64,000 nt of DNA from an uncultured SAR86 cluster bacterium. GTDB taxonomy: Bacteria; Pseudomonadota; Gammaproteobacteria; Magnimaribacterales; AG-339-G14. Of this stretch, positions 1 through 64,000 are shown piece after piece (positions within the stretch are counted from its first letter, which is position 1; the number at the start of each line of letters is the position of its first letter). The DNA lies in contig CABZAV010000001.1 in NCBI GenBank assembly GCA_902523885.1, positions 114,208-178,207 on the forward strand, in the 5' to 3' direction. A program made the position numbers and the translations under genes. The notes beneath the pieces are model-generated. The model searched no databases. It worked only from the letters and a program-made list of their open reading frames with translations, and was not told where the DNA came from.

Positions 1-200
1 TCAGAGCTATAAATAAAAATCTTTATAGATTAGGATTTGGTGGGGGATTTTATGACAATTCCTTAGTAGAAATTAACTCAAATAAATGCTTGGGTTTAGG
101 ATACGAATTTCAAATTTTAGACGAATTCGACACCGAACCACATGATTTTAAATTAGGAAGGTTGATAACTCCTGAAGGTTACTTTAAAAACGCTTTATAA
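1..200 (+). CDS. ygfA: 5-formyltetrahydrofolate cyclo-ligase, C-terminal part (5' end outside window)
   Basis: Not in ORF track. Manual translation from base 3 gives RAINKNLYRLGFGGGFYDNSL...EPHDFKLGRLITPEGYFKNAL* (stop 198-200), with the RLGxGGGFYD and PHD motifs. It also neighbours ilvA/rpiA as in other gammaproteobacteria. Confidence 0.9.
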   Translation, partial: RAINKNLYRLGFGGGFYDNSLVEINSNKCLGLGYEFQILDEFDTEPHDFKLGRLITPEGYFKNAL

Positions 201-1711
201 CCAGCGTTTTCTGAAACTCTCGTAAAAGGATATTCTGTATTCAATAAGTCTTTATTGAGTTTATTCAATTGTGAGCTTTTAATAGAAAACCCAACTAAAG
301 CGCCACCATAGATTGATCCTTGATTTTTATAATGAAAAAGCGAGATATTCCATTTATCCTTCAATAAATCTAAAAATTGCATTAGGGCACCGGGCCTTTC
401 AGGAAAGTCAACTTTAAAAACTTCTTCCGTTTCTCCATTTGATAGTTCAGGAGCTCTTCCACCTGACATGTATCTTAAATGTACTTTAGATATCTCGTCA
501 TCACTTAAATCTGTGATTTTATATTTTTTGAGTTTCATAGATTTAATAAAGGAATTTTTTTCTTTGTCTCCTTTATTAAATTCTAATCCAAGAAGAATTT
601 TTGCTTCCTGCGTTTTGTCTAGTCTATAGCTAAATTCAGTAATATTTTTTTGACCTATAGATTTACATAATTTTCTGAATGTTCCTTTTTTTTCAGGAAT
701 ATTTATTCCAAAAATCATCTCTTTCTTCTCACCCATTTTTGATCTTTCAACAATATGAGCAAGAGATTCAAAATTTAGATTAGATCCGCAGTAAGTCGCA
801 ATCAAATTTTTATTTTTTATCTTTTTGTTTATTACATATTTTTTTAATCCTGCTAGAGCTAAAGCCCCAGTTGGTTCAGGAATAGTGCGAGTATCAATGA
901 AAGTGTCCTTTACAGCCGCACAAATTTCGTCCGTACTGACAGTTATAGAATCATCAATCCATTCTGTAATTAATTTGTAATTATGCTTACCGATTTGTTT
1001 AGCAGCTGCTCCATCAGCAAATAAACCCACTTCTTTGAGTTTTACTCTTCTATTTGCTTTTAAAGAGCTATTAAGACCTGCGGCGTCTGCAGCTTCAACA
1101 GCAACTATTTTTATTTTTGGATCTACAGTTTTAATATATGCGCCCATGCCAGAAATTAAACCGCCACCTCCAACTGCAATAAAAATAATATCAATTTTTT
1201 TATTGAATTGATCTAAAAGTTCTTTTCCAATTGTTCCCTGTCCTGCAATTACAAATGGATCATCAAATGGATGAATAAAGGGCAAGTTTTTGATTTTACA
1301 AAAAGTTAAAGATTCCTCTAAAGCTTCATCAAAATTATCTCCTATTAGAACAATTTTTGCGCCATAACCCTTAACAGATTCAACCTTGATTGAGGGAGTC
1401 GTTTTTGGCATAAAAATGGTCGACTTAATTTTTAAGCTTTTAGCAGAATAGGCTACACCTTGAGCATGGTTTCCAGCTGAGGCAGTAACTACATGTTTTG
1501 TGTTTTCACGTTCAACTAAATTAGAAATTTTATTATATGCACCCCTAATCTTAAAAGAGTGTGTAGGCTGAAGATCTTCTCTTTTTAAATATATTTTGTT
1601 AGAAAATTGTGAAGAAACACTTTCTGCTTTTGTAATAGGAGTTTTTATTGCGACATCATAAACTTTAGATGAAGATATTTTGTCTAAATACTTTTTGCTA
1701 TATTTATTCAT
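179..1711 (-). CDS. ilvA: Threonine ammonia-lyase (biosynthetic threonine deaminase)
   Basis: KREDLQPTHSFKIRGA PLP-lysine motif, SAGNHAQG, GGGGL, and C-terminal regulatory ACT repeats (FPERPGAL). Confidence 0.97.
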   Translation of the reverse strand: MNKYSKKYLDKISSSKVYDVAIKTPITKAESVSSQFSNKIYLKREDLQPTHSFKIRGAYNKISNLVERENTKHVVTASAGNHAQGVAYSAKSLKIKSTIFMPKTTPSIKVESVKGYGAKIVLIGDNFDEALEESLTFCKIKNLPFIHPFDDPFVIAGQGTIGKELLDQFNKKIDIIFIAVGGGGLISGMGAYIKTVDPKIKIVAVEAADAAGLNSSLKANRRVKLKEVGLFADGAAAKQIGKHNYKLITEWIDDSITVSTDEICAAVKDTFIDTRTIPEPTGALALAGLKKYVINKKIKNKNLIATYCGSNLNFESLAHIVERSKMGEKKEMIFGINIPEKKGTFRKLCKSIGQKNITEFSYRLDKTQEAKILLGLEFNKGDKEKNSFIKSMKLKKYKITDLSDDEISKVHLRYMSGGRAPELSNGETEEVFKVDFPERPGALMQFLDLLKDKWNISLFHYKNQGSIYGGALVGFSIKSSQLNKLNKDLLNTEYPFTRVSENAGYKAFLK

Positions 1712-1779
1712 AGTGATAACAGGAGCAAAGCATTATACTTTTAGATAAATTAAGTTCCAGTAAATTAAACTAAGCATAA

Positions 1780-2436
1780 ATGACATCAAAAGAATTAGTA
1801 GCTTCTTATACCTACGAGCTCGTCAAAAATAAGTTTCACAAGGATTTCATCTTGGGTATTGGCACAGGCTCTACGGCAAACTGTTTTATTGAAATTATTA
1901 AAAAAGAAAAGCCAGAAATAAAAGCTTTGGTTTCTAGTTCTGAAGCTAGTAGTGATATTTTAAGATCTGAGGGGTTTGAAATTTCAGAATTAAATGATGT
2001 TGGAGGACCAGATCTATATGTTGACGGCGCAGACGAAGTTAATGATAAATTTGAATTGATAAAAGGTGGGGGAGGTGCACTTACAAGAGAAAAAATCGTT
2101 GCTGCAGCCTCAAGAGAATTTATTTGCATTATTGATGACAGTAAAATTGTAAAAAAATTAGGAGCTTTTCCTCTTGCAATTGAAGTTATACCTTCGGCTA
2201 GAAGCTATGTAGCTAGACAAATTGTCGCAATGGGAGGAAAGCCAACATATCGAATAGGATTTGTTACGGATAATGGAAACCAAATAATAGACGTAATTAA
2301 TTTGAATTTTGATGTTCCTTACGAAACCGAGATTAGATTAAACAGAATTCCTGGAGTTGTGGATAACGGTATCTTTGCTACAAGAAAAGCAGATAAAGTT
2401 ATTAGCGCTGATTCTTCTGAGGCAAGGTCCTTATAA
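1780..2436 (+). CDS. rpiA: Ribose-5-phosphate isomerase A
   Basis: GIGTGST, DGADE and IKGGGGALTREK motifs; divergent from ilvA. Confidence 0.97.
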   Translation: MTSKELVASYTYELVKNKFHKDFILGIGTGSTANCFIEIIKKEKPEIKALVSSSEASSDILRSEGFEISELNDVGGPDLYVDGADEVNDKFELIKGGGGALTREKIVAAASREFICIIDDSKIVKKLGAFPLAIEVIPSARSYVARQIVAMGGKPTYRIGFVTDNGNQIIDVINLNFDVPYETEIRLNRIPGVVDNGIFATRKADKVISADSSEARSL

Positions 2437-2991
2437 AAGCAATTCTAAATTTTTTATAATTTCTGGGCTATTTGGCTCTACTTTGCTAGAGAAAGTGTAA
2501 ACTAAATTCCCTTCTCTAGAAATTAAATATTTAGTAAAGTTCCATAATGGTTCTGAACCAGATAATTCAAAGATTTGCTTATAAAATGAATTGGCTTTGC
2601 TGCCTGTAACACTAGACGTAGCGAAAAGAGGGAAAGAAACTCCATAATTTGTACTACAGAACTCTTTAACATCTCCTTCATCGCTAAATTCTTGAAACAT
2701 AAAATCTCTTGATGGAAATCCTAAAATTACAAAATCTTTTTCTGCATATTCTTTATATAAAGCTTGTAAACTTTCGTACTGATAAGTAAAGCCACATCTA
2801 CTTGCAACATTAACTGCTAAAATTACTTTGTCTTTGTATTTGCATAGATTTTCGGTTTTATTTGAATCCAAAACTCTAAGTTCGTGATCAAGCAATTCGG
2901 GACAATCACTAGTACTTTCGCTGGATTCAGAAAAAACTATACCAGTAAAAAAAAGAATTAAATTTAGAGAAATAATTTTTATTAATTTCAT
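2431..2991 (-). CDS. Glutathione peroxidase family protein (Cys-type) with putative signal peptide
   Basis: VNVASRCGFT, LGFPSRDF..QE and WNFTKYL motifs; hydrophobic N-terminus MKLIKIISLNLILFFTGIVFS. Confidence 0.92.
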   Translation of the reverse strand: MKLIKIISLNLILFFTGIVFSESSESTSDCPELLDHELRVLDSNKTENLCKYKDKVILAVNVASRCGFTYQYESLQALYKEYAEKDFVILGFPSRDFMFQEFSDEGDVKEFCSTNYGVSFPLFATSSVTGSKANSFYKQIFELSGSEPLWNFTKYLISREGNLVYTFSSKVEPNSPEIIKNLELLL

Positions 2992-3605
2992 AATATTTTA
3001 TATGGTTCCTTATTAGAAAAAATCAATACTTGTGTTCCAACCCTTACCTTGTTGAAGATTTCTATAACATCATCATTGAGCATTCTTATGCAACCTAAAG
3101 ATGCCGGCTGTCCAATCAAGCCTTCTTCAGCAGTGCCGTGAATGTAAATGTATCTTGATTTAGAGTCAACAATACCACCTCTATTTCTCCCTATCTCTAA
3201 ACCATCGAGCCATAAAATTCTTGAGGTTATGACATCTTCTGGTATGTCTATGGGGTCTTCTATGATTTTGGCTATTTCATTAGTCCAGACTCTGCCTTTG
3301 AAAACCGCGCCTTTTGGCATTTTTTTTCCAATTTTTTCAGAAATTACATGAGCACCTAGAGGAGTTTTAAAACTATTTTCTATATTTCCAATACCAAATG
3401 CAGAAGAAGAGATGGGGTATTCTTTTTCTTTATTCCTAGTTTTTAAAAAAAGAGTCTGACTATCAAGATTTATCAAAATATGTGTTTTGTTTTTATTTAA
3501 CTTACTAAAATTATTTGGATCTATCATTGAGTATTTTTCAAAATTTGGAGTAATTGTGCAGCTCACTAATAAGCAAGAGACAATATAAAACCTAATCTTT
3601 TTCAT
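2988..3605 (-). CDS. L,D-transpeptidase (YkuD family), putative lipoprotein
   Basis: IYIHGT...PASLGCIRM catalytic motif, KTPLG, and lipobox-like LLVSC. Confidence 0.9.
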   Translation of the reverse strand: MKKIRFYIVSCLLVSCTITPNFEKYSMIDPNNFSKLNKNKTHILINLDSQTLFLKTRNKEKEYPISSSAFGIGNIENSFKTPLGAHVISEKIGKKMPKGAVFKGRVWTNEIAKIIEDPIDIPEDVITSRILWLDGLEIGRNRGGIVDSKSRYIYIHGTAEEGLIGQPASLGCIRMLNDDVIEIFNKVRVGTQVLIFSNKEPYKIL

Positions 3606-5127
3606 TTCTTAACATTTTATTAAAAAAAGACCCAAATATAAGGATTAAAATAAAAAAAATTGAAGGCCATTTACCAAAAGTTATAAACGGAGTGTGTCCG
3701 CTTCTAGTAAAAATTATAGATTCTATTTGTTGAGAGTTACTGACTTTTTGTTCTAAGTTATCTATATCAATACTTTTAACAACACTGCCAAATTTGTTTA
3801 TTAGAGCACTTACACCAGTGCTTGTACTTCTAATTAAAGGCTTTCTATTTTCTGCTGCTCTATATCTTGCAATCTGCAAGTGTTGATAAGGCCCAATAGT
3901 GTCTCCGAACCAATTGTCATTACTAGCATTAAATAATAAATTACTTTGTTTACCATGTTTAAGAAAAATATCTTGATAGGCTATTTCATAACAAATAGCA
4001 GAGGAAATGTTTAGATCATTTGAATTTATTAAGACATTATTATTTGAAGAAACTACATTTGGTCGATTGAGGTTAAAAAAGCTAAAAAATGAATCAAAAA
4101 TGGTAAAAGGGACATATTCTCCAAATGGTACTAACTTTTGTTTATCAAACTTGCCATTTAATTTTCCCAAGGACATTAAAGAATTACTCACACCTTCTTC
4201 GTTATTACTTTTTGATAAAATTCCAAAAATAGAAGCAAAATTAGACTCAGAAATATAAATTTCTAGTTCGTCAATGACTTTCGTATACTTGGAACTCAGC
4301 CCGGGCAAAAAAACTTCAGGCCAAAAAATTATTGATAAAATATCTTTATTTTTTGACTTAGATGAATGTTCTTTAATTTTTGATTTAAACAGATTTATTG
4401 ATTCATTTTCTCCTTGAAAGCTCCATTTTTCTTCAATGCTTATATTGGGTTGAATAATCACAATATTTACCTCATCTTTCTTAGTCGTCCACTCAACCTT
4501 ATAGGATGAAAAAGACGCAATTAAAAACAAAGAAAAAATAGTTAAATAGATAAGAGATATATTTTTTTGACGGCCTGATATAAGACTTTCACCTAAAACA
4601 AAAATTAGAGCTGGAATAAATATTAAAATAAAACTCATTCCGAAAACTCCAAATATCGGAATAAAACCAGAAAAAAAGAAATTATCTAAACTTGTATAGC
4701 CTAGATAAAACCAAGGGAATCCAGATAATAAAAATTCTCTAATCCATTCTGAGCCTACCCATATCGAAGGAAATAAAAATAAAATATCAAAATTAGTTTT
4801 TGTTTTGCAATAAGCAAATATCCCAAAAAAAATACCATTCAGTAAAGCTAAAAAGGCAGAAAGGCAAATAACTAAAAAGTAAGATACAGACTTAGTCGCC
4901 CCTCCATAAAAATAAATACTATTTTCTATCCAAAAAATTCCTATCAACCATAATCCAAATCCAAAAAACCAACCAAGGTAAAAAGAACTTTTAATATCAT
5001 GATCTTTTATTAAGAAATAAAGGGAAAGAGGAATAAAAAAAGTTAAAAACCAGAAATTAAAAGGTTCAAATACTAAAATTAGTGATGCGCCTATAATTAG
5101 AGAACTGATGTAACTAATTAATTTCAT
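3592..5127 (-). CDS. lnt: Apolipoprotein N-acyltransferase
   Basis: Multi-TM N-terminus with GFPW, QPNI, WPE, KQKLVPFGEY, ICYE and NDNWFG motifs. ATG at 5127 preferred over the TTG at 5130. Confidence 0.95.
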   Translation of the reverse strand: MKLISYISSLIIGASLILVFEPFNFWFLTFFIPLSLYFLIKDHDIKSSFYLGWFFGFGLWLIGIFWIENSIYFYGGATKSVSYFLVICLSAFLALLNGIFFGIFAYCKTKTNFDILFLFPSIWVGSEWIREFLLSGFPWFYLGYTSLDNFFFSGFIPIFGVFGMSFILIFIPALIFVLGESLISGRQKNISLIYLTIFSLFLIASFSSYKVEWTTKKDEVNIVIIQPNISIEEKWSFQGENESINLFKSKIKEHSSKSKNKDILSIIFWPEVFLPGLSSKYTKVIDELEIYISESNFASIFGILSKSNNEEGVSNSLMSLGKLNGKFDKQKLVPFGEYVPFTIFDSFFSFFNLNRPNVVSSNNNVLINSNDLNISSAICYEIAYQDIFLKHGKQSNLLFNASNDNWFGDTIGPYQHLQIARYRAAENRKPLIRSTSTGVSALINKFGSVVKSIDIDNLEQKVSNSQQIESIIFTRSGHTPFITFGKWPSIFFILILIFGSFFNKMLRNEKD

Positions 5128-5164
5128 CAATTGATTTTATAGCAATCAAGAAAATTCTTTTTAA

Positions 5165-5782
5165 TTATTTAGAAAGCCAATAATTAATTTTTAAGTCATC
5201 TAAAATTTTACAAGTTTCAAAAATAGGCAAGCCCACAACATTAGAATGACTGCCTACGATTTTTTCAATAAAAGTTGCTCCAATTCCTTGAATGCCATAG
5301 CTCCCAGCTTTATCTAAAGGTTCTCTTGTATCCCAATATTTTGAACACTCATATGCTGTGAGTGTTTTCATAAATACTTTGGTCTCCACAATATTCATGT
5401 TGAAATTCACAGTATCAGATTCGGAGTCATCCAAAATGCCTAAGGAAACACAAGAAATAACTTCATGAGACTGTCCAGAAAGCTCCAAAAGCATTGAGAT
5501 AGCGTGATCTTTATTTTCTGGCTTTCCTAAAATTTTGTCACCAATACTTACAATTGTATCTGCGGTCAAAACAGGAAGAATTTTTTTTTGATTTTCTTGA
5601 AGGTGAGCAAATGCAGATAATGACTTTTCCTTAGTATTTCTCTCTACAAAGTCATAGGCTGATTCATTTTCAAATGGGGCAGATTCTTCGTGATAATAAT
5701 TCAGAACCTCAAATTCTACCTTTAAAGATTTTAAAATCTCATTGCGTCGCGGAGATTTAGAGGCAAGATAAATGCCAGACAC
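5165..5782 (-). CDS. maf: Maf family nucleotide pyrophosphatase (YhdE type)
   Basis: LASKSPRR, ADTIV, GKP, DKAGSYGIQG and NVVGLP motifs; GTG start. Confidence 0.93.
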   Translation of the reverse strand: MSGIYLASKSPRRNEILKSLKVEFEVLNYYHEESAPFENESAYDFVERNTKEKSLSAFAHLQENQKKILPVLTADTIVSIGDKILGKPENKDHAISMLLELSGQSHEVISCVSLGILDDSESDTVNFNMNIVETKVFMKTLTAYECSKYWDTREPLDKAGSYGIQGIGATFIEKIVGSHSNVVGLPIFETCKILDDLKINYWLSK

Positions 5783-5783
5783 T

Positions 5784-5939
5784 TTATTTAATTTTTTCTT
5801 CTTTATAAAGGACGTGTTTTTTTATTTTTGGGTCAAATTTTTTGATTTCGATTTTATCAGGTGTACTGCTTTTGTTTTTATCGGTAGTATAAAAATGACC
5901 AGTTCCTGCTGAAGATACTAATTTTATTTTTTCTCTCAT
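5784..5939 (-). CDS. rpmG: 50S ribosomal protein L33 (Zn-independent type)
   Basis: Not in ORF track (51 aa). Manual translation gives [51 protein letters not shown]; ATGA overlap with the rpmB stop. Confidence 0.97.
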
Positions 5940-6172
5940 ACTTTTTCTCCTCTATTTCTAATATCTTCCAATACTTTGTCTATTCCTTTTTTATCTATAA
6001 TTCTAAGACCTTTTGTTGAAATATTAAGCGTTACATAACGATTTTCAGATTCAACCCAAAATCTATGTTTGTGAAGATTAGGCATAAATCTCCTGCGAGT
6101 TTTATTCACAGCTTTGGAAACGTTATTTCCAGACATTGGAATTTTACCTGTTACTTGACATTGTTTACTCAT
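5936..6172 (-). CDS. rpmB: 50S ribosomal protein L28
   Basis: [15 protein letters not shown]...TRRRFMPNL...[10 protein letters not shown]; rpmB-rpmG pair. Confidence 0.97.
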
Positions 6173-6234
6173 AAAAACCTCTAAAAGGTTTTGTTTTATA
6201 CCAGAATCTAAACTTCATTGAAACCTATCTAGAG

Positions 6235-6240
6235 TATAAT
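6235..6240 (+). promoter_or_regulatory. Sigma70 -10 element for coaBC-dut-fadD
   Basis: Perfect TATAAT 10 nt upstream of the coaBC ATG in the divergent rpmB/coaBC spacer. Confidence 0.55.
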
Positions 6241-6250
6241 TCGGAGCTAA

Positions 6251-7447
6251 ATGAAACAATTAGCTAACAAACACATACTTTTATGTGTAACTGGTGGAAT
6301 AGCTGCCTATAAGGCAGCAGAGATCATTAGACTATTCAAAACAGCTGGATCAAATGTAAGGGTTTTAATGACAAAAGCTGCACAAGAATTCATTACGCCC
6401 CTTACTATGCAAGCTTTATCAGGAAATCAAGTTCATGCTGATCTTTTAGACACTGAGGCTGAAGCTGCGATGGGTCATATAGAATTAGCAAAATGGAGTG
6501 ACGTTATTATCATTGCTCCGTGTTCTGCTAATTCAATTTCACGATTAGCTGCCGGTAAAGGAGACGATTTAATGACTGCAGTTTGCTTAGCAGCAGAATC
6601 TAAAATATTTTTTGCACCCGCCATGAATCAAGCAATGTGGGCTGATTCAAGAACACAAAAAAATTATCAAATTTTAATGAAAAATAATTTTATTCCGATT
6701 GGACCCAATTCTGGCGAACAGGCCTGTGGCGACGAAGGGTACGGCAGAATGTCTGAACCTCAAGAAATTGTCAGTGAAGTAGCAACAAACTTTTCAGAAG
6801 GCCTATTGGCAGGAAAAAAAATATTAATAACTGCAGGTCCAACACGCGAAAAAATAGACCCTGTTAGATATATTTCCAACAGAAGCTCCGGAAAAATGGG
6901 CTTTTCAATTGCAGAGGCTGCAAGAGACGAGGGTGGCCTTGTTAGTTTGATTAGCGGTCCAGTCAGTTTAAAAACACCTGATGAAATAGAAAGAATAGAT
7001 GTTGAATCTGCAGATGAAATGTTTAAAGAAGTAAACAAAGTTATAAATAATTATGATTTTTTTATTTCGACAGCTGCAGTTGCTGATTTTAAACCTGAAA
7101 AATTCGAAAATCAGAAAATAAAAAAAGATAAGAATGCAGATAATTTAAGTATGGAACTTATTGAAAATAAAGATATTCTAAAATCTATTTCTAAGAATAA
7201 AGGAGACTTAAAAATAATTGGTTTTGCTGCTGAAACTCAAGACATCAAAGAAAATGCTAAAAAAAAGCTAAATGAAAAAAATTTGGATTTAATTATTGTA
7301 AATGATGTTTCCGACTCTTCGATTGGTTTTGACTCAGATGAAAACGAAGTTTATTTAATTACTAAAAAAATTGAAAAAAAGATTGAGAAAATTTCAAAAA
7401 AGAAATTATCGAGAAGTATCATTGAATTTATTGCAAAATATCTCTAA
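6251..7447 (+). CDS. coaBC: Bifunctional phosphopantothenoylcysteine decarboxylase / phosphopantothenate-cysteine ligase
   Basis: [51 protein letters not shown] and GFAAET motifs. Confidence 0.97.
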
Positions 7448-7999
7448 ATGGTTAGGTGGATATTGAGAAGGGTTATCGGTTTTATTTTGCCGAACCTTAT
7501 TTCAAATTTTTTAAAATCAGAAAATACTTCAGAAAAGATCAATAAGATTAAAATCCAAATCAAGATTGTCGATAAAAATTTGGGTGACGATATACCTTTC
7601 CCTAAATTTAATACTGATGGATCCGCTGCTTTAGATTTAAGAACAAATATAGTTGAGTCAATAACTTTAGAACCAAATGAAACTTATTTATTTTCTACTG
7701 GCTTCTCTATTTATATTGGTAATCCTGATTATGCTGCTTTCATATTGCCCAGATCAGGGCTAGGTCATAAAAATGGTATTGTTTTAGGTAATTTAATCGG
7801 TTTGATAGATTCAGATTATCAAGGAGAAATTATGATCTCACTTTGGAATAGATCGACCAATTCTTTTACAATAAATAGAGGAGATAGAATAGCCCAGATG
7901 ATGTTTCTAGAAGTGGCTTCACCGATTTTCCAAATTGTGGATAAATTTGAAAAAACAGAGAGAGGAACTAAAGGCTTTGGTTCATCAGGTAAAGATTAA
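7448..7999 (+). CDS. dut: dUTP diphosphatase with ~30-aa N-terminal extension
   Basis: GSAALDL, PRSGLG, GLIDSDYQGE, GDRIAQ and RGTKGFGSSG motifs; follows coaBC directly. Confidence 0.95.
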   Translation: MVRWILRRVIGFILPNLISNFLKSENTSEKINKIKIQIKIVDKNLGDDIPFPKFNTDGSAALDLRTNIVESITLEPNETYLFSTGFSIYIGNPDYAAFILPRSGLGHKNGIVLGNLIGLIDSDYQGEIMISLWNRSTNSFTINRGDRIAQMMFLEVASPIFQIVDKFEKTERGTKGFGSSGKD

Positions 8000-8014
8000 A
8001 TAAGGGAGAGAATA

Positions 8015-9577
8015 ATGGATATAAAATTACAAGACTCTTTAGCAGAAAGTTTGAGATGGCGATGCAAAGAATCTGCAGATGATATAGCAATAAAATTTTT
8101 AGACAGACAGCAAACATATGCTCAACTAGATTCAAATGCGAATCTTGTAGCTCAAGGTTTATTAAGCTTTCAAATAAAACCAGATTCTAGAGTCGCATAC
8201 TTAGCTAAAAACACAGATTATTTTTTTGAAATTTTTTATGGTGCTCTCAAATCAAAAGCCGTAGTAGTTGGAGTTAATTGGAGGCTCGCTGCAGAAGAAG
8301 TCGCTTACGTATTAGAAGATTCAAAAAGTGAAATTCTTTTCGTTAGTCCGGATTTCTTTGAAATAATTGAAGAAATTGAAAACAAATTACCTTTTATAAA
8401 AGAGATTATTTGTCTCGAAGGAAATAATAAGAATTGGATGACTTATTCCCAATGGAAAGATGACAATGATGACATTGACCCCCAACTTGCATCCGATGAA
8501 CATGATGACGTAATTCAACTTTACACTTCAGGTACAACAGGGCATCCCAAAGGAGTGCAATTAACAAATAAAAATTTTTACGCTGCTACTGACAATACTA
8601 TTGGAGTTATCCCTTTCCCTTCAGGTTCAAAAGCTATGGTATGTATGCCTGTGTATCATGTTGCTGGAACAAATTTTGGCATATGGGGACTTTTGCAAGG
8701 TTGCAATAATTTAATAATTCCAGAAGTAGATCCAGGTTTGATTCTTGATTTAGTCGAAAAAGAAAAAATAGAACTTACTTTGTGGGTGCCAGCAGTTATA
8801 CTTTTTTTGCTTCAACATCCAAACGCAGAAAAAACTGATTTTAGCTCCTTGAAAGTTGTTGTTTATGGAGCTTCTCCTATTGCAGAAGATACAGTAGTAA
8901 ATGCAATTAAATTAATGAATTGTGGGTTTTATCAAGTTTATGGATTAACAGAAACTTCTGGAGCAATTACTTGTTTGGTATCTGAGGATCATGATCCTAA
9001 AAAGAATAAATTAAGATCTTGTGGCAAGGCTCTCCCTGGAGTTGAGATAAAGGTAATTGATGATGCTGGAAAGGAAGTTGATCAAGGCGAGGTGGGAGAA
9101 ATTATTACAAAGTCAGATTTAAATATGAAAGGTTACTGGAACAATTCAGAAGCAACTGAAAAGTCTATCCAAGATGGATGGTTTTATTCGGGTGATGCAG
9201 GTTTTTTGGATGAAGAAGGTTTTCTATACATTCACGACAGGGTCAAAGATATGATTGTCTCGGGCGGAGAAAATATTTATCCTGCTGAAGTTGAAAATGC
9301 CCTGATGAGTAATGAAGAAATTTTAGACGCTGCCGTAGTTGGAGTACCTGACGATAAATGGGGAGAATCTACAAAAGCTTTTGTCGTTCTATCTGAGGGA
9401 AGTTCTCTAAATGCAAAGGACATAATTTCTTATACCAAATCAAAAATAGCCTCTTATAAAAGTCCAAAGTCAGTTGAATTCATCGAAATGCTTCCAAGAA
9501 ATCCCTCTGGAAAAGTATTAAGAAGAGAATTAAGAGCTCCATATTGGGAGGGAAGAGATAGAGGTGTGTCGGGATAG
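8015..9577 (+). CDS. Long-chain fatty-acid--CoA ligase (AMP-binding family)
   Basis: YTSGTTGHPKG, YGLTET, GWFYSGD, DRVKDMIVSGGENIYP and PRNPSGK motifs; SD-like AGGGAG upstream. Confidence 0.9.
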   Translation: MDIKLQDSLAESLRWRCKESADDIAIKFLDRQQTYAQLDSNANLVAQGLLSFQIKPDSRVAYLAKNTDYFFEIFYGALKSKAVVVGVNWRLAAEEVAYVLEDSKSEILFVSPDFFEIIEEIENKLPFIKEIICLEGNNKNWMTYSQWKDDNDDIDPQLASDEHDDVIQLYTSGTTGHPKGVQLTNKNFYAATDNTIGVIPFPSGSKAMVCMPVYHVAGTNFGIWGLLQGCNNLIIPEVDPGLILDLVEKEKIELTLWVPAVILFLLQHPNAEKTDFSSLKVVVYGASPIAEDTVVNAIKLMNCGFYQVYGLTETSGAITCLVSEDHDPKKNKLRSCGKALPGVEIKVIDDAGKEVDQGEVGEIITKSDLNMKGYWNNSEATEKSIQDGWFYSGDAGFLDEEGFLYIHDRVKDMIVSGGENIYPAEVENALMSNEEILDAAVVGVPDDKWGESTKAFVVLSEGSSLNAKDIISYTKSKIASYKSPKSVEFIEMLPRNPSGKVLRRELRAPYWEGRDRGVSG

Positions 9578-9578
9578 C

Positions 9579-10169
9579 CTAATTTCTAGATTTTAAAGGG
9601 TCTTTATAAACAGTGTATATAGAAGCAATAATAATTATTGCTATTAAAACGTATGTAAAGTACTCAACGAAAACGACTCCTAAAAAATAACCTGTTAAAA
9701 CATAAAGACTTGCCCAAGCTGGAGAGGCTAAAACTTCGATTGGGAAAAAATATTTTGATTTCATTCCTAATGATCCAGCAATAAAAGGAACGGTACATCT
9801 CAAGGGACCGGCAAATCTTCCCAGAGCTACACTCAACATCCCTCTTTTTTTCATAAATTTTCTGGCTTGAAAAATATAATGATGATATTTTTCAGGAATC
9901 CAATCTTCTACTTTATTACCAATGAGTTTCCCAATAAAAAAACTTACGGTGTCACCCATAATCATTCCTAAAGAAGCCCAAAAGACTATTACAACCGGAC
10001 TTATGTTTATTGATGCTGCAAGTGCGCCTATGCCAGGAATGATAAGAGTCGCCGGTGTAAAAAGACCTAAAATGATTAAAGATTCTACAAAAACCAAAAG
10101 AAACATCATTAAATTGATCCAGTTTGGATTTTCTTCTAAAAATTCTAATATAGAACTGAACTCGAACAT
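9579..10169 (-). CDS. DedA family membrane protein
   Basis: FVES..ILGLFTP, GDTVSFFIG, GRFAGPLR..VPFIAG motifs; ATG at 10169. Confidence 0.9.
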   Translation of the reverse strand: MFEFSSILEFLEENPNWINLMMFLLVFVESLIILGLFTPATLIIPGIGALAASINISPVVIVFWASLGMIMGDTVSFFIGKLIGNKVEDWIPEKYHHYIFQARKFMKKRGMLSVALGRFAGPLRCTVPFIAGSLGMKSKYFFPIEVLASPAWASLYVLTGYFLGVVFVEYFTYVLIAIIIIASIYTVYKDPLKSRN

Positions 10170-10214
10170 CAAATTTTGTTTCTAAGACTTATAATAGTTG
10201 CAATAATACCTCAC

Positions 10215-11477
10215 ATGAAAGATAAAAATAATATTTCTGATTTGAAAGCTATCTTAGATAGTGCGCAAGCTACAAAAGAAGAGCTCAGAAGCGCTTCTAA
10301 AAATCAAAAAGATGAATCTTTAAAAAAAGCTGCAGAAAGCATTGATTCCAGTAGGGAAACTTTAAAAGCTGCTAACGAAAAAGATATGGAGGCTGCGAGC
10401 ACTTTAAACTTACAAGATAGCTTTATTGATAGATTAAAGCTAGACGATAAACGAATTGATTCAATGATTTCTGGATTAAAAAAAGTTATTGATTTGAATG
10501 ATCCTGTTGGAGAAATGACAGATAAATCTAAATCTCCTTCAGGATTTTTAGTTAGCAAAATGAGAGTTCCTTTAGGAGTGATTGGAATAATTTATGAATC
10601 TAGACCAAATGTAACCGCTGATGCATCTGCGCTTTGTTTGAAATCAGGAAATGCTTGCATTTTGAGAGGAGGAACAGAAGCATCTGAGACTAATCAAGCT
10701 ATTGAAAAATGTATGATTGATGGACTTGTTGCAGTTGATTTGCCAAGTAAAGCGATACAGTTATTAAAAAATCAAGATAGAGAGCTAGTAACTCAATTAA
10801 TCAAATCCGAAAATCAAGTAGATTTGATCATTCCAAGAGGTGGGAAAAGTTTGATCAAAGTGATCGCAGAGGATTCCATGGTCCCGGTATTAAAGCATTA
10901 TGAAGGTTTATGTCACGTATTCGTTGATGAAAATGCTGACCTAAATAAAGCTATTGATATTTCTTTGAACGCCAAAGTTTATAGATATGGAATTTGTGGC
11001 GCAATGGAAACTCTTTTAGTTGCTAAATCTATTGCAAATGAATTTTTGCCTCTGATCTTCGATGAGTTTAAAAAATACGAAGTTGAACTGAGGGGATGTG
11101 AAAAGACTAATGAAATTTTAAATATAAACTTAGCAACCGAAGAAGATTGGAAAACTGAATATCTTGAACCGATTCTTTCTATAAAAGTTGTGGACGGTAT
11201 TAGTGAAGCTATTAGCCATATAAATCATTTTGGTTCTGGGCATACAGATTGCATCGTTACCGAAGATGATTCTGCAAAAAAAACATTTTTGACTAATGTT
11301 GATTCTAGTTCTGTGATGCATAATTTACCTACTTGTTATGCCGACGGCTTTGAGTACGGTTTAGGGGCTGAAGTAGGAATATCTACAGACAAACTTCATG
11401 CAAGGGGTCCCGTAGGTCTTGAGGGTCTTACAAGTCAAAAATTCATTGTTGAAGGATCCGGTCAATTAAGAAAATAA
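10215..11477 (+). CDS. proA: Gamma-glutamyl phosphate reductase
   Basis: VPLGVIGIIYESRPNVT, IPRGG, CGAMET and GAEVGISTDKLHARGPVGL motifs. Start moved to ATG 10215. Confidence 0.96.
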   Translation: MKDKNNISDLKAILDSAQATKEELRSASKNQKDESLKKAAESIDSSRETLKAANEKDMEAASTLNLQDSFIDRLKLDDKRIDSMISGLKKVIDLNDPVGEMTDKSKSPSGFLVSKMRVPLGVIGIIYESRPNVTADASALCLKSGNACILRGGTEASETNQAIEKCMIDGLVAVDLPSKAIQLLKNQDRELVTQLIKSENQVDLIIPRGGKSLIKVIAEDSMVPVLKHYEGLCHVFVDENADLNKAIDISLNAKVYRYGICGAMETLLVAKSIANEFLPLIFDEFKKYEVELRGCEKTNEILNINLATEEDWKTEYLEPILSIKVVDGISEAISHINHFGSGHTDCIVTEDDSAKKTFLTNVDSSSVMHNLPTCYADGFEYGLGAEVGISTDKLHARGPVGLEGLTSQKFIVEGSGQLRK

Positions 11478-11484
11478 TATTTGA

Positions 11485-12117
11485 ATGTCTAAAACCATAG
11501 GAATTTTCGGGGGAGCTTTTGATCCTGTTCATATTGGACATTCTAAATTAGTGCTAGATATTCAAAATATTATTGATTTTGAAAAAATATTTGTAGTGCC
11601 ATCGGGGAATCCAGTCTTCAAAGATTCTCATTTTATTGATTCAGAAAAAAGAATTGAAATGCTTAATATAGCTTTCAAAGATATTGAAAATGTTTACATA
11701 GATAATCGAGAAACTTTGAAAAAAGGAGTTTCTTTTACCATTGAAACTTTAAAGGAATATCGAAGCGAATATAGAAAAGAACAACATTTTAGTTTAATTT
11801 TAGGGCATGACGCTTTTGCCTCTTTCAAAAATTGGAAGAATTGGAGTGAGATACTTAATCTTTCTTCTCTAATTGTAGTTAGTAGACCGAATTGTGATTT
11901 TCTAGAAGGTTATTTGGATGATTTCAAAAAAAATATTACATTATCGAATTCTGATTTTTTAAGCGGGCATGGAAAAATTAATTTTTTGGAAACTTCTCTG
12001 CTTGATATTTCTTCCAGTGATGTTAGAAAAACAATTAATAATCAAGATTTTAAGCAAGATATTTTAGATGCAGATGTTTATGAGTACATTAAAAAAAATT
12101 CTCTTTATAAAAACTAA
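11485..12117 (+). CDS. nadD: Nicotinate-nucleotide adenylyltransferase
   Basis: FGGAFDPVHIGH, SFTIETL and ISSSDVR motifs; proA-nadD-rsfS synteny. Confidence 0.95.
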   Translation: MSKTIGIFGGAFDPVHIGHSKLVLDIQNIIDFEKIFVVPSGNPVFKDSHFIDSEKRIEMLNIAFKDIENVYIDNRETLKKGVSFTIETLKEYRSEYRKEQHFSLILGHDAFASFKNWKNWSEILNLSSLIVVSRPNCDFLEGYLDDFKKNITLSNSDFLSGHGKINFLETSLLDISSSDVRKTINNQDFKQDILDADVYEYIKKNSLYKN

Positions 12118-12441
12118 ATGGATAAAAAACTAAAAAATCTTATAAAAAAAAATTTAGAGGAATTAAAAGCTATCGATACCAAAATTTTAGATCTTTCTAA
12201 AATTGATGCTTTTACAGATCAACTAATCATTACTACTGGTACTTCAAAGCCCCACATATCTGCAATTTCTAAAAAAATTACCGAAGTTTTAAAAACAAAT
12301 AAAGTTAAAGTTTATGGATATGAAGGCAGAGGTTCGAAAGATTGGGTATTGATAGATTTAGGAGAAGTTGTATTGAATATTATGTCATCCTCTGCAAGAG
12401 AATTATACGATCTAGAAAGTTTGTGGGACCCCAATTTGTAA
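12118..12441 (+). CDS. rsfS: Ribosome silencing factor
   Basis: ELKAID, WVLIDLGEV and RELYDLESLW motifs. Confidence 0.95.
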   Translation: MDKKLKNLIKKNLEELKAIDTKILDLSKIDAFTDQLIITTGTSKPHISAISKKITEVLKTNKVKVYGYEGRGSKDWVLIDLGEVVLNIMSSSARELYDLESLWDPNL

Positions 12442-14249
12442 TGTCTATTTTCGATAATAAAAAAGAGACAAATGAGACATATAGAATTGTTATTTTTTTA
12501 AGCCCTTTTTTAATTTTACTTTTTTTAGCTTCTTTACAGATATTAAACCTTTCTTATTTTAACGCTGACACATTTAAAACTCAGTCAGAATCAAATAGAT
12601 TGTACCAATCAAAAATTATCCCCCAAAGAGGATTTATTTTTGATTCAAAAAATACACTGCTAGTTGAAAATAATATCCAACAAGATTTAGAAATTAATCC
12701 TAGCTTTATAGAAAATCCTAGAATTTTTTTAAAACAAATTGCTGATTTGCTTGAACTAAATTTAAATAAAATCGAAAGTGATTTTTATATCAGAGCAACG
12801 GGTAAAAGTCCTAATGAACCATACATTTTAATTAAGGATTTGAATGAAAAACAAATTGCAAAACTTAGTGTTAATTTAAAAAAAATTAAAGGAGCTGAAA
12901 TTATCTCTTCATTTTCAAGAAATGTGATTCATAAGGAAATAATGGCTCCAGTCATTGGGTATGTTGGAAATATTTCAAGAGAGGATGTTTTTAATAATCC
13001 GGAATTGTCACAATTTAGAAGTTTAAAAATCGGCAAGACTGGCGTTGAGAAAGATTTTGATTCAATTCTTCGTGGAAATATGGGTTACAGAATTCAGGAA
13101 AGGGACTCAAATGGCAAATTAATTAGAAATATTTCGTTAGAACCACCTATTAAAGGAAAGGATTTACGACTATCGATTGATTTAGATCTTCAAAAAAAGC
13201 TTTTTTCTGATTTTAAAGGCAGAAAAGGAGCTTTAGTTGCCATTGAGCCTAAAACTGGGTTAATTAGAGCCCTTATAAGCTCTCCAACCTATGACCCAAA
13301 CTTGCTAAATACAATTAATGATTATGAAGAAGTAAAAAACCTATTTGCTGACAAAGACAGCCCTCTTTTCAATAGGGCTTTATCAGGACAATATCCTCCA
13401 GCATCAACATTAAAACCTTTTGTAGGAATGGCTGCCTTAGAAGCTCAAACGATTTCTTGGGAAAAACAAATCACTGATTCTGGTGAGTATTATGTCGAAG
13501 GAGATGAGAGGCCTTATAAAGGTTGGAAAGAGGGTGGACATGGAAATGTCGATATGAAAAAAGCAATTGTAGAATCATCAGATGTTTATTTTTACTCCTT
13601 AGCGTATGACCTTACGATAAATAATCTTTCTCCTTTTTTGGAGAAATTTGGTTATGGAAAGCAAAGTGGATTGACCGAAAATGAAGCTAAAGGAATTTTG
13701 CCATCAAGAAAATGGAAGTTGGGATATATCGGTGAAGCATGGTTTAAAGGAGACACTATAAATATGGGAATTGGGCAAGGTTATATTACGGCAACTCCGA
13801 TACAAATTGCGTTAGCTTATGCAGCCTTGGCAAACAAAGGAGAAATAGTTAAGCCAAGAATTATCGAAAAGGTTGGAAACGATTCCACGGAAAAAGTTTC
13901 AAAATTAAGTATATCTCTTAGTGATAATAAAAATTGGAAAAGAATAGAAGAAGCCCTGTTAGGAGTTGTGGAGGCTTCAAACGGAACGGCTAATAATATT
14001 TATGATAGAAGTATTAGAATCGCAGGAAAAACTGGAACAGCTCAAGTGAAGAGTATTGGTGAGACAGAATATAAATTTCTTAGAGAAGACGAGTCACTTA
14101 GAGATCATGCGTTATTTGTTGGATATGGACCAGTCGAAGATCCAAAATTAGTTGTAGTAGCAATAATTGAAAATGGCGAATCCGGCAGCGCTGTGGCTGC
14201 TCCTCTTGTCAGAAAAGCGATTAATTTATATTCAAAAAATGAGAAATAG
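12441..14249 (+). CDS. mrdA: Penicillin-binding protein 2 (peptidoglycan D,D-transpeptidase)
   Basis: PQRGFI, YPPASTLKP (SxxK), SSDVYFY and AGKTGTAQV motifs. Start reassigned to ATG 12441 (TAATG overlap with rsfS). Confidence 0.95.
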   Translation: MSIFDNKKETNETYRIVIFLSPFLILLFLASLQILNLSYFNADTFKTQSESNRLYQSKIIPQRGFIFDSKNTLLVENNIQQDLEINPSFIENPRIFLKQIADLLELNLNKIESDFYIRATGKSPNEPYILIKDLNEKQIAKLSVNLKKIKGAEIISSFSRNVIHKEIMAPVIGYVGNISREDVFNNPELSQFRSLKIGKTGVEKDFDSILRGNMGYRIQERDSNGKLIRNISLEPPIKGKDLRLSIDLDLQKKLFSDFKGRKGALVAIEPKTGLIRALISSPTYDPNLLNTINDYEEVKNLFADKDSPLFNRALSGQYPPASTLKPFVGMAALEAQTISWEKQITDSGEYYVEGDERPYKGWKEGGHGNVDMKKAIVESSDVYFYSLAYDLTINNLSPFLEKFGYGKQSGLTENEAKGILPSRKWKLGYIGEAWFKGDTINMGIGQGYITATPIQIALAYAALANKGEIVKPRIIEKVGNDSTEKVSKLSISLSDNKNWKRIEEALLGVVEASNGTANNIYDRSIRIAGKTGTAQVKSIGETEYKFLREDESLRDHALFVGYGPVEDPKLVVVAIIENGESGSAVAAPLVRKAINLYSKNEK

Positions 14250-15345
14250 TCCGTTAAGTTTTTCTGTAAATTTAAAAATCGATAAGAGTCAAAATAATTC
14301 TTCTCAATTTGATTATTGGATTTTATTTAGCATAATTTTTCTTTGTTCTTTTGGATTGGCGATGATTTATAGTTCTAGTAACTCACTAGAGATGACTATA
14401 AGGCAGGGCGCTTATTTTTTTTTAGGGCTTATAGGAATGCTACTTTTAGCATTTTCAAATTTCAGAAAAATGGAAGTTTTTTATTTGCATAGTTTTTGGC
14501 CAGCTTTATTCCTTCTTATTATTGTTTTATTTTTTCCATCAGAAAATTCTAAAACTAGTAGATGGATAGATTTAGGCTTATTCACATTTCAGCCTTCAGA
14601 GCTAATGAGATTTATTTTACCAATTTCTGCTGCGTCCTTTCTAACTAAAAATTTAAAGACCAAAATGAAAGATATGTGGCTTGTAATTTTTGTTACTTTA
14701 ATTTGTTTCTATTTAGTTGTCATTCAGCCTGATTTAGGGACTTCTATTATTATTTTATTAGCCGGCTTATTGCCAGTTGTCATTTCAGGTTTTCCTTGGA
14801 TTTATATCCTTTTTGGAGGATTTTTAGCCACGTTATCTTTACCTTTAATTTGGATGAGTTTATACGATTATCAAAAACAAAGAATATTAACTTTATTTAA
14901 TCCCGAAGCTGATATTTACGGAGCAGGCTGGAATATAGTTCAATCAAAAATAGCCGTTGGCTCAGGCGGATTATTTGGTAAGGGTTTTTTAAATGGCTCT
15001 CAAAGTCAATTAAACTTCATACCAGAAAGTCATTCAGATTTTATTTTTTCTGTTATCGCAGAAGAGTTTGGTTTGTTAGGCATCAGCATTCTTTTTCTTA
15101 TTTATGGAATCTTAATTTACAGATTATTGATGGTCTCATTTTACAGCTCTAATAAATTTGCAAAAATTGTTTCAGGGACTTTATCAATAATTCTTTTAGC
15201 GTATATTTCTATTAATATCTCTATGGTAATAGGCTTGCTTCCAGTTGTAGGGATGCCTTTGCCATTTTTAAGTCAGGGAGGAACTGCATTGGTAGTAAAT
15301 TTGTTAACGATTGGCATTATCTTATCGCTCAGAAAAGAGGTTTAG
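14239..15345 (+). CDS. rodA: Rod shape-determining protein RodA (SEDS glycosyltransferase)
   Basis: RWIDLG..FQPSE, QPDLGT, QSKIAVGSGG, PESHSDFIF and GMPLPFLSQGG motifs; likely ATG 14239. Confidence 0.95.
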   Translation: MRNSPLSFSVNLKIDKSQNNSSQFDYWILFSIIFLCSFGLAMIYSSSNSLEMTIRQGAYFFLGLIGMLLLAFSNFRKMEVFYLHSFWPALFLLIIVLFFPSENSKTSRWIDLGLFTFQPSELMRFILPISAASFLTKNLKTKMKDMWLVIFVTLICFYLVVIQPDLGTSIIILLAGLLPVVISGFPWIYILFGGFLATLSLPLIWMSLYDYQKQRILTLFNPEADIYGAGWNIVQSKIAVGSGGLFGKGFLNGSQSQLNFIPESHSDFIFSVIAEEFGLLGISILFLIYGILIYRLLMVSFYSSNKFAKIVSGTLSIILLAYISINISMVIGLLPVVGMPLPFLSQGGTALVVNLLTIGIILSLRKEV

Positions 15346-16317
15346 ATGAAGACATTTTTTTACCTGTTTGCGGTTCTGTTTCTTAGTCATTTATCCTTTG
15401 CTAATTATCTTGATAGAGACGATGTTCAAGATTTTATAGATTTCATGCATATTGAACATGGCTTTTCTAAAGAGTATGTTTCTAAAGCTTTATCTCAGGC
15501 AAGTAAGCAGCAAAAAATAATAGATTTAATGAATAACCCTTCTGAAAAAGTAACTTCTTGGGATGATTATAAAAAAAGGGTTTCAATAACTAGAATTCAA
15601 AATGGAATAAGATTTATAAAGGCTTATAAAAAGTGGTTTATAAAAGCCGAAGAGGAGTTCGGAATACCTCGAGAAATAGTAGCAGCAATAATTGGGCTAG
15701 AAACTAATTATGGCGGCTACAAAGGAAATACGAGAGTAATTGATGCGCTAGCTACAGCTGCATTTGACTACCCAAGAAGAAGAAACTTTTTTAAAACTCA
15801 ATTAGAAGAGTTTTTTTTATTAACCAGAGAGGAAAATTTTGATCCTCTTGTCATCAAGGGCTCTTACGCTGGAGCCATGGGTTTTGCACAATTTATGCCT
15901 GATAATTATAGAAGACTTGCAGTAGACTTCGACGGCGATGGAAAAAAAGATATTTTGAGTAATCCAGCAGATGCAATTGGAAGTGTTGCTAATTTCTTGA
16001 GTTCTACCAAAGGAAATAAGAGAGGTTGGGAAAGAAATGGATTTATTGCTATCGAGGCAGATCCAAAAAAAAGAAATAAATCTATAAAATCGTCCTTTAA
16101 GTTAAGGTCTTACGAAGATTTAGATATTAAAGCAAAAGAAAATTTTGATTTTTATGATGAGTATATTCAGATTTCATTATTTCCAAATGACGATTCAAAA
16201 GATGAATTTTGGCTTGGAGATAAAAACCTTTACGCAATAACAAGATATAATCCTAGCAGCAAATATGCAATGACTGTCTTTCTTTTAAGTGAACAAATAG
16301 CAAAAATAGGAAATTAA
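15346..16317 (+). CDS. mltB: Lytic murein transglycosylase B
   Basis: IIGLETNYG, GSYAGAMG.AQFMP, AVDFDGDG and ITRYN motifs. Confidence 0.95.
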   Translation: MKTFFYLFAVLFLSHLSFANYLDRDDVQDFIDFMHIEHGFSKEYVSKALSQASKQQKIIDLMNNPSEKVTSWDDYKKRVSITRIQNGIRFIKAYKKWFIKAEEEFGIPREIVAAIIGLETNYGGYKGNTRVIDALATAAFDYPRRRNFFKTQLEEFFLLTREENFDPLVIKGSYAGAMGFAQFMPDNYRRLAVDFDGDGKKDILSNPADAIGSVANFLSSTKGNKRGWERNGFIAIEADPKKRNKSIKSSFKLRSYEDLDIKAKENFDFYDEYIQISLFPNDDSKDEFWLGDKNLYAITRYNPSSKYAMTVFLLSEQIAKIGN

Positions 16318-16319
16318 AT

Positions 16320-17471
16320 ATGAAAAAAATAGCTCTGGTTTTTCTTTTAATTACACAAAATATTTTTTCTCAGGCTTTAATACCAAATCCTCCAGAGGTT
16401 TCTGCAACAAGTTTTCTTCTTATTGATGCAAAAACTAAAACAGTCATAACATCAAACGAACCAAATCAATCAACTGGCCTTGCTAGCATCACTAAAATAA
16501 TGACCTCTTATGTGGTGGCTGATCAAATTTCTAAAGGGTTTATAACAGAAGATACTATGGTAGACATAAGTGAAGAATGCTGGCGCATGGAAGGATCACG
16601 AATGTTTATAAAAGAAGGAACCGAAGTATCCATTTCAGAATTACTTAAAGGAGTAATTATACAATCTGGAAACGATGCTAGTTGTGCATTGGCAGAAAAA
16701 ATAGCAGGCTCTCAATCCGCATTTGCAGATCTAATGAATAATTATGCTCGACAATTAGGTTTAGATAATACGAATTTTGTAAATCCAACAGGGCTTCCTG
16801 ATATTAATCACTACTCTACGGCTAATGATATTGCAAAACTCAGCATAAGATTGATAGAGGATTTTCCTGACAACTATGCCTTATTCAAGGAGAAGGAATA
16901 TACTTTCAATAATATAAGGCAATTAAATAGAAATAGTCTTTTATGGCAAGACGACTCAATAGATGGAATAAAAACCGGACACACAAATGATTCAGGTTAT
17001 TGTTTAGTTGCTTCGGCAAAAAGGGATGAGATGAGGCTGATTGCAGTAACTTTAAATAGTGCTTCTGAGAAAACAAGATTACAAGACAGCAGACGGCTAC
17101 TAGATTATGGTTTTAGGTTTTTTAAAACCAAAAAAGTCTTGTCAAAGTCTCAGGAAGTCTCAACTGTTGATGTCTGGGCTGGATCAAAAGATAAATTGTC
17201 TATTGGCCCAAAAGAGGATATTTATCTGACACTGACAAAACCTCAATTTAAAAATATAGAGATGATAGTTTCTAAAAATCTTGGAATAACTGCTCCGATT
17301 GAAGAAGGAGATATGATAGATAGGTTGGATATTTCAATAAACAATGAAGTTAACTCTTCTTTTGATTTAGTTGCTCTTGAAAACATTAATACAGAAGGAT
17401 TCATATGGCCGTATCTAGAATCATTAGCTTTTTATGTATATTCTTTTTTCATGCAAGATGAAGTTAAATAA
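16320..17471 (+). CDS. dacA: D-alanyl-D-alanine carboxypeptidase (PBP5/6 family)
   Basis: ASITKIMT (SxxK), QSGNDA (SxN) and GIKTGHT (KTG) motifs. The choice between dacA and dacC paralog names is uncertain. Confidence 0.9.
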   Translation: MKKIALVFLLITQNIFSQALIPNPPEVSATSFLLIDAKTKTVITSNEPNQSTGLASITKIMTSYVVADQISKGFITEDTMVDISEECWRMEGSRMFIKEGTEVSISELLKGVIIQSGNDASCALAEKIAGSQSAFADLMNNYARQLGLDNTNFVNPTGLPDINHYSTANDIAKLSIRLIEDFPDNYALFKEKEYTFNNIRQLNRNSLLWQDDSIDGIKTGHTNDSGYCLVASAKRDEMRLIAVTLNSASEKTRLQDSRRLLDYGFRFFKTKKVLSKSQEVSTVDVWAGSKDKLSIGPKEDIYLTLTKPQFKNIEMIVSKNLGITAPIEEGDMIDRLDISINNEVNSSFDLVALENINTEGFIWPYLESLAFYVYSFFMQDEVK

Positions 17472-18305
17472 ATGTCAGTCTGTTATTTAAATGGAGAATT
17501 TCTAAATTTAAAAGATGCAAAAATTTCTCCCCTAGATCGAGGATTTCTATTTGGCGATTCTATATATGAAGTCTTTGCCGCCTACGATAAAAAAGTTTTT
17601 AAAATTGAAGAGCACCTTGATAGATTTTTTGTTAATTTAAAGGAAATTAAGTTAACGTCTAATATCTCTCGTCAAGAATTAAAAAACATCATTGAATTAG
17701 TAATCCAAAAAAATGAACTAAGTAATCAAATCATTTATTTGCAAATCTCGAGAGGTTACGAAGCAATTAGAAACCATATACCAAACATCAAATCCGAATC
17801 GACCGTTTTCATTTGTTCTTTTCCTTTAAAAGATTTGCCAAACCAAAATTCAAATAAAGTAAAAATAAGTTTAAGAGAGGACTTTCGTTGGAGAAAAAGT
17901 AATGTTAAATCTACGTCTCTGCTGGCAAATGTACTTTATAAAATTCAGGCGAATGAAGAAAATTTTGATGAAATCGTTCTTTACGATAATGGCTTCATTA
18001 CTGAGGGCTCTGTTAGCAATGTGTTTTGTGTAAAAGATAAGAAAGTAATTACGCCTTCTTTACAGAATAATATCCTTCCAGGAGTCACAAGATCAGTAAT
18101 AATTGATATCGTCAAAAAATTAAAAATTCCTATTTCGGAATCAAGAATGAGTGTTGAAGATTTAAAGATCGCTGATGAAACCTGGATTACAAATACAACC
18201 AAAGGAATACTTCTGGTCTCTGAAATTGACCAAAACAAAGTCACTTGTGTAGGTGAAATTTTTAAAAAAGTACAAGAAAAATTTATCCAAGAAACTCTGG
18301 CTTGA
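17472..18305 (+). CDS. Class IV aminotransferase, D-amino-acid aminotransferase-like
   Basis: DRGFLFGDSIYEV, YLQISRG, KSTSLLAN, EGSVSN and ILPGVTR motifs; located in the cell-wall operon. Confidence 0.85.
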   Translation: MSVCYLNGEFLNLKDAKISPLDRGFLFGDSIYEVFAAYDKKVFKIEEHLDRFFVNLKEIKLTSNISRQELKNIIELVIQKNELSNQIIYLQISRGYEAIRNHIPNIKSESTVFICSFPLKDLPNQNSNKVKISLREDFRWRKSNVKSTSLLANVLYKIQANEENFDEIVLYDNGFITEGSVSNVFCVKDKKVITPSLQNNILPGVTRSVIIDIVKKLKIPISESRMSVEDLKIADETWITNTTKGILLVSEIDQNKVTCVGEIFKKVQEKFIQETLA

Positions 18306-19203
18306 TAAATTCAATAATTATTCTTTCAGCACTTTTCCAAAAATTATCATTGCCTTTTTTAAAATTGACATCCAAAGAAGCTATCTTTTTTTTGAAATAA
18401 ATAATTTGATTTGTGTTTAATTTATTTGTTTTTAATTTTAGATTATCTAGGTAATCAAATGGTCCACTAAACTTAGAAGTTGAATCTTCTTTCAAGAAAG
18501 AAATTCTCTCTATTTCTCGAAAAAGGCCCCAAATAATAAGGGCTTCAGATCCTCTTTGAAGTTTAAGATGCTCAAGTATTTTTAGAGATTCCTCAAGATC
18601 TCCTTTTAAGATGGAATTAGATAAATTAAAAATGTCGAAATTTGAGTTTTCAGAAATGAAATTACTCTCAGAATTGTTGTTTAAGGTTTTAATCATTTTC
18701 AGTTCTTGATAGGAAGAAACTAAATTTCCTTGAGTTTTTTCAATTATTAGATCAATTTGTTCTTCAGAAATCGAGATATTAAATCTTTTCGAAAGATTCT
18801 TTAGCCAAGCTTTTTTTTGGTTGGGCCATATTTTTTGAACTTCAACCTCTTCACTATAATTTAAAAGTTTTTTAAACCAGACTCTGCTTTTGATTCTCTC
18901 TATTCCTATTACAGAAATAACTAAGCTGGTTGTTTCTGACAAGTTTTTACAGAATTCTTCTAATAATTCTCCTTCGCTTTTAGATGGAGAATTTTCTAGC
19001 CTGAGATCGATTATTTTTTTTGAAGAAAATAAGTCACTGAGTTGTTCTGTCATTAACTCTTCATAAGAAAAAGAATTTTTGGAAAAAAAAATTTTTCTCT
19101 CTTCAAAGCCATTTTTTTTTAATTCAAAGACTAATCTGTTCCTTTCAAGCTCTATAAGAAAATCTTCCGGACCATGAACAAGAAATATATTTTTTTTAAT
19201 CAT
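18283..19203 (-). CDS. holA: DNA polymerase III subunit delta
   Basis: LVHGPEDFL, DLFSSKKII and GNL...QEL motifs; leuS-lptE-holA synteny. Start likely 19203. Confidence 0.88.
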   Translation of the reverse strand: MIKKNIFLVHGPEDFLIELERNRLVFELKKNGFEERKIFFSKNSFSYEELMTEQLSDLFSSKKIIDLRLENSPSKSEGELLEEFCKNLSETTSLVISVIGIERIKSRVWFKKLLNYSEEVEVQKIWPNQKKAWLKNLSKRFNISISEEQIDLIIEKTQGNLVSSYQELKMIKTLNNNSESNFISENSNFDIFNLSNSILKGDLEESLKILEHLKLQRGSEALIIWGLFREIERISFLKEDSTSKFSGPFDYLDNLKLKTNKLNTNQIIYFKKKIASLDVNFKKGNDNFWKSAERIIIEFIKPEFLG

Positions 19204-19669
19204 TGAAGTATAAATAAAGAAAATTTCTGAGTTGATTTTGAGCTTCAAAAAAGAACATTAATTGAAGTTCTTCCATTTTTTTTTCATTTGATAATATTTT
19301 ATTTGTATCATATGGAAAAATTTCCGAAGAACGAAAATTAAATTCTCTGCTTTTACTAGACTTAGTAATTTGCATTGAAATTTCATAATCCATCGTTCCG
19401 GTTGCAGCAAAGAAATTTCTATCTGTAGCTCCAGTATATTTAGTAATTGTATGTTCAAGAATAGTTATATTTATATCAGCATCCTTCGAATCTGAAAATT
19501 GGAAGTTTAAAAAACCACTTTTCTTCCGCATTTCATTTATAAATTGATTATTTAATAAAGTCTCTTCGTAAAAAATAAAAACTTCAAAAGGTTCTTTCTT
19601 AGAAGAATCTATTGGAGAAAATCCACAAGAAATCAGGATGAAAGAGATTAAAACAATTAAGGGCTTCAT
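19196..19669 (-). CDS. lptE: LPS assembly lipoprotein LptE
   Basis: Lipobox LISCGF; located between leuS and holA; sequence is divergent. Confidence 0.82.
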   Translation of the reverse strand: MKPLIVLISFILISCGFSPIDSSKKEPFEVFIFYEETLLNNQFINEMRKKSGFLNFQFSDSKDADINITILEHTITKYTGATDRNFFAATGTMDYEISMQITKSSKSREFNFRSSEIFPYDTNKILSNEKKMEELQLMFFFEAQNQLRNFLYLYFND

Positions 19670-19672
19670 TTA

Positions 19673-22063
19673 TTAAACAACAAAATTGATAAGTTTTTTT
19701 TCTATGAAAATAGTTTTTTTAATTTTTTTATCAATGATAAATCTTTTAACATTTTCTAATTCCTTGGAAAGCATAATAATTTCTTTTTCAGATTTCTCTT
19801 CGTCTAATTCTAATGACCCTCTCAATTTCCCATTTACTTGAATAATTAATTTATAAGTCTTTTCCTCCAACAAATTAGAATCAAAAGTAGGCCATGCTTC
19901 ACTATAAATTTCTCTTCCATTTTGTAAAACATTCCAAAGTTCATGTGTTATGTGAGGACTTATTGGGCTTAGCATTAGAAGAGATGAATCTATTATTTTT
20001 TTAAATAGTTTTCTTTCTTCCTCAGGAATTTCACTTTTTTGCAATTCTTTTGGTACTGCATTCATTAGTTCCATTATTGCTGCTATAGCTGTATTAAATG
20101 AATTTCTTCGTTCGAAATCATCCGATACCTTTTTTATAGTTTGATTTAATTTTATTTCTAACGGTTTTAAGTCTAGTGAAGAATTTAGGGCAAGACTTTT
20201 TTGGTTTTTTAGAATAGATGCAAGTTTCCATAACTTGTTTAAAAATTTAAATGATCCTTTTACTCCATCATTAGACCATTCTAAGGATTGCTCAGGCGGA
20301 GAAGCAAACATTGAGAAAAGTCTTACTGTATCGGCACCGTAACGATCAATAAGCTCTTGAGGATTTACAGTATTACCTTGAGATTTTGACATTTTATTTC
20401 CATCCTTAAGGACCATGCCTTGACACAATAGCTTATGGAAAGGTTCTCTAAATTTTACTAGACCCAAATCATTCAAAGCCTTAGAAAAAAATCTTGAATA
20501 TAATAAATGCAAAATAGCATGTTCTATTCCTCCGATGTATTGATCTACTGGTAACCAATAATCAACTTCTTCATCAAAAATTTTTTCTGAAGATTTGTGA
20601 GATGCAAATTTTGCAAAATACCACGAAGATTCAAGGAAAGTATCGAATGTATCAGTTTCTTTAATATATTCATTTCCATTTTTTACTAAAACCTCAGAGT
20701 TTATTTCTTCTTGATTTAGATCCGAAAATGGGATGACATCAGCGGAGTCTTTCTTATTTATCATCATTGGAATAGGTGCGCCCCATTTCCTTTGTCTTGA
20801 AACTCCCCAATTTTTAAGTCGGTAATTTACCTTTTTAGATCCAAAATTATTATCTTTGGCCAGCTTTAAAATCTTTTCAAAAGCTTTTTCAAAATCAAGG
20901 CCATCAAGTTCATTTCCTGAGTTAATAAGTAAACCTTTTTCTATAAGAGCTTTATCAAGTTCAAGTGCTCCTTCACCTGTGTCAATGACCTGCTTTATTT
21001 CAATATTATATTTTTTGGCAAATTCAAAATCTCTCTGATCGTGACCTGGAACAGCCATTAATGCACCAGATCCATAATCCATCAAAACAAAGTTAGCAAC
21101 CCAGACTTCTATTTCTTCTTTTGAAATGGGGTGTTTAGCTTTGATATTTAATTTAAATCCTTTTTTGTCTTCAGATATCCTCTCTGCTTCAGATGTAACT
21201 CCCTTAGAATTATTCTTTAACCATTCTTCAAGATTTTTATCCTCTTTAGCTAAATTGGTAACAATAGGATGCGCAAGAGAAAGCGCAAGAAAAGAAACTC
21301 CCATGATGGTATCTGGTCGAGTCGTAAAAACCTCAATATGTTCTTTATTTGACAGACTAAATTTGAATTCCATCCCGATCGATTTACCAATCCAATTTTT
21401 TTGCATTGTTTTTACTTGCTCAGGCCAATCTTTTAAAGAGTCAAGTTCAGAGAGAAGTTCTTCTGCATAGTCGGTTATTTTAAAAGCCCACTGATCTATA
21501 GTTTTTTTTTCAACATCTGCTCCTGATCTCCAGCCTTTACCATCAATTACTTGTTCATTTGCCAAAACCGTTTGGTCTACTGGATCCCAATTTACTTCTG
21601 TTTTTTCTCTTATAACTAATCCTTTTTTATACATTTCGCAGAAAAGCCACTGCTCCCACTTGTAATATTCCTCGTCGCAAGTTTTTAGTTCTCTTCGCCA
21701 ATCATAGGCAAATCCTAAAGAAGAGAGCTGTCTTTTCATAAATTGGATATTGTCCTCAGTCCATTTTTTTGGTGAGACATTATTTTGAATAGCGGCATTC
21801 TCTGCTGGAAGACCAAATGCGTCCCATCCCATAGGCTGCATAACATTCATACCTTTCATTCTCTGATATCTAGAAATTACGTCTCCGATTGTGTAATTTC
21901 TTACATGCCCCATGTGCAATTCTCCTGAGGGGTAAGGAAACATACTTAAACAGTAATATTTTTCTTTTTTATTATCAGGATTAACTTCAAAAGATTTATT
22001 TTTTTCCCAGTAAGCTTGAGCTTTTTTTTCTAAATCAGCAGGATTATAGGAATCTTCTTTCAT
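19673..22063 (-). CDS. leuS: Leucine--tRNA ligase
   Basis: MFPYPSG.LHMGH, GWDAFGLPAENAA, CP1 editing motifs FTTRPDT and GHDQRD, and KMSKS. Confidence 0.98.
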   Translation of the reverse strand: MKEDSYNPADLEKKAQAYWEKNKSFEVNPDNKKEKYYCLSMFPYPSGELHMGHVRNYTIGDVISRYQRMKGMNVMQPMGWDAFGLPAENAAIQNNVSPKKWTEDNIQFMKRQLSSLGFAYDWRRELKTCDEEYYKWEQWLFCEMYKKGLVIREKTEVNWDPVDQTVLANEQVIDGKGWRSGADVEKKTIDQWAFKITDYAEELLSELDSLKDWPEQVKTMQKNWIGKSIGMEFKFSLSNKEHIEVFTTRPDTIMGVSFLALSLAHPIVTNLAKEDKNLEEWLKNNSKGVTSEAERISEDKKGFKLNIKAKHPISKEEIEVWVANFVLMDYGSGALMAVPGHDQRDFEFAKKYNIEIKQVIDTGEGALELDKALIEKGLLINSGNELDGLDFEKAFEKILKLAKDNNFGSKKVNYRLKNWGVSRQRKWGAPIPMMINKKDSADVIPFSDLNQEEINSEVLVKNGNEYIKETDTFDTFLESSWYFAKFASHKSSEKIFDEEVDYWLPVDQYIGGIEHAILHLLYSRFFSKALNDLGLVKFREPFHKLLCQGMVLKDGNKMSKSQGNTVNPQELIDRYGADTVRLFSMFASPPEQSLEWSNDGVKGSFKFLNKLWKLASILKNQKSLALNSSLDLKPLEIKLNQTIKKVSDDFERRNSFNTAIAAIMELMNAVPKELQKSEIPEEERKLFKKIIDSSLLMLSPISPHITHELWNVLQNGREIYSEAWPTFDSNLLEEKTYKLIIQVNGKLRGSLELDEEKSEKEIIMLSKELENVKRFIIDKKIKKTIFIEKKLINFVV

Positions 22064-23403
22064 TAATTTATATCTAAAACTTTTTCTAAGTAGTTTATAG
22101 ATATATTTGCTTTTCTAAAGTTCTCTTCGCTTAAAATAATTTCTTGTAGTTCTTTGTTCGTATCTATTCCTTCAACAAAAAATTCTTCTAAAGCAAAGGA
22201 CATTCGACACAAAGCTTCTTCTCTGTCTTTACCCTGTGTACAAATTTTTGCTATCAAAGCATCATAATAAGGAGAAATAATGCATCCGTCATAAACGTGA
22301 GAATCGACTCTCACTCCAATACCCCCTGGCTTACCCCATTCTGTTATCTTTCCTGGAGACGGAATAAATGTTTTTGGATGTTCAGCATTTATTCGACACT
22401 GAATTGCATGACCACGAACACTAATTTCTTCTTGTTTTATTTCAAGTTCTTCACCTGCTGCTATTCCAATTTGAAGCTTAACTAGATCATAATCGGTAAT
22501 CATTTCCGAAACAGTATGTTCAACCTGTAATCTAGTATTCATTTCTATGAAATAAAATTCTTCATCTTTGTATAAAAACTCAAAAGTTCCAGCACCTTTG
22601 TATTTCATTTTTTTACAGCATTCAGTACACAATTTAAATAATTCTTGTTTTTTTTCTTCAGGAATATTTAAAGCTGGAGCTTCTTCAACAATTTTTTGAT
22701 TTTTCCTTTGAATCGAACAATCCCTTTCATAAAAATGAAGTGCATTTCCAAAATTATCTGCTAAAACTTGGACCTCAATATGTCGAGGGCTATCAAGAAA
22801 TTTCTCTAAATATATTTCATCGCTTCCAAAACTGTTTAAAGCCTCTTGCTGAGTCAATTTCATTTTTGGAATTAAATCCTTTTCTTCATAGACTATTGAG
22901 ATTCCTCTTCCTCCGCCTCCAGCCGCTGCTTTTATCATTATTGGATAACCAATTTCTTTAGCTTTTGACAAAGTTTCCCTGTTGGTAGCCGAAACCCTCC
23001 CGCTTCCTGGTACGCACTGTAAACCAGCATCAACAGCCATCTCTTTTGCTGAAATTTTATTACCCATAATTCTTATAGATTCTGGATCTGGACCGATGAA
23101 CGTGTAGCCACTTGCTATTACTTGTTCAGCAAAATGATCATTCTCCGCTAAAAAGCCTACCCCTGGATGAATAGCCTCAGCATTAGTTAATTCACATGCA
23201 CTTATAATTGCAGGAATATTCAAATAACTTTTTGATGACTCAGGAGGACCAATGCATACAGCCTCATCAGCCATTTTTACATGTTTTAAATCTTTGTCAG
23301 CCTCTGAATATATTGCAACCGTGCCGATACCCATTTCTTTGCATGCTTTAAGAACTCTAAGAGCAATCTCACCTCTATTGGCGATTAAAATTTTTGAGAA
23401 CAT
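22063..23403 (-). CDS. accC: Acetyl-CoA carboxylase biotin carboxylase subunit
   Basis: ILIANRGEIA, KAAAGGGGRG, RDCSIQR and EMNTRLQVEH motifs. Confidence 0.97.
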   Translation of the reverse strand: MFSKILIANRGEIALRVLKACKEMGIGTVAIYSEADKDLKHVKMADEAVCIGPPESSKSYLNIPAIISACELTNAEAIHPGVGFLAENDHFAEQVIASGYTFIGPDPESIRIMGNKISAKEMAVDAGLQCVPGSGRVSATNRETLSKAKEIGYPIMIKAAAGGGGRGISIVYEEKDLIPKMKLTQQEALNSFGSDEIYLEKFLDSPRHIEVQVLADNFGNALHFYERDCSIQRKNQKIVEEAPALNIPEEKKQELFKLCTECCKKMKYKGAGTFEFLYKDEEFYFIEMNTRLQVEHTVSEMITDYDLVKLQIGIAAGEELEIKQEEISVRGHAIQCRINAEHPKTFIPSPGKITEWGKPGGIGVRVDSHVYDGCIISPYYDALIAKICTQGKDREEALCRMSFALEEFFVEGIDTNKELQEIILSEENFRKANISINYLEKVLDIN

Positions 23404-23865
23404 TTATTCTTCTATTACAAAAAGAGCTTCCCCATATTCAACTGGCTCAGCATCAGAAATTAAGATTTCTTTGATTATTCCGTTGTAATCTGATTTAACC
23501 TCATTCATCATTTTCATAGCTTCGATGATGCATAACACATCACCTTCAGAAACTTTATCTCCGACTTTAACAAACGGCTCAGCTCCAGGATTAGGAGAGC
23601 TATAAAAAGTTCCAACCATAGGAGAATTTATACTTTTTCCGTCTATGACTTTGGTCTCGGCTGTTTCAGAAGTCTCTTTTTTAGTTTCTGTCTCTGAAGA
23701 AGGAGATTCCATTACTTGAGGTGAGGGAGTAATCTTTTGGGGGGCTTGAAAAGATCCTGCAGATTTAACCAATTTAACCGATTCTTCACCTTCTTTAATT
23801 ACAATTTCATTCAAAGAAGAATTTTCTAGCATTTCAATTAATTTTTTTACTTTTCTAATATCCAT
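23404..23865 (-). CDS. accB: Biotin carboxyl carrier protein
   Basis: MDIRKVKKLIE, SPMVGTFY and EAMKMMNE (biotin lysine). Confidence 0.97.
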   Translation of the reverse strand: MDIRKVKKLIEMLENSSLNEIVIKEGEESVKLVKSAGSFQAPQKITPSPQVMESPSSETETKKETSETAETKVIDGKSINSPMVGTFYSSPNPGAEPFVKVGDKVSEGDVLCIIEAMKMMNEVKSDYNGIIKEILISDAEPVEYGEALFVIEE

Positions 23866-23873
23866 AATAACTC

Positions 23874-24308
23874 CTAGGTTTTTTCCATTGCCAAATTTAA
23901 GGCTGCCTCGTACCCTTTATCTCCAAATCCAGAAATAATTCCTAACGCAATATCAGAAAAGTAAGATTTTTCTCTAAAACTTTCTCTGCCGTATATATTA
24001 CTTATGTGAATTTCAATCATAGGAATGTCCACGCCTAAAATTGCATCTCTCAATGCAACACTTGTGTGCGTAAAGGCTCCAGGATTAAATAATATACAAG
24101 AGACTTTATTTTTTTTTGCGTCTTGAATTGCATTTACTAATTCGTGTTCAGCATTGCTTTGAAAACATGAAAGATTGATAGAATTGTTTTTAGCTATTTC
24201 TAGAAGATTTGACTCAATTTCCTCTAAAGTAAGTGAACCATAGATTTCTTTTTCTCTAGTGCCTAAGAGATTTAAGTTAGGCCCATTTAGTAAAAGAATG
24301 CTTTTCAT
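23874..24308 (-). CDS. aroQ: Type II 3-dehydroquinate dehydratase
   Basis: [31 protein letters not shown] and EIHISN motifs. Confidence 0.97.
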
Positions 24309-24344
24309 AGAATTTTAAAGAATTTGACGAATTTTAATGATTTT

Positions 24345-24791
24345 TTAAAGAAATTCAAAGAAAATATTTGATTTATTATCCTTTTTGATTTTAATGTTTT
24401 TTGAAATTTTTGGGTAACAAATAATATTTTCTAAACATCCTTGGTAAGTAAGTGTCAAGGATTTGTTGGTATATTTATCTAAGTTTCTTACCAATAAGTC
24501 CAAATTATTCCTATATATTAAGCTTTCTCCTAGAAATTCATCTTCAATTTTTAATAGTTTCCCAATACTCTCATAGGAGATATCGTTTTGGCCATCTTTT
24601 AAAGACAATTGTTCTGAGTATATATAAGATTTTTTATTTATTAATATGGAAATAATAAGATCGTCTTCATATTCTCTTGATGAAAGTTTGAATGAATCTT
24701 CAGAGGACAATATTTCAGAAGAAAAAAAATTTTCCGATGAAGAGTGAATATTCAGGGTTAAGAATAAAAAAGGAATGAGTATTTTTTTCAT
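24345..24791 (-). CDS. Stand-alone DsbD N-terminal (alpha) domain protein
   Basis: Signal peptide, YIY, DEFLGES.IY and YQGCLENIICYP (CX5C, as in DsbD-alpha). It sits in the dsbD position upstream of aroQ but has no TM or thioredoxin domain. Confidence 0.8.
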   Translation of the reverse strand: MKKILIPFLFLTLNIHSSSENFFSSEILSSEDSFKLSSREYEDDLIISILINKKSYIYSEQLSLKDGQNDISYESIGKLLKIEDEFLGESLIYRNNLDLLVRNLDKYTNKSLTLTYQGCLENIICYPKISKNIKIKKDNKSNIFFEFL

Positions 24792-24887
24792 TGGAATATA
24801 ACTTTTCTTTAAATTGATTGTCTAACAGTCTACTCAACTAAATATTCTGATGATAAAGTCTCAAAATAACAATCTATTCTTTTAATA

Positions 24888-26552
24888 ATGTCAAAAAAAC
24901 GGAAATATTCTTCCTCTTTAGTTGATGGTCCGCTTCAAGCAACATCTAGGTCAATGCTGAGGGCAACAGGATTTAGCGATGATGATTTTTCTAAACCGCA
25001 AGTTGGCGTAGCTTCAACTTGGTCAATGGTTACGCCTTGCAATATGCATATTAATGATTTGGCCTCGCTAATATGTAACTCTATTGATGATGAAAATTTG
25101 AAATCTGTGCTTTTTAATACAATCACGATCTCTGATGGAATATCAATGGGAACATTAGGAATGAGATATTCTTTAGTTTCAAGAGAAGTAATAGCTGATT
25201 CAATCGAAACGGTTGTTGAATGCCAGTCATTTGATGGAGTTGTTGCAATAGGTGGATGCGATAAAAATATGCCAGGTTGTCTGATAGGACTTGCAAGATT
25301 AAACAGACCTTCCATCTTTGTTTACGGTGGCTCAATCAGACCAGGTAAAAATCATACTGACTTAGTAACGGTCATGGAAGGTATTGGAAGTTATAGTAGT
25401 AATAAGATTTCAGAAAAAGAATTAATTGCAATTGAAAAAACCGCACTACCTGGCCCTGGTTCTTGTGGAGGTATGTATACAGCAAATACTATGGCATCTG
25501 CAATAGAGGCTTTAGGCATGAGCTTGCCTGGAAGTAGCTCTCAAGATGCTATTTCAAAAGAAAAAAAACTAGATTGTAAAAGTATTGGAAAAGCTATCGA
25601 CAATCTCTTAGAAAAAGACATAAAACCATCAGACATAATGACGCGCAAAGCATTCGAAAATGCTATCAGAGTAATTATTGCGCTTGGCGGATCTACAAAT
25701 GCAGTTTTGCATTTAATTGCAATGGCTAAAAGTATTAATGTTGAGTTAGATATTGATGATTTTGAAAAAATAGGGAAAAAAAGTCCGCTGCTGGCAGATC
25801 TTAGACCATCAGGACATTATTTAATGTCTGAATTAAATGAAATAGGAGGTATTCAGCCATTAATGAAAACTCTTTTGGATGCGGATTTATTACATGGAGA
25901 TTGTCTTACAGTTACTGGTAAAACTATTTCTGAGAATCTTAAAGATGTTGAACCATACCCTGAAAATCAAAAAATAATCTCGTCTTTGGATAAACCTATA
26001 AAAAAAGATAGCCACTTGAAAATTTTAAAAGGAAATTTAGCAGAAGAAGGTGCAGTAGCTAAAATAACAGGTAAAGAAGGATTGAGATTTATTGGAAAAG
26101 CAAAAGTTTTCAATTCAGAAGAAGAAACTTTAGATGCAATTTATGGGTCTGAAATTAAGTCGGGAGATGTAATTGTTGTTAGATACGAAGGCCCAGTAGG
26201 AGGACCTGGAATGCGAGAAATGTTAAAGCCTACTTCAGCTATTATGGGACAGGGATTAGGCGATAAGGTTGCTTTTTTAACTGATGGTAGATTTTCCGGC
26301 GGTTCTCATGGGTTCGTTGTTGGTCATATCACTCCTGAAGCTGCAACTGGAGGTTTAATAGGTTTGTTAGAAAACGGAGATGAGGTGACAATTGATGCAG
26401 TAAAAGGAACTATTGATGCAAAATTAACTGAAGATGAAATTACCTTGAGGAAGAAAAATTGGATCAATCCAAAACCAATCCCGAGCAAAGGAGTTCTTTC
26501 AAAGTATGCAAGAAGCGTTAAATCAGCTTCTGAAGGAGCAGTAACTGATTAA
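24888..26552 (+). CDS. ilvD: Dihydroxy-acid dehydratase
   Basis: [39 protein letters not shown] and TDGRFSGG motifs. Confidence 0.97.
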
Positions 26553-26562
26553 TCAATTAAAC

Positions 26563-26590
26563 TTGTAAAAAAAAATTACTGCCTCATAAT
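26563..26590 (+). promoter_or_regulatory. Sigma70-like promoter for trxA, probably giving a leaderless transcript
   Basis: TTGTAA-16 nt-CATAAT, ending 6 nt before the ATG; no SD sequence. Confidence 0.55.
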
Positions 26591-26596
26591 ATTTCT

Positions 26597-26920
26597 ATGT
26601 CTAAAACAATTGAGCTTACAGACGATAATTTTGAACATGAAATCTCTAATACAGAGGTTCCCATATTAGTTGATTATTGGGCCGAATGGTGCGGACCTTG
26701 CAAAATGGTTGCTCCAATACTGGAAGAGGTAGCTCAAGATTTAGATGGGAAACTACTTATAGGTAAAGTTGACGTTGATCAAAATAAAGATTCTGCTTTA
26801 AAACAAAAAGTAATGAGCATTCCTACATTAGTTTTATTTAAAAACGGGGAGCCTGTTGATCAAAGGATAGGCGCATTAACGAAAACACAATTAGAGGATT
26901 TTTTAAGCCAACATATTTAA
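26597..26920 (+). CDS. trxA: Thioredoxin
   Basis: WAEWCGPCK and SIPTL motifs; trxA-rho synteny. Confidence 0.97.
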   Translation: MSKTIELTDDNFEHEISNTEVPILVDYWAEWCGPCKMVAPILEEVAQDLDGKLLIGKVDVDQNKDSALKQKVMSIPTLVLFKNGEPVDQRIGALTKTQLEDFLSQHI

Positions 26921-27017
26921 CTAGTTAAGCTAGACTAGTTTTTCAATAGATGTTTAAATACATTTCTTAGCTTACCGCTAACAATTTCCAGATTTCAATT
27001 TTATTAACATAAAAAGT

Positions 27018-28280
27018 ATGCATTTAGGCGAACTTAAAGCAAAACCCATAGACGAACTTCTCTCTATTGCAGGAGAGATGGGTATCGAAAATATTGCGAG
27101 ATCAAAAAAACAAGACGTAATTTTTAGTATCCTAAAAAAACACTCAAAGTCTGGTGAGGATATAGAAGGAGAAGGAGTGTTAGAGATTCTGAATGATGGG
27201 TTTGGATTTTTAAGGTCCCCAACTGGATCTTATGTTGCTGGACCAGACGATATTTATGTTTCTCCTAGTCAAATTAGACGTTTCGGTCTAAAAACTGGAG
27301 ATTCTATTTCTGGAAAGATCAGACCTCCAAAAGATGGTGAAAGATACTTTGCCCTTTTAAAAATAGATCTCATTAATTTTGAAGCAACAGACAAAACAAA
27401 AACAAAAATTGCTTTTGAAAATTTAACCCCATTATTTCCTGAAGAAAGAATTGTTATGGAATCCGGCAATGGAACTACAGAAGACCTATCTGCAAGAATT
27501 ATTGACTTAATTTCACCAACCGGAAAAGGACAAAGAGGACTTATTGTATCTCCACCTAAGGCAGGAAAAACTTTATTGCTTCAGAGTATCGCTCATTCAA
27601 TTGAAAAAAATAGCCCTGAAAGTACTTTAATGGTTTTACTTATCGATGAGAGACCTGAAGAAGTTACTGACATGATTAGAACGGTCAAAGGCGAAGTAAT
27701 AGCCAGTACTTTTGATGAGCCTCCTTCGAGACATGTCCAAGTTGCGGAAATGGCAATTGCTAAAGCAAAAAGATTAGTCGAGACAGGAAATGACGTAATA
27801 ATTTTATTAGATTCGATTACTCGTTTAGGAAGAGCATATAATTCCACGCAGGCTTCTTCTGGAAAAATATTAACTGGTGGAGTGGATGCAAATGCCCTTG
27901 AAAAGCCAAAAAGATTTTTTGGTGCTGCTAGAAACATTGAAGGCGGTGGCAGTTTAACGATCATAGCTACAGCACTTATAGATACTGGTTCTAGAATGGA
28001 TGAAGTTATTTATGAAGAATTTAAGGGAACCGGAAATCAAGAAATCCACTTAGATAGAGCTATTGCAGAAAAAAGAATTTTTCCCTCTATCAATATAAGA
28101 AGATCTGGAACTAGACGAGAAGAATTAATTACAGAAGAGGTCGACTTAGCTAGGATAAATATTTTGAGAAAACTTTTGCATGATATGGAAGATATTAATG
28201 CTACTGAATGGCTAATAGATAAGTTAAGAAAGCATAAAACTAATAATGAGTTTTTTGATTCTATGAAAAAATCAAAATAA
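27018..28280 (+). CDS. rho: Transcription termination factor Rho
   Basis: [33 protein letters not shown] and EEFKGTGN motifs. Confidence 0.98.
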
Positions 28281-28838
28281 ATTTTTAATTAATCTGTAAG
28301 ATTTTCCGCCAAAACTCTTTTCTCTAATAATTTCTTGACCTTCAAAAAGAAAATCAATTTTTAAATTTTTTTCAGTTTCTAAATAGATAATTGTCTTTTT
28401 ATCTAAATAGTTATTTTTTTTTAAAAGTTTAAAAATTTTTTCTGCAAGACCATTTTTAAATGGAGGATCAACAAAGATAACGTCTATTTTTTCTCCGGAG
28501 TAGGGTTTTTTTAACCATTCTAAACAATCAACATTATGTAGTTCTATTCTTTGATCTATGTCAAATGATGTTAAATTTTCATTTAAATTTTTAAAAGTTT
28601 TAATATCTTTTTCAATAAAAAAAACTTTTTTGGAACCTCTAGATAAAGATTCTAAGCCCATGGCTCCAGTTCCTGAAAATAAATCTAAACAAGTAAAGTC
28701 AAAAAGATCTTGACCAAGCCAGTTGAAGATCATTTCTTTGGCTCTGTCGGGAGTGGGCCTCAAAGTAGAATCTAAATTAAAAAGTATTTTTTTCCCTTTC
28801 CATTTTCCTCCAATAATTCTTACTTTTCCTGTTTTCAT
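28272..28838 (-). CDS. rsmD: 16S rRNA (guanine966-N2)-methyltransferase
   Basis: [22 protein letters not shown] and DPPF motifs. Confidence 0.95.
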
Positions 28839-28896
28839 TTAATTAATTTAAGTAATTTATTCGTGACATAATAACTGATCTAATTTGTATGATTCC

Positions 28897-29352
28897 ATGG
28901 AAAAAGAATTTTTAGAAATATTGAGAACATTATCTCAAACCGTTTTTGTTTTATCTGCTGATAATGAAAAAGAAAGACATGCAATGACGGTTTCTTCTGT
29001 AGCATCTTTAAGTTTAAATCCACCATCAATGATGGTTGGGGTAAATAAAGATGCGTCAATAAATAATGTTTTACGAAAGGGCTCAAATTTTTGTTTAAAT
29101 CTTTTAAAAAACTCTCAAAGTAAAATTGCGGATACCTGCAGTGGAGTAGAAGAGGGTGAAGAGCGATTTAAAAATGATCCTTGGATTTCAAGTAATCCAG
29201 TTTTTTTAGACGAAGCGCAATCCAATATTTTTTGCAAAGTTGTAGAGATAATTCCTTTTTCAACTCACTCAATAGTTGTTGGAGAGGTTTTAAAATTAAA
29301 TCATTCCGGAAAAATGGAACCATTGATTTATCAGAACGGCGATTATATTTGA
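28897..29352 (+). CDS. Flavin reductase family protein (HpaC/RutF-like)
   Basis: AMTVSSVASLSLNPPS, THSIVVGEV and PLIYQNG motifs. Start is ATG 28897, or TTG 28885. Confidence 0.85.
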   Translation: MEKEFLEILRTLSQTVFVLSADNEKERHAMTVSSVASLSLNPPSMMVGVNKDASINNVLRKGSNFCLNLLKNSQSKIADTCSGVEEGEERFKNDPWISSNPVFLDEAQSNIFCKVVEIIPFSTHSIVVGEVLKLNHSGKMEPLIYQNGDYI

Positions 29353-29546
29353 CTGCATTCTTTCTTCATACAAGTCCATTTTCCTTCTATTTTTTTTGCC
29401 TTTGAAATCTCAATATAAGTTGAACAAATTGAACACTTAACTAAAGAATTGCTGGATTGATTGATATCAAGATCCTCATTTTTAAAGAAGTACGATATTG
29501 AAAGAATAATTAAAACAAATAGTGAAATTAGAATAAGGTTTAACAC
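29343..29546 (-). CDS. Small membrane-anchored Cys-motif protein (PP0621-like)
   Basis: N-terminal TM helix, then VKCSICSTYI...WTC; located downstream of bamD. Confidence 0.65.
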   Translation of the reverse strand: MLNLILISLFVLIILSISYFFKNEDLDINQSSNSLVKCSICSTYIEISKAKKIEGKWTCMKKECSQI

Positions 29547-29559
29547 TTTTTAAGTTTGT

Positions 29560-30330
29560 TTAACTTGGATTCAGATTTTTTTTAAACCTACTTAGGGCCT
29601 CCTCAACGTCTTTCTTCAAAACATCTTGTCCTAATTCTTCATAGGCAATGATCATTATTTCAAGCGCTCTCTTAACCTGAGGAGTTTTTGGCATATGTTT
29701 TAAAACATAATCGGCTCTTGTGAGAGCAGCAACGAAAGCTTTTCTTTCCAGATAAAACTCTGCAACGTAAATCTCTTGTTTAGCAATTAAATTTCTCAAA
29801 TAGATCATCCTCTGTTTGGCATTTCCTGCATATTCACTTTCTGGAAATCTAGTAATGAAGTCACTTAAGTCTTCAAATGACTCTTTGGCTTCTGAGAGCT
29901 CTCTTTTATGCGTCATTTCGCCTAAGAATGGGGCACTAGCAAATAAATCTTTATCATTATTAAACTTAGCAAGTCCTTTTATATAGTAAGCATAATCAAC
30001 GTTGGGGTGTCTTGGGTGCAAGCTTATAAATCTTTCAGCTGCCAATATGGCTTGGTCATAATTTACGCTTTTGTAATAGGCATAAACAAGCTCAATTTGT
30101 GCTTGTTCCGCATATTTACCAAAAGGAAATCTCTTTTCAAGAGTTTCTAGGGTCAATATTGCTGAAATAAAATTGTTAGTTTTTAATCTTCTCTGAGCTT
30201 GGTCATAAAGTTTTTTCTCAGCAATATCCTTTGTTATAACTTCCTGATCGGAAGCACAGCTTATGAAAAAAACTGGAATTAGCAGAGCAAGAGAAAGAAC
30301 TAAAATATTTAGTTTTTTAAAATGTTTCAT
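29560..30330 (-). CDS. bamD: Outer membrane protein assembly factor BamD
   Basis: Lipobox FISC, FPFGKYAEQAQ, HPRHPNVDYAYY TPR motifs; divergent from rluD. Confidence 0.96.
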   Translation of the reverse strand: MKHFKKLNILVLSLALLIPVFFISCASDQEVITKDIAEKKLYDQAQRRLKTNNFISAILTLETLEKRFPFGKYAEQAQIELVYAYYKSVNYDQAILAAERFISLHPRHPNVDYAYYIKGLAKFNNDKDLFASAPFLGEMTHKRELSEAKESFEDLSDFITRFPESEYAGNAKQRMIYLRNLIAKQEIYVAEFYLERKAFVAALTRADYVLKHMPKTPQVKRALEIMIIAYEELGQDVLKKDVEEALSRFKKNLNPS

Positions 30331-30370
30331 AAATATAGATTATCCTATGTAAGAGATTATATATTTGAAA

Positions 30371-31315
30371 ATGGAAAATTACGTAATAAAAATAGTTCCT
30401 TCAGATCATTCAGGTCAAAGACTAGACTCAGTAATTGCAAAGTTATTTCCAGATTTTTCGAGATCTAAATTAAAAAATTGGATAGATTCAGGTTCTGTCT
30501 TTGTAAATGATAACCCTTTAATAAAACCTAGCAAAAAAGTAAATGGCGGCGAGGAAATCAAAATTTTCATTGAAGAAGAAAAAATGGTTTCTGCAGAACC
30601 GCAAGATATTCCATTTGAAGTAATCCACGAATCGATAGATTTTTTAATAGTTAATAAAGACGCTGGAATGGTCGTTCATCCTGGAGCAGGAAACCATAAA
30701 AATACTTTATTAAATGCTCTTTTATTCAAATTTCCAGAGGTAGAAAATCTTCCAAGAGCAGGAATTGTTCATCGGTTAGATAAAGAAACCTCGGGTTTAA
30801 TGATTGTTGCTCGAAGTCAAAATGCTTACAAAAACTTGTCTGAGCAAATTTCACAAAGGTTGGTCAAAAGAACCTATCAGGCTTTTGTGGTTGGAAATGT
30901 ATCCAGATCAGGAAGAGTTGAAGAGCCTGTTGGCAGACATCCGCGCAATCGTCAAAAGCAAGCTGTTACTGATAAAGGAAAATATGCATTAACTAAATAT
31001 TCCATTGTAAAAAAATATGGAAATTACACTCATTTAGAAGTTAATTTGGAAACTGGAAGGACGCATCAAATTCGTGTCCATATGAGCCACATCGGGTTTC
31101 CATTAATTGGCGATGTTCTTTATGGCAGAAAAAAAAGATTTGCAAAATCAACTAATTCTGACTTGAGGGAAGTAATTGAAAAATTTCCACGTCAAGCTTT
31201 GCATGCTTCTAATCTATCTTTTGAAGAATTGGATAAGAAAAAAATAGTGAGTTTTAAAAGTCCATTGCCTGAAGACATATTAAATTTAGAAAAAAACTTA
31301 AAAAACTTAACTTGA
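30371..31315 (+). CDS. rluD: 23S rRNA pseudouridine(1911/1915/1917) synthase
   Basis: S4 domain RLD..SRS, VVHPGAG, GIVHRLDKETSG, TGRTHQIRVH and QALHA motifs. Start is ATG 30371, or TTG 30365. Confidence 0.95.
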   Translation: MENYVIKIVPSDHSGQRLDSVIAKLFPDFSRSKLKNWIDSGSVFVNDNPLIKPSKKVNGGEEIKIFIEEEKMVSAEPQDIPFEVIHESIDFLIVNKDAGMVVHPGAGNHKNTLLNALLFKFPEVENLPRAGIVHRLDKETSGLMIVARSQNAYKNLSEQISQRLVKRTYQAFVVGNVSRSGRVEEPVGRHPRNRQKQAVTDKGKYALTKYSIVKKYGNYTHLEVNLETGRTHQIRVHMSHIGFPLIGDVLYGRKKRFAKSTNSDLREVIEKFPRQALHASNLSFEELDKKKIVSFKSPLPEDILNLEKNLKNLT

Positions 31316-31322
31316 ATTTTTC

Positions 31323-31350
31323 TTGACTTGGCATAAAGGGGTGTCAAAAT
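31323..31350 (+). promoter_or_regulatory. Sigma70-like promoter of ilvIHC
   Basis: TTGACT-16 nt-CAAAAT with TG in the extended -10 position. Confidence 0.45.
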
Positions 31351-31390
31351 TCGGTTCCTTGTAACGTTTTCAACTATTTTGTAACTGCAA

Positions 31391-33129
31391 ATGGATAAAA
31401 ATATGACTTCTGGTGGAGAGGCTTTAATTAGGGCACTGTCAGATGAAAAAATAGACATCATTTTCGGCTATCCGGGCGGTGCCGCTTTGCATATATATGA
31501 TGCAATTTATCAACAAGATAAAGTTCAACACATTTTAGTTAGACATGAGCAAGCAGCCGTCCATGCAGCAGACGGATTTGCTAGAGCTACTGGCAAAACT
31601 GGAGTTGCTTTAGTGACATCAGGTCCAGGAGCTACAAATGCCATCACAGGTATCGCAACCGCTTACATGGATTCAATTCCTTTAGTTGTTATTTCAGGAC
31701 AAGTCGCCAGTCATCTAATTGGAACTGATGCTTTTCAGGAAACAGATATGATTGGTATTTCAAGACCAATTGTTAAGCACAGTTTTTTAGTACAAAGCGC
31801 CGAAGAAATTCCAGCAATAGTAAAAAAAGCTTTCCACATTGCTTCGTCAGGTAGGCCGGGACCTGTAGTTATTGATGTTCCAAAGGATATGACCGATCCT
31901 AAAGTTGAGTTTGAATATAAATTTCCAAAGGATCTTTACCTGAGATCTTATCCAATTTTAGGCGAAGCAGATCCAACAGAAGTATCTGATGCCGTCAAAA
32001 TGCTCAAAGCAGCTAAAAAACCAGTTATTTATTCTGGTGGTGGCGTGATTCAATCAGACGCTTCTGAAGAGTTAGTAAATTTATCTAAAATGATTGGAGC
32101 CCCAGTTACTAATACTTTAATGGGTTTAGGAGCATTTCCTGCAACGGATAATCAATTTATCGGTATGTTAGGTATGCATGGCACATATGAAGCAAATATG
32201 GTTATGAGTGAAGCTGATCTCATTTTCAATGTTGGCGCAAGGTTCGACGATAGAATTACCAACAACCCAAAAAAGTTTGGTCTGGAAGCAAAAAAAATTC
32301 ACATTGATTCTGATCCTTCTTCGATAGATAAAATTATTAATGTCGATGTTGCTTTACAAGGTGATGCAAAACTTGTTTTGTCACAACTTTGTAAAGAATT
32401 TGAGAATTCCAAATTGAAAAACACAGATCTTAAGCCTTGGTGGGGTCAGATTAATGAGTGGAAGGAAAAGCATGGTTTGAATCACGATATGTTAAATTTA
32501 GAAAACCAAAAAGATATAATTCTTCCACAACAAGTTATTCAGTCGCTCTATAAAGTTACTAAAGGAAAAGCTTTTATAACTTCTGACGTTGGGCAACATC
32601 AAATGTTTGCTGCTCAGTACTATAAATTTGACGAACCAAGAAAATGGATAAACTCAGGAGGTCTGGGAACTATGGGATTTGGGTTGCCCTCAGCAATGGG
32701 AGTCAAGTTTGCGTTTCCAGATGCAGATGTCGCTTGCGTCACTGGAGAAGGAAGCATTCAAATGTGTATTCAAGAGCTTTCAACCTGCAGTCAATACGGA
32801 CTTCCCGTAAAAATTATAAACCTTAATAATAGGGCTTTGGGTATGGTCAAGCAGTGGCAAGATATGCAATACGGAGGCAGATATTCAAGTATTTCTTACG
32901 AAGATTCTCTTCCAGATTTCGTTAAATTAGCTGAATCGTTTGGGCATGTGGGCTTGAAGGTAGAAAAGTTTTCTGAATTGAATGCTGCTATGGAAGAAGC
33001 TTTTTCCCTTAAAGATAAATTGGTTTTTTTAGATGTTTTAATCGATCCAGATGAACATGTTTATCCAATGTTAGAAGCCGGTGGCTCAATGTCAGAAATG
33101 AGAATTAGCAAAAAAGATAAAACTTTCTA

Positions 33130-33130
<1 letters not shown>
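31391..33130 (+). CDS. ilvI: Acetolactate synthase large subunit
   Basis: FGYPGGA, RHEQ, TSGPGATN, DVGQHQM, SGGLGTMGFG and GEGS...NN ThDP motif. Confidence 0.95.
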
Positions 33131-34688
<1,558 letters not shown>

Positions 34689-34706
34689 TAAGTATTTTTT
34701 AAAAAA

Positions 34707-35579
34707 ATGATTTTCTTGGATGGAGCCTTAGGCAGCATTCTTCTTCAAAGAGCCAATAAATCATCCACTGGCTTATGGTCGGCCCAATTTTTGCTCAATG
34801 ATCCAGCAGCGGTTACAAAGCTTTATGAAGAATACGTGAGTATTGGCTCAAATTTGATAACGACCAATACCTACTCAACTATTCCAAGTTATTTAGATAA
34901 AGAAAATATTTCTGCTCAAATGTCAGAACTTATTGATATTGCTGGCAGGCTTGCAAGAGAAGTTGCCGATAAACACGAAAATGTCAGGGTCGCGGGATCG
35001 CTTCCTCCTTTAGAAGAGAGTTACAGACCTGATTTAGTTTTAGAAGAAACTAAAGCTTTGCCAATTTATAAAACTTTAATTGAAGGCTTGTTGCCCTATG
35101 TAGATATTTTTCTATGTGAGACTATTTCATCAATTCAAGAAACCAAAAATGTTTTAAAGGCACTAGATTTGTACAATAAAAATATTCCCATTTGGCTTTC
35201 ATGGACTCTGAAAGAAGATAAAAAAAATGTTTTGCGAAGTGGAGAATCTATCGAAGAGGCTTTTGCTTTTGCAGAGCAATATAATCCTGAGGCTTATTTA
35301 TTCAACTGCACAGATCCTAATGCTATCTCATCTGGTTTGGAAGTATTAAGAAATCTTACCGATAAACCTATTGGCGGTTACCCTAATGTTTTTTCAGTTC
35401 CTGATGGTTGGACTTTGGATAATGATGTTGAGACATTGAAGAACGATTTGACCAAGGAAAGTTTTTCAAGTTTTTGCCAAGCTTGGCAGGAAAAGGGCGC
35501 ATCGATTTTTGGCGGTTGTTGCGGCATTGGCCCGGAACTTATGGCTGAGATGATTGCGACACTGAAGCAGCAAAATTAA
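34707..35579 (+). CDS. Homocysteine S-methyltransferase family protein (stand-alone Zn/Hcy-binding domain)
   Basis: LDGALG, LWS, TNTY, GSLPP, CET, FNC and GGCCG (Zn ligands). Confidence 0.9.
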   Translation: MIFLDGALGSILLQRANKSSTGLWSAQFLLNDPAAVTKLYEEYVSIGSNLITTNTYSTIPSYLDKENISAQMSELIDIAGRLAREVADKHENVRVAGSLPPLEESYRPDLVLEETKALPIYKTLIEGLLPYVDIFLCETISSIQETKNVLKALDLYNKNIPIWLSWTLKEDKKNVLRSGESIEEAFAFAEQYNPEAYLFNCTDPNAISSGLEVLRNLTDKPIGGYPNVFSVPDGWTLDNDVETLKNDLTKESFSSFCQAWQEKGASIFGGCCGIGPELMAEMIATLKQQN

Positions 35580-35634
35580 ATTTTCGCTTACTATCTAAAT
35601 CTATTTCTTGTACTATTGTCGTCCCATTTGTAAT

Positions 35635-35711
<77 letters not shown>

Positions 35712-35713
35712 AA

Positions 35714-35740
35714 AAAACTTTTAAAACTTTTAAAACTTTT
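35714..35740. repeat. Tandem repeat (AAAACTTTT)x3
   Basis: Three exact 9-mers at 35714, 35723 and 35732, filling the gap between the tRNA-Ile 3' end and the epoxide hydrolase stop. Confidence 0.85.
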
Positions 35741-36873
35741 TATCTAAATAATGAGAAGTATTTTCTAATTTCACCAATGAAAATTTCTGGTTTTTCAAAT
35801 GCAGCAAAATGTCCACCGGAATCTAAAACGTTGTAATAAGAAAGATTTGTATATCTCTTTTTAAGCCAGCGTTCGGAGGCTCGAAAGATTTCTTTTGGAT
35901 AAACGCTGACACCAGTTGGCGTTGTAACTTCTTCGCCATCAAAGTCACCAAAACTCTCCCAATAGAGTCTAGCCGAAGATGTGGCGCTTTCAGTTAACCA
36001 GTAAAACATCACATTGGTAAGCAAATCATCTCTTGAAATCACATTTTCAGGATCGCCATTGCAATCCGTCCATTGGTAAAATTTTTCTATAATCCAAGCT
36101 GCTTGTCCTATTGGAGAATCAGTTAATCCATAACCAAGAGTTTGAGGTCTAGTTGACTGTTGTTTTGAGTAACCTGAATCCCAATCTTGATAAAATTGAA
36201 ATCCTGCTAAAGCGGATTGCTCAAGTTTGGTTAAATCATTCATGGTTTCCATGTCAGGTGCAACGATCGCCATATTTAAATGGATAGCTTCACAGTTTTC
36301 GTCTTGCATACCTAAGGCAGTAGTTACAGCTGAACCCCAGTCTCCGCCTTGAGCAAAATATTTTGTGTAGCCCAGTTCTTTCATAAGTTGTCTGAATGTA
36401 TCTGCAATTTTTTCAACCCCGAAACCAGGAGTTGTTGGCTTGCCTGAAAATCCAAAACCCGGTAGCGACGGTGTTACTATATGAAAAGCATCTTTTGGGT
36501 CTCCTCCGTTTAGGGTTGGATCGGCTAAAGGCTTGATAACCTTAAGAAATTCAACGATAGAGCCCGGCCAACCATGTGTAATGATCAAAGGCTTAGCTTC
36601 AGAATGAGGAGATTTAATGTGAATGAAATGAATATCTAAGTCATTAATTTTTGCTGTGAATTGGGGAAACGCATTTATTATTGCTAGTTCTTTATTCCAA
36701 TCGTACTCATTTAACCAATAAGAATGAATTTCTTTCATGTAAGACAATGGTATGCCTTGCGTCCAATCTGACGGGGTCTCTTTGTCAGGCCATCTTGTGA
36801 GCTCGAGTCTCTTTTTTAAATCATCAAGTTTTTCTTCAGGTATGTTTATTGAGAAATCTTTTATTGTTGTCAT
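35740..36873 (-). CDS. Epoxide hydrolase (EHN / microsomal-type alpha/beta hydrolase)
   Basis: EHN N-domain (RWP, YW...YDW), HGWPGS, PSLPGFGFS, QGGDWG and GGHFAAFEKP motifs. Confidence 0.93.
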   Translation of the reverse strand: MTTIKDFSINIPEEKLDDLKKRLELTRWPDKETPSDWTQGIPLSYMKEIHSYWLNEYDWNKELAIINAFPQFTAKINDLDIHFIHIKSPHSEAKPLIITHGWPGSIVEFLKVIKPLADPTLNGGDPKDAFHIVTPSLPGFGFSGKPTTPGFGVEKIADTFRQLMKELGYTKYFAQGGDWGSAVTTALGMQDENCEAIHLNMAIVAPDMETMNDLTKLEQSALAGFQFYQDWDSGYSKQQSTRPQTLGYGLTDSPIGQAAWIIEKFYQWTDCNGDPENVISRDDLLTNVMFYWLTESATSSARLYWESFGDFDGEEVTTPTGVSVYPKEIFRASERWLKKRYTNLSYYNVLDSGGHFAAFEKPEIFIGEIRKYFSLFR

Positions 36874-36874
36874 T

Positions 36875-38776
36875 TTAATTTTTACTGGATTTTTCTTGGC
36901 ATGATGGAGGCAAATTTATAGTTGGATTGCTATCAAAAAAACCAGATGGAATTAATTGGAATCCACAATATTCGACTGGCATTACAGGCCAATCTTCTGG
37001 TCTAGGCACATGCGTTACTCCGAAAGTATGCCAGGTCACTAGATCACACTTGCTAATATCTCTATCGCTTGCAGTCATTTCATCTAAACCCCCTTGACCT
37101 TGATGCATTACTGTAAATCTGCCACCACCAGAAATTTCACCTTTTTCAAAAGGCGTTGCCCATAAATTATATTTTGCAAAAGAAGCTCTTTTTCCTGTGG
37201 GAGAATCGAAATCAGACAATAGCACAGGAGAATAACCTGGTAAAAATTTATAGGCTGATTCACCGCCAATAGAATTCTTTTTATTTGGGTTAGTTATTTT
37301 CCATACTCTACTTTTTTCCGGGGCAATGTTTCTTTTTGCCTCTGACTCTTTTTTTAGGTGATTTGAGATTGCTTGGAATTGTGTTCCATGTGGATTTTTA
37401 TTTCCAATTGTAACTCTTTCTGCATTTGTCTCGATCAGTTTATTTTGACCGCCGTCTAAAAACCAATCTATCCTCACGTTGAAAAGATGTTGATGAATAG
37501 GAGAAACCAGTTCTTCCGTAATTTTCATATCTTGCTCTGGATTATGAATTTCTTCGTTGTGGGCACTTATTCCCACAATTCCTGTCAACTTCATTTCTAA
37601 TTCAATTGTTCCATCTAAATAAAAGTACCAAAAAATTCCGTAATCGTAATTACCTACTGTAGAAAAAGAACTAATCACTAATCTTCTGGATCTTCTTACC
37701 TCGCTGTGGCCTTCGCCAATTAAATGAGAATGTTTCCATTGAATTCCATAATCCTCCTCATGTAAACAAATTGCATTTTTTATCGTTTCAACAGAGCCAT
37801 CAAAATTCAATTTATTAGTATTAAAGTAATAAATTTCTCCGAGACAATCACATCCTAAAGTCAAAGAATTAGACAATGATCCAAAGCCATACTCTGTGCC
37901 ATCGTGTACAGCTTTCCAAGAATGCATTGGATCGGCAGAGCCGTAAGGAACAACCATATCAGACATGCTTGCACGGTAAAAAATCTCTCTTTTATTCAAA
38001 TTTAAATTATGAATTACTAATCCTTCGATAGGATCAATTGAAACTCTTAGGTTCCATCCTTCCCAACTAATTTCATTATTAGAGACTTCGAAACCTGGTC
38101 CATCGGGTTGAGTAATAGAAATATCTTTGGGTCTATTTCTAAAAACTTCTTGAGAAGCAGCATCATACTTTGCTGATTGCTCGGGTAAGTTGCTTATCCC
38201 TTGATCTTCAATTTCAACAATACAATTATCTGTTAGATCGACATGAGAAATTAGTCCAGATATTGGTCTGGCGTAGGCATTGTCTTCTGGGTTCTCTTTT
38301 AAAAAAGAGATTGTTTTAAGAGCTCTGTGACCTTCTTTAATTTTTTCATGCGTTATCCCTCCGCCCGGCCAAGGATCAATTTGAATAAGACTAAGATCTG
38401 TAATTCCTCTTTTTTCTAAAGCGGCTTGATATTCGTCATTTTCTAAAGTTAATTGGATAGCGGTCTTAATTTCTAACATCGTATAAGTCGGGCCTGCAGC
38501 ATCGGGAATAACATTGAGCGAAGTAACTTTTTCTTTATTCAAATCGATGGATGCTTCGAACCCTTTTGACGATGAATCGATGCCAATAATCTTTGTTTTC
38601 CTAGAAAAGGTATCACCGACTTTGAAATTTTTTACAAAATTTTTATCGGGTTCTTCTAGACTGATATAGCTAAAGACTGAGTTTTCATCAGAATTATTAT
38701 CTGATTTAAAAATATTTACAGATTTTTTTATTTCGTCTTCAGAAAGAGAATCTAATGGATGCATAGTATTATTCAT
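36875..38776 (-). CDS. Copper-containing primary amine oxidase (TPQ-dependent)
   Basis: HPLD N-terminus, TVGNYDY topaquinone consensus, HQH plus a C-terminal His (GVTHVPRPEDWPVMP) as Cu ligands, LGCDCLG; no signal peptide. Confidence 0.95.
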   Translation of the reverse strand: MNNTMHPLDSLSEDEIKKSVNIFKSDNNSDENSVFSYISLEEPDKNFVKNFKVGDTFSRKTKIIGIDSSSKGFEASIDLNKEKVTSLNVIPDAAGPTYTMLEIKTAIQLTLENDEYQAALEKRGITDLSLIQIDPWPGGGITHEKIKEGHRALKTISFLKENPEDNAYARPISGLISHVDLTDNCIVEIEDQGISNLPEQSAKYDAASQEVFRNRPKDISITQPDGPGFEVSNNEISWEGWNLRVSIDPIEGLVIHNLNLNKREIFYRASMSDMVVPYGSADPMHSWKAVHDGTEYGFGSLSNSLTLGCDCLGEIYYFNTNKLNFDGSVETIKNAICLHEEDYGIQWKHSHLIGEGHSEVRRSRRLVISSFSTVGNYDYGIFWYFYLDGTIELEMKLTGIVGISAHNEEIHNPEQDMKITEELVSPIHQHLFNVRIDWFLDGGQNKLIETNAERVTIGNKNPHGTQFQAISNHLKKESEAKRNIAPEKSRVWKITNPNKKNSIGGESAYKFLPGYSPVLLSDFDSPTGKRASFAKYNLWATPFEKGEISGGGRFTVMHQGQGGLDEMTASDRDISKCDLVTWHTFGVTHVPRPEDWPVMPVEYCGFQLIPSGFFDSNPTINLPPSCQEKSSKN

Positions 38777-38906
38777 TTTTTCAACTTTTAAATCTTAAAA
38801 AAATACACTTTTTTGATAATTATTTTTTTAGTAAGATCAATTCTAAAGATCAGCGGGGAAATTTCCATCATTTAACAAAAATTTATTTCGTTATCATTCA
38901 ATTGCT

Positions 38907-39170
38907 ATGCACAAAAAAAATACAACATACTGGAAATCAAATTTAAAAATTGTCATTTCTTTGCTGACAGTATGGTTTTTGGTATCTTTTGGATTCGGAA
39001 TAATTTGGTCAGATGCCTTAGATAATATTCAAATCGGTGGCTTCAAATTAGGATTCTGGTTTGCCCAACAGGGCAGTATTTTTGTTTTTGTAATCATAAT
39101 TTTCATTTATGTGTTTTTACTCAATAGATTAGATAAAAAACATTTTTCTAAATCTTCAGAGGACGATTGA
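38907..39170 (+). CDS. DUF4212 family small membrane subunit of sodium:solute symporter
   Basis: YWKSNL, GFKLGFWFAQQGSI and two TM helices; abuts the SSS gene. Confidence 0.88.
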   Translation: MHKKNTTYWKSNLKIVISLLTVWFLVSFGFGIIWSDALDNIQIGGFKLGFWFAQQGSIFVFVIIIFIYVFLLNRLDKKHFSKSSEDD

Positions 39171-40919
39171 ATGGAAACACAAACGCTCACCTATTTATTT
39201 GTCGGTGCCTCTTTTGCACTTTATATAGGCATTGCTTTTTGGTCGCGTGCAAAATCCACTAATGATTTCTACGTGGCTGGAAAAGGAGTCAATCCGATAG
39301 CAAATGGAATGGCAACTGCGGCTGATTGGATGTCTGCTGCTTCTTTTATTTCTATGGCTGGATTGATTGCCTTCCTTGGTAAAGACGGTTCGGTATATTT
39401 AATGGGATGGACGGGGGGCTATGTCTTATTGGCTTTGTTATTAGCTCCTTATTTAAGAAAATTTGGTCAATATACAGTGCCAGATTTTATAGGAACTCGT
39501 TATTACTCAAATACTGCAAGATTAGTTGCGGTGATATGCCTTATTTTTGTTTCCTTTACTTATATCGCTGGTCAAATGAGGGGAGTCGGTATAGTTTTCT
39601 CGAGATTTTTAGAAGTAGATATCGATCTTGGAGTGATCATTGGCATGATAATTGTATTTTTTTATGCAGTTATGGGAGGCATGAAAGGTATTACTTATAC
39701 TCAGGTTGCCCAATATTGTGTAATGATTTTTGCCTACCTAGTACCAGCAATTTTTATTTCTATTCTAATCACAGGAAACCCAGTCCCCCAATTAGGCTTT
39801 GGTGATACTTTAGTTGGTTCTTCAACTTTTTTATTAGACAAATTAGATCAAGTTACAACCGATCTTGGCTTCGGTGCATATACAGAAAATACTAAAACAA
39901 ATATAGATATCTTTTGTATAACAGCTGCATTGATGTTTGGTACTGCTGGCTTACCTCATGTAATTGTTAGATTTTTCACTGTACCTAAAGTTAGTGACGC
40001 CAGAAAATCAGCTGGTTATGCATTAATTTTTATAGCTCTTTTATATACAACTGCTCCAGCTGTTGCAGCCTTTGCAAGAATTAACTTTGTTGATTCCATT
40101 CAAAATGTTGAATACTCAGCCGCTCCAGATTGGTTTAAAAATTGGGAGAACATTGGATTAATTGCTTGGCAGGATAAAAACAATGATCAATCTATTCAAT
40201 ATTCATCGGGAAATGCTTTGGAAGGAGTTAGACCTGATTATTCAGACCGCAGAGGTACAAATGGAGAAAGAATTTTAAATAACAGACCAAATGACAACAA
40301 TGCTAATGAAATTTATATTGATCGCGATATTATGGTGCTTGCCAATCCAGAAATTGCAAAATTGCCTGGATGGGTTATTGCATTAGTAGCAGCTGGAGGT
40401 TTGGCAGCTGCTCTTTCAACAGCTGCTGGATTGTTGCTTGTCATATCATCATCTGTCTCTCATGACTTGTTAAAAAAAACCTTCATGCCAAGAATAAACG
40501 AAAAACAAGAACTTCTTTTTGCTAGAATTGCCTCAGCCGTAGCGATTGTTATCGCAGGCTTATTTGGAATTTATCCTCCTGCTTTTGTTGCACAAGTTGT
40601 GGCTTTTGCTTTTGGATTGGCAGCCTCGACAATTTTTCCAGCGCTTTTGATGGGAATTTTTTCAAAAAGACTCAACAAAGAAGGAGCCATTACGGGAATG
40701 ATCTTCGGCTTAATTTTTACTTCTTCTTATATAATTTATTTTAAGTTTATAAATACTTCCTTAAACTTCTCAGAAAATTGGTTGTTAGGAATTTCTCCAG
40801 AGGGAATAGGCTTTGTTGGGATGTTGATAAATTTTGCAATTGCCTTTTCTGTCTCAAGCATTACAAGCAATCCACCGAGAGAAATAAATGAAATGGTAGA
40901 AAACATAAGAAAACCTTGA
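39171..40919 (+). CDS. Sodium:solute symporter (ActP-like monocarboxylate symporter family)
   Basis: ANGMATAADWMSAASF, GGMKGITYTQVAQY, GTAGLPHV..RFF and GGLAAALST motifs. Confidence 0.92.
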   Translation: METQTLTYLFVGASFALYIGIAFWSRAKSTNDFYVAGKGVNPIANGMATAADWMSAASFISMAGLIAFLGKDGSVYLMGWTGGYVLLALLLAPYLRKFGQYTVPDFIGTRYYSNTARLVAVICLIFVSFTYIAGQMRGVGIVFSRFLEVDIDLGVIIGMIIVFFYAVMGGMKGITYTQVAQYCVMIFAYLVPAIFISILITGNPVPQLGFGDTLVGSSTFLLDKLDQVTTDLGFGAYTENTKTNIDIFCITAALMFGTAGLPHVIVRFFTVPKVSDARKSAGYALIFIALLYTTAPAVAAFARINFVDSIQNVEYSAAPDWFKNWENIGLIAWQDKNNDQSIQYSSGNALEGVRPDYSDRRGTNGERILNNRPNDNNANEIYIDRDIMVLANPEIAKLPGWVIALVAAGGLAAALSTAAGLLLVISSSVSHDLLKKTFMPRINEKQELLFARIASAVAIVIAGLFGIYPPAFVAQVVAFAFGLAASTIFPALLMGIFSKRLNKEGAITGMIFGLIFTSSYIIYFKFINTSLNFSENWLLGISPEGIGFVGMLINFAIAFSVSSITSNPPREINEMVENIRKP

Positions 40920-40977
40920 ATTTAAGACACTCTCTTAGCCATTAACTTATTCATAAATAAAATATATATTTACTTTA

Positions 40978-42060
40978 ATGAAAATTTTGAGAACTCCTGA
41001 TAAATACTTTGAAAAGCTCAAAGATTATCCTTTTGAACCAAACTACACCACGATAAAAACAGAGGATGGAAGTGATCTGAGAATTCATCACATAGATGAA
41101 GGCCCAAAAGATGGCCCAGTCCTTTTAGCAATGCATGGACAACCTGTATGGAGTTATCTTTACTCAAAGATGATTCCTTTTCTAACGAATGCTGGTATTC
41201 GAGTCATCGCTCCTGATTTGCCTGGATATGGAAAATCCGATAAGCCTGCAGAAAGAGAAGACTACAGCTATCAAAAACAAGTAGATTGGATGACAGATTG
41301 GCTTACTGCCAATGACTTTAAAAGTCTTACTTTTTTTGGTCAAGATTGGGGCGGGTTAATCGGATTGAGAATGGTCGCAAACGAGCCAAGTCGATTCGAT
41401 AAGGTTTCGATGGGCAATACTGGGTTGCCTTACAATCCTGAGGCACCCAAAGAAGTTTTAGAAAAAATAAAAGAGTTTAGAGAAAGCAATCTCAAGCTAA
41501 CTCCCATATCGATGGCTAAAGAAATTAGCGAAATGGATGGGAAAAGTTTGTCCCAAGAAGATACAGAATTTCATCCTGCATTGAAATTTATGTATTGGCA
41601 AAAATTCTGTTGGGATACAGTTGATTTACCAACAGGCCTCTTGATGACGAACATGATGGAAAAAAATTCCAGATTAAATTCAGCGGCATATTATTTATTT
41701 GTTTCACTAGGGTTAGGAAAATATTTTCCTTTCAAATCCGACGTTGCTAAGGCATATGAAGCACCATTTCCCGACCCAAGTTACAAAATGGGGCCTAGAG
41801 CTATGCCAAGTCATGTTCCTACAATACCGGATCAGTCACTTGAAGCACAAAGAAAAGCAAGAGAAGTATTTAAAAATTGGGACAAACCTTTTTTGAGTGT
41901 ATTTGCTGGTGATGACCCTGTTACCAACGGAATAGAAAGAGATGTTTTGTCAATGTGCCCCAATGCAAAAAGCGCCCCTCATATAGGTGGCGGTCATTTT
42001 TATCAATGGACGAGACCCAAAGAACTATCAAACTTATTAATTAATTTTATCAACACTTAA
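40978..42060 (+). CDS. Haloalkane dehalogenase family (HLD-I/DhmA-like) with enlarged cap
   Basis: MKILRTPD, HGQPVWSYLY, QDWGG nucleophile, AYEAPFP, GDDP acid and GHFYQ base; 360 aa. Confidence 0.88.
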   Translation: MKILRTPDKYFEKLKDYPFEPNYTTIKTEDGSDLRIHHIDEGPKDGPVLLAMHGQPVWSYLYSKMIPFLTNAGIRVIAPDLPGYGKSDKPAEREDYSYQKQVDWMTDWLTANDFKSLTFFGQDWGGLIGLRMVANEPSRFDKVSMGNTGLPYNPEAPKEVLEKIKEFRESNLKLTPISMAKEISEMDGKSLSQEDTEFHPALKFMYWQKFCWDTVDLPTGLLMTNMMEKNSRLNSAAYYLFVSLGLGKYFPFKSDVAKAYEAPFPDPSYKMGPRAMPSHVPTIPDQSLEAQRKAREVFKNWDKPFLSVFAGDDPVTNGIERDVLSMCPNAKSAPHIGGGHFYQWTRPKELSNLLINFINT

Positions 42061-42071
42061 GGAGAATAATC

Positions 42072-42683
42072 ATGTTGAAACTTCATTATGCGCCAAACTC
42101 AAGAGCCGAAAGAGTCTTGTGGTTATTAGAGGAATTGGAATTACCCTACGAGTTAAACTCGATGCCTTTTCATCCAGAAGCACTTAAGTCAGATGAACAT
42201 CGCAAAAGACATCCCCTTGGAAGAATACCGGTTTTAGAAGATGGTGAAGTGAGTATTTACGAATCCGGTGCAATAATCGATTATGTGCTGGAAAAGCATA
42301 AAAATGGTGGTTTAAAGCCTTCAGTCGATTCTTCTGAGTATCCATATTACTTACAATGGTTCCATTTCTGTGAGGGTATGATTGCCCAACCAATGAATAC
42401 CATTGTTGTTCATACTATTCTTCTTCCACCCGAAAGAAGAGACGAAACTGTTCTGGGCCAAGCACAGCGTTTAGCTTCTAAATCCTTAGCTGCGATCGAG
42501 ACAGCTCTAGATGGCAAAGAGTATTTGGTGGGAGATTTTTCTGGTGTTGAATTTATGACTGGTCATTGCTGTACTAAATTATCTGATTTGGGATGTGTAA
42601 CAGATGAAATGCCAAACTTAAAAGCATATGTTGAAAGAATTAAGGCAAGACCAGCTTTTCAAAAAGCTACTTCAACAACTTAA
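42072..42683 (+). CDS. Glutathione S-transferase
   Basis: PNSRA..VLWLLEEL, HPLGRIPVL, ESGAI and RPAF motifs; SD AGGAG upstream. Confidence 0.93.
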   Translation: MLKLHYAPNSRAERVLWLLEELELPYELNSMPFHPEALKSDEHRKRHPLGRIPVLEDGEVSIYESGAIIDYVLEKHKNGGLKPSVDSSEYPYYLQWFHFCEGMIAQPMNTIVVHTILLPPERRDETVLGQAQRLASKSLAAIETALDGKEYLVGDFSGVEFMTGHCCTKLSDLGCVTDEMPNLKAYVERIKARPAFQKATSTT

Positions 42684-42694
42684 AAGGCCTAGAT

Positions 42695-43108
42695 ATGAAA
42701 GTAGAAAATAAAGTAAATCCTAACGAAGAACAAATGGCAGGATTTTTAGAAGGAGATAATGATTCTCCTATAGAAATGGTGAATCTTCTTAAGTTCAAAG
42801 AAAAAGCGGAGTACGAAGATGGAAGGGAAACAGATCTTTCTGGAGAGGAAGCATATGCAATTTATGGCCTAGAAGTAATGGAACATTTAAAAAAAGTTGG
42901 TGCCGAATCGGTTTTTTTTGGCAAAGTCGAACGCCTAATGCTTGGGGAAGTAGAAGAGTTATGGGATATGGTGGCTATCGCTAGATATCCATCCAGAAAG
43001 GCAATGTTGAAAATGATCACAGATCCAGATTACATAGAAAGTGCTAAACATAGATCTGCAGGATTAAAGGGACAATTAAATATAGAGACCAAAACAGGTA
43101 ATAGTTAA
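42695..43108 (+). CDS. DUF1330 family protein (dimeric alpha/beta barrel)
   Basis: PIEMVNLLKF, SGEEAY..Y, WDMVAIARYPS and HRSAGL motifs. Confidence 0.8.
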   Translation: MKVENKVNPNEEQMAGFLEGDNDSPIEMVNLLKFKEKAEYEDGRETDLSGEEAYAIYGLEVMEHLKKVGAESVFFGKVERLMLGEVEELWDMVAIARYPSRKAMLKMITDPDYIESAKHRSAGLKGQLNIETKTGNS

Positions 43109-43109
43109 T

Positions 43110-44150
43110 TTGGAGCCTTTAACTTTAATAGGTGCACCTCCGTCACCCTATACTAGAAAAATGATTGCCTTAATGAGGTATCGTCACATTCCCTATAATA
43201 TTATTTGGGGAGATCCACAAAGTTTGCTTTCAGGCGAGTTCAAAAATCTTGGCATTGATCCACCTAAACCTGTTTTGCTTCCAACTTTTATACTTCCGGA
43301 TGAAAAGGGAATTCTAAAAGCAGAGACAGACTCAACTCCATTAATTAGAAGATTTGAAAGCGAGTACGAAGATAGAAAATGTCTTCCAGGAGATCCTGCC
43401 TTAAATTTTTTAAATTTCCTTTTGGAAGATTTCGCTGATGAATGGGTTACTAAGTTTATGTTTCATTATCGTTGGCATTTCGACGAAGACGCTGATAATG
43501 CCGGTACTTTGTTGCCTCTAGCTCAGACAACTAATCTGCCTGACGAAATTCATCAATCAGCAAAAAAATATATTTCTGAAAGACAAATTGAGCGACTTAG
43601 AGTGGTTGGTTCCAATGATACAACGGCTCCAATTATTGAAGCTAGTTACAAAAGATTTTTGAGTATTTTAGAAAAACATTTTAAAAATTCTCCTTTCTTA
43701 TTAGGACAAAGAGCAAGTTCAGCAGATTTTGGTCTTTATGGGCAATTGAGTCAGCTTATTGGCTTTGATCCTACGTCTAGAAAAATTGCCCATGATCTAT
43801 CTCCTAGAACAGTAGCTTGGATCAATGTCATTGAAGACTTATCTGGATTGGAAATTTCTGAGGAGGGATGGACTAAATTAGAAGACTTGCCAGAAAGTAT
43901 TTTTGACCTTCTCAACGAGGTAGGCCGAGGCTATGTACCGGCTCTTTTAACAAACAAAGCAGCACATGAAGAAGGTGAAAAAACATGGGAAGCTGAAATA
44001 GATGGCTGTCCTTGGGTTCAACAAACATTTCCCTATCAATCAAAATGCTTGAAATGGATAAACGAAGAATATCTAAAACTTGATGAAATGGATAGAAGCA
44101 GAATTGACAACGTGCTTAAAGACACAGGCTGTGAAAAATTATTTCTCTAA
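43110..44150 (+). CDS. Long glutathione S-transferase-like protein
   Basis: SPYTRKM...RY, DSTPLI, EDFADEW and FLLG..S.ADFGLYGQL motifs; TTG start 1 nt after the previous stop. Confidence 0.85.
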   Translation: MEPLTLIGAPPSPYTRKMIALMRYRHIPYNIIWGDPQSLLSGEFKNLGIDPPKPVLLPTFILPDEKGILKAETDSTPLIRRFESEYEDRKCLPGDPALNFLNFLLEDFADEWVTKFMFHYRWHFDEDADNAGTLLPLAQTTNLPDEIHQSAKKYISERQIERLRVVGSNDTTAPIIEASYKRFLSILEKHFKNSPFLLGQRASSADFGLYGQLSQLIGFDPTSRKIAHDLSPRTVAWINVIEDLSGLEISEEGWTKLEDLPESIFDLLNEVGRGYVPALLTNKAAHEEGEKTWEAEIDGCPWVQQTFPYQSKCLKWINEEYLKLDEMDRSRIDNVLKDTGCEKLFL

Positions 44151-44617
44151 TGAAATTAATCAATAATTTATTTCCAAAAGATGCTTCCTTATACAACGGG
44201 AGTAAAATAGCTTTTTATGGTTTTATTCTCTTTCTGGCTTTGATGACTTGGCGGGCAATCATACATATGTTCTTTTGGGAGACCGGACTGCATGACATTG
44301 CAAATGTAATTGTTCTTGAAGGAAAGCCTGATCCAATGATTCCTATCTATTTATTTTTTTCCTTGTGGGGTCTTCAACAAATCTTAACATGCCTCATTAG
44401 CTTAATAGTTCTATTGAAATATCAAGGCCTGATTCCCTTAATGATTTTGATTTTTGCGCTCGAATGGTGGATAAGAACTTTTTACAGTTTGATGGGAATG
44501 CCATCGATTATTGTTGGATATACTGATGGTGTTACACCAGGGGCAGTTGGAGCACCATTTGCAGGTGTTTTGCTTTTAATAATGTTAGCTCTGTCTCTGC
44601 GATCTAAAAATGCTTAA
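44150..44617 (+). CDS. Hypothetical integral membrane protein (about 4 TM)
   Basis: Four hydrophobic segments; overlaps the genes on both sides (TAATG upstream, 8 nt downstream), consistent with translational coupling. Confidence 0.75.
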   Translation: MKLINNLFPKDASLYNGSKIAFYGFILFLALMTWRAIIHMFFWETGLHDIANVIVLEGKPDPMIPIYLFFSLWGLQQILTCLISLIVLLKYQGLIPLMILIFALEWWIRTFYSLMGMPSIIVGYTDGVTPGAVGAPFAGVLLLIMLALSLRSKNA

Positions 44618-46259
44618 AAAAATCCTCTATATTTCAGGTACGCTTTTATTAATTGTCTCCATCGTCTGGGAATACAAGGTAAATATATTAATTTGGACCA
44701 TTCCAACATTGATGAACATAGCTAATCCGGTTCAAGAAAATATTCCTACGAATTGGTCTACTGGGCCAAGCGAAATTCAAAAAAGAACAGACGAAAGACC
44801 AAACATAATCTTAATATTAGCTGATGACATGGGTTACAACGACATATCTCTGCATAATGGCGGAGCTGCAGATGGCTCTCTTAAGACACCAAACATTGAT
44901 TCGTTAGCTCAAAGCGGAGCTTGGTTTTCTAGAGGCTATGCAGCTAATGCAACTTGCGCACCGTCAAGAGCTTCAATAATGTCAGGTAAATATCCAACAA
45001 GATTTGGATACGAATTTACTCCTGTTCCAGATGCATCAAGATTTATCGTTAGTTGGTTAGTTGAAGAAGATGATCCTGTTTTGAGAGCGAGAATCGATTC
45101 GGAGTTAGCGAATAGTCTGCCTAGTTTTATGGAAATGGGCATGCCAACAGAACAAATAACAATTGCTGAGGTTCTACGGGATGCTGGTTATTACACTGCT
45201 CACATTGGCAAATGGCATTTAGGACACGCCTACGGAATGGACCCCCAGAGTCAAGGATTTGAAGATTCCTTAACTTTGGCAGGAAGCAGTTATTTGCCGG
45301 AAAACGATCCTAAGGTGATAAATGCAAAATTTGATACGAATATAGACAGAATGGTTTGGACAAGTAGTCAATATGCAGCCAGGTTCAACGGCGGTGATCT
45401 TTTTAAACCTGACAAATATGTCACTGACTACTATACCGATGAAGCATTGAAAGTTATTGAAAAAAATCAAAATAGACCGTTTTTTTTATATTTAAGTCAT
45501 TGGGCAATTCATAATCCCCTCCAAGCGTTGAGAAGTGATGTGGAGCAGATGACTCATATGCCTGATCATAACCTTCAAGTTTATTCTGGGATGATTGCTG
45601 CATTAGATAGAGGTGTTGGAAAAGTTATAGACAAACTTAAAGAGTTAAAAATTTATGGAAAAACTTTAATTATCTTTACAAGCGATAATGGAGGCGCAAA
45701 TTATATTGAGTTAGAAGATATCAATAAGCCTTACCGAGGTTGGAAAATAAGTTTTTTTGAAGGCGGAATAAGAGTGCCATTTATATTTAGCTGGCCAAAT
45801 GAAATAAGTTCAGATGTAAAAATAGATAGCGCGATACATCATTTTGATATCTTTTCTACGATTGCTTCTGCAGCAGGTATTAATACTGATAATTTAAATT
45901 TGGATGGAGTGAATCTATTGCCTTATATTAAAAAAGAAAATTTAGACAGACCTCATAAAACACTTTTTTGGCGCTCTGGAAATCATCAAGCTGTCTTGCA
46001 TGAAAATTGGAAATATATAGTTAGCAAAAAAGAAAACTTTAGCTGGTTATTTGATACTGCTAATGATCCACTTGAAAAAAATAATTTAATTAAAAGTTAC
46101 CCAGAGAAAGCGTTGCTAATGAAAGGGCTTTTGGCAGAACATAATTCCAAACAAAGCGAGCCTTTATTTCCTTCTGTCTTCGAAATGCCGATTTTAATTG
46201 ATAAGTTTGAAGGTCAAGAATTTAAAAAGGGTGATGAATATATTTATTGGTCAAATTAA
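44610..46259 (+). CDS. Formylglycine-dependent sulfatase (S1 family), N-terminally membrane-anchored or exported
   Basis: PNIILILADDMG, CAPSRASIMSG (CxPxR), GKWHLG, SDNGG and EGGIRVP motifs. Confidence 0.93.
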   Translation: MLKKILYISGTLLLIVSIVWEYKVNILIWTIPTLMNIANPVQENIPTNWSTGPSEIQKRTDERPNIILILADDMGYNDISLHNGGAADGSLKTPNIDSLAQSGAWFSRGYAANATCAPSRASIMSGKYPTRFGYEFTPVPDASRFIVSWLVEEDDPVLRARIDSELANSLPSFMEMGMPTEQITIAEVLRDAGYYTAHIGKWHLGHAYGMDPQSQGFEDSLTLAGSSYLPENDPKVINAKFDTNIDRMVWTSSQYAARFNGGDLFKPDKYVTDYYTDEALKVIEKNQNRPFFLYLSHWAIHNPLQALRSDVEQMTHMPDHNLQVYSGMIAALDRGVGKVIDKLKELKIYGKTLIIFTSDNGGANYIELEDINKPYRGWKISFFEGGIRVPFIFSWPNEISSDVKIDSAIHHFDIFSTIASAAGINTDNLNLDGVNLLPYIKKENLDRPHKTLFWRSGNHQAVLHENWKYIVSKKENFSWLFDTANDPLEKNNLIKSYPEKALLMKGLLAEHNSKQSEPLFPSVFEMPILIDKFEGQEFKKGDEYIYWSN

Positions 46260-46295
46260 TTTGTAATAAGTTTAAAAATTAAAGAAAATAGAAAT

Positions 46296-46508
46296 ATGTT
46301 ATCCAATTTAATTGAAGTAATATTTAACCATTTAACTAATTGGGGAGTTTTTTGGTTTGGTTTTTTGTTTTTCGGGAGTATTTTTGGTGCAATATTGACT
46401 TTAATTTTCTCTGCATATGATTCAAAAACCTTAATTCTTGCGGGTTATTTTTTAGGAGCGATTTTCGGATTGATAGCTAATTATAAGGAATGGTCATGGA
46501 TCAACTAG
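46296..46508 (+). CDS. Small hypothetical membrane protein (2 TM)
   Basis: 70-aa hydrophobic ORF filling the gap; its 3' end carries the SD (AAGGA) for the desaturase. Confidence 0.6.
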   Translation: MLSNLIEVIFNHLTNWGVFWFGFLFFGSIFGAILTLIFSAYDSKTLILAGYFLGAIFGLIANYKEWSWIN

Positions 46509-47440
46509 TAGAGCAAAAAAATTTGTTTCAAAATCATCAGGAAGAAAATTTAGATCTTTCTTTGGAAGCTGAGAAAAAAATAGCTAGGTCATTTATGGGC
46601 CGAATAGAATGGGAAATGATAGCCATTGGATTAACTCAATGCCTATTTTGGTTTGGTGTTTGGGCGATGGTCTTGAATGGTTTTATGCCTCTCTGGGCAG
46701 GATGTCTCACTTTGATAATTTCTACAACTTTTGCCTATTTGCCCTCACACGCTGGACAGCATGGCCATTTATCTGGAAACAAAAAACATTTAGATTGGTT
46801 AAATTTTTGGGTAGGTCAGATTTCTTTGATACCTCTAGCTCAATCGCATGAAATTTTAAAAATAACTCATCTAAAACATCATGCTCACACCAACGATCCA
46901 AATAATGATCCTGACTATAATCATACTCACACTAGCGGTTGGTTTAAATCGGCTTTAGCTGTGCACCTTCAAACTGGCACTAGAGACGAAAGATTAAATA
47001 ACATGATCGAAAAGTGGACGGAGACAGATCCTGAATTTAAAGCCGCAAGCGAAAGAGGAGGAATGGTTCTAGTTGGTTTTTACATATTACAGATTGTTGC
47101 TGCAATTAATTTTCCTCTAGAAACTTTGCTTCTGTGGTGGCTTCCACGAAAACTGGCTACCTCATATTTGGGCGTAATATTTTCTCATATGCCCCATAAG
47201 GGTCTTCCAGTAGGAAGACACTCTGATACTAGATTTTGGTCGAATGGAATCGTTAGATTCTTCAATCACTCAATGCAAATACATGCCATGCATCACATGT
47301 ATCCAAAAATTTGTCATCATGATGAGCCAAAAGCAATAGAAGCTTTAAGGCCTTTTATGGTTGCTAGAGGCATACCTGGAGCAGATAGAATACCAGAGAG
47401 AATTACGAACAATCCTCTTACAAAATTGAAAACAGTATAA
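46490..47440 (+). CDS. Membrane fatty-acid desaturase / CrtR-like hydroxylase
   Basis: His boxes HAGQH, HLKHH(AHTNDPNNDPD) and HAMHH; several TM helices. Confidence 0.85.
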   Translation: MVMDQLVEQKNLFQNHQEENLDLSLEAEKKIARSFMGRIEWEMIAIGLTQCLFWFGVWAMVLNGFMPLWAGCLTLIISTTFAYLPSHAGQHGHLSGNKKHLDWLNFWVGQISLIPLAQSHEILKITHLKHHAHTNDPNNDPDYNHTHTSGWFKSALAVHLQTGTRDERLNNMIEKWTETDPEFKAASERGGMVLVGFYILQIVAAINFPLETLLLWWLPRKLATSYLGVIFSHMPHKGLPVGRHSDTRFWSNGIVRFFNHSMQIHAMHHMYPKICHHDEPKAIEALRPFMVARGIPGADRIPERITNNPLTKLKTV

Positions 47441-47443
47441 AAA

Positions 47444-48700
47444 TTAACTTGAGAAACTTAATTTTGGTAGATACTTCAATAAAGTAACTAAGACAATATT
47501 GAATATCGATTGAAAGATAAACAATTGCGTTACTATCAGCTCACTATTAACTAAATTTCCAAATAAGAAAAAAATAATCACAGCTGACGATCTTAAAATT
47601 TCTGGCAAGAAGCTCAATTCGTATTTTTCCATACTCATCAAAGCTATGGTCGAAGTAATCAAGAGAGTAATTGCAAAAACACTGGTGTCTTGAAAGGATT
47701 GGCTTGCAACTGAAGCAGTAACAGCCGCCGATAAAACCATAATGAAAAATAATTGAATCCAACTATAAATTTTTACTTCAAAAGAAGTTGAAGGATTGTA
47801 AGGCTCAAAATTATCCAAGTCATTTTTATAAATAGGATAATTTGTCTTTACGTCATCTGGTCGCCAGTTTGGCCTTGAAAACCAGACTCTTATTTTGTCT
47901 TTTATAGATTTAGTTCTGGTGGAGTCCTTAATCATTTCTGCAAATATGTCCAAATTGGCTTTGAAAGGATTCCAACTGCTTAAAGGCTTTGCAGTTCCAT
48001 ATATAGGTTTTAATTCATCCAGCTCTTCTTTATAAGTACCAAAGAGCCTATCCCATAAAATGAAGACGCCTCCGTAGTTGGCATCTACATAATGTTTGTT
48101 TTGAGCATGGTGAATTCTATGATTTGAAGGAGAAACAAAGACATATTCATACCAACCAAGTTTAGGAATGTGTTCTGTATGAACCCAAAATTGATAAACA
48201 AGATTTATTCCCGCTACTGTGACAAAAACTTCCGGAGGAATTCCAACTATAAAAATGGGTAAATAAAATATCCACTTCCAAAGAAAACCTGTACTTGTTT
48301 GTCTAAGCGCCGTTGATAAATTGAATTCTTCTCCATGATGATGAACCACATGAGTTGCCCATAATACTTTTACTTCATGATGCAACCGATGCATCCAGTA
48401 GTAACAAAAATCATATAAAAAGAATGCAAATATCCAAACCCATAAAGAGGAAGCAGAAAATAATTTTAGATTGTAGTATTGAGCAACGTAGGCAAAAGCT
48501 GCTCCTTGCAGGCCCAACCCAAGTAAAGGAATGTACCTACTAATAAGACCTAGACTTATACTTGTAAAAGAATCGTTTAAGCGGTAATTATTTTTGCCTG
48601 TAACTAAACCGTATACCAACTCAATAAAAATTAGCACAAAGAAAGCGGGTACGGCTAACGTTATAATTATTGAAGAATCGAATGAGCCAACTTTTTCCAT
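47444..48700 (-). CDS. Sterol desaturase / fatty acid hydroxylase family protein, alkylglycerol monooxygenase-like
   Basis: YYWMHRLHHE, HVVHH.GEEFNLSTALRQ, YQFWVHTE, HRIHH and NYGG..ILWDRLFGT motifs, plus a C-terminal TM extension. Confidence 0.88.
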   Translation of the reverse strand: MEKVGSFDSSIIITLAVPAFFVLIFIELVYGLVTGKNNYRLNDSFTSISLGLISRYIPLLGLGLQGAAFAYVAQYYNLKLFSASSLWVWIFAFFLYDFCYYWMHRLHHEVKVLWATHVVHHHGEEFNLSTALRQTSTGFLWKWIFYLPIFIVGIPPEVFVTVAGINLVYQFWVHTEHIPKLGWYEYVFVSPSNHRIHHAQNKHYVDANYGGVFILWDRLFGTYKEELDELKPIYGTAKPLSSWNPFKANLDIFAEMIKDSTRTKSIKDKIRVWFSRPNWRPDDVKTNYPIYKNDLDNFEPYNPSTSFEVKIYSWIQLFFIMVLSAAVTASVASQSFQDTSVFAITLLITSTIALMSMEKYELSFLPEILRSSAVIIFFLFGNLVNSELIVTQLFIFQSIFNIVLVTLLKYLPKLSFSS

Positions 48701-48706
48701 GGAAGA

Positions 48707-48769
48707 ATTTTAGTTTAAATATATGAAAACACAAAAATTTATTGCTTTTGACAAAAAGTTAACTAACCT
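48707..48769. promoter_or_regulatory. Back-to-back sigma70-like promoters, both apparently leaderless
   Basis: Minus strand: TTGTGT-16-TAAAAT-6-ATG(48700). Plus strand: TTGCTT-16-TAACCT-6-ATG(48776). Confidence 0.5.
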
Positions 48770-48775
48770 TAGAAC

Positions 48776-49354
48776 ATGTCATTCACTTTGCAATTGGGCC
48801 AGAAAGCTCCAGAATTTAACCTAATTTCTACAAGCAATGAAAATGTTTCCATTACAAGCTTTGATTCTAAATTTTTAGTCATTTTTTTTACATGCAATCA
48901 TTGTCCTTATGTTACCGGATCGGATGAGGTAACTAGACAAACTGCAAATAAATTCAGAGATAAAGACGTGAGCTTTATCGCTATCAACTCAAACAGCGCA
49001 AATACATATGAAGAAGACAGCTTTGAAAATATGATTTTGAGAATGGAAGAATTTAATTTTCCTTGGGTTTATTTACATGATGCCGATCAGGAAATTGCAC
49101 TGAAATATGGAGCTCTCAAAACTCCGCACTTCTATGTTTTTAATGAACAAAGGAAATTGATCTATACCGGTAGGGGAGTGGATTCACCGTTAGATGCAAA
49201 TAAAATTAAAATCAACAATCTTGAATTAGTTCTTGATGAGCTTACTTCAAATACATTAATATCTATTCCCATCACAAACCCAATTGGGTGTAGTTTAAAA
49301 TGGGAAGGTAAGGATGCTCATTGGATGCCACCTGAGGCATGTGATCTTGTATAA
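48776..49354 (+). CDS. Thioredoxin-fold AhpC/TSA-like redoxin
   Basis: APEF, FTCNHCPYV (CxxC), INSN, TPHFYVF and IGCSLKW motifs. Confidence 0.88.
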   Translation: MSFTLQLGQKAPEFNLISTSNENVSITSFDSKFLVIFFTCNHCPYVTGSDEVTRQTANKFRDKDVSFIAINSNSANTYEEDSFENMILRMEEFNFPWVYLHDADQEIALKYGALKTPHFYVFNEQRKLIYTGRGVDSPLDANKIKINNLELVLDELTSNTLISIPITNPIGCSLKWEGKDAHWMPPEACDLV

Positions 49355-49370
49355 ATTTTAAGGAGTAGAT

Positions 49371-50069
49371 ATGACAGATTTAGCCACACTAACGAAGCAA
49401 GGAGATGTTTCAATAATTAAACTTGATGATGGAAAAGCCAATGCTTTTTCTCTGGACATGTTGGAGAGCCTCAATGCTTGTTTGGCTGAAGTACCAAGGG
49501 ACTCAGGATCTTTGATAATCACTGGGAGAGAAGGCCTTTTTTCTGCTGGATTTGATTTAAAAACTCTTGCATCCGGAGACGTGGAAGCTGCACAAAAGAT
49601 GGTTAAGCTTGGTTTCAATACACTCCTAGACTTATATTCATTTCCTAGACCTATCGTGGCTGCAATTTCTGGCCATGCCGTCGCACTTGGAATTTTTGTT
49701 GCTTGTTGTTGTGATTATAGGATTGGAATTGAAGGAAAGTTTATCTGCCAAGCCAATGAAGTTAGAAACAACATGGACATTCCTGTGCAGATTATGGAGA
49801 TAGTTAAAGATAGACTTGATAAAAAGCATTTTTATAAAGCGATATATCATGCGGAAGTTTACCCAATGCACGAAGCCATTTCTGCTGGGTACATTGACGA
49901 AATTGTGCCTCCAGCAAACTTGATGGAAAAAGCTTTAGAAAAAGCTAAAGATTTAGCAACTTTAGGCCATCCTTACTATATGAACACCAAAAATGTGTAT
50001 CAAGCCGATGTCGTTGCTAAAATTAAAGAAGGAATTGAAGGGGCGAGACCGCCAGGACAAACTGCTTAA
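49371..50069 (+). CDS. Enoyl-CoA hydratase/isomerase (crotonase) family
   Basis: DDGKANA, FSAGFDL, GHAVALG, ANEV and AGYIDE motifs; SD AGGAG upstream. Confidence 0.9.
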   Translation: MTDLATLTKQGDVSIIKLDDGKANAFSLDMLESLNACLAEVPRDSGSLIITGREGLFSAGFDLKTLASGDVEAAQKMVKLGFNTLLDLYSFPRPIVAAISGHAVALGIFVACCCDYRIGIEGKFICQANEVRNNMDIPVQIMEIVKDRLDKKHFYKAIYHAEVYPMHEAISAGYIDEIVPPANLMEKALEKAKDLATLGHPYYMNTKNVYQADVVAKIKEGIEGARPPGQTA

Positions 50070-50070
50070 A

Positions 50071-51081
50071 TTATTTTTTTTCTAAAAGATAATGGTTAAC
50101 AAACCATTCGTTACCATCATTAATTTTAAAAAATTCTTCGACGGTTAGAAAAAAAATTCGCCATCTTTGAAACCACAAATTTGCATCGTCGTAATGCTTT
50201 GCAAACATAGCTAAAGTTTCTTTTTTATTTTTATAGTGATTCGATAGCCAGTCTCTCGATGTAAGAGAATAATGTTTGCCGTTTACTTTCCAATCTTTTA
50301 TGACAGTCATATCATTGGAAAAATAATTAAAGATATCTTGTGACGGCATTATTCCTCCTAAAAAGAAGAATTTAGTCATCCAGTCAGCATCACCGGAAAT
50401 TTCATAAGGATACAAAAAATCTTTATGACAAAAAATATGAACAAATAGTTTGCCTTTTTCTGTAAGCATATTAGCTACTTTTGAAAGAAGCTTTTCGTAA
50501 TTTCTCATATGCTCAAACATTTCTATTGAAACAATTCGATCAAATTTATCTTCTAGATTTAATTCGTTTATATCTACTTTTAAAGCAGTGATATTATTTA
50601 AGCCTCTTGATATTGCTTCGGTGGTAATAAAGTCTATCTGGTCTTGAGAATTGCTAATGGAAGTAAAAGAATTTTTAGGAAACCTTTCTGCAGCAAATAA
50701 ACTAAAACTTCCCCAGCCACAGCCCAAGTCTAGAATCTTTTGACCATCACAAATTTCAGCTCTGCTGAGATAAAGCTCAAGCATTTTTTCTTCTGCTTCG
50801 ACCAAGGTTTCTTTTTGAGTTTCATATAAACAACAGGAATATTTTAAATTCTTGCCCAACACCTTAGTAAAAAATGATGGTGGAACTTCGTAATGCTGTT
50901 CGTTAGCTTCAAGAGTTTGTTCGGCTATAGATCCTTCTTTGAAAGAAGCTGTAATATTTGATTTTTCAGACAACAAGGACTTATCTTCTAATCTACTCAA
51001 GCTAAGTTTTCTTATTGCAATTCTTAATAAGAAGTCTGGAATAAAGCCTTTTTCAGCTAACCATAATCCTAATCTCATCAT
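50071..51081 (-). CDS. SAM-dependent methyltransferase, CFA/CMAS family (coclaurine-N-methyltransferase-like branch)
   Basis: ANEQHYEVP, LKYSCC, LDLGCGWGS, SIEMFEHMRNY, HIFCH and FFLGGIMPS motifs. Start at ATG 51081 (ATGA overlap). Confidence 0.88.
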   Translation of the reverse strand: MMRLGLWLAEKGFIPDFLLRIAIRKLSLSRLEDKSLLSEKSNITASFKEGSIAEQTLEANEQHYEVPPSFFTKVLGKNLKYSCCLYETQKETLVEAEEKMLELYLSRAEICDGQKILDLGCGWGSFSLFAAERFPKNSFTSISNSQDQIDFITTEAISRGLNNITALKVDINELNLEDKFDRIVSIEMFEHMRNYEKLLSKVANMLTEKGKLFVHIFCHKDFLYPYEISGDADWMTKFFFLGGIMPSQDIFNYFSNDMTVIKDWKVNGKHYSLTSRDWLSNHYKNKKETLAMFAKHYDDANLWFQRWRIFFLTVEEFFKINDGNEWFVNHYLLEKK

Positions 51082-52241
51082 TTTACTTTTAGTAAGTATT
51101 GCGAAACTTCTAATTGACCATTCAAGAAACCTCCTCTGCAGTATGCTAAATACATATCCCAAGTTCTTTTGAATTTTGCATCAAATCCCATTTCTTCTAT
51201 ATCACTCCAAGCGATCTGAAAATTTTCATACCAAGTTTCCAATGTTTTTGCATATGATTTTGCAAAATTAGTAGTTTTTATATTTTCTAAATCAAACTTT
51301 CTTGCTTCATCAACAAACAATTGATCTGATGCTAATTCTCCGCCTGGAAAAATATAAGTCTGAATAAAATCTGGCCATTTGTCATAACCTTCAAAGTAAT
51401 CTTTAGTCATTGTTATTGTTTGAATGACAGCTTTAGCATTTGGTTTGAGGACATTTTGAATTTTTTGAAAATATGAATTCCAATACTCAGAACCAACTGC
51501 CTCAAACATTTCGATAGAGACGACAGCGTCAAATTCCCCCTCAAGCAATCTGTAATCAATTAATTCAATATCCGGAACTGTTTCTAAATTTTCGATCCTA
51601 TCCTTAGCAAATTTGAATTGACTTGGCGAAATAGTTATACCTTTAACTAAATAGCCTTCCTTTGATGCATGTTCTAAAAAACCTCCCCAGCCACAACCTA
51701 TTTCTAAGATACGAGATCCAACCGGAAGATCCAAGGTATCTAGAATTAATTGGTATTTAGCTTTTTGGGCTTCTTCAATTGTTTCATTTTGTTCTTTATA
51801 AAAGGCAGAAGAGTAGGTCATGGTTTTATCAAGCCACATAGAATAAAAATCATTTCCTAAGTCATAATGTGCTTCAATATTTTTTTTGCTTCCTGAAATT
51901 GAATTTTTATTTAGTCGGTGTTGAATTTTTGTGAAGATTCTCCCTAAAACTTTTCCGTCAACAATTGTACTTATTGAAGAATAGTTTTTAGTGAGAAATT
52001 CCATTAAAAATATTAAGTTTGAAGTTGACCAATAATTCTTGATATAACCTTCGGTGAAACCAAGACTGCCTCTGGTGAATAAAAGCCAAATACCTTTCCA
52101 AGAAGTAATAACCAAGTCTGCTTTTTCGGATCCTTCTCCAAGTTGAAGCATGGTTTTATTGGGAAAAGTGATTATTAAAAAACCAGATTCTAAATTAACA
52201 ATCCTTTTCTCAAGCCATTTTTTAAAAAATTTAGTCAACAT
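51078..52241 (-). CDS. Cyclopropane-fatty-acyl-phospholipid synthase family methyltransferase (UfaM/UfaA1-like)
   Basis: NIEAHYDLGNDFY, MTYSSA, LEIGCGWGG, SIEMFEAVG, YIFPGG and YLAYC..GF motifs. Confidence 0.92.
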   Translation of the reverse strand: MLTKFFKKWLEKRIVNLESGFLIITFPNKTMLQLGEGSEKADLVITSWKGIWLLFTRGSLGFTEGYIKNYWSTSNLIFLMEFLTKNYSSISTIVDGKVLGRIFTKIQHRLNKNSISGSKKNIEAHYDLGNDFYSMWLDKTMTYSSAFYKEQNETIEEAQKAKYQLILDTLDLPVGSRILEIGCGWGGFLEHASKEGYLVKGITISPSQFKFAKDRIENLETVPDIELIDYRLLEGEFDAVVSIEMFEAVGSEYWNSYFQKIQNVLKPNAKAVIQTITMTKDYFEGYDKWPDFIQTYIFPGGELASDQLFVDEARKFDLENIKTTNFAKSYAKTLETWYENFQIAWSDIEEMGFDAKFKRTWDMYLAYCRGGFLNGQLEVSQYLLKVK

Positions 52242-52962
52242 AACCCTTGCCGTTATGAGCGAACACCTTAACTTTTTTCATCCAAAGGAATAATGCTTGA
52301 AGGTGAATCCTAGCTAAAACTAGAGAAGAATTAATAAAAATTGAAAAGAAAATAAATAATTTATTTTGCCATGAAAAGTTTATTCTTTGCCCGGACAAAT
52401 TAGATAAAATCTCAAGTTCTCCTTTAGGATTGTATTCATTGATCTTTATATCTAATGGATCACCAGAAATTTTAAATTGATAAAGTCCTTGTTTATCGGC
52501 AAAGGGCGATACATACATTTTTTTTTGAATTGGTATCCATTTTTTTCCATCAAGAATATTTAGTGAGTCATGGACGTAATAAATTTGCCTTTCATGAAAG
52601 GTATTTGTTACTTCAGCTACCATCATTAAATCATTTTCATTTTTTTTTAAAAACCAAAAACATACAGGGTTGAAAGTTTTGAGAAAATGAAAGTCAGGAG
52701 TCTTTAAAAGATTTATTTTTAGATTTTTCTTCGAGATATTATTTTCTTTAATGTATTTAAGAATATTATTTAAAATCTTTTTTGAATCGTCATTTTTTAA
52801 AAAAGAAAAATTAAAGAAAGTAGATTCAATATGATCGACCTTGTCTTCTTGAAAATCATAAATATTTTCTAGAAAGATACTTCGATAGGGATAGTCAAAA
52901 CCATGTTTTTTTGATTTGACTCTTTTATGAGAAACAATTCCTTTAAAAAAATATTTTTTCAT
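52231..52962 (-). CDS. DUF1365 family protein (UfaO-like)
   Basis: G.VSHKR...H.F.Y, FNPVCFW, AEVTNTF.ERQ.Y, K.MYVSPF and IHLQAL.LW.K motifs. Confidence 0.88.
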   Translation of the reverse strand: MKKYFFKGIVSHKRVKSKKHGFDYPYRSIFLENIYDFQEDKVDHIESTFFNFSFLKNDDSKKILNNILKYIKENNISKKNLKINLLKTPDFHFLKTFNPVCFWFLKKNENDLMMVAEVTNTFHERQIYYVHDSLNILDGKKWIPIQKKMYVSPFADKQGLYQFKISGDPLDIKINEYNPKGELEILSNLSGQRINFSWQNKLFIFFSIFINSSLVLARIHLQALFLWMKKVKVFAHNGKGYVD

Positions 52963-54152
52963 ATATCTCTACTATTAATGAGCTCGCAGATTGCTTGTGA
53001 AGATTTTATGCCATCTTCATGAAAACCGTAACCCAAATAAGCACCCGTAAAATAAGTATTTTTTTCAGATTGGATTTCTTTAAATTTCTTTTGACCCCTT
53101 AGAGCTTTAAAATCAAATATTGGATGTTCGTATTCCATCTCGTTAAAGATTAAATTAGGTTTAGGAAAATCTCCTAAGGTGACAAAAATATTTTTGCTAG
53201 TATTAATTTTTTGAAGATTATTCATCCAGTAAGTAACGTATTCGTAATTTTCGTCCTTGTACACATTCCAAGAACACCATTGTTTTTTATCCTTTGGCAT
53301 TAAACTTTCATCTCCATGCAAAATAGTTATATTTTTTTGATATTTGATTGAATCAATAGCATTTTTTTCTTTCTCATTTAAATCATCAATGCATTCCACT
53401 ATCTGATTTGGGTGATTTGCCATTATCAGTAAATCGAATTCATATGATTCATCTTTATTCGAAATGAATATTTTATTGTCGGATCTATTAATTTTGACTT
53501 CTGAATTAAGCCTTACATCAAAGACTTTTAAATCCAATAATTTCTCAACGTAAGTATTACTTCCTCCCAAAACCGAATACCACTGCGGACGGTCATAAAG
53601 ATTTAATAAACCATGATTATTCAAGAAATTATTCATTGATTCGGCTGGGTAGTTTCTTATCTCTTTGGAAGTGGAAGACCAAATTGCTGAAGTCATGGGA
53701 AGCAAGTAACTTTCAACAAAAAGATTAGAGAATTTAGAGGTTTTTAGCCACTTACCAATATTTTCTTTGCTTTTGAGATTTTTAGCTAAAAAATTAAATC
53801 TCACAATATCGATCAGTAGCTTTATTTTTTTTAAATTTGTTAGAAAAGAAAAATTAAAAAACTCTTTAGAATTCCAAATTAGGAATTTTGAATTTACTGA
53901 AAAAGACATCTCTGTTTGATATAAATCAATGTCAATTTCATTAAAAAATTCCATTAGATTTTTATAATTCTTATCATTAAGTACAATAAATCCTGAATCA
54001 ACCTTTATTAAGTTTTCAAGTTCTAGTTGATGAGTATGGGTATGACCACCCAATCTGTCAGAGTTTTCAAAAATAGTTACTTCGTGATTTTTGCCTAAAA
54101 AGTAAGCGGCAGACAATCCACTAATTCCCGAGCCAATAACAGCAATTCGCAT
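52959..54152 (-). CDS. FAD-dependent oxidoreductase, amine-oxidase family (UfaD-like)
   Basis: IAVIGSGISGL, RLGGHTHT, VDSGFIVLN..NY, AIWS, WCSWN, YWMNNLQ and GYGFHEDG motifs. Start at ATG 54152. Confidence 0.9.
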   Translation of the reverse strand: MRIAVIGSGISGLSAAYFLGKNHEVTIFENSDRLGGHTHTHQLELENLIKVDSGFIVLNDKNYKNLMEFFNEIDIDLYQTEMSFSVNSKFLIWNSKEFFNFSFLTNLKKIKLLIDIVRFNFLAKNLKSKENIGKWLKTSKFSNLFVESYLLPMTSAIWSSTSKEIRNYPAESMNNFLNNHGLLNLYDRPQWYSVLGGSNTYVEKLLDLKVFDVRLNSEVKINRSDNKIFISNKDESYEFDLLIMANHPNQIVECIDDLNEKEKNAIDSIKYQKNITILHGDESLMPKDKKQWCSWNVYKDENYEYVTYWMNNLQKINTSKNIFVTLGDFPKPNLIFNEMEYEHPIFDFKALRGQKKFKEIQSEKNTYFTGAYLGYGFHEDGIKSSQAICELINSRDI

Positions 54153-54237
54153 GAGACACATTTTAGGTCATTTATCTGTTTATATAAGGAATAAAAATAG
54201 AAGAGATTTATGTTTTTAATATATAATTCTTCGCCTT

Positions 54238-54313
54238 GGGGCTATAGCTCAGCTGGGAGAGCGCCTGATTTGCATTCAGGAGGTCCGCGGTTCGATCCCG
54301 CGTAGCTCCACCA
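54238..54313 (+). tRNA. tRNA-Ala (TGC)
   Basis: GGGGCTA/TAGCTCC acceptor stem with G3:U70, anticodon arm CCTGA-TTTGCAT-TCAGG, GTTCGAT, encoded CCA; TATAAT at 54222-54227. Confidence 0.97.
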
Positions 54314-54318
54314 ATTCC

Positions 54319-55617
54319 TTACAAAAAAATAAACTTTGATATAAAAATTAAGGTAAGAAACCAGGCTCCAGAAGAAATTTTAGTTATTTCTCCATTGCCT
54401 ACTTTTAAAACGACATAAGACAGAAATCCCAAAGCTATTCCATCTGCTATGGAAAAAGTTAGGGGAATCATCACAATAATGATTAGCGCAGGTAATAAGT
54501 CGACCAAATTTGACCAGTTTAATTTTTCCATTCCGCTCATCATTAAAATAGCCACATAAATTAAAGCTCCTGCAGTTGCATAAGCCGGAACAATTAGTGC
54601 TAGGGGAGAGAGAAATATTGCCAATAAAAAAAACAATCCTATGAAAACAGCAGTAAGACCGGTCCGTCCGCCTGCCTCTACACCGGCAGAACTTTCCACG
54701 TAACTTGTCACAGGAGAGCATCCCACAAGTGCACCTAAAAAACTTGCACTGCTGTCTGCTTTCAAAGCTTTATCGAAATTACTTGCATCTCCAGAATCAT
54801 TAGTAAGATTTGCTCTGTCAGCTACTCCCAAAAGAGTTCCTGTTGTGTCAAAAAGATTAACAAATAAAAAAGACATGATAATGGTTATCATCGTCAAATC
54901 CAACGCACCTAAAATATCAAGTTTTAATAGGACTGGATCTATTGATGGCGGCATAGAAACTACGCCATTAAATTGAACTAAATCTAATAATAGGGCAGAT
55001 AGCGTAACAGCAAGTACGCCTAATAAAATTGCACCTGGAATTTTTCTAATTGCTAAAACAGAAATCAAAATAAAACCTAAAGCAGCTAACAACGTTTCAA
55101 TACTTGAAAAATCTCCTAATTTTAAAAAAGTCGCATCATTGCTAATAATAATGCCACCATTTTTGAGACCAATGAATCCAATGAAAAGTCCAACACCAGA
55201 ACCCATTGCAATTCTTAAATTCAACGGAATACTTTCAATCATCCAACTTCTTAATCCTGTTATGCTCATTAAGAAAAATAAAACTCCAGCTAAAAAAACA
55301 GCTCCAAGAGCCACTTCCCATGCATAGCCCATTTCACCAACTACGGTAAAAGTAAAAAATGCGTTTAAACCCATTCCAGGAGCCAAGCCAACTGGCCAAT
55401 TTGCGAACAATCCCATAAGAATGCAGGCCAGCGCAGCGGCAAGGCAGGTTCCTACAAAAACAGCTCCTTGGTCCATTCCGGTAAGCGACATTATTTGAGG
55501 ATTGACAAAAATAATGTATGCCATAGTTATGAAAGAGGTGAATCCACCTAAAAATTCACTTTTTAAATTAGTTTTATTTTCTTTAAGCTTGAAAATATTC
55601 TCTAATAAGCTATTCAT
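54319..55617 (-). CDS. NCS2 family permease, AzgA-type (adenine/guanine/hypoxanthine)
   Basis: TMAYIIFVNP, APGMGLNAFF, LFDTTGT, YVES.AGVEAGGRTGL and PLTFSIADG motifs. Confidence 0.93.
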   Translation of the reverse strand: MNSLLENIFKLKENKTNLKSEFLGGFTSFITMAYIIFVNPQIMSLTGMDQGAVFVGTCLAAALACILMGLFANWPVGLAPGMGLNAFFTFTVVGEMGYAWEVALGAVFLAGVLFFLMSITGLRSWMIESIPLNLRIAMGSGVGLFIGFIGLKNGGIIISNDATFLKLGDFSSIETLLAALGFILISVLAIRKIPGAILLGVLAVTLSALLLDLVQFNGVVSMPPSIDPVLLKLDILGALDLTMITIIMSFLFVNLFDTTGTLLGVADRANLTNDSGDASNFDKALKADSSASFLGALVGCSPVTSYVESSAGVEAGGRTGLTAVFIGLFFLLAIFLSPLALIVPAYATAGALIYVAILMMSGMEKLNWSNLVDLLPALIIIVMIPLTFSIADGIALGFLSYVVLKVGNGEITKISSGAWFLTLIFISKFIFL

Positions 55618-55722
55618 TTTCTTTCCAAGTATACCTTTTGTATTGAATCATTAAGGATTTCGATTATAAGATTTTTAAATAAAATATTTTGCACTTTCAT
55701 TTAACAAAAAAATATTATTTTT

Positions 55723-55739
55723 TGCATAAAAACAGTGCA
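55723..55739. promoter_or_regulatory. NtrC-like palindromic operator candidate
   Basis: TGCAT-AAAAACA-GTGCA matches TGCAY-N7-GTGCA; a second TGCAC half-site lies 33 bp upstream at 55690. Confidence 0.4.
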
Positions 55740-55829
55740 TTTATGAAAAAATGAGTAAATTTTCTTTCGCAAATTGGATAATTAAACGTGACATAATTAA
55801 ATTAGGAGAAAGTCTTCAAAACTAAAATT

Positions 55830-58244
55830 ATGAAACAAATTAAACTAATTAAAAACTTAGCTTTTATAGCTATTTTATCAATCTTCACTCCTTCAATTCT
55901 GTCTCAAAGCGATGGTTTTTTTGAAGATGTAGTCGTAACCGCTGAAAAGAGAAACGAAAGTCTTCAAAGCGTTTCGCAAGCAGTAACTGCTTTAACATCT
56001 GCCGAAATAGAGACCAAGGGAATAGAATCAATCGTCGATTTAACTTCAATTGTTCCTGGCGTAACAGTTGCGAAAAACGAAGGTTATAAAACTATTATAT
56101 CCATAAGAGGTATTGGTAATGAAACAAATCAAAATGCAATTGCTGCACCATCGGTTGCTTATCATATTGATGGCATATTTGTTGCCTCACCTTTTGCCCT
56201 TCAAACCGATTTTATAGGTATTGATCGGATAGAAGTTTTGAGAGGACCTCAAGGCACTTTATTCGGTCAGAACTCCACAGGTGGGGCTATAAATGTGATA
56301 ACTAAAACACCTTCATTAACTGATTCTTCTAGTTCCGCTTCATTAACATTAGGGGAGTACGAACTTAATAAATTTACTGGTTATATGAGCGGGCCTATAT
56401 CTGAGAATGCAGCTCTCAGTTTTTCTTTTATAAATACTAAAAGAGATGGATTTTCAACAAATTTATTTAATGGCCAAGATTTAGACGATGATGATAGTTA
56501 TAGCATTAGAAATGATCTTTTCGTTGAACTTGATGATACTTCTTCTTTGAGATTTTTTGGACAATATGCCAACGTAGATAGTAATGGTTCTGCCATGAAA
56601 GGGATAGATGATACTACTGTTGGTGCAAGAAATTTAAGACAAGATACAGCCTCTAAATTAAAGCTTACTTCCTCCGTTATTGCGGGCATTTATGAGAAGG
56701 ACTTAGGATTTGCAACTTTAAAAATTTCAGCAAGCACTCAAAGTGATGATATTTTTGTTGAAAGAGATAATGATCGACACGTATACGGAACACCTGCACC
56801 TTCAATACCAGGTGACAGCTTAAATACTCAAGCTGATACTTACACAAGAGCAGAATTTTTACCTGAAATTTCTGAAGTTGATTCGGAAACCTTTGAATTC
56901 AACTTGGTTTCCAATGAGCCAATTATGGATGGAAAGCTTGATTGGGCAGTTGGTGCTTTCTACATGAATCAGGATATAAAAAATATCATTAGAGAGTATT
57001 TAGATAAAGGTGCAAATACTATCCCAAGTAGTCCAGCGAACGTTATTATGTATGAGTGTGGTAGTGTTTATGCTTTAGCTGCTCCTAATTGTTTTGATCC
57101 AGCTACCGGAGATCCTTATGTAGCTGATTTAGGTTTTGTTACGGATGCTTTACCAACGAGGGAATCAAAATCAATTTACGCACAAACAACTTATAGCTTT
57201 GATGAATCTTTAAGGCTTATTTCAGGTTTTAGATGGACCGAAGATATTTTTGAATCTCTCGTTTCAAATTTTTATGGCGCTGAAACGCCGCCTTTATTAA
57301 CAAATAAAGATCTAGATAATGACGAAGTAACTGGAAAGATTACGTTGGAGTATGATGTAGATTCGGATACTATGGTTTACTTGTCTCAAACAAGGGGTTT
57401 TAAACCTGGCGGCTCCAATTTAACTTTTGGCCGAACAAAAGCAGGAGATGCTTCAAGAAATGCATTTATGGTCTCCATTAATCAGGGTTTCTTATCAGCG
57501 GATCTTATAGATCCAATGGTATTGCCAACCTATGGACCTGAAATTCTAGATGCTACGGAAATAGGAATCAAAACAGATTTTCTTGATGGCCGCGCTAGAG
57601 CAAACATTGCTATTTTTGATTATTCTTATGAAGATCTCCAAATTCAGGCAACAGATCCAGATATATATAGAGGTGGAGTTGTAAATTTACCCGAATCGGA
57701 AGTTCAAGGACTTGAAATTGAATTTACGGCTTCATTATCTGATTCTCTAATTTTAGATGCTAATTTAGCTTTTCTTGATACCGAAATAACTAAATCGTAT
57801 ATGTATCTTGATAATGTCTTAGCTCAGCAATATACTTTTGGATTTGAGACAGAAAGAGAAGCTGCGGCTCAAGATATAATCGGAAATGAGCTTCCTAAAT
57901 CTCCTAAATTTACTGCCGATGTAAGTTTAATCTATACAGCAGACCTTTCTTCCGGAGATGTCTTCAACTCTGCAATACAATTTGTCAAAAGAGGAAAATT
58001 TTTCCAGAGAGTAGCTAATAATACAAAACACGGTGCTAACGATGTTGTTGATGGATATGATATTTTTAATATTAGGGCTGGAATTGATTATGCTAGCGGT
58101 TGGGGTTTTGACATCATGGTCACAAATGTCGGTGACGAAGATGGCATGAACTCAGCAATGACCGATGTATTTGGTGTGGGTGCAACTGGTAGAGAACTCA
58201 TTCCACCAAGGCAAATTATGACAAAAATAAGTTATGATTTTTAA
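55830..58244 (+). CDS. TonB-dependent outer-membrane receptor
   Basis: Signal peptide, TonB-box-like EDVVVTAEKR, plug motif IEVLRGPQGTLFGQN.TGGAIN, and C-terminal YDF. Confidence 0.95.
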   Translation: MKQIKLIKNLAFIAILSIFTPSILSQSDGFFEDVVVTAEKRNESLQSVSQAVTALTSAEIETKGIESIVDLTSIVPGVTVAKNEGYKTIISIRGIGNETNQNAIAAPSVAYHIDGIFVASPFALQTDFIGIDRIEVLRGPQGTLFGQNSTGGAINVITKTPSLTDSSSSASLTLGEYELNKFTGYMSGPISENAALSFSFINTKRDGFSTNLFNGQDLDDDDSYSIRNDLFVELDDTSSLRFFGQYANVDSNGSAMKGIDDTTVGARNLRQDTASKLKLTSSVIAGIYEKDLGFATLKISASTQSDDIFVERDNDRHVYGTPAPSIPGDSLNTQADTYTRAEFLPEISEVDSETFEFNLVSNEPIMDGKLDWAVGAFYMNQDIKNIIREYLDKGANTIPSSPANVIMYECGSVYALAAPNCFDPATGDPYVADLGFVTDALPTRESKSIYAQTTYSFDESLRLISGFRWTEDIFESLVSNFYGAETPPLLTNKDLDNDEVTGKITLEYDVDSDTMVYLSQTRGFKPGGSNLTFGRTKAGDASRNAFMVSINQGFLSADLIDPMVLPTYGPEILDATEIGIKTDFLDGRARANIAIFDYSYEDLQIQATDPDIYRGGVVNLPESEVQGLEIEFTASLSDSLILDANLAFLDTEITKSYMYLDNVLAQQYTFGFETEREAAAQDIIGNELPKSPKFTADVSLIYTADLSSGDVFNSAIQFVKRGKFFQRVANNTKHGANDVVDGYDIFNIRAGIDYASGWGFDIMVTNVGDEDGMNSAMTDVFGVGATGRELIPPRQIMTKISYDF

Positions 58245-58305
58245 TTGAAATCTTAGATTTTAATTAATTAAATAAATAGGCTTTTCCTTTATGATGCAAT
58301 AAATA

Positions 58306-58869
58306 ATGGAAAAGCTATTTATTAAAGCAAACGAATTATTAGAAGATTCCTTCAATCTCGCTTGGAAAATATACGAAAGTGGTTACAAACCTAACTATAT
58401 TGTTGGTGTTTGGAGAGGCGGGGCTCCCGTTGGGATTGCCGTACAAGAATTTTTAAATGTGCTGGGTATTAAATCTGATCATATCGCAATAAGAACTTCT
58501 TATTACTCGGGAATAGATGAGCGAAAAGCTAACGTTCAAGTTTACGGTTTGAATTACATCATAAATAGAGTTAAGGCAGAGGATAAACTTTTAGTTGTCG
58601 ACGATGTGCATGATACCGGTAATTCGATTAACCAAATAATCTTAGATCTCAGAGAAGCATGCAATAAGAATACTCCAGATATTAAGGTTGCAACTCCTTA
58701 CTTTAAACCTAATAAAAACCAAACAGACAGAAAACCTGATTTTTTCATTCATAAAACCGATCAATGGCTTATATTTCCTCATGAACTTGAAGGATTAACT
58801 TTTGAAGATATAAAAGAAAACAAGCCCGAATTAAAAAATCTTATAGAGCAAATTAAATCTAAAATTTAG
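58306..58869 (+). CDS. Purine phosphoribosyltransferase (Gpt/Hpt-like)
   Basis: VGVWRGG, PRPP loop LLVVDDVHDTG, and W.IFPHE motif. Confidence 0.85.
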   Translation: MEKLFIKANELLEDSFNLAWKIYESGYKPNYIVGVWRGGAPVGIAVQEFLNVLGIKSDHIAIRTSYYSGIDERKANVQVYGLNYIINRVKAEDKLLVVDDVHDTGNSINQIILDLREACNKNTPDIKVATPYFKPNKNQTDRKPDFFIHKTDQWLIFPHELEGLTFEDIKENKPELKNLIEQIKSKI

Positions 58870-58887
58870 TTAGATTAAATGAATAAA

Positions 58888-59304
58888 TTAAGCAGTCACC
58901 CGAGGCTGAGAATTCCAACTATAGAGTAAAGCGTAAAACCAAAAACCATTCATCAAAGGTTCAATAATGGCGTCAATGGCCGCTAAGCTCAAATCAACTC
59001 CGATTATAAAAAAGCTCCAAGAAGTAGCAATTAAAAAATGTCCGGTAGTATAAACCACAGCAAGAAGGGCAGGTTTAAGCTTATCGTGAGCGTATTTATG
59101 TAGCAAGAAGAACCAAAAGCCATTAATTATCGGCTCTATTATTGCGTCAGCTGATGCCAATAAAAAGCTTGTTTGAAATATAATTGCTGCACAAGCCCAT
59201 GCAATAACTACATGTCCAACTGTATAGACAATTGAAAGACCAAAGCTGCTCAAAGAGTGAATTAAAGTATTCACTCTACTCAGTTTTATAACCAAACTTT
59301 TCAT
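58888..59304 (-). CDS. Membrane protein with two tandem DUF2061-like repeats
   Basis: Internal duplication: YTVGHVVIA...DAIIEPIINGFWF and YTTGHFLIA...DAIIEPLMNGFWF. Confidence 0.78.
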   Translation of the reverse strand: MKSLVIKLSRVNTLIHSLSSFGLSIVYTVGHVVIAWACAAIIFQTSFLLASADAIIEPIINGFWFFLLHKYAHDKLKPALLAVVYTTGHFLIATSWSFFIIGVDLSLAAIDAIIEPLMNGFWFYALLYSWNSQPRVTA

Positions 59305-59400
59305 ATTAAATATTTAAACATTTTGTAAAAAAGATACAAGATCAAAAAGGGTGCATTTAAAATAATTATTTAATTATTATTTAAAATTATTTAATAAATT

Positions 59401-60291
59401 TTAGATCTTAGAGAGCCTTTTTTTAAAAATTGAAATTAACTCTTCTACTTTCTTTAATCCCGTATAAGTTGGCCTTATGATGACTGCCAGCTCTCTATGG
59501 GGACCTGGTTCATCCAGTTTAGTTTTTACTAAATTAGGAATTGTATCTACAGCTTGGTTAATAGCTAATTTAGGTACCAATGTTTTTCCCATTTTTCCTG
59601 CAACCAATTGAATTAATGTGCTCATGGAGGAAGACTCCATAGCAAATCTTTTTTTAGGAGATATTTTGCATGCTGAAAGAATATGTTTTTTTAAACAATG
59701 CCCATCTTCAAGAAGAAGCAAATTTGTTGAGTCAATATTTTTAGCTTTTATCTTTTTTCCATAATGAGGAAGCTCATCTTTATGAGAAATTAAGTAAAGA
59801 TTTTCTTCCCAAAACTTTAAGGCTAGCAAACCTTTCACATCAAACGGCAATGCCAAGATGGCCATATCAATTTCACCCTCCTTAACTTTATTCACTAATT
59901 GATTTGACTGAGCTTCTATAATTTTTAAATTTAAATTTGGAAATCTTTTATTTAACTCTGGCAGCACCAAGGGAAGAAAGTAAGGACCTACAGTAGGAAT
60001 AATTCCTAGTGAAATAGAAGAGTTTGCAATTGAGTTACTTTCGCTTAGATTATAAATATCTTGCATTTGAATTTTAACTTCTTTTGCTTTTTTTAAAATT
60101 TTTTCTCCAGATTTTGTAACTATTACTTTTTTGTTATCTCTCTCAAAAATTTGGGTCCCTAGTTGTATTTCCATCTCGTTAATTGCATTACTTAAAGTAG
60201 AAGGTGAAACAAAACATTCGTCTGCTGCCTTTTTAAAATGCAGATTTTTTTGAACGCTTAATGCGTAATTTATTTGTTTGAGAGTAATCAT
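59401..60291 (-). CDS. oxyR: Hydrogen peroxide-inducible LysR regulator OxyR
   Basis: LysR HTH, GIIPTVGPYFLP, and LLEDGHCLKKHILSAC (redox Cys pair with CX8C spacing); divergent from katG. Start likely 60291. Confidence 0.92.
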   Translation of the reverse strand: MITLKQINYALSVQKNLHFKKAADECFVSPSTLSNAINEMEIQLGTQIFERDNKKVIVTKSGEKILKKAKEVKIQMQDIYNLSESNSIANSSISLGIIPTVGPYFLPLVLPELNKRFPNLNLKIIEAQSNQLVNKVKEGEIDMAILALPFDVKGLLALKFWEENLYLISHKDELPHYGKKIKAKNIDSTNLLLLEDGHCLKKHILSACKISPKKRFAMESSSMSTLIQLVAGKMGKTLVPKLAINQAVDTIPNLVKTKLDEPGPHRELAVIIRPTYTGLKKVEELISIFKKRLSKI

Positions 60292-60392
60292 TTGATGTTC
60301 ATTATAATCGAATATAAAATTCATTTTAAGTATATTTAGTAAATATAAAAAGAATGCTAAATTTTATTTAAATAAATAATTTGGAGTTATAA

Positions 60393-62534
<2,142 letters not shown>

Positions 62535-62575
62535 GATTATCTATTAAATAGATAATTAGAAGGGAGATTAATAAG

Positions 62576-64000
62576 ATGCACGATCTTGTTATAAGAAATG
62601 GTCTTATCGTTGATGGTTCAGGAAAGAAACCATTCATCGGTGATATAGCAATTGATAATGAAAACATATCATTAATCTCCAGTTCTATAAAAGAAAGAGG
62701 GAAAGAGGAGATTGATGCTGAAGGGAAGTTAGTTACGCCCGGATGGGTTGATATTCATACTCATTATGACGGACAAGTTTGTTGGGATCCTTATTTGACC
62801 CCATCGAGTTGGCATGGAGTTACGACTGCTGTCATGGGAAATTGTGGAGTAGGCTTTGCCCCAGTTAGACCAGGTGAAGAAAATTTTTTAATACAGTTAA
62901 TGGAAGGAGTTGAGGATATTCCAGGATCAGCCTTGCATGAAGGAATAGAATGGGGGTGGGAAACTTTCCCAGAATTTTTAGATGCGATAGATAAAAAAGA
63001 TTTCGTCATGGACCTTGGCTTCATGATCGGACATGGTCCTTTAAGAAGTTATGTTATGGGACACGATAGATGTCAGAATCAAGTCGATGCTTCTGATTTA
63101 GAAATAGATAAGATGTCTGAACTTGTAACGGAGGCTATCAATGCCGGGGCTTTAGGATTTAGCACCTCAAGAACTATTTTGCATAGAGACATTTACGGAA
63201 AATATGTTCCTGGAACTGAGGCTAGTTCTGAAGAGATGAGAGCGCTTGCTTTTGGTGTGGACAAGGCTGGCGAAGGAACTTTAGAAATAACTTCTGATTG
63301 GCTAGATGAAGAGATTGAGATGTCTTGGATGAAAGAATATGTGAAAAAAAGTAATTGTGGATTGACTTTTTTACAGACGAATGGAGATGCAGTTAAAACC
63401 ATTTTATTTTCAGAAGAGCATTATTTGAAGGGCAAAAATATTCGACCCCAATTTCCTGGAAGAAATGTAGGCTTAATGTTTGGCTTTGAAAGTTCTCTTA
63501 ATCCTTTTATGCAATATCCGACTTACAGAGAAATAGCTCATCTACCTCATGAGCAAAAATATGAAATCATGAAAGATCCTGATTTTAAAAATAGATTGTT
63601 GAGTCAAAAACCTGATCTTAAATCAGAAATAGATAAAAGACTTGCTGAACCCGATAATACTAAAACTAGAGAAGAGATTGAAAAAGATGCAGAACTTCTA
63701 TCAAGTCTAACTACAAATTATAAGACTCAATTCATTTTAGGGACTCCTCCAAATTACGAACCTAAACAAGAAGACAGTATTGCTGCAATTTCCTCAAACA
63801 AAGGTATTTCCGAACTAGAAGTAATGTTTGATGAAATGATGAAGAATAATGGCACAAATTTAATTTACGCTGCTTTTACTCCATACGATGATTACAAACT
63901 TAATTTTGTAGAACGAGCTTATGGACTGAAATCTTCTGTTGCTGGGGGAAGTGACGGGGGAGCGCACTGTGGATTAATATGTGACGCAAGCATGCCAACG
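62576..64000 (+). CDS. N-acyl-D-amino-acid deacylase family amidohydrolase (3' end outside window)
   Basis: Not in ORF track. Manual translation gives MHDLVIRNGLIVDGSG...PGWVDIHTHYDGQ...GVTTAVMGNCGVGFAP...GSDGGAH; SD AGGGAG upstream. Confidence 0.9.
   Translation, partial: MHDLVIRNGLIVDGSGKKPFIGDIAIDNENISLISSSIKERGKEEIDAEGKLVTPGWVDIHTHYDGQVCWDPYLTPSSWHGVTTAVMGNCGVGFAPVRPGEENFLIQLMEGVEDIPGSALHEGIEWGWETFPEFLDAIDKKDFVMDLGFMIGHGPLRSYVMGHDRCQNQVDASDLEIDKMSELVTEAINAGALGFSTSRTILHRDIYGKYVPGTEASSEEMRALAFGVDKAGEGTLEITSDWLDEEIEMSWMKEYVKKSNCGLTFLQTNGDAVKTILFSEEHYLKGKNIRPQFPGRNVGLMFGFESSLNPFMQYPTYREIAHLPHEQKYEIMKDPDFKNRLLSQKPDLKSEIDKRLAEPDNTKTREEIEKDAELLSSLTTNYKTQFILGTPPNYEPKQEDSIAAISSNKGISELEVMFDEMMKNNGTNLIYAAFTPYDDYKLNFVERAYGLKSSVAGGSDGGAHCGLICDASMPT

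Follow-up and report, generated by a model that had tools for sequence, protein, structure and literature searches.

Known furan fatty acid systems

As antioxidants of membranes, furan fatty acids are potent, and animals take them up with their diet; the microbial suppliers of marine furan fatty acids are poorly mapped. A described pathway is encoded in Rhodopseudomonas palustris CGA009 by ufaD-ufaO-ufaM (RPA2571-2570-2569) and by fufM (RPA0924) (Lemke et al., 2020, PMC7380195). In published tests, furan fatty acids were made with no more than the trio (PMC7380195), with 11Me-12t-18:1, 11Me-10t,12t-18:2 and 9M5-FuFA on phospholipids as the published pathway products (Lemke 2014/2020), while FufM is the 9M5-FuFA methylase and makes the dimethyl form from liposomes of monomethyl furan fatty acid. 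The marine gammaproteobacterium Halomonas sp. YLGW01 has a consecutive ufa cluster whose UfaM yields the methyl-alkene intermediate, 11-methyloctadec-12-enoate, in E. coli (PMC12089945).

The locus described here is best read as a stripped-down new example of this known and widespread furan fatty acid system. The initial annotation had suggested that it would be an unrecognised marine source of these lipids, which is an overstatement in view of the furan fatty acids described in marine bacteria by Shirasaka (1995, 1997; as cited in Lemke 2020), with producers known since 1995, of the UfaM of marine Halomonas, and of the FufM-like gene, which 48 of the 400 genomes sampled from the class carry. 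Since the biochemistry has already been published, the gain is ecological and practical, not conceptual.

Gene content and order of the operon

Four overlapping minus-strand genes span positions 50071-54152 of the window, that is, of the whole 64,000-nucleotide stretch of DNA analysed. The ufaD-like gene (52959..54152) encodes a putative FAD-dependent fatty acyl desaturase of the amine-oxidase/phytoene-desaturase type (397 aa), and the ufaO-like gene (52231..52962) a DUF1365 protein of 243 aa, the proposed O2-dependent furan-ring-forming enzyme. They are followed by MT1, a ufaM-like gene (51078..52241) for a full-length SAM methylase of the CFA-synthase family (387 aa), and by MT2, a FufM-like gene (50071..51084) for a shorter and divergent methylase (337 aa) of the coclaurine-N-methyltransferase-like branch. 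The ORF list gives overlaps of 4 nt between the ufaD-like stop and the ufaO-like start, which sets the two Pfam families of the UfaD/UfaO pairing side by side, of 11 nt between the ufaO-like gene and MT1, and of 4-7 nt between the MT1 stop and the MT2 start. Overlap of all four genes had been claimed from the start, and the claimed families, order and tight coupling held as well (Pfam: Amino_oxidase, DUF1365, CMAS, CMAS). Two gene calls were shortened: the MT2 ORF was called as 50071-51162, with the real start at ATGATGA (51084/51081), and the ufaD-like ORF as 52959-54161, where the ATG at 54152 is conserved and the upstream ATG at 54161 is not. Judged by sequence, the four genes are best read as a single operon with translational coupling, whose products would be methylated furan fatty acids.

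R. palustris and the window share three families in identical order and a second methylase about a quarter identical to the first, and for the two, likened by gene families and order, mono- and dimethyl furan fatty acids on phospholipids are predicted; however, fufM is unlinked in R. palustris, whereas the fufM-like gene is the fourth overlapping gene here. Rhodobacter (Cereibacter) sphaeroides, with ufaM (RSP2144) and the RSP1091-1087 operon under sigmaE-ChrR, has the UfaD-UfaO pair in common with the window, but its ufaM is unlinked, fufM is absent and the operon carries extra genes. The extra genes of Rhodobacteraceae ufa loci encode an MFS_2 transporter, a DUF3833 protein and an SDR, and none of them occurs in the window operon; RSP1089 was considered as a second CFA-like gene and ruled out, its Rhodobacteraceae counterpart being the MFS_2 transporter. 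Halomonas sp. YLGW01, likewise a gammaproteobacterium from the sea, resembles the window in its uninterrupted row of ufa genes, which have the same order, and differs in having a separate true cfa, with no fufM-type gene reported in the accessible part of the article (PMC12089945). The common gammaproteobacterial form, desaturase-ufaD-ufaO-MT1-(DUF2878)-DUF1295-MT2, has the four core genes in the same direction and order, but the genes for the desaturase, DUF2878 and DUF1295 have been lost from the window operon, and MT2 abuts MT1. About 140 kb from the operon there is a distant homologue of DUF1295. A fatty acid desaturase gene at 46490-47440 was rejected as the counterpart of the operon-linked desaturase of other gammaproteobacteria, as tblastn gave no match.

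The ufaD-like product matches Amino_oxidase (PF01593, E 6.2e-17) and NAD_binding_8 (PF13450, E 2.4e-15), and is the sole match in the genome for the UfaD homologue encoded in a ufaD-ufaO operon from Rhodobacteraceae (35% identity over 406 aa), as well as for alphaproteobacterial UfaD homologues. Its VTYWMNNL stretch, the one direct link to the verified proteins, agrees at six of eight residues with that encoded by the published RSP1091 primer; a 25-mer of RSP1091 matches three Rhodobacteraceae other than R. sphaeroides, where the other R. sphaeroides primers are 3-10 mismatches off. A 29-mer of RPA2570 (Table S1, PMC7380195) had no match in genome_contigs. The ufaO-like product aligns with positions 2-233 of the 235 in DUF1365 (PF07103, E 3.7e-40), comes from the only DUF1365 gene in the genome, and is the sole genome match of Rhodobacteraceae and alphaproteobacterial UfaO homologues.

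A CFA-synthase-like methylase adjoining an FAD oxidoreductase is also what would be expected of a BfaA/BfaB-type pathway, akin to that of tuberculostearic acid, in which the methylase forms a methylene intermediate that the flavoprotein then converts by reduction into a saturated 10-methyl branch. Such an outcome is nevertheless highly improbable here: the flavoprotein is of the amine-oxidase/phytoene-desaturase type, the DUF1365 gene between flavoprotein and methylase is the ufa arrangement, and the Bfa scheme has no place for a second methylase.

The gene families, their order, the clade of MT1 and the conserved linkage agree with the furan fatty acid operon proposed in the initial annotation, with orthology to UfaM, UfaD, UfaO and FufM resting on proxies, synteny and literature statements. 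It is likely that the operon makes methylated furan fatty acids, probably dimethylated, on phospholipids and without sigmaE-ChrR control. Points against this reading are the low identity of the ufaO-like product to alphaproteobacterial homologues (24-35%), the separability of MT2, and the lack here of the additional genes of the common gammaproteobacterial form. We infer the chemical steps, substrate, product and expression mode on the model of the published pathway, as follows. Phospholipid acyl chains already in the membrane would be the substrate, and MT1 would use SAM to methylate cis-vaccenate to a methyl-branched trans-alkene, not a cyclopropane; the UfaD-like flavoprotein would then introduce a second, conjugated double bond, the UfaO-like DUF1365 protein would insert an oxygen atom from O2 and close the furan ring, and MT2 would place a second methyl group on the ring, so that a dimethyl furan fatty acid would result. 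FabA is encoded in the genome (267 bits, above cut-off), a rhodopsin gene is present, and in a rhodopsin-bearing, light-exposed cell the lipid may scavenge singlet oxygen and radicals.

The first methylase

MT1 matches CMAS (PF02353, E 1.1e-79, 268 bits), and its closest solved structures are CFA synthases. E. coli Cfa has the same fold family and length at 33-34% identity, and MT1-type and Cfa-type enzymes are 33-41% identical (published value, 38%). Nevertheless, MT1 reaches 251 bits against the 400-bit cut-off of NCBIfam NF008686 (cyclopropane fatty acyl phospholipid synthase). It groups in the tree, with support of 100/96, with methylases that follow ufaO and away from E. coli Cfa; the reference methylases of this tree are ufaO-linked homologues, and an experimentally verified UfaM is not among them. 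The same clade includes a CMAS gene from Rhodobacteraceae, the only one in a genome that has ufaD-ufaO. At the E. coli Cfa positions, MT1 has S139, E239, A240, Q266 and Y317, and its clade has S/A, A and Q in place of C139, H240 and H266. Presumably C139, E239, H266 and Y317 are the bicarbonate-site residues of E. coli Cfa, two of which are absent in MT1. With its separate clade, changed residues and score below the NF008686 cut-off, MT1 is not supported as a member of Cfa.

These features also bear on the idea that the operon modifies unsaturated chains and stops before the furan, so that methyl-branched alkenes, conjugated dienes or cyclopropanes would adjust membrane fluidity. That the genome has no full-length CFA-synthase-like gene other than MT1, that the ufaO-like product is just 24-35% identical to its alphaproteobacterial homologues, and that the function of DUF1365 is known from two characterised members would all suit such an operon; we still regard it as quite improbable, given the lack of C139 and H266 equivalents in MT1, its score relative to the NCBIfam threshold, a DUF1365 gene that is intact, single-copy and retained at every operon-bearing locus, and the published sufficiency of the trio for furan fatty acids.

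The second methylase and its linkage

MT2 matches CMAS with E 2.1e-39 (136 bits) and scores 144 bits against the 400-bit NCBIfam Cfa cut-off. Among solved structures it is most similar to coclaurine N-methyltransferase (6gkv), with which it aligns over the full length at E 1.1e-66, compared with E 3.8e-26 for the best CFA synthase structure; its clade is separate in the tree (support 100/100), and MT2-type and MT1-type enzymes are 24-30% identical, against a published 26%. FufM is reported to be 37.87% identical to At4g33110 (PMC10940516), which is catalogued as a putative coclaurine N-methyltransferase (PMC3388832). MT2 thus has the marks of the FufM branch: a divergent CMAS methylase, coclaurine-N-methyltransferase/LIME1-like, at about the 26% identity level. 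The comparison with the plant family (6gkv, Arabidopsis LIME1/At4g33110) extends to full-length alignment of MT2 with 6gkv and to the similarity of At4g33110 to FufM, but the solved plant enzymes N-methylate alkaloids, whereas the bacterial enzyme would C-methylate the furan ring of a lipid. RLKPA is the primer-encoded C-terminus of FufM, and alphaproteobacterial MT2 homologues end in the same way. The N-terminal primer tag of RPA0924 was absent among the proteins listed for queries with an alphaproteobacterial MT2 homologue and with one that a source assigns to Rhodopseudomonas boonkerdii, and an 18-mer of RPA0924 gave at least 119 chance matches in metagenome_contigs, none coding for an MT2 homologue. 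The ESM Atlas returned generic methyltransferase clusters alone.

The genomic context of MT2 is well conserved. Within the organism's own order, 12 of 14 loci, which come from three families, retain the four-gene arrangement, with identities of 44-62% beyond the genus; the MT2 start overlaps the MT1 stop in the window and in 12 of the 14 order loci, and the MT1 and MT2 trees have identical branching within the order. In other families of the class, outside the order, 16 of 19 loci have the ufaD-ufaO-MT1 trio within the 17 kb surrounding the MT2 homologue, and the trio lies within 0.2-2.3 kb of it in four of the five alphaproteobacteria checked. Co-occurrence of the fufM-type gene with ufaM, ufaD and ufaO was thereby confirmed, DUF1365 being present in 5/5 alphaproteobacterial genomes with an MT2 homologue. 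The trio is missing near the MT2 homologue in 3/19 class loci, as it is in one genome of the order, and two genomes of the order have the trio without MT2; therefore, MT2 is separable.

This separability leaves room for a trio that makes a monomethyl furan fatty acid while MT2 merely rides along and methylates another lipid or small molecule, for instance as an N-methyltransferase, which would accord with the alkaloid-pathway N-methyltransferases among its nearest solved relatives and with its retention of the E-H pair and histidine that these enzymes and Cfa possess. We consider this unlikely, as it would not explain the linkage to the trio, the overlap of MT2 with MT1 or the agreement between the two trees, and as FufM, the only characterised bacterial enzyme reported to be similar to this branch, methylates a furan fatty acid. 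The coclaurine-N-methyltransferase-like clade and the linkage to ufaD-ufaO-MT1 indirectly support the FufM-type second methylase of the initial annotation.

Distribution and significance

The operon is patchy in its order (17/151 genomes) and, because of this distribution, is a candidate ecotype marker related to light or oxidative stress. In certain lineages of this ocean bacterium, which is abundant, uncultured and rhodopsin-bearing, the predicted pathway is present in full and in the smallest form known, which provides a compact four-gene construct for testing and hints that the desaturase, DUF1295, DUF2878, SDR and DUF3833 genes of other loci are dispensable. More speculatively, and with a rather low probability in our view, the four genes alone might make dimethyl furan fatty acids, move as a unit between lineages of this very abundant small-genome bacterium and be transcribed, with no need for a stress sigma factor, from a leaderless promoter. 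If this natural minimal cassette exists, the carrier lineages would be a substantial and as yet uncounted bacterial source of the furan fatty acids whose levels build up along marine food chains.

Promoter region, regulation and expression

The upstream region of the operon is bounded by a divergent tRNA-Ala(UGC) gene (54238..54313, plus strand; ARAGORN), whose position is the same in both genera of the family. The gap upstream of the operon is 76 nt long and contains no -35/-10 pair according to a consensus promoter scan, and a consensus scan found no terminator 3' of MT2. Nonetheless, a candidate -10 element, TAAAAT (54160..54165, minus strand), which the scan missed because no -35 accompanies it, lies 7 nt 5' of the ATG at 54152, where a Shine-Dalgarno sequence is absent. 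The arrangement CCTAAAAT followed by 7 nt and ATG is kept in all six loci from two genera, while the spacer varies. A leaderless start is thus possible, as judged from this spacing. The sigma70-type leaderless promoter put forward earlier is only partly borne out: the conserved TAAAAT and the absent Shine-Dalgarno sequence would fit it, but no -35/-10 pair was found.

Control by sigmaE-ChrR is a feature of R. sphaeroides and is not needed for the furan pathway itself. No ChrR scored above cut-off in the 88%-complete genome, in which the lone cupin (151 aa) reached 22.9 bits, and the single ECF sigma gene neighbours genes for an RseA-like protein and a trypsin-like protease. The suggested departure from sigmaE-ChrR control is borne out to the extent that the genome, at 88% completeness, yielded no such pair.

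Single runs had operon parts without an RNA-library contig, or a depth unlike that of the neighbours, neither of which is interpretable. Each of the four genes is covered in part, at no less than 92% identity, by contigs from seawater RNA libraries of four runs in three studies; these contigs are strandless and could stem from DNA carry-over.

Gene organization and the reference pathway

The minus-strand operon at 50071-54152 most likely represents a working, pared-down route to methylated furan fatty acids, probably in the dimethylated form, judging from sequence comparisons. The initial annotation had described a flavin oxidoreductase, a DUF1365 protein and two CFA-like methyltransferases encoded by overlapping genes, and this description proved correct, since the open reading frames, the Pfam matches and the gene counts in the genome agree with it. 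The ufaD-like ORF (52959-54161, minus strand) matches Amino_oxidase (E 6.2e-17) together with an N-terminal NAD_binding_8 domain, and its start is the ATG at 54152, which is aligned in all relatives, the upstream ATG at 54161 being unconserved. The ufaO-like gene (52231-52962, minus strand) matches DUF1365 over profile positions 2-233 of 235 (E 3.7e-40), while the methylases MT1 (51078-52241, minus strand) and MT2 (ORF 50071-51162, minus strand) score 268 and 136 bits, respectively, against Pfam CMAS. The real start of MT2 is ATGATGA (51084/51081), overlapping the MT1 stop, and neighbouring genes overlap, in order, by 4, 11 and 4-7 nt. With 251 and 144 bits, respectively, both methylases stay under the 400-bit NCBIfam threshold for cyclopropane fatty acyl phospholipid synthase. 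The genome (1.11 Mb in 15 contigs, 88% complete) carries a single DUF1365 gene, and at this completeness MT1 and MT2 are its only true CMAS genes.

In the available excerpts of Lemke et al. (2020; PMC7380195), ufaD, ufaO and ufaM of Rhodopseudomonas palustris adjoin (RPA2571-2570-2569) and are necessary and sufficient for the monomethyl furan fatty acid; in Rhodobacter sphaeroides ufaM lies apart from the ufaD-ufaO operon, whose genes RSP1087-1089 are not needed. Rhodobacteraceae loci, alphaproteobacterial genomes and E. coli Cfa served here as proxies for the verified UfaM, UfaD, UfaO and FufM. Three Rhodobacteraceae loci were recovered by scanning the genome collection with a published primer, and the same kind of scan of metagenomes gave chance matches only. 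Downstream of ufaD-ufaO, these loci carry genes for a chalcone-isomerase-like protein, an MFS_2 transporter, a DUF3833 protein and an SDR, with gene sizes close to those published for RSP1091-1087 of R. sphaeroides, plus one extra small gene. One of the Rhodobacteraceae operons (L006:5846-11020) contains ufaD-ufaO without any methylase, and its chalcone-isomerase-like protein has 175 aa and a weak Pfam match.

The first methylase

A maximum-likelihood tree built from 34 CMAS-family proteins, E. coli Cfa and the proxies among them, placed MT1 and its relatives from the order Magnimaribacterales in one clade (100/96) with the methylases located directly after ufaO in three alphaproteobacteria. 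This clade also takes in one paralogue from each of three Rhodobacteraceae genomes, one of them the sole CMAS gene of a genome having ufaD-ufaO, while E. coli Cfa and the remaining Rhodobacteraceae paralogues lie outside it. C139 and H266 of E. coli Cfa are presumably bicarbonate ligands; the letters found in the E. coli Cfa sequence are consistent with these positions, and position 240 is H in the alignment. All the MT1-clade or ufaO-linked methylases examined have S or A, A and Q at C139, H240 and H266, whereas the FufM-like clade retains C, H and H; E239 and Y317 are retained in the MT1-clade members examined. The altered base site would fit the release of a methyl-alkene rather than cyclopropane closure, and S/A-A-Q versus C-H-H may be a sequence marker parting methyl-alkene-forming UfaM-type enzymes from cyclopropane synthases. 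Two very AT-rich alphaproteobacterial genomes (L039 and L040, about 25% GC) carry CFA-synthase-like genes of about 396 aa that group in the E. coli Cfa clade.

The second methylase

MT2 belongs to a separate clade (100/100), shared with alphaproteobacterial homologues, one of which is sourced to Rhodopseudomonas boonkerdii. Among solved structures it comes closest to the coclaurine, pavine and tetrahydroprotoberberine N-methyltransferases of plants (E 1.1e-66 to 2.1e-47), with end-to-end alignment to 6gkv, and CFA synthases rank after them (E 3.8e-26 and worse). According to excerpts of the respective papers, FufM (Q6NBA4) is 37.87% identical to Arabidopsis At4g33110 (PMC10940516), which is tabulated as a putative coclaurine N-methyltransferase (PMC3388832), and this chain of resemblance places FufM in the MT2 branch. 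The excerpts of Lemke et al. also describe FufM (RPA0924) as unlinked to the R. palustris ufa genes, 26% identical to UfaM and responsible for the dimethyl form, and RPA3082 as 38% identical to UfaM and without a role. The identities measured here against MT1-type proteins (24-30% for MT2-type and 33-41% for Cfa-type) agree with these two values, as far as those excerpts go. Moreover, the published reverse primer encodes RLKPA as the C-terminus of FufM, and some alphaproteobacterial MT2 homologues end in exactly these residues. Taken together, the tree, the structure ranking, the identities and the RLKPA end give good indirect support for MT2 as a FufM-type enzyme.

Distribution of the operon

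Operons of this kind are already known and widespread. In a marine Halomonas, as reported in excerpts of PMC12089945, the three ufa genes are consecutive and the UfaM expressed in E. coli yields 11-methyloctadec-12-enoate. A strong MT2 homologue (41-45% identity) is present in 11 of the 401 alphaproteobacterial genomes sampled; DUF1365 was present in all five of these that were checked, and the MT2 homologue lies 0.2-2.3 kb from ufaD-ufaO in four of the five. In the Gammaproteobacteria an MT2 homologue occurs in 48/400 sampled genomes, including that of the window and two more of its order. From the top of the list of the 45 genomes outside the order, 17-kb stretches were taken for 19, three being skipped for short contigs or contig ends, and the ufaD-ufaO-MT1-like trio was found within the stretch in 16 of the 19, being absent from those of L245, L250 and L254. 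The usual form is desaturase-ufaD-ufaO-MT1-(DUF2878)-DUF1295-MT2, whereas in the window's genome no counterpart of that desaturase was found and DUF1295 is represented only by a distant homologue about 140 kb off.

Within the order, whose listed sampled genomes are of 0.9-1.6 Mb each, a DUF1365 gene was detected in 17/151 genomes counting that of the window, and per family, leaving the latter out, in 7/40, 3/40, 6/40 and 0/30. The four genes are packed in the same order in 12 of the 14 loci fetched, with 86-97% identity to the window in the genus and 43-62% beyond; the other two (L198 and L201) have the trio without MT2, and 268 of 387 residues of MT1 were aligned in L198. In a further genome of the order (G405, locus L260), none of ufaD, ufaO and MT1 lies within 8 kb of the MT2 homologue, which is 55% identical. 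Branching order is identical in the subtrees of MT1 and MT2. Loci from two families (L193:4947-9050 and L196:4876-8979) share 76% nucleotide identity exactly across the 4.1-kb operon, with unalignable flanks, which suggests that the cassette probably moved laterally within the order; between two genera of one family, the alignment is only patchy, at about 66%. Given this patchy presence and the operon-limited identity of L193 and L196, the operon behaves as an optional cassette. Particular to the window's operon are its four overlapping genes with a fufM-type gene joined in, the failure to find a sigmaE-ChrR pair, and a cassette-like, patchy spread in an abundant small-genome ocean lineage. 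No paper on the furan fatty acid pathway in such lineages was found in the limited literature collection searched.

Regulation, genomic context and transcription

ChrR was not found in the window's 88% complete genome, where a lone 151-aa cupin scored 22.9 bits, under the cut-off. Three sigma-70-family genes are present in total, and the sole ECF sigma gene (G000:C2:100191-103394, locus L205) directly precedes genes for an RseA-like protein and a trypsin-like protease, a neighbourhood of envelope-stress type. The initial annotation had also proposed a leaderless sigma70-type promoter. The leaderless start fits the conservation of CCTAAAAT (54160..54165, minus strand), 7 nt and the ATG in 6/6 loci of two genera, with no Shine-Dalgarno sequence visible before the ufaD-like ATG, but in the 76-nt gap that separates the operon from a divergent tRNA-Ala the consensus scan revealed no promoter pair. 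This tRNA-Ala(UGC) lies 76 nt upstream in both genera of the family (window 54162-54313; L188-L192); the plus-strand block conserved beside it resembles a TATAAT-type promoter belonging to the tRNA itself, and the operon-side part of the gap is variable, CCTAAAAT excepted.

At the other end, MT2 meets a convergent enoyl-CoA hydratase-family gene (49371-50069), their stops lying a single base apart (50067-50073), and no terminator-like hairpin was detected between them in the scan. The adjacent lipid and redox genes (46490-50069) encode fatty acid desaturase-family (316 aa), FA_hydroxylase-family (418 aa), Redoxin/AhpC-type and crotonase-family proteins; all four are conserved within the genus, and those for the hydroxylase and crotonase lie beside the operon in the second genus as well.

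RNA-library contigs from four metatranscriptome runs of three studies cover parts of all four genes at identities of at least 92%, some spanning the MT2/MT1 and MT1/ufaO junctions; being strandless and level-less, with DNA carry-over possible, they are at most compatible with transcription in seawater. The genome also encodes FabA, over the curated cut-off, making cis-vaccenate a plausible substrate, and the presence of a rhodopsin gene suggests that the cell lives in the light.
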